Shown piece by piece: positions 1 through 17,419 of a stretch of 17,419 nucleotides of DNA (position 1 is the stretch's first letter; the number at the start of each line of letters is the position of its first letter). The notes under the pieces are model-generated. The model worked only from the letters and a program-made list of their open reading frames with translations, did not search any database and had not been told where the DNA came from. Both the position numbers and the translations under genes were made by a program. The stretch is from Paenibacillus xylanivorans (GTDB lineage: Bacteria; Bacillota; Bacilli; Paenibacillales; Paenibacillaceae): NCBI RefSeq assembly GCF_001280595.1, contig NZ_LITU01000053.1, positions 170,919 to 188,337 of the forward strand. The letters run 5' to 3'.

Positions 1-268
1 TCTGTATGCGTGATTTGTAACGATTCATGTAAAAATGGGTGTCCATTATTTTATCATACGAGCTACATATAGCTCAATAAGCGCAAAATGTTTTGTAAAG
101 GAGAGCATGCTGTATCCTTTGTATTCTAATTAGTTTAATAACTTTATTAAAAAATATATCAGGAAAATTCATGCGAATATTGCATATATCCTCCTTATTA
201 TCTTCTACAGATATTATATAATTGCATAAGCAGGGATTACACAATTTATAAGAAAGGAGGATGGAGAG

Positions 269-343
269 ATGGGCAATATAATAGAAGAAATATATTACGG
301 TAATCTTAAACCTGATGCGTCCTATTGTTCCTCAAGATTCTGA
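269..343 (+). CDS. Tiny ORF (24 aa, MGNIIEEIYYGNLKPDASYCSSRF) with a strong SD. Hypothetical small peptide or gene remnant.
   Basis: AAAGGAGG at 253-260 lies 8 nt upstream of ATG 269, in an AT-rich region. I recognise no similarity, and it is below the ORF-track threshold. Confidence 0.2.
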   Translation: MGNIIEEIYYGNLKPDASYCSSRF

Positions 344-435
344 GTATCGCGTCAAAACGAATCCTGAGTTATCGCTGATTACAACCATTGTGTGTACTTC
401 ATCATCTGGCTATACAAAGAATTTAAAGTGATTAT

Positions 436-570
436 GGAAGCGAATAACAAGAATAAATTAGCTCAGATTCAAAAGAAAATGGAGTCATATACTAAAGTTG
501 AAGCCGCAATAGCTAAAGTATTAGCTAAAGAAAATTATTCGGGATCAGTGCAGAGTTTATATGATAAGTA
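436..570 (+). CDS. Small ORF (44 aa, predicted helical, Lys-rich) immediately upstream of the ankyrin/SUKH gene. Hypothetical.
   Basis: ATG 436 to TAG 568-570, ending 25 nt before the TTG start of the next gene. It has no obvious SD, so confidence is low. Confidence 0.2.
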
Positions 571-595
571 GATATTAGCAGAGGAGGTTACACCA

Positions 596-1663
596 TTGTT
601 CAAAATCGGAAATCAAGGAACGTTTGAAACGTTGCCTGATCACGCCATGGCGATTTACAAGGGAGACGTTATTGCTGTAGAAGAATTCATTAGAGAGGGT
701 ATGGATCTTGAAAAAGAGATTTCGCTGAGCAAATACATAGCTTTGACACCATTGGATATTGCCCTAATCACCAACCAGCAGGCAGTGGTCAAGTTGTTGG
801 TGGAGTACGGAGTGAACCTAAATGTGAAGGACAACCCGGCAATCCTCAGGGCGGTCAGATATGGAGGGGAAGAGATTGTCCGATATCTGCACCAGAAGGG
901 TGCCAAGTTGAATGGTTTGAGCAAGGTGAAGTCGAGCGCATATGATGAAGCCTATTACGGTAACAAAAAGAATATGGCCGTGGTGAAAGAACTAGGATTG
1001 GACATTCGAAAATACGGAGGGAAAACACTGCGAAGAGCTGTGTCAGACCACGATCTGCAAACGATTCAGTATTTACTGGATGAGGGTGTACATATTAACT
1101 ACAATGAACCGGACATGGTTTATCCCTATAAGGCCACGCCACTTACGGTAGCCGCTCGCAACAACAATATGAAGATGGTTCAATTTCTGGTGGAACAGGG
1201 GGCGGATGTGACCATTCAAGAGAAGGATGGGGAACGAGCATACACGATTGCCATCAGTCAGAAAAATGAAGAAATGGCAGAGTATTTGAAATCTCATGAG
1301 CCGCAAGACTTTCACAATCTGAGCAATAAATTGCATTTGCTTAAATCGTACAAGCTACCTGATGAATTAATCCGTTTTCTAACGGAAGGTCTGCGCAGAA
1401 TCGACTTGCCAAAAAATCCGTCCGGCGTGGGATACATCGAATTCTTCCATCTGATCGATACGGTGGAGATGAAGCTGGGCAGACAGAAACTGCTGCGCAT
1501 ATCCTCTGACTTGGAGCAGTACTCCCATATCCTGATCGTCTGGAATCCAAGCAAAAAAATGATTGGCTACGCAGACATTGAACATCAGGAGCACGGAACG
1601 ATCTCCACGTTCGAAGCGTTCATGGCCGATCCCGCATCATATATGGATAATCTCCTGAATTAA
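596..1663 (+). CDS. Ankyrin-repeat protein with a C-terminal SUKH/SMI1-KNR4-like domain (immunity-protein-like)
   Basis: TTG start with GAGGAGG at 581-587. About 5 ankyrin repeats are readable (TPLDIALITNQQAVVKLLVEYGVNLNVKD; ILRAVRYGGEEIVRYLHQKGAKLN; TPLTVAARNNNMKMVQFLVEQGADV). The C-terminal ~120 aa (KLPDELIRFL...ILIVWNPSKKMIGYADIEHQEHGTISTFEAFM) fits the SUKH-1 pattern. Confidence 0.75.
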   Translation: MFKIGNQGTFETLPDHAMAIYKGDVIAVEEFIREGMDLEKEISLSKYIALTPLDIALITNQQAVVKLLVEYGVNLNVKDNPAILRAVRYGGEEIVRYLHQKGAKLNGLSKVKSSAYDEAYYGNKKNMAVVKELGLDIRKYGGKTLRRAVSDHDLQTIQYLLDEGVHINYNEPDMVYPYKATPLTVAARNNNMKMVQFLVEQGADVTIQEKDGERAYTIAISQKNEEMAEYLKSHEPQDFHNLSNKLHLLKSYKLPDELIRFLTEGLRRIDLPKNPSGVGYIEFFHLIDTVEMKLGRQKLLRISSDLEQYSHILIVWNPSKKMIGYADIEHQEHGTISTFEAFMADPASYMDNLLN

Positions 1664-1682
1664 CCAGAGGGACTTCACTATC

Positions 1683-1724
1683 ACAAGAACCTCTTGTATA
1701 TTGTCGATATACAGGAGGTTTTTT
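1683..1724 (+). terminator. Weak candidate terminator: two short AT-rich hairpins followed by a T-run
   Basis: acaaga-acc-tcttgt (1683-1697) and tgtatat-tgtcg-atataca (1695-1713), then ggagg + tttttt (1719-1724). The stems are short, and the T-run is separated from the stem. Confidence 0.3.
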
Positions 1725-1961
1725 AGTGTCTATACCATTCATCTATAGGAAAAATATCTCATGAAATATGAACTATACTAGTGCGAAAGGAGGTTAAAAA
1801 TGGTAAAATAGCAATGCCTAAACATGAAAAAACATTTTTGTTGAAAGATTAGCAGATAAGTAAGATATAAAATGGTTTAACTTTAGATTGTTAGAAAGCG
1901 ATTGTTAGTACGATTGTTTCAATGAAATTATAGTATTCTACTACTGGAGTGAGGAAGAGAA

Positions 1962-3266
1962 ATGGCCATTATTGACGTAATCAAGTATGACGGTTCACCT
2001 GATGTATTTGCTTGGAAGCATCCTGAGAACGAATTGGGAACATGGACCCAGTTGATTGTGAATCAATCCCAACAGGCAATCCTCTTTAAGGATGGAAGGG
2101 CACTTGATATGTTCGGCCCAGGAAGACATACGCTAAGTACGGCGAATATCCCGATCTTAAACCGGCTCGTTAACCTTCCGTTCGGAGGTAAATCACCTTT
2201 TGCAGCAGAAGTGTGGTACGTCAATCAAGTAAGCGCACTAGACGTGAAATGGGGAACAGCAAATCCAATCCAGGTACAGGACCCAAAATATAATATTATC
2301 GTTCCCGTAAGAGCATTTGGGCAGATGGGAATAAAAATAGCGGACTCTCGCAAATTTCTGATCAAACTTGTGGGAACACTGCCTGAATTTAACCAGGCTA
2401 ATATGGTCAATTACTTTCGCGGGCTAATTATTATGAACATTAACTCCATGCTGTCTTCCTATCTAATACATAGAAAAGTAAGTGTACTGGAAATCAATGC
2501 TTATATCGCCGAAATATCACGACATTTTGCTGATACGATCGCATCTGCTTTTGAAGAGTTTGGTATTGAGTTAATCAACCTGTATATCCACAATGTCAAT
2601 CTGCCTGAAGAGGACCCTTCGGTCATTCGATTGAGAGAAGCGTTGGCACGCAAAGCTGAAATGGATATTATCGGGTACACCTATCAACAGGAGCGTTCAT
2701 TCGATACGCTTGAAGGTGCAGCCAAAAATGAAGGAAGCATGCAATCGGATATTATGGGTGCAGGGCTTGGTATGGGGATGGGTGTTGGACTGGGAGGATC
2801 ATTCAGCAGCGAGATGTCCCAGATGTCCAAAGTGATGGCTACAACGGAAACGCCTGCTGTACGCATATGCAAACATTGCAGTCATCCGAACCAGGAGCAT
2901 AGTTCTTTTTGCAGCAAGTGTGGCAATTCATTTGCCGAAAAATCAGCAACGACCGGTTGTAACAACTGTGGACATGCCTTGCAAAAAGGGACCAAATTTT
3001 GTCCCAATTGTGGAGACAAATATCATGCATGCCCATCCTGCGGGGCGGATAATGCGGATAATGCTTTGGCATGTGTTCAGTGTCACGAACCGATGCCTAG
3101 CCCATGCCCCAAGTGCAATCATATGAATTCGGGTCAAACTAAATTCTGCGGCAACTGCGGCTCCGGTCTGTCCTTGAAATGCAGTCAATGTCAACATGAA
3201 GTGAAGCCCGGTCAGAAGTTCTGTCTGGATTGCGGAAACAATCTGCAAGATGGAGGGCAGGCATAG
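1962..3266 (+). CDS. YdjI-like SPFH/Band_7_1-family protein with a Gly/Met-rich linker and five tandem C-terminal zinc ribbons
   Basis: ATG 1962 with GGAGTGAGGAAGAG upstream. The N-terminus (MAIIDVIKYDGSPDVFAWKHP...LIVNQSQQAILFKDGRALDMFGPGRHTL...LPFGGKSPFAAEVWYVN) matches my memory of the Band_7_1 'virion core protein-like' SPFH family that includes B. subtilis YdjI. The linker is GAGLGMGMGVGLGG. Then come 5x C-x2-C-x9-13-C-x2-C motifs (20 Cys). Confidence 0.85.
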   Translation: MAIIDVIKYDGSPDVFAWKHPENELGTWTQLIVNQSQQAILFKDGRALDMFGPGRHTLSTANIPILNRLVNLPFGGKSPFAAEVWYVNQVSALDVKWGTANPIQVQDPKYNIIVPVRAFGQMGIKIADSRKFLIKLVGTLPEFNQANMVNYFRGLIIMNINSMLSSYLIHRKVSVLEINAYIAEISRHFADTIASAFEEFGIELINLYIHNVNLPEEDPSVIRLREALARKAEMDIIGYTYQQERSFDTLEGAAKNEGSMQSDIMGAGLGMGMGVGLGGSFSSEMSQMSKVMATTETPAVRICKHCSHPNQEHSSFCSKCGNSFAEKSATTGCNNCGHALQKGTKFCPNCGDKYHACPSCGADNADNALACVQCHEPMPSPCPKCNHMNSGQTKFCGNCGSGLSLKCSQCQHEVKPGQKFCLDCGNNLQDGGQA

Positions 3267-4009
3267 TGATAATTAAACGGAGCAATCTTTTCATTTTAAA
3301 TGTCATCTATCTGATCTGTATGCTTGTATCCTCAGTCGTTTCTTTTACGGTGTTTAGTCATGCTATTGTATCGTTTCCTTTCTGGATGAATCTTGTGGCT
3401 TCTTATTTCGCGATTACGGCGATTTGGATTTATATAAGGCATGTCATGCTACATATGGATCGCTTTAAGCAACTGGTTCCTGGTTACACAGCGTTAGGGA
3501 TCGTGTTGGTGATGTATCTGATTTGCGTAATGATATATTCTCTGTTTACAGGTTTAGCAGATCATGGTCTCCGCTGGTTCGTTTTGTTACATACGGTAAC
3601 TGCAGCGCTGGCAGTAATTCTATGTGGAATTATGTTGATCTATATCCGGAGTACAAGTCATCATGAAGCAGATGAACAAATGAAAACGGCTAACTTGAGA
3701 TCCATCGAAAATGCTTTGCAACAGTTGCTTCATACGATGGAGGATGATTCCATCCTGACTATGGAGGAGGACAGAAAGGCGCTTCAATCATTAGTTGAAC
3801 TGGTAAAGTACAGCGACCCAATCACTCCGGTTTCACTTGAGTATAGTGACCGTCAGATACTAATTGATATTGAATTGTTGAACGGTGAGATTGCGACACA
3901 GTATGCGGCAGGGGGATTGATAGATAGTGAACGTCTCACTTCGCAATTATCTCGGTTAAAGTCACGCTTGAAAGAACGGAATCAACAGATCATGAGAAGC
4001 AAATCATAA
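3266..4009 (+). CDS. Integral membrane protein (4 predicted TM helices) with a cytoplasmic coiled-coil C-terminal half. YdjH-like partner of the SPFH protein.
   Basis: I prefer GTG 3266 (RBS GGAGGG at 3251-3256, 9 nt spacing) to the track's TTG 3230, which lies inside the upstream gene. The GTG overlaps the upstream TAG stop (TAGTG), which suggests translational coupling. Hydrophobic segments are LFILNVIYLICMLVSSVVSF, MNLVASYFAITAIWIYI, ALGIVLVMYLICVMIYSLF and FVLLHTVTAALAVILCGIMLIYI, followed by a charged helical tail. Confidence 0.75.
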   Translation: MIIKRSNLFILNVIYLICMLVSSVVSFTVFSHAIVSFPFWMNLVASYFAITAIWIYIRHVMLHMDRFKQLVPGYTALGIVLVMYLICVMIYSLFTGLADHGLRWFVLLHTVTAALAVILCGIMLIYIRSTSHHEADEQMKTANLRSIENALQQLLHTMEDDSILTMEEDRKALQSLVELVKYSDPITPVSLEYSDRQILIDIELLNGEIATQYAAGGLIDSERLTSQLSRLKSRLKERNQQIMRSKS

Positions 4010-4028
4010 ATTTATAGGAGGAAAAGCT

Positions 4029-4415
4029 TTGAAGAGATTTTTTGGAATTATATTCATTATATTATCATCTCTAACAATATTGTTATCTTTATTATTAATA
4101 TCCCAGGGAACCGAAATGGCTATTATCAGTACGATTATTCTTTTTATACCCGGCGTTATCGTACTTGTTACAGGAATTAAAATGTGTAGTCGACCTAAAT
4201 TCCATCCCAAGGCTGATCATTATCAATACCATTACGACAGTGACGAGGAATATGATGATGAAGGGTACTATGAGGATGAGTACCACGATCATGAATACGA
4301 GGAACCGCAAGAAGCTGTATCTGTGAATTGTCCGGGATGTGGGGCCAAGGCGAAGGTATATCGGAAGCAATCCACGGATTGTGAGTATTGTGGAACAACT
4401 GTTGAAGCACCGTAA
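4029..4415 (+). CDS. Small membrane protein: 2 TM helices, an acidic Tyr/His/Asp/Glu-rich low-complexity tract and a C-terminal zinc ribbon. Possibly YdjG-like.
   Basis: TTG 4029 with AGGAGG at 4015-4020. TM region FFGIIFIILSSLTILLSLLLI / IISTIILFIPGVIVLVTGI. Acidic tract HYQYHYDSDEEYDDEGYYEDEYHDHEYEE. Zinc ribbon CPGCGAKAKVYRKQSTDCEYCG. Confidence 0.7.
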   Translation: MKRFFGIIFIILSSLTILLSLLLISQGTEMAIISTIILFIPGVIVLVTGIKMCSRPKFHPKADHYQYHYDSDEEYDDEGYYEDEYHDHEYEEPQEAVSVNCPGCGAKAKVYRKQSTDCEYCGTTVEAP

Positions 4416-4443
4416 AATGGTTCAGAATGGATACGAAAAGGAT

Positions 4444-4484
4444 AAAAGTCTGATTCCTACATGGAGTCAGGCTTTTATCTTTTA
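4444..4484. terminator. Bidirectional rho-independent terminator between convergent genes
   Basis: The stem agtctgattcc (4447-4457) pairs with ggagtcaggct (4463-4473) with two G-U wobbles and a 5-nt loop. An A-run (4444-4447) precedes it and tttatctttt (4473-4483) follows, so it could terminate either strand. Confidence 0.6.
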
Positions 4485-4540
4485 GCCCGTTTTGCGGATA
4501 AAAGTAAGAGAAAGAACCTCTTATCTCATTCACCCTGAAT

Positions 4541-5181
4541 CTAAAAATCTCTCGTGCGTTCAAACACCTCTTCCAGTTCCTTGCGATTAACCTTTATAGC
4601 AGTTGTCTGGTCCATCCCTGGTTTTGATTCCAGTTGATCCAACAATTCAACAAAGGCGTTATAAATTTCTTCACGTTCGATTGTTTCAATAAAGTTGGCT
4701 TTGGCGTCCATCTCGTTAAACGTCTCGGTGTACTTCTCTACTAATGACATCAGTTGTTTCTGTATAACGCCTGAATCGCTCATATTTTGACTTAATCTTC
4801 GAATTTCTTTGAGGTGTTGTTTGTAGGTTTGAGCTGCTTTTTTGGCATGCGCTGCTTTAATATGATCCCGTCCGTCCCAGTCTCGAAAAGGGTTCGTTAG
4901 ATTCTCTGCGAGCCATTCCGGTTTACGTGGTTTACTGATTTCGAGTTCAAGCCCGGATCCAGCCGATTTTTCCAGAAATAAAAGCTGCATATGAGCGGTT
5001 TCATCTGACGAAGTTCCATTTCATCGGGCGGCTGATTTCCTGTCCAGTCCAATTGCAGGATTGCGGCAAGCTGGCGTGACCCCTTACTCCCGGTTTCTTT
5101 CAGGCCAGTTACCTGGCAGGCGGCATATTGTTGTAAATTTTCGACGTATACACAGTAAATGTCTCCGATCGTTGGTACCAT
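4541..5181 (-). pseudogene. Frameshifted hypothetical protein gene. Track ORFs 4897..5211 and 4541..4990 are two halves of one reading frame.
   Basis: AAAGGAG RBS then ATG at 5181 (MVPTIGDIYCVYVENLQQYAACQVTG...). That frame runs into out-of-frame sequence near 4990-5020, where the second ORF (MQLLFLEKSAGSG...ERTRDF) takes over. The second ORF has no RBS of its own, and the overlap is a 1-nt offset with no homopolymer. I do not recognise the family. Confidence 0.5.
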
Positions 5182-5346
5182 GATGTGCTCCTTTCGTTCT
5201 GCGTGAATCAATGCTAAGCTTCTTGTAAACTAAGGATTTTGCAGAATGATAATAAAAGAATTATATCAAAGGCGTCTTATCACATCCATTTTGGATAGAG
5301 CCGTATTTGAATCCATAGAAATCTAAATGTCTAAGGGAGGTTATTT

Positions 5347-6153
5347 ATGACTACAGGTATTAGCCGAAATAAAACACTGGGTGAATTTTTGAAATCTCGG
5401 AGGAGCCGGATTCAGCCAGAACAAGTCGGAATCAGCGGATCGTATGGACAACGCAGAACGCCTGGATTAAGGCGTGAGGAAGTCGCGGTGCTTGCAGGTG
5501 TCAGTGCAACTTACTACACTTGGCTTGAGCAGGGGAGAGAGGTTAACGCATCTCGAGAGGTGATGGAAAGTATAGCGGGTGCACTCCAGTTAAGCGAGGA
5601 AGAGAAGGACCACCTATTTCGTTTATGGGACCCCAATGCAGAGCATGAATTTCCTGCCTCCTATTCACATCTCGAAGCGGGATGGCAGAGTATCATTAGT
5701 CAACTTGCATACCCTTCTTTTATTACGAATGAAAGGTCTGAAGTACTTGCATGGAATGAGGCAGCGAATGAAAAACTTTTTGCCTTTTCCTCGATGAACG
5801 TGAACGACCGTGTCATGATGCGAATGTTATTTCTAGATGCAACGCTCCGGGAACGTATGCATAATTGGGATGAATTTGCACGGCATTCGGTAGCGGTGTT
5901 TCGTACGTACTATGACAAGTATCCGGGTGAACCCGGGTTTTACAAAATAATTCAACAGTTGAACGAGGACAGCACGGATTTTCAAAACATTTGGAACCTC
6001 CACCAAATTAAACAGAAAAAAGTCAACCGAATCTATCTCCAAACAACGGATCAGACGGATGGCATTGCCTATGCCTACGATATCTTTTCCATGAGTAATC
6101 TGAACGAACAGTCAGGTATTCATTGTTGTGTGTACATACCCGTTGTGGAGTGA
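5347..6153 (+). CDS. MmyB-like helix-turn-helix (XRE-type) transcriptional regulator
   Basis: AGGGAGG RBS at 5333-5340. The N-terminal HTH (GLRREEVAVLAGVSATYYTWLEQGR) and ...LFRLW motif, followed by a ~180 aa C-terminal ligand-binding-like domain, are typical of the MmyB family. Such regulators are commonly paired with reductases. Confidence 0.85.
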   Translation: MTTGISRNKTLGEFLKSRRSRIQPEQVGISGSYGQRRTPGLRREEVAVLAGVSATYYTWLEQGREVNASREVMESIAGALQLSEEEKDHLFRLWDPNAEHEFPASYSHLEAGWQSIISQLAYPSFITNERSEVLAWNEAANEKLFAFSSMNVNDRVMMRMLFLDATLRERMHNWDEFARHSVAVFRTYYDKYPGEPGFYKIIQQLNEDSTDFQNIWNLHQIKQKKVNRIYLQTTDQTDGIAYAYDIFSMSNLNEQSGIHCCVYIPVVE

Positions 6154-6277
6154 CAGTAACGCTCAGGGTGGTAATTCTAGTACTAGCATAAACAGACTGT
6201 GGTTGGGCCTCTGTTCGTGAAATAGAATGAATACATGTCCAATATTTTTCTATCTATTAACGAAAAGAGGGAACCAC

Positions 6278-7234
6278 ATGATCAACACAAGAACGTTGGG
6301 AAGCGATAATTTGCAGGTATCCGGGCTTGGACTAGGTGTAATGATGATGCCAGACAACCAAGATTCGGTGCATACAATCCGGGGTGCGCTGGATGCAGGA
6401 GTAACGATGTTCGATACAGCGGATCTGTACGGTGAATATGAAAAGCAGCAGTTTGGAGGTAACGAAAAATTGCTTGGACGTGCGCTTAAAGGGCGAAGAG
6501 CCGATGCTATTGTAGCAACCAAGTTCGGTATAACACATACCCAGGGTCCCAAGGGAGATCCGGCGTATATCAAAAAATCAGTGGATGCCAGTCTTTACAA
6601 CCTGGGGATGGATTACATAGATCTATATTATCAGCATCGTCCGGATCCCAATACTCCTATTGAGGAAACGGTGGGAACACTTGCCGATCTGGTTCAACAG
6701 GGGAAAATCCGTTATATAGGTCTGTCTGAAGCGTCTGCAGAGACGATTCGTCGTGCGAATGCCGTTCATCCAATCACAGCACTCCAAACGGAGTATTCAT
6801 TATGGAGTCGTGAGCTCGAAGATGAGATATTGCCATTGCTGAGCGAGTTGAACATTGGGCTTGTACCCTACAGTCCGTTGGGACGTGGCTTCCTGACAGG
6901 ACAGATCCGATCGATAGACGACCTGCCAGAGGACGATTATCGTCGTCATTATCCACGTTTCCAGGGTGAGAATTTCCAGAAGAATCTGGAGGTTGTGCGC
7001 CTGATCCAAGAGCTGGCTATGCAAAAAGGATGCACTGCTTCTCAGCTCGCACTCGCCTGGTTACTTGAAAAGGGAGAACATATCGTTCCGATCCCTGGTA
7101 CTCGCAGTTTGGAGAGAATTCACGAGAACCTGGGTGCCTTGCAGATTACTTTCACCAATGATGAATTGGCAGAGATTGAATGGATATCTCCCAAAGGATT
7201 TGCCGCAGGGGGAAGATACCCGGGGATTACTTAA
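6278..7234 (+). CDS. Aldo/keto reductase (AKR superfamily oxidoreductase)
   Basis: I prefer ATG 6278 (RBS AAGAGGGAA 6265-6273) to the track's 6227 start. Motifs are MINTRTLG...[44 protein letters not shown] and [14 protein letters not shown]. Confidence 0.9.
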
Positions 7235-7460
7235 TATAAAGCAAGGCTATAGATAAAACACTTAACGCCCCAGACCTATTTTCAACAGGAAAAGGGTGTT
7301 TTGTGTTTTGCTTGAGAGTGAATGATCTTCACCTAATTGACAGATGAGATTACACAGGTGGATAAAAATTGCAATGGAATCGTGTCCTCGGTATTATCTC
7401 CGCTTATTAACGCATACAGTACAACAATGAGATGTACGCCTATAAGGAGGAAACAGCGGT

Positions 7461-8045
7461 ATGATTAATCCGATTCTGCAATCCCCGAATGTTCAGCTGG
7501 CGGCCGATTCGACAGCGGTTTTAAATTATCAGCGTGACTCGCGCAATTATATCACCCAGTTGTTTGGGGAGCAGCTGCCTACGATCAAAAATGGATTCTT
7601 TAACGTACACATGAGTAAAGGTATCATTGTTCAGCCGCACTGGCATACAAATGTGACGGAGATGGTCGTTCTGATCAACGGTGAAATTACCACTTCTGTC
7701 TACGATCCCTTCAAGCGGGAGCGGATAAGTTATCATTTGAAGCCTGGTCAAGTTTCGATATTCCCTCAAGGGTGGTTTCACTGGTTTGTGGCGGAGACCG
7801 ATGATGTACATCTGTTGACGATTTTTGATCAACCCACACCGGACATTGTGCTTGGGGCTGATTTCCTCGCTGCAACGCCGCCTGAAGTTGCACATCGTGC
7901 ATACTGTATTGATGAGGAGGCGTATGCAAAGGCAGTGGCATCTATCAAGAATGACGCCATTTTAGGTCCAGCAATTGCATGTGTGGATTCTGTTTCGGAT
8001 CAGGCGATCAAAGCTTCCAAATCATCCAAAAACGCAAAGGGATAA
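7461..8045 (+). CDS. Cupin-domain protein (germin/oxalate-decarboxylase-like single cupin). Possibly a spore-coat-type protein.
   Basis: AAGGAGG RBS at 7444-7450. The cupin metal motif is GIIVQPHWHTNVTEMVVLINGE, with a second motif in PGQVSIFPQGWFHWF. Confidence 0.8.
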   Translation: MINPILQSPNVQLAADSTAVLNYQRDSRNYITQLFGEQLPTIKNGFFNVHMSKGIIVQPHWHTNVTEMVVLINGEITTSVYDPFKRERISYHLKPGQVSIFPQGWFHWFVAETDDVHLLTIFDQPTPDIVLGADFLAATPPEVAHRAYCIDEEAYAKAVASIKNDAILGPAIACVDSVSDQAIKASKSSKNAKG

Positions 8046-8080
8046 TATCATCACGTTCTCCTCTCAAATGACGATTTCAG

Positions 8081-8121
8081 GCCCGTGACCGGAAAGATTT
8101 CCGATTACGGGCTTATATTTT
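8081..8121 (+). terminator. Rho-independent terminator downstream of the cupin gene
   Basis: gcccgtgaccggaaa (8081-8095) pairs with tttccgattacgggc (8098-8112) as an about 12-15 bp stem with one mismatch, followed by ttatatttt. Confidence 0.6.
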
Positions 8122-8218
8122 GTTCCAATTAACACATTCCGAATTCTCTGTTAAGATAGGCATAACATTGGCTTGTTACAGTATATAGTAGCACTCAAAG
8201 AATGTGGAGGGACGATCC

Positions 8219-8893
8219 ATGACCATGACTGAGCAGGAAATGCTGGAAACTGCGATGAGTTATGCACCTGTATTGATGTTTGATCAAAATGAACCTTTTT
8301 ACCCGGATTTTGTGGGTGTTTCAATATTGGAACGCTCTGGACCCTCCCCATCATTCAGCCGGGAAATTCATTTTCCAGCCGAAGCCGTCCAATATGTAAT
8401 TGAATTCGCGATCTGGTGGGACTACGAAATTGGGCATTTGTATGAAATGGAACATGTGTGGATATATGTGGGCCATGACGCTGAAGTCGTGGACTGTGAA
8501 GCCAGCTTTCATGGAAGAGTACTTCGAGGATTGCTTAAGGATCGGGTTAATGTGGTTGGACGCCATGTGTGTCTATACTCGCAGCCAGGCAAACACGCTT
8601 TTTCACCGTTGCCTGTGGTATTTGAACTGTTGCCGGATCTGTACAGTGCAGCAGGCGCTAATGCTGGATGTGACGGTCTGCTCGTGAACGAAATGTTCAA
8701 AGGTTATTTTGAAACGAATGAAGAGATTAATGCAAGCGTGCAAGAATTTCTGCAGACGAAAGCGTTTGTTCCTGCCATGGAGTTTGAGGAATATTTGCTT
8801 GATCCGAATGTGTTCATGACATGGGACCAACTGTTTACTATGATTCCTGGCAGAATTGAGGATAGATTAAGAGAACTCGAAGTACGACAGTGA
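8219..8893 (+). CDS. Hypothetical protein (224 aa), family not recognised
   Basis: ATG 8219 preceded by GGAGGGA (8207-8213). The track's 8204 GTG start is inside the RBS. It is a long uninterrupted frame with typical codon usage. I recall no diagnostic motif. Confidence 0.7.
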   Translation: MTMTEQEMLETAMSYAPVLMFDQNEPFYPDFVGVSILERSGPSPSFSREIHFPAEAVQYVIEFAIWWDYEIGHLYEMEHVWIYVGHDAEVVDCEASFHGRVLRGLLKDRVNVVGRHVCLYSQPGKHAFSPLPVVFELLPDLYSAAGANAGCDGLLVNEMFKGYFETNEEINASVQEFLQTKAFVPAMEFEEYLLDPNVFMTWDQLFTMIPGRIEDRLRELEVRQ

Positions 8894-8954
8894 GTCGGGT
8901 TCCTGATGCAAATTAAGAGGCGGATATATTTTATTAGATAATCTAGTTCGCTTC

Positions 8955-8969
8955 ACGAGAATTTCTCGT
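8955..8969. promoter_or_regulatory. Perfect 15-bp palindrome ACGAGAA-T-TTCTCGT (candidate protein-binding site)
   Basis: Exact 7-1-7 inverted repeat, read directly. The 1-nt centre makes an RNA hairpin unlikely, so a dimeric DNA-binding-protein operator is the more likely role. Confidence 0.3.
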
Positions 8970-8992
8970 TAGTCAATTTTACATGTGGATAT

Positions 8993-9039
8993 AAAAAAAA
9001 GTGCTTCATCATCCGTTTGGAGTGATGAGGCACTTTTTT
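8993..9039. terminator. Bidirectional rho-independent terminator between the hypothetical gene (+) and the LysR gene (-)
   Basis: A8 run (8993-9000), stem gtgcttcatcatc / gatgaggcac (9001-9033, one bulge), then a T6 run (9033-9038). Confidence 0.65.
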
Positions 9040-9061
9040 GTAGACCAGTTGATCAACGAAT

Positions 9062-9949
9062 CTATTCCGTCTTGAAAATGAGATCCATAAACCGGTTGGC
9101 TGCCAGGGAAATCGGCATATTTCGCTTGGTCATGATGCCCACATGTGAAGGGGGCAAAGAAACATCCAGCTGAATTTCAAAGAGCGAGCCTTCCTCCAGC
9201 TCTTTGGAAATAAACTCACGGGTTACATACGATATGCCCAATCCTCGGCGTGCAAATTCAATTAACAAATCCACACTGCCGACCTCAATTTCAGGTTTTA
9301 GCGTATAGCCATAGGAGTTAAACAACTCCGTGATAGCCATCCGCACCCGGCTGTTCCGGGAGAAGAGAATCAGTTGATGCTCCAGCAGCATCTCCAGCGT
9401 CATGACTTTATCCTTCAGCTGAGCATACCGTTCACCCGCAACGAAGCAGTCCTTGAGCTGAATACTTTCCCGGACTTCCAGTTGCGGATCAACAATCGGC
9501 ATTCGCACAACGCCCAGATCAATTTTACCTTCTTTCAGAAACGTGATGACTTCCGGCGTTGTCCCATGACTCAGATGCAGCTTGATGTTAGGGTAGAGCA
9601 CATGAAATTCTTCCAGATATGCAAGCATGTAATGTTTAAACAGTGAATCACTGCCGCCAATCCTTAGTTCTCCGTTGTCTAAACTCTTCAGGGCGGCCAT
9701 CTTCTCCTCCGCCAGCGAGATCAGAATTTGGGATTGTTCGATATAGGAATACAGACTGACACCTTCCTGTGTTAGCGCGACTCCTTTGGAATTTCGGTAA
9801 AACAACGTGAGGCCAAAGCTTTCTTCCAGCTGTTTAATAGCATGGCTGACGCTTGGTTGAGTGATATATAGCGCTTTGGCAGCTTGGGTCAAACTTCCTG
9901 TTTTGGCAGCCCAGTAAAATACCTTATATAATTCATAATTTGTCGTCAT
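9062..9949 (-). CDS. LysR-family transcriptional regulator, divergent from zwf
   Basis: The N-terminal wHTH (ELYKVFYWAAKTGSLTQAAKALYITQPSVSHAIKQLEESFG) and a ~200 aa C-terminal substrate-binding domain are typical of LTTRs. Confidence 0.9.
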   Translation of the reverse strand: MTTNYELYKVFYWAAKTGSLTQAAKALYITQPSVSHAIKQLEESFGLTLFYRNSKGVALTQEGVSLYSYIEQSQILISLAEEKMAALKSLDNGELRIGGSDSLFKHYMLAYLEEFHVLYPNIKLHLSHGTTPEVITFLKEGKIDLGVVRMPIVDPQLEVRESIQLKDCFVAGERYAQLKDKVMTLEMLLEHQLILFSRNSRVRMAITELFNSYGYTLKPEIEVGSVDLLIEFARRGLGISYVTREFISKELEEGSLFEIQLDVSLPPSHVGIMTKRNMPISLAANRFMDLIFKTE

Positions 9950-10061
9950 AGATATCGTCTATAGCTCCTGTGAAATATATTAATTACTTGTATGGCTATG
10001 AAACGTATTATAGTGTAACTACAGCAAAGAAACCAGAGGTACTTGGAAGGAGAACAGAGAG
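9950..10061. promoter_or_regulatory. Divergent promoter/operator region between the LysR gene and zwf
   Basis: A 112-bp AT-rich intergenic gap contains -35/-10-like hexamers (ttgtat ... tatagt) and ATAGC...GCTAT inverted elements. I cannot assign exact boxes. Confidence 0.35.
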
Positions 10062-11579
10062 ATGGAACCAACGAGCATTATTTTATTTGGTGCGACTGGC
10101 GATTTAGCCAAAAGAAAAATATATCCAGCCTTATATAATTTATACATTGAGCAGAAACTTCCGGCATCCTTCTCGCTGATTGGCTTGGGACGCAGAGAAT
10201 GGTCTGATGAATTCTTTCAGGCACAAGTGGAAAAATCATTGAATGAATTTTCCAGACGCCCTGCTGATCCTGAAGTTGTGAAATCATTCGTGCAGGCTTT
10301 CCGTTACAGTGTATTGAATATAAGCCATAAGGAAGATTATATAGAGCTGTTAAATTTAGTGGAACAAAGAGAGGCAGAACTTGGAATTTCATCCAATCGT
10401 CTGTTTTACCTTTCGGTTGGTCCAGAATTCTTCGAACCCATTGCAGCGAACATTCAGGAAAGTGGACTTGGATCTACTGCGGGCTGGAAACGCCTTGTGA
10501 TCGAGAAGCCATTTGGACATGATCTGCAATCGGCTCGTGATCTGAATCACAAATTAAGCGAGGCGTTCACCGAAGAAGAAATTTATCGAATTGACCATTA
10601 TTTGGGCAAACCGATGGTACAGCGTCTTGAAACCTTGCATCAAAGCAATCCGATCATGAAGGCACTGTGGAACAACCGTTACATCTCCAATGTGCAGATC
10701 ACCGCTAATGAGACTGTTGGCGTGGAAGAACGGGCATCCTATTATGATCATGTAGGCGCCGTGCGTGACATGTTCCAGAATCATATGCTGCAATTGCTTA
10801 TGATGATGGCGATCCAGCTTCCATATAACAGCACCACGGAAAAAGTCGGTTTGAAGAAAAAACACATCATGGAATCGATCCAGCCACTGCAAAAGCAAAC
10901 CGTGGGTGCAAGCGTCATTCGCGGACAGTATGCTGAAGGAAACATCCAAGGCAAATCCGTTAACGGATATGCAGCTGAACCGGGTGTTGCCGAGAATACG
11001 ATGAATGATACTTTTATTGCTGCGAAATTGCAGATAGATGACTTCTTCTGGCGCGGAGTACCTTTCTATATCCGTACCGGCAAACGAATGAAGGAGAAAT
11101 CCACTCGTATCGTCATCGAATTCAAGGAACCATCCGGACAGGCTAACGTGGTTAACGGTTCCAAGCCGAATCTGCTTGTGATTGAGATGAGTCCTGATCA
11201 GAGCATGACACTGCAGCTGAATGCGAGCGATCCGCAACACAAAGGAGAGTTCAAGCCGGTTCATATCGATCTGTCACCAGATCGTGAGGATCTGGCGGAG
11301 GCTTATGAGAACTTGATTCATGACGCATTGCATGGTGATCCAACGTTCTTTGCCCATTGGGATGAAGTAGAACTGTCCTGGGCTTGGGTACAACCGATTC
11401 TGGATGCATTTCAGGAGAACCTGCTTCCGCTTCATTTGTACCCGGCAGGTAGCTATGGACCGACAGAGTCGGATAAGATGCTGGCTGATGAAGGCCACCA
11501 TTGGTGGTTTGATCAACCTGCGGATCAGCAGACTGAAGATGCAATTGAAGCACCCCTGGCTGTTAATGCCAACCTGTAA
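10062..11579 (+). CDS. zwf: Glucose-6-phosphate 1-dehydrogenase
   Basis: NADP-binding motif ILFGATGDLAKRKIYPALYNLY, catalytic motif RIDHYLGK, and the right length (505 aa). AGGAGA RBS. Confidence 0.95.
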   Translation: MEPTSIILFGATGDLAKRKIYPALYNLYIEQKLPASFSLIGLGRREWSDEFFQAQVEKSLNEFSRRPADPEVVKSFVQAFRYSVLNISHKEDYIELLNLVEQREAELGISSNRLFYLSVGPEFFEPIAANIQESGLGSTAGWKRLVIEKPFGHDLQSARDLNHKLSEAFTEEEIYRIDHYLGKPMVQRLETLHQSNPIMKALWNNRYISNVQITANETVGVEERASYYDHVGAVRDMFQNHMLQLLMMMAIQLPYNSTTEKVGLKKKHIMESIQPLQKQTVGASVIRGQYAEGNIQGKSVNGYAAEPGVAENTMNDTFIAAKLQIDDFFWRGVPFYIRTGKRMKEKSTRIVIEFKEPSGQANVVNGSKPNLLVIEMSPDQSMTLQLNASDPQHKGEFKPVHIDLSPDREDLAEAYENLIHDALHGDPTFFAHWDEVELSWAWVQPILDAFQENLLPLHLYPAGSYGPTESDKMLADEGHHWWFDQPADQQTEDAIEAPLAVNANL

Positions 11580-11614
11580 TAACAAAAAAACATATCCCTT
11601 GGAGGTAATTGAAT

Positions 11615-12280
11615 ATGAAATTTTTCATCGATACAGCAAACTTGGTAGACATCAAAAAAGCGTATAAAGTCGGTGTATTGTCTGGTGTAACAACGAATCC
11701 TTCTCTGGTAGCCAAAGAAGGCGTGAAATTCGAAGATCGTATTGAAGAAATTTTGCGCGAGGTACCTGAAGTTGAATCCGTATCTGCGGAAGTAACACCA
11801 GATGCGATTACGGCTGAGGAAATGATTGCTCAAGCAGACGAACTGATCAAAATCAATAATAACGACAAAAACATCACAATCAAGTTGCCAATGACACTTG
11901 CAGGACTGGAAGCTTGCCGTTACCTGACCAAAAAAGGTGTGAAAACCAACGTAACGTTGATCTTTACCGTGAACCAGGCGCTGCTTGCTGCTCGTGCCGG
12001 TGCAACATATGTATCCCCGTTCCTGGGACGTCTCGATGACATCTCCGAAGATGGCGTGCAATTGGTTGCCAAAGTCGCTGAGCTGTTCCGTACACATAAC
12101 CTGGATGCACAGATTATTGCGGCATCTGTAAGACATCCGGATCACGTTACACGTGTAGCAATGGCAGGAGCACATATTGCTACTGTTCCATTCTCCGTCA
12201 TTGAACAAATCTCCAAACACCCGCTGACAGACCAAGGTATGGAGAAGTTTGCAGCAGACTGGAAAAAAACAGTTCAATAA
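11615..12280 (+). CDS. tal: Transaldolase (short Tal/fructose-6-phosphate aldolase subfamily)
   Basis: ATG 11615 with GGAGGT 11601-11606. [10 protein letters not shown]...[13 protein letters not shown]...[31 protein letters not shown] closely matches my recollection of B. subtilis Tal (YwjH). Confidence 0.9.
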
Positions 12281-12340
12281 ATTAAGAATTGTTGATCTCG
12301 GATTTTACCTACTATATATAAAGAGTATTGGGAGGACATA

Positions 12341-13759
12341 ATGAGTAAACAACAGATCGGTGTCATTGGACTTGCAGTAATGGGTAAGAACCTTGCCCTC
12401 AATATTGAAAGCAAAGGATTCTCGGTAGCGGTATTTAACCGTTCCCCGGAGAAAACGAACGATCTTCTCAAAGAAGCCGAAGGCAAAAACCTGACAGGTG
12501 CATTCACGATTGAAGAGTTCGTGACTTCCCTGGAATCCCCGCGCAAAATCCTGATCATGGTTCAAGCGGGTAAAGCAACGGACGCTACCATTGAACAACT
12601 GCTGCCACACTTGGACGAGGGCGACATCATCATTGATGGAGGGAACGCATACTTCCCTGACACCCAACGCCGCAGCAAAGATCTGGAAGCCAAAGGTTTC
12701 CGCTTCATTGGTGCGGGTGTATCCGGTGGGGAAGAAGGCGCATTAAAAGGACCAGCAATCATGCCAGGCGGACAAGAGAGTGCGTATGCGCTCGTTGAAC
12801 CAATTCTCACAGCCATTTCCGCTAAAGTAGGCGACGATGCTTGCAGCACATATATCGGACCAGATGGTGCTGGACACTATGTGAAAATGGTGCACAATGG
12901 TATCGAGTACGGAGATATGCAGTTGATCGGTGAAGCATATCACTTGCTCAAATCCGTGCTGAATGTGTCCGTTGAAGAATTGCATGCAATCTTCTCCGAA
13001 TGGAACCAAGGCGAGCTGGATAGCTACCTGATTGAAATCACGGCAGACATCTTCTCCAAATACGATCCGGAAACGGGTAAACCAATGGTTGATGTCATTC
13101 TGGATGCAGCCGGACAAAAAGGAACAGGCAAATGGACAAGTCAAAGCGCGCTGGATCTCGGCGTACCTTTGTCCATGATTACGGAATCCGTATTCTCCCG
13201 CTTCCTGTCTGCAATGAAAGACGAGCGTGTAGCGGCTAGCAAAATCCTGAACGGACCTACAACTGAAGCATTCTCCGGTGACAAAAAAGCGTTCATCGAG
13301 AATGTGCGCAAAGCGCTGTTTGCAAGTAAAATAGTATCCTACGCGCAAGGCTTTGCCCAAATGCGTGCAGCTTCCGACGAGTACGGCTGGGATCTGAAAT
13401 ACGGCAACATCGCGATGATCTTCCGTGGTGGTTGTATCATCCGTTCGCAGTTCCTGCAAAACATCAAGGAAGCATATGACAAAGATGCAGAACTGAAAAA
13501 CCTGCTTCTGGATCCATACTTCCAAAACATTGTTGAATCCTACCAAGGCGCATGGCGTGAAGTCGTTGCTGCTGCGGTAACTCAAGGAATTCCGGTTCCT
13601 GGGTTCTCCAGCGCGTTGTCCTACTATGACAGCTACCGCACAGAGCGTTTGCCTGCCAACCTGTTGCAAGCACAACGTGACTACTTTGGCGCTCACACCT
13701 TCAAACGTGTGGACAAAGAAGGTTCGTTCCACTTTCAGTGGATGGATACCAACGAATAA
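12341..13759 (+). CDS. gndA: 6-phosphogluconate dehydrogenase (NADP+, decarboxylating)
   Basis: Rossmann motif [16 protein letters not shown]. The Gnd catalytic region and length (472 aa) are conserved. GGAGGA RBS. Confidence 0.95.
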
Positions 13760-13774
13760 TTCGTAATGAATGAA

Positions 13775-13836
13775 TAGCTATCCCTGTGTCCGTTCATGAG
13801 TTCAACTCATGTTTGGATACAGGGATAGCTTTTTGT
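13775..13836 (+). terminator. Rho-independent terminator of the zwf-tal-gnd operon (nested hairpins)
   Basis: Outer stem atagctatccctgt (13775-13788) / acagggatagct (13819-13830) followed by ttttt. The loop holds an inner hairpin catgag-ttcaa-ctcatg (13795-13811). Confidence 0.7.
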
Positions 13837-14041
13837 GCCTCATGCGATTAAGCTGTCTCTGTAATGCCGGTTATGAATGCTTGGAATTTAAGTATCACCA
13901 AATTGTAATAAAATGTACGTATTCTATGATCCGAAACAGATGTTTTGACCCATTTAACTACGTTATACTTGTTCAAATGGATAAGAAGCTTTCTAAATTA
14001 AATTCAGCAATCAACTTATTGATGTGGAGGTTAACCGGGGC

Positions 14042-15145
14042 ATGTTCGTACTTGCAGGCATTTTGTTTTTGATCGTATATGGTTTATTAGTGTTTTACAT
14101 AGGGCGGAGCGGCTGGAGCTGGATGAAACCTGTCGTCTCTGCGAGATTCCGTTGGTTTTATATCGTTGCGCTTGTATTCCTTGCAGTATCATTCATACTG
14201 GCACGGTTGTTTGGAAGTTTCTCCTTCCTGAGCATAATCGGCTCATACTGGCTCGCTATCTTCTCGTTACTGTTAATGATTTTGCCGGTTGTTCATTTGA
14301 CGCTATGGATACTTAGACTGACAAGAATTCCAAGACATCATGCCCACAAGTGGGCGGGTGTGGTTACGCTTGTATTGTTGTTGTCGACGTTGGGTTATGG
14401 CATCTTTAATGCATATAGTCCGGTTGTAAGGGAATATAACATCCAAATTGATAAAAAGGTAGAAGGCATGGACAAACTCAAGATCGTTATGGCTGCTGAT
14501 ATGCATTTTGGACTTTTGTCTGGTCCTGCACACGCCAAACGTATGGTTGAGGAAATTAACGCGTTGAAGCCGGATCTGGTGTTATATCCTGGTGATATTA
14601 TCGATGACAACTTGGATATGTACCTCAAGAGTGGGATTGCGGATATTATCAGTGGCATTCAGGCCCCTTACGGAGTGTACGCCTCACTGGGTAATCATGA
14701 TAAGTATAATGGACCGATTGAGGATCTGATTGCGGCTCTGGAGAAGAGTAATATGCAGGTCCTGTATGATGACAAAATTACAATAGACAATAAGATTACG
14801 CTGATTGGGCGTAAAGACCGGACCGAGAAGGATCGGGCAGAAGTAGCAACATTGATGCAGGATTCCGACCTGAGCAAGCCTGTGATCATGATGGATCACC
14901 AGCCTTATGATTTGGATATTGCGGAGCAGAACCATGTGGATTTAGTTGTGTCTGGTCACACCCATCGTGGTCAGATCGCACCTGCTCAGTTTATTACACA
15001 GGCTATCTACGAGAATGATTGGGGTTATCTGCAAAAAGGGTCCATGCACTCCATCGTGACCTCAGGGTATGGCTTCTGGGGACCTCCGATTCGCACGAGC
15101 AGTCGATCCGAAATTGTACTGATTAATGTAACGTTTCAACAATAA
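14042..15145 (+). CDS. Membrane-anchored metallophosphoesterase (calcineurin-like phosphoesterase with ~5 N-terminal TM helices)
   Basis: ATG 14042 after GGAGG 14026-14030. Hydrophobic N-terminal 130 aa. MPE motifs: AADMHFG (D-x-H), YPGDIIDD (GD-x2-D), GNHDKY (GNH[DE]) and VSGHTHRGQ (GH-x-H). Confidence 0.85.
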   Translation: MFVLAGILFLIVYGLLVFYIGRSGWSWMKPVVSARFRWFYIVALVFLAVSFILARLFGSFSFLSIIGSYWLAIFSLLLMILPVVHLTLWILRLTRIPRHHAHKWAGVVTLVLLLSTLGYGIFNAYSPVVREYNIQIDKKVEGMDKLKIVMAADMHFGLLSGPAHAKRMVEEINALKPDLVLYPGDIIDDNLDMYLKSGIADIISGIQAPYGVYASLGNHDKYNGPIEDLIAALEKSNMQVLYDDKITIDNKITLIGRKDRTEKDRAEVATLMQDSDLSKPVIMMDHQPYDLDIAEQNHVDLVVSGHTHRGQIAPAQFITQAIYENDWGYLQKGSMHSIVTSGYGFWGPPIRTSSRSEIVLINVTFQQ

Positions 15146-15166
15146 TTAGCGATAATTAATAAAAGC

Positions 15167-15195
15167 GATCCCTTCGAAAGAAGGGATCATATTTG
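15167..15195 (+). terminator. Candidate terminator after the phosphoesterase gene
   Basis: gatcccttc (15167-15175), loop gaaa, gaagggatc (15180-15188). The following T tract is weak (atattt). Confidence 0.45.
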
Positions 15196-15368
15196 TGCTC
15201 CAGGGAGATTATATACCCTTGCACAGGGGGGCATTTTTTAGAAAACATCTCCAGTTTGTTTCTGTATCAACATGTAAATATTAAGACTGCATACCCTGCA
15301 ACGTGGAACTGTAGGGAAATATTTCTTGAAAGCAAGACGAAGTAAAATGGCAGTGGTAGCATTTTTGG

Positions 15369-15397
15369 TTGACACCGTTTTCAGGTTGTGATAGATT
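15369..15397 (+). promoter_or_regulatory. Sigma-A-type promoter for the antiterminator/PTS locus
   Basis: TTGACA (15369-15374), 17-bp spacer, TG-extended -10 tgaTAGATT (15392-15397). Confidence 0.5.
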
Positions 15398-15403
15398 AAA
15401 CCC

Positions 15404-15434
15404 GAGGCTTGTTACCGGTAATGCGGGCAAAACC
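15404..15434 (+). promoter_or_regulatory. RAT (ribonucleic antiterminator) element #1, upstream of the antiterminator gene itself
   Basis: GAGGCTTGTTACCGGTAATGCGGGCAAAACC resembles the Bacillus RAT consensus GGATTGTTACTG...CAGGCAAAACC. Its 3' part overlaps the terminator 5' arm. Confidence 0.65.
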
Positions 15435-15481
15435 ACTATGGAAATGATTTATTATTTCTATTTTGGTTTTGCCCTTTTTTA
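15425..15481 (+). terminator. Conditional terminator paired with RAT #1
   Basis: gggcaaaacca (15425-15435) pairs with tggttttgccc (15464-15474), followed by tttttt (15475-15480). The loop is long. Confidence 0.6.
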
Positions 15482-15509
15482 ATCCTCAAAAAAAACAGGT
15501 GGGTCCATA

Positions 15510-16352
15510 ATGATTATTAAACAGATATTTAATAACAATATTGTCAGTACGGTGGATGACAAAAATCAGGAACTGCTGATCCTCGGCCGGGGTATCGGAT
15601 TTAAGTTCAAGGCTGGCGATGAGATCGATGAAGAGCGGATTGAGAAAGTATTCCGGCTTCAGGATGCATCGATCTATGAGAAGTTCAAGTCCATTGTTAC
15701 GGAAGTACCGATTGAAATTCTGCAGGCGACAGATGATATTGTGACGCTGGCACGTACGCAATTGAACAAAACCATCAGTGACGGAATTTATGTCTCACTG
15801 TCGGATCACATTCATTTTGCCGTCCAGCGTCTGGAAAAGGGAATGATAACGCGCAACCCGCTCTCCTGGGAAGTACAGCATTTCTACAAGGCCGAGTTCG
15901 ACGTGGCCCGAGAAGCGCTCACCTTGCTGAAGGAAAGACTGGATGTGGAGTTTCCGAAGGATGAGATATGCAACATAGCGCTGCATTTTATCAATGCGGA
16001 AGTTAATGATTCCATGAACGATGTCACTCATTTGATGCAACTGCTCCAGGAGATCATGAACATTATCAAATATCACTTCAATGTCGAATTGGATGAAGAT
16101 AGCGTGAACTATTTCCGTTTCATTACTCATTTGAAGTATTTCTGCCAACGGGTAATTACTCACTCGTCACATGACGATGCGGAGGAGTATTTATACGAGG
16201 TTGTACGGAAAAACTATCCCGAAACCTTCAAATGTATCGGCAAGATTGAGACTTTTATCCATAAGAACTATCAGTATGATATGACTCATTCGGAACAGTT
16301 GTATCTGACCCTCCATCTGGAGCGGTTAATGAAACCGAAGCGTGAGCAATGA
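15510..16352 (+). CDS. BglG/LicT/SacY-family transcription antiterminator (CAT RNA-binding domain + PRD1/PRD2)
   Basis: The N-terminus MIIKQIFNNNIVSTVDDKNQELLILGRGIGFKFKAGDEIDEERIEKVF is the canonical CAT domain. PRD histidines are present downstream. 280 aa. Confidence 0.9.
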   Translation: MIIKQIFNNNIVSTVDDKNQELLILGRGIGFKFKAGDEIDEERIEKVFRLQDASIYEKFKSIVTEVPIEILQATDDIVTLARTQLNKTISDGIYVSLSDHIHFAVQRLEKGMITRNPLSWEVQHFYKAEFDVAREALTLLKERLDVEFPKDEICNIALHFINAEVNDSMNDVTHLMQLLQEIMNIIKYHFNVELDEDSVNYFRFITHLKYFCQRVITHSSHDDAEEYLYEVVRKNYPETFKCIGKIETFIHKNYQYDMTHSEQLYLTLHLERLMKPKREQ

Positions 16353-16392
16353 AATATCAGAACATGAACCAGAATCTAACTAAATATCAATT

Positions 16393-16426
16393 GGGCTTGT
16401 TACTGTTCAATCAGGCAATACCCGAA
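16393..16426 (+). promoter_or_regulatory. RAT element #2, upstream of the PTS EIIBC gene
   Basis: GGGCTTGTTACTGTTCAATCAGGCAATACCCGAA matches the RAT consensus and overlaps the terminator 5' arm. Confidence 0.7.
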
Positions 16427-16473
16427 TGAATGACACGTAGAAGACGTGGCTATTTGTTCGGGTATTTTTTATT
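16417..16473 (+). terminator. Conditional terminator paired with RAT #2
   Basis: aatacccgaa (16417-16426) pairs with ttcgggtatt (16457-16466), followed by ttttttatt. There is an inner hairpin cacgt-agaag-acgtg. Confidence 0.7.
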
Positions 16474-16496
16474 GGAAAAATGAGGAGGAAACGATC

Positions 16497-17419
16497 ATGA
16501 AACATCAGGAAACGGCACAGGAAATCATCAAAGCCGTTGGGGGAACAAACAATATCAACTCGGTGTATCATTGCGTCACAAGACTGAGATTTGATCTGAA
16601 AAATAACGATAAAGTGGATAATAACTCACTCAAGAAACTGGATAAAGTGATGGGAACTAATATCTCAGGGGAGCAATTCCAGGTGATTATCGGAAATGAC
16701 GTGTCCAAAGTATTCGATGCTATGGTGAAGGAACATCCGGCAATCCAGCAAAGCTCAGAAAATAAACAGCCTAAACCGGAAAAAAATAAAAATGTAATTC
16801 TTAATATTTTTGAGACGATTGCGGGTGTCTTTGCGCCAATGCTGCCAGCGATTACAGCTGCCGGTATGCTCAAGGGATTGCTTGCATTATTCGTATCGCT
16901 GGAGTGGATGTCAGCAGGTACTGACACGTATCGTATTCTTTCGGCCATTGGGGACGGCGTATTCTACTTCCTTCCGCTGCTAATTGCGGTTAGTGCCGCT
17001 CGCAAATTCGGAAGTAATCCGTTTGTTGCCATTGCGTTAGGTACTGCGCTGATGTATCCCGATATGGGCGCATTGCTCTCCAGCGGTGAGTCGGTTGCTT
17101 TTCTCGGCATTCCGGTAACGGCTGTCAGTTATGCCTCATCGGTTATTCCAATCTTACTTGCCGTATGGCTGATGTCTTATGTTGAGAAGTGGGTTGACCG
17201 GGTTATTCCGGCAGCATTGAAGTTGCTGCTTGTGCCACTGATTACCTTGCTTGTTATGGTTCCGGTAACACTAATTGCGATCGGTCCATTGGGTACATTT
17301 GTAGGTAGCGGCTTGTCCGGTGGGATTAACTGGCTGCTGAATGAAGGTGGATTGATTGCGGGTATCGTTCTGGGCGGTGCGATGGCACTAATTATTATGA
17401 CAGGTATGCACTACGCATT
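16497..17419 (+). CDS. PTS beta-glucoside/glucoside-family EIIB-EIIC permease (3' end beyond window)
   Basis: ATG 16497 with GAGGAGG at 16483-16489. It is not in the ORF track because it has no in-window stop. The EIIB domain has the phospho-Cys motif NSVYHCVTRLRF, followed by polytopic EIIC helices (LPAITAAGMLKGLL...GIPVTAVSYASSVIPILLAVW...). Confidence 0.9.
   Translation, partial: MKHQETAQEIIKAVGGTNNINSVYHCVTRLRFDLKNNDKVDNNSLKKLDKVMGTNISGEQFQVIIGNDVSKVFDAMVKEHPAIQQSSENKQPKPEKNKNVILNIFETIAGVFAPMLPAITAAGMLKGLLALFVSLEWMSAGTDTYRILSAIGDGVFYFLPLLIAVSAARKFGSNPFVAIALGTALMYPDMGALLSSGESVAFLGIPVTAVSYASSVIPILLAVWLMSYVEKWVDRVIPAALKLLLVPLITLLVMVPVTLIAIGPLGTFVGSGLSGGINWLLNEGGLIAGIVLGGAMALIIMTGMHYA

What the first reader, a model, noticed from the sequence alone, without database searches (positions are those of the whole stretch)
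1962..4415. PspA-less, reshuffled ydjGHI-like membrane module: SPFH(Band_7_1)-5xZn-ribbon protein + 4TM/coiled-coil protein + small acidic Zn-ribbon membrane protein
Three tightly packed co-directional genes (gaps of -1 and 19 nt) encode three proteins. The first is a YdjI-like SPFH-family protein with a Gly/Met-rich linker and five zinc ribbons. The second is a 4-TM protein with a long coiled-coil tail. The third is a 2-TM protein with an acidic Tyr/His tract and a zinc ribbon. In B. subtilis the comparable proteins (YdjG/YdjH/YdjI) sit downstream of pspA in a sigma-W phage-shock operon. YdjI is reported to recruit PspA to the membrane. Here the order is inverted (I-H-G-like), no pspA or TGAAAC-N16-CGTA promoter is visible, and the module sits between an immunity-like gene and a decayed gene. 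It could be a stand-alone envelope-stress or phage-response module, or an undescribed variant of the SPFH/PspA system. The assignment of the last two genes to YdjH/YdjG is inference from architecture, not recognised similarity.
Basis: partly seen in the sequence, partly recalled or inferred. Interest (0 to 1): 0.72.

Follow-up and report, generated by a model that had tools for sequence, protein, structure and literature searches.

The report
PspA-independent SPFH three-gene membrane module
Three tightly packed Paenibacillus genes encode a soluble flotillin-like (SPFH) scaffold with five zinc ribbons and two small membrane proteins from families with no database model; the trio recurs without pspA in 80 species genomes examined, so it is an unstudied relative of the B. 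subtilis YdjGHI/SamGHI stress module, not a rearranged copy.

Summary
Genes at 1962-3266, 3266-4009 and 4029-4415 (gaps -1 and 19 nt) form one unit between two strong hairpins.

- **Gene 1:** Band_7_1 SPFH domain (E 2e-49), a Gly/Met-rich linker and five zinc ribbons.
- **Gene 2:** four TM helices plus a cytoplasmic four-helix bundle (AF2 pLDDT 95.5).
- **Gene 3:** TM hairpin, acidic Tyr/His tract and a C-terminal zinc ribbon.

- Gene 1 is a distant YdjI homologue (22% identity).
- Gene 2 is unrelated to YdjH, which is a TPM-domain protein (hhalign probability 0.2%).
- Gene 3 shares only a zinc-ribbon type with YdjG (81%).

The module recurs widely.
- Among the 80 closest gene-1 loci in species-representative genomes, 78 have a gene-2 homologue directly downstream.
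- 72 of 79 then carry one to four gene-3-type genes.
- Only one locus has a PspA-like ORF within 8 kb.

Most of these loci are Paenibacillaceae and Clostridia, with sporadic Spirochaetota and Synergistota. The window holds a lineage-specific subtype under purifying selection. Its gene 3 is a recombinant of two tandem copies.

The likely function is membrane partners docking an oligomeric SPFH scaffold, by analogy to SamGHI. That mechanism is inferred, not shown. Defence-system evidence is negative.

The parts
1685..1724 (+). Terminator-like hairpin followed by a U-run, after the upstream ankyrin-repeat gene. It separates that gene from the module.
   Evidence: RNA fold -21 kcal/mol, z -7.1 against shuffles. 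A stem-loop plus T-run is kept, with changed sequence, in all window-type loci.
1746..1827 (+). Conserved promoter/operator block upstream of gene 1.
   Evidence: About 82 nt are nearly invariant in 18 window-type loci, while the flanking intergenic DNA is variable.
1762..1787 (+). Near match to the sigma-W-type motif (TGAAAT-N16-CGAA).
   Evidence: Perfect TGAAAC-N16-CGTA occurs only in L013 and L020. The C of 'AAC' and the T of 'CGTA' vary among loci, so an ECF promoter is possible but weakly supported.
1801..1809 (+). Extended -10-like element TGGTAAAAT, the best candidate sigma-A promoter. It would give a 5' UTR of roughly 150 nt.
   Evidence: Invariant in all 18 window-type loci. Background frequency of the relaxed pattern is 3% of 410-nt windows. 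Function is not shown.
1962..3266 (+). Gene 1: soluble SPFH (Band_7_1, YdjI/SamI family) protein with a Gly/Met-rich linker and five C-terminal zinc ribbons, 434 aa.
   Evidence: Pfam. Invariant Cys pattern. No TM segment. The SPFH core of the AF2 model matches stomatin, HflK/C, prohibitin, flotillin and erlin at E 2e-8 to 1e-4. dN/dS 0.02-0.03, or 0.11 against the near-identical L011.
3266..4009 (+). Gene 2: integral membrane protein, four TM helices plus a cytoplasmic four-helix bundle, 247 aa. It belongs to a family with no Pfam or NCBIfam model.
   Evidence: GTG start with RBS. AF2 pLDDT 95.5. The family has 152 representatives at the 50% clustering level, most of them 215-257 aa apart from fragments and two giant multi-stretch proteins. 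Near-invariant residues are Y84, S183-D184-P185, R238-N239 and K246. A homologue lies directly downstream of gene 1 in 78 of 80 loci. dN/dS 0.09-0.22.
4029..4415 (+). Gene 3: TM hairpin, acidic Tyr/His-rich disordered tract and C-terminal zinc ribbon (V.C.GCGA...C[ED]YCG), 128 aa. It is a recombinant hybrid of two tandem paralogues.
   Evidence: Sequence. The ribbon is shared with gene-3-type proteins in 72 of 79 loci. Compared with L011, about 543 nt are missing, with the junction inside the ribbon-coding region near 4330. dN/dS 0.08-0.28.
4437..4483 (.). Strong A-tract/hairpin/U-tract between gene 3 and the convergent decayed gene. It is a likely bidirectional terminator.
   Evidence: RNA fold -29.3 kcal/mol, z -9.6.

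Best explanation
The three genes are one self-contained transcription unit. They encode a PspA-independent SPFH membrane module.

Proposed mechanism:
- Gene 1 is a cytoplasmic, oligomerising SPFH scaffold of the YdjI/SamI (Band_7_1) family. It has a flexible Gly/Met-rich linker that carries five zinc ribbons.
- It has no membrane anchor of its own. Genes 2 and 3 supply one.
- Gene 2 is a 4-TM protein whose conserved membrane-proximal cytoplasmic bundle (the SDP loop and the RN...K motif) faces the cytosol.
- Gene 3 is a TM-hairpin protein that presents a cytoplasmic zinc ribbon on an acidic tether.
- Together they are proposed to dock the SPFH oligomer on the inner face of the membrane. The resulting scaffold or sensor complex would act in membrane homeostasis or envelope-stress signalling. 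This parallels SamG/SamH recruiting SamI, and being restrained by it, in B. subtilis.

What is shown:
- Gene structure and domain content.
- The gene-2 fold.
- Conservation of the trio, absence of pspA, and purifying selection.

What is inferred:
- Physical interaction between the three proteins.
- Membrane recruitment.
- The physiological role.

The window carries a lineage-specific subtype, found in the P. taichungensis/amylolyticus/xylanexedens/illinoisensis clade. In it the gene-3 protein lacks the winged-helix-like domain found in most other members.
For: Anatomy:
- Pfam Band_7_1 plus five ribbons, and SPFH fold matches.
- High-confidence 4TM plus four-helix-bundle model for gene 2.
- Positive-inside residues place both partners' soluble parts in the cytoplasm (sequence).
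- Overlapping or close spacing, own terminators and a conserved promoter block.

Conservation:
- Gene-1 relatives number at least 567 in species-representative genomes.
- In the best 80, a gene-2 homologue follows directly in 78.
- Gene-3-type genes (1-4 copies) follow in 72 of 79.
- The pattern was first seen in Alkaliphilus, Cohnella and Paenibacillus loci.

Independence from psp:
- Apart from the two B. subtilis control loci, a PspA-like ORF occurs in only 1 of the 88 sources scanned.
- YdjG and YdjH homologues occur in none.

Analogy:
- YdjI is soluble and needs the membrane proteins YdjG and YdjH for localisation (PMC8581546).
- SamI restrains SamGH, and PspA is dispensable for that phenotype (bioRxiv 10.64898/2026.02.06.704340).
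- YdjI shares the Gly/Met linker and a C-terminal ribbon.
- The gene-3 ribbon resembles YdjG's second ribbon.

Functionality:
- dN/dS is 0.02-0.28 for all three genes.
Against: - No experiment or interaction prediction links the three proteins. Conserved adjacency is the only evidence.
- The partner proteins are not homologues of YdjG/YdjH, so the analogy is architectural.
- The gene-1 model is of low overall confidence (pLDDT 62).
- The gene-3 versus YdjG ribbon match is short and only 81% probable.
- The window's gene 3 is a deletion hybrid. The 3' part of gene 2 is unusually diverged: 75-79% DNA identity to L011 against 85-93% in the flanks. This copy could therefore be drifting.
- Regulation is unresolved: an extended -10 or a weak sigma-W-like motif.
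- Conservation figures apply to loci at 52% or more identity to gene 1, not to all Band_7_1 proteins.
Confidence: 0.55

Rival explanations
1. It is an ordinary psp locus. A pspA gene lies just outside the window and the three genes are the tail of a pspA-ydjGHI-type operon.
For: Gene 1 is in the YdjI family. B. subtilis YdjI works with PspA.
Against: - A strong terminator and a conserved promoter block lie between the upstream ankyrin gene and gene 1.
- Seventeen syntenic loci with about 8 kb flanks have no PspA.
- Only L034, of the 88 sources scanned, has a PspA-like ORF. It lies 5.6 kb away.
- The precomputed Pfam tables of five loci show no PspA_IM30.
Confidence: 0.03
2. It is an anti-phage or abortive-infection system. 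The SPFH protein would sense infection and release gene 2, whose four-helix bundle resembles CC-NLR/MLKL executioner domains, as a membrane-disrupting effector.
For: - Faint SLATT / CBASS-2TM-effector hits, E about 0.004.
- The partners evolve faster than gene 1, vary in copy number and recombine.
- SUKH/SMI1 immunity genes lie a few kb upstream in relatives.
Against: - De novo designed helical bundles score as well as Rx or MLKL, so the fold match is generic.
- PADLOC and SLATT hits occur in at most 3 of 80 family members.
- There is no PADLOC hit for gene 1 beyond noise.
- No orthologue was found in the viral contigs, phage or plasmid collections.
- Nine loci sit between obg and pheB in a housekeeping region.
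- dN/dS is well below 1.
Confidence: 0.08
3. It is a membrane-tethered signalling device. The gene-3-type protein would be a membrane-bound transcription regulator that is sequestered or released by the SPFH scaffold.
For: - In most non-window loci the gene-3 protein has 3 TM, a winged-helix-like segment and the ribbon. The matches are weak: HTH_DeoR E 0.002, and MarR-type ZitR E 0.02.
- SamGH is proposed to signal.
Against: - The window's gene 3, and all type-A and window-type relatives, lack that domain. They have a disordered acidic or low-complexity tract instead.
- The HTH assignment is below curated thresholds.
- No target or regulon is known.
Confidence: 0.12
4. It is an SPFH cage that regulates a protease or channel encoded elsewhere, like HflK/C-FtsH or stomatin-NfeD. 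Genes 2 and 3 would be substrates or adaptors.
For: The SPFH fold matches HflK/C, stomatin and prohibitin, which act this way. This is general knowledge of the family.
Against: - No protease, NfeD or channel gene appears in any of the operons examined.
- Gene 1 lacks the N-terminal TM or hairpin and the long coiled-coil of those proteins.
Confidence: 0.12

Closest known systems
B. subtilis PspA-YdjGHI (SamGHI) system
   Same: - A soluble Band_7_1 SPFH protein with a Gly/Met-rich linker and C-terminal zinc ribbon.
- It is encoded with two small integral membrane proteins, one of which carries a CxxCGA...Cx[YF]CG-type ribbon.
- In B. subtilis the membrane proteins recruit the SPFH protein.
   Different: - There is no pspA here.
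- The SPFH protein is first in the operon, not last.
- It has five ribbons instead of one and is only 22% identical to YdjI.
- Partner 1 is a 4TM plus four-helix-bundle protein, not a TPM-domain protein.
- Partner 2 has N-terminal TMs and a C-terminal ribbon. It lacks YdjG's TFIIB ribbon and globular domain.
- No convincing sigma-W promoter.
Classical bacterial SPFH systems: HflK/C-FtsH, QmcA-YbbJ (stomatin-NfeD), flotillins FloA/FloT
   Same: SPFH fold. Operon pairing of an SPFH protein with a dedicated membrane protein.
   Different: - Those SPFH proteins anchor themselves with a TM or hairpin and have long coiled-coils.
- Their partners are NfeD or FtsH.
- Here the SPFH protein is soluble and zinc-ribbon-tailed, and its partners belong to unmodelled families.
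Band_7_1 proteins with C-terminal SHOCT or zinc-ribbon tails (COG4260, 'stomatin/prohibitin family, contains C-terminal Zn-ribbon domain')
   Same: Same domain family and the same principle of a short C-terminal binding or oligomerisation module. Sources give gene-1 orthologues this very name.
   Different: - The five-ribbon array is fixed and invariant in this subfamily.
- It is tied to the two partner genes.
- No function is described for either.
SLATT / CBASS 2TM effectors
   Same: Small helical membrane proteins with a cytoplasmic helical part. Faint HMM hits.
   Different: The hits are inconsistent, in at most 3 of 80 family members. No associated nucleotide cyclase or other defence gene is present.

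Membership tests
SPFH superfamily, Band_7_1 / YdjI (SamI) family | Band_7_1 (PF13421) domain above the gathering threshold | tested here: met
   168.3 bits against a cut-off of 24, E 2.3e-49, aa 15-220. YdjI itself scores 146.9 bits.
SPFH superfamily, Band_7_1 / YdjI (SamI) family | SPFH alpha/beta fold | tested here: met
   The core of the AF2 model (pLDDT about 80-87) matches stomatin, HflK/C, prohibitin, flotillin and erlin at E 2e-8 to 1e-4. The whole-model confidence is low.
SPFH superfamily, Band_7_1 / YdjI (SamI) family | No own membrane anchor; low-complexity linker plus C-terminal zinc ribbon | tested here: met
   No hydrophobic segment. Gly/Met-rich linker. Five ribbons against one in YdjI.
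SPFH superfamily, Band_7_1 / YdjI (SamI) family | Orthology to YdjI (close similarity, same operon) | tested here: not met
   22% identity over 253 aa. YdjI is a distant outgroup to the 5-ribbon clade. The operon partners differ.
YdjH (SamH) | TPM-phosphatase domain (PF04536) followed by a TM and a low-complexity tail | tested here: not met
   Gene 2 has no TPM hit. The family profile against YdjH gives hhalign probability 0.2%. YdjH scores E 3e-23 for TPM.
YdjG (SamG) | N-terminal TFIIB-type zinc ribbon, second ribbon, large globular domain and C-terminal TM | tested here: not met
   Gene 3 has the reverse order (TMs first) and no globular domain. Only its ribbon aligns to YdjG's second ribbon: probability 80.7%, E 1.3e-5, 36 columns.
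psp operon | PspA/IM30 gene in the same operon or neighbourhood | tested here: not met
   No PspA_IM30 in the window ORFs. Phmmer with a real PspA found one distant hit among the 88 sources scanned (87 loci plus the window), controls aside.
psp operon | Sigma-W-type promoter TGAAAC-N16-CGTA | tested here: inconclusive
   TGAAAT-N16-CGAA lies at 1762-1787 inside a conserved block. The motif is perfect in 2 of 18 related loci, but the key bases are not conserved.
Known anti-phage defence systems (PADLOC) | Significant match of any component to a defence-system model | tested here: not met
   Only weak hits, E of 6e-4 or worse, inconsistent across the gene-2 family.
SLATT domain | Consistent match to a SLATT model across the family | tested here: not met
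   1 of 80 members matched in Pfam (E 1.7e-5). NCBIfam gave E 0.0046, far below the cut-off.
SPFH scaffolds in general | Formation of large membrane-associated oligomers | not testable with these tools
   This needs multimer prediction or experiment.

The most novel reading that the evidence does not exclude
The trio defines a so-far undescribed, widely distributed SPFH system. It occurs in hundreds of Bacillota species and sporadically in Spirochaetota and Synergistota. It is built from two membrane-protein families with no model in Pfam or NCBIfam.

In this reading a five-ribbon SPFH oligomer is tethered through ribbon-to-ribbon or ribbon-to-bundle contacts to fast-evolving, copy-number-variable membrane sensors. 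It would act as a PspA-independent membrane-stress sensor or brake.
Probability: 0.35. Interest if true: 0.6.

Novelty: new variant of a known kind. Interest (0 to 1): 0.45.

Why it matters
- Bacterial SPFH proteins are poorly understood. The only studied soluble Band_7_1 member (YdjI/SamI) is entangled with PspA. A conserved operon that keeps the 'SPFH plus two membrane partners' logic with different partners and no PspA gives a natural system for asking what the SPFH scaffold does by itself.
- It gives names and anchors to two unannotated membrane-protein families. The gene-2 family has 152 cluster representatives and a very confident fold.
- The shared ribbon type between gene-3 proteins and YdjG points to a testable docking element that may be common to both systems.

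Tried and rejected
- Exact look-up of gene 1 in the contig index found nothing.
- A profile search of gene 2 against PDB sequences gave only a designed protein.
- The gene-2 family alignment was too divergent for pattern-based locus searching.
- The viral contig scan returned only zinc-ribbon matches. The plasmid and phage collections hold only distant Band_7_1 relatives below 40% identity. The Butyrivibrio plasmid neighbour set is unrelated.
- Rfam found nothing in the window.
- The consensus promoter/terminator scan missed both hairpins and gave fewer promoter-like sites than the shuffles.
- I could not establish that the P0112 copy (obg-linked; its cluster includes P. odorifer) co-occurs with the window type in one genome. 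Whether the window copy is an extra paralogue or the clade's only copy is therefore open.
- The gene-1 AF2 model is too poor outside the SPFH core to say how the ribbons pack.
- Literature searches found no description of this trio: YdjI/G/H; Band_7_1/COG4260; SPFH with zinc ribbon; SPFH with Paenibacillus.
Full report
**1. The observation**

The window has three co-directional ORFs at 1962-3266, 3230/3266-4009 and 4029-4415.

Gene 1 (434 aa):
- It scores 168 bits (E 2.3e-49) on Pfam Band_7_1 over aa 15-220.
- It carries five zinc-ribbon stretches (DZR E 4.7e-23; Zn_Ribbon_1 E 1.8e-21).
- In an alignment of 21 orthologues, all twenty Cys of five CxxC...CxxC units are invariant or nearly so.
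- A Gly/Met-rich low-complexity stretch joins the two parts.

Gene 2:
- It really starts at GTG 3266, one base inside the gene-1 stop codon and 9 nt after GGAGGG.
- All homologues start there.

Gene 3:
- It starts at TTG 4029 behind AGGAGGA, 19 nt after gene 2.

Boundaries of the unit:
- A hairpin with a U-run at 1685-1724 (-21 kcal/mol, z -7.1) closes the upstream ankyrin gene.
- A hairpin at 4437-4483 (-29.3 kcal/mol, z -9.6) closes the unit.

The stated anatomy is therefore correct. The one refinement is that the 'coiled-coil tail' of gene 2 is a folded bundle.

**2. The partner proteins**

Gene 2:
- It has no Pfam, NCBIfam or PADLOC family. There are only faint hits to SLATT_6 and CBASS 2TM effectors at E about 0.004.
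- A word-based search found only 19 homologues, all Paenibacillus.
- A profile search of 1.84 billion cluster representatives found 152 (43 at E of 1e-10 or better). Most are 215-257 aa and match end to end; the rest are fragments and two giant multi-stretch proteins.
- In an 80-member alignment the near-invariant positions are Y84, S183-D184-P185, R238-N239 and K246.
- AlphaFold2 with this alignment gives pLDDT 95.5 and pTM 0.80. There are four TM helices, and the fourth runs on to residue 159. With helices 164-181, 189-214 and 221-246 it forms a cytoplasmic four-helix bundle.
- By topology, the SDP loop and the RN...K motif lie at the membrane-proximal end of that bundle. This placement is an inference.
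- Foldseek found nothing significant in the PDB.

Gene 3:
- It has two hydrophobic helices with positive residues on the cytoplasmic side.
- An acidic Tyr/His tract follows, then the ribbon VNCPGCGAKAKVYRKQSTDCEYCGTT.

**3. The trio is a conserved module**

- Gene-1 orthologues with the full five-ribbon architecture (53-90% identity) occur in Paenibacillus, Cohnella, Fontibacillus and Alkaliphilus.
- In loci from Alkaliphilus peptidifermentans, Cohnella abietis and a Paenibacillus of the P0112 cluster, gene 1 is followed by a Pfam-less protein of 236-251 aa and then one of 228-258 aa.
- Their sequences share the K[YF]SDP and RN motifs with gene 2. They share the C.GCG...C[ED][YF]CG ribbon with gene 3.
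- A scan of one genome per GTDB species, using subfamily-specific peptide patterns, confirmed at least 567 relatives. The best 80 loci were kept.
- The closest is P. taichungensis Cl17b, at 98% identity.
- The list also holds Clostridia MAGs, the spirochaete Brucepastera parasyntrophica (complete genome; taxonomy) and a Synergistaceae MAG.
- With an HMM built from the independent gene-2 alignment, 78 of 80 loci have a gene-2 homologue directly downstream of gene 1. The two P. algorifonticola loci instead carry short TM-plus-ribbon proteins.
- 72 of 79 loci then have one to four tandem TM-plus-C-terminal-ribbon genes. The counts are 42, 20, 8 and 2 loci with one, two, three and four copies.

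**4. Test of the YdjGHI idea**

The literature describes the B. subtilis proteins as follows:
- YdjH is a TPM-phosphatase-domain membrane protein.
- YdjG has two zinc ribbons, an NTF2-like domain and a TM.
- YdjI has Band-7 plus a C-terminal ribbon (bioRxiv 10.1101/2020.09.24.301986).
- YdjI is soluble and depends on YdjG and YdjH for membrane localisation (PMC8581546).
- SamI restrains SamGH, and PspA is dispensable for that phenotype (bioRxiv 10.64898/2026.02.06.704340).

I recovered a real B. subtilis-group locus using a primer sequence printed in the paper. Pfam confirmed PspA_IM30, Zn_Ribbon_TF, TPM_phosphatase and Band_7_1 plus a ribbon.

| Comparison | Result |
|---|---|
| Gene 1 vs YdjI | 22% identity over 253 aa, E 1e-17 |
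| Gene-2 family vs YdjH | hhalign probability 0.2% |
| Gene-2 family vs YdjG | probability 0.3% (0.1% vs the YdjG family) |
| Gene-3 family vs YdjG family | probability 80.7%, E 1.3e-5, 36 columns |

- The last match pairs the gene-3 ribbon with YdjG's second ribbon. With YdjG as a single sequence the probability was 69%.
- YdjI is a far outgroup in an NJ tree of the SPFH part.
- Phmmer with the real PspA, YdjG and YdjH against every ORF of 50 aa or more in the 87 loci and the window found one PspA-like ORF. It is in L034, 5.6 kb upstream. No YdjG or YdjH homologue was found.

So gene 1 is a family member but not an orthologue. Gene 2 is unrelated to YdjH. Gene 3 shares at most a ribbon module with YdjG. 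The absence of pspA is a property of the whole module family.

**5. Subtypes and the state of this copy**

- The window belongs to a tight clade of 17 loci at 89% identity or more. It includes P. taichungensis, P. xylanexedens, P. amylolyticus, P. xylanilyticus, P. illinoisensis, P. silvae and others.
- This clade sits between an ankyrin-repeat gene and a cupin/zwf-tal-gnd region.
- Its sister group (Fontibacillus, P. macerans, P. anaericanus, P. motobuensis; 64-71% identity) has gene-3 proteins built the same way. The match is full length, at hhalign probability 99.8%.
- The remaining loci have longer gene-3 proteins with three TMs and a winged-helix-like segment. These match the window's gene 3 only in the ribbon.
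- Nine loci of the P. lautus/etheri/lactis groups lie between obg and pheB.

Selection (window against seven relatives):

| Gene | dN/dS |
|---|---|
| Gene 1 | 0.02-0.03 (0.11 vs the near-identical L011) |
| Gene 2 | 0.09-0.22 |
| Gene 3 | 0.08-0.28 |

All three genes are therefore maintained, with the partners less constrained.

DNA identity to P. taichungensis Cl17b is mosaic:
- 95-99% over 1464-3560.
- 75-79% over 3564-4012, the gene-2 bundle.
- 85-93% in the flanks.

The window's gene 3 is a hybrid. P. taichungensis has two tandem genes. The window lacks about 543 nt, with the junction inside the ribbon-coding repeat. This joins the body of copy 1 to the ribbon end of copy 2, in frame and with all four Cys intact.

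**6. Regulation**

- An 82-nt block (1746-1827) is nearly invariant in the 18 window-type loci, within otherwise variable intergenic DNA.
- It holds an invariant TGGTAAAAT (1801-1809), an extended -10-like element.
- It also holds TGAAAT-N16-CGAA (1762-1787). This motif is a perfect sigma-W consensus only in two loci, and its diagnostic bases vary.
- I favour a sigma-A promoter with an adjacent operator, but this is not shown.
- No Rfam family matches.

**7. Rival readings**

- Defence: PADLOC gives nothing consistent for gene 1 or for 80 gene-2 relatives. No orthologue was found in the viral contigs, phage or plasmid collections. Many loci are in housekeeping surroundings.
- Membrane-tethered regulator: this reading is possible for the long gene-3 forms, but the window's form lacks that domain.
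- Protease- or channel-regulating cage: this cannot be excluded in trans, but no such gene is in the operons.

**8. Verdict**

- It is a conserved, PspA-independent SPFH operon with two unmodelled membrane partners.
- The window carries a lineage-specific, slightly rearranged copy.
- It works most plausibly like SamGHI, with membrane partners docking and being controlled by a soluble SPFH scaffold. It is not a member of that system apart from the SPFH family of gene 1.
- I found no published description of the trio.
- I rate it as a new variant of a known kind, of moderate interest.

Noticed in passing
window 4029-4415 vs L011 10068-10997: The window's gene 3 is an in-frame hybrid of two tandem paralogues. 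About 543 nt present in P. taichungensis are deleted, with the junction inside the zinc-ribbon coding repeat (near 4330). In L011 the second copy has a Cys-to-Phe change in its ribbon (CEYFG).
   Followed up: yes
window 4541-5211 (- strand): Two overlapping ORFs (149 and 104 aa) are the remnant of a 512-aa protein that is intact in L011 (11123-12661, - strand). That protein has a leucine-rich-repeat-like middle part and no Pfam hit. The window copy has lost the middle and is frameshifted.
   Followed up: partly
window 1464-4012 vs L011: Mosaic similarity to P. taichungensis Cl17b. Identity is 95-99% over the end of the ankyrin gene, the intergenic region, gene 1 and the first third of gene 2. 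It is only 75-79% over the gene-2 cytoplasmic bundle, against 85-93% in the flanks. This suggests recent recombination, with a breakpoint inside gene 2.
   Followed up: partly
window 1746-1827: An 82-nt intergenic block is almost invariant across 18 related loci. It contains a tandem ATGAAA(N)ATGAAC repeat, a near sigma-W motif and an extended -10-like TGGTAAAAT. Its role as promoter or operator is unknown.
   Followed up: partly
L063, L051, L069, L049 and others (downstream of gene 2): Gene-3-type genes occur in one to four tandem copies. In L073 and L006 two units are fused into one protein of 453-455 aa. This copy-number variation is unexplained.
   Followed up: partly
L006, L007, L057, L063, L067-L069, L073, L075, L076, L081: In several Paenibacillus species the module is inserted between spo0B-obg and pheB-hom-thrB, a conserved housekeeping region.
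   Followed up: partly
L078 (Brucepastera parasyntrophica), L074, L084: Orthologues at 52-53% identity, with a gene-2 homologue downstream, occur in a complete spirochaete genome and in Spirochaetia and Synergistaceae MAGs. This implies transfer across phyla; for the MAGs, binning errors are also possible.
   Followed up: no
window 596-1663: The upstream gene encodes a 355-aa ankyrin-repeat protein that is syntenic with the module in most window-type loci. It hits the PADLOC candidate PDC-M72A (E 1e-19), but only over the ankyrin repeats. SUKH/SMI1_KNR4 immunity-type genes lie further upstream in relatives.
   Followed up: no
window 5347-7234: An MmyB-like HTH regulator and an aldo-keto reductase lie between the decayed gene and the cupin gene. 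They are present in only some related loci, so they form a variable insert.
   Followed up: no
window 15510-16352: A BglG/LicT-type antiterminator (CAT_RBD plus two PRD domains) lies near the right end of the window. No RAT-like element was looked for.
   Followed up: no
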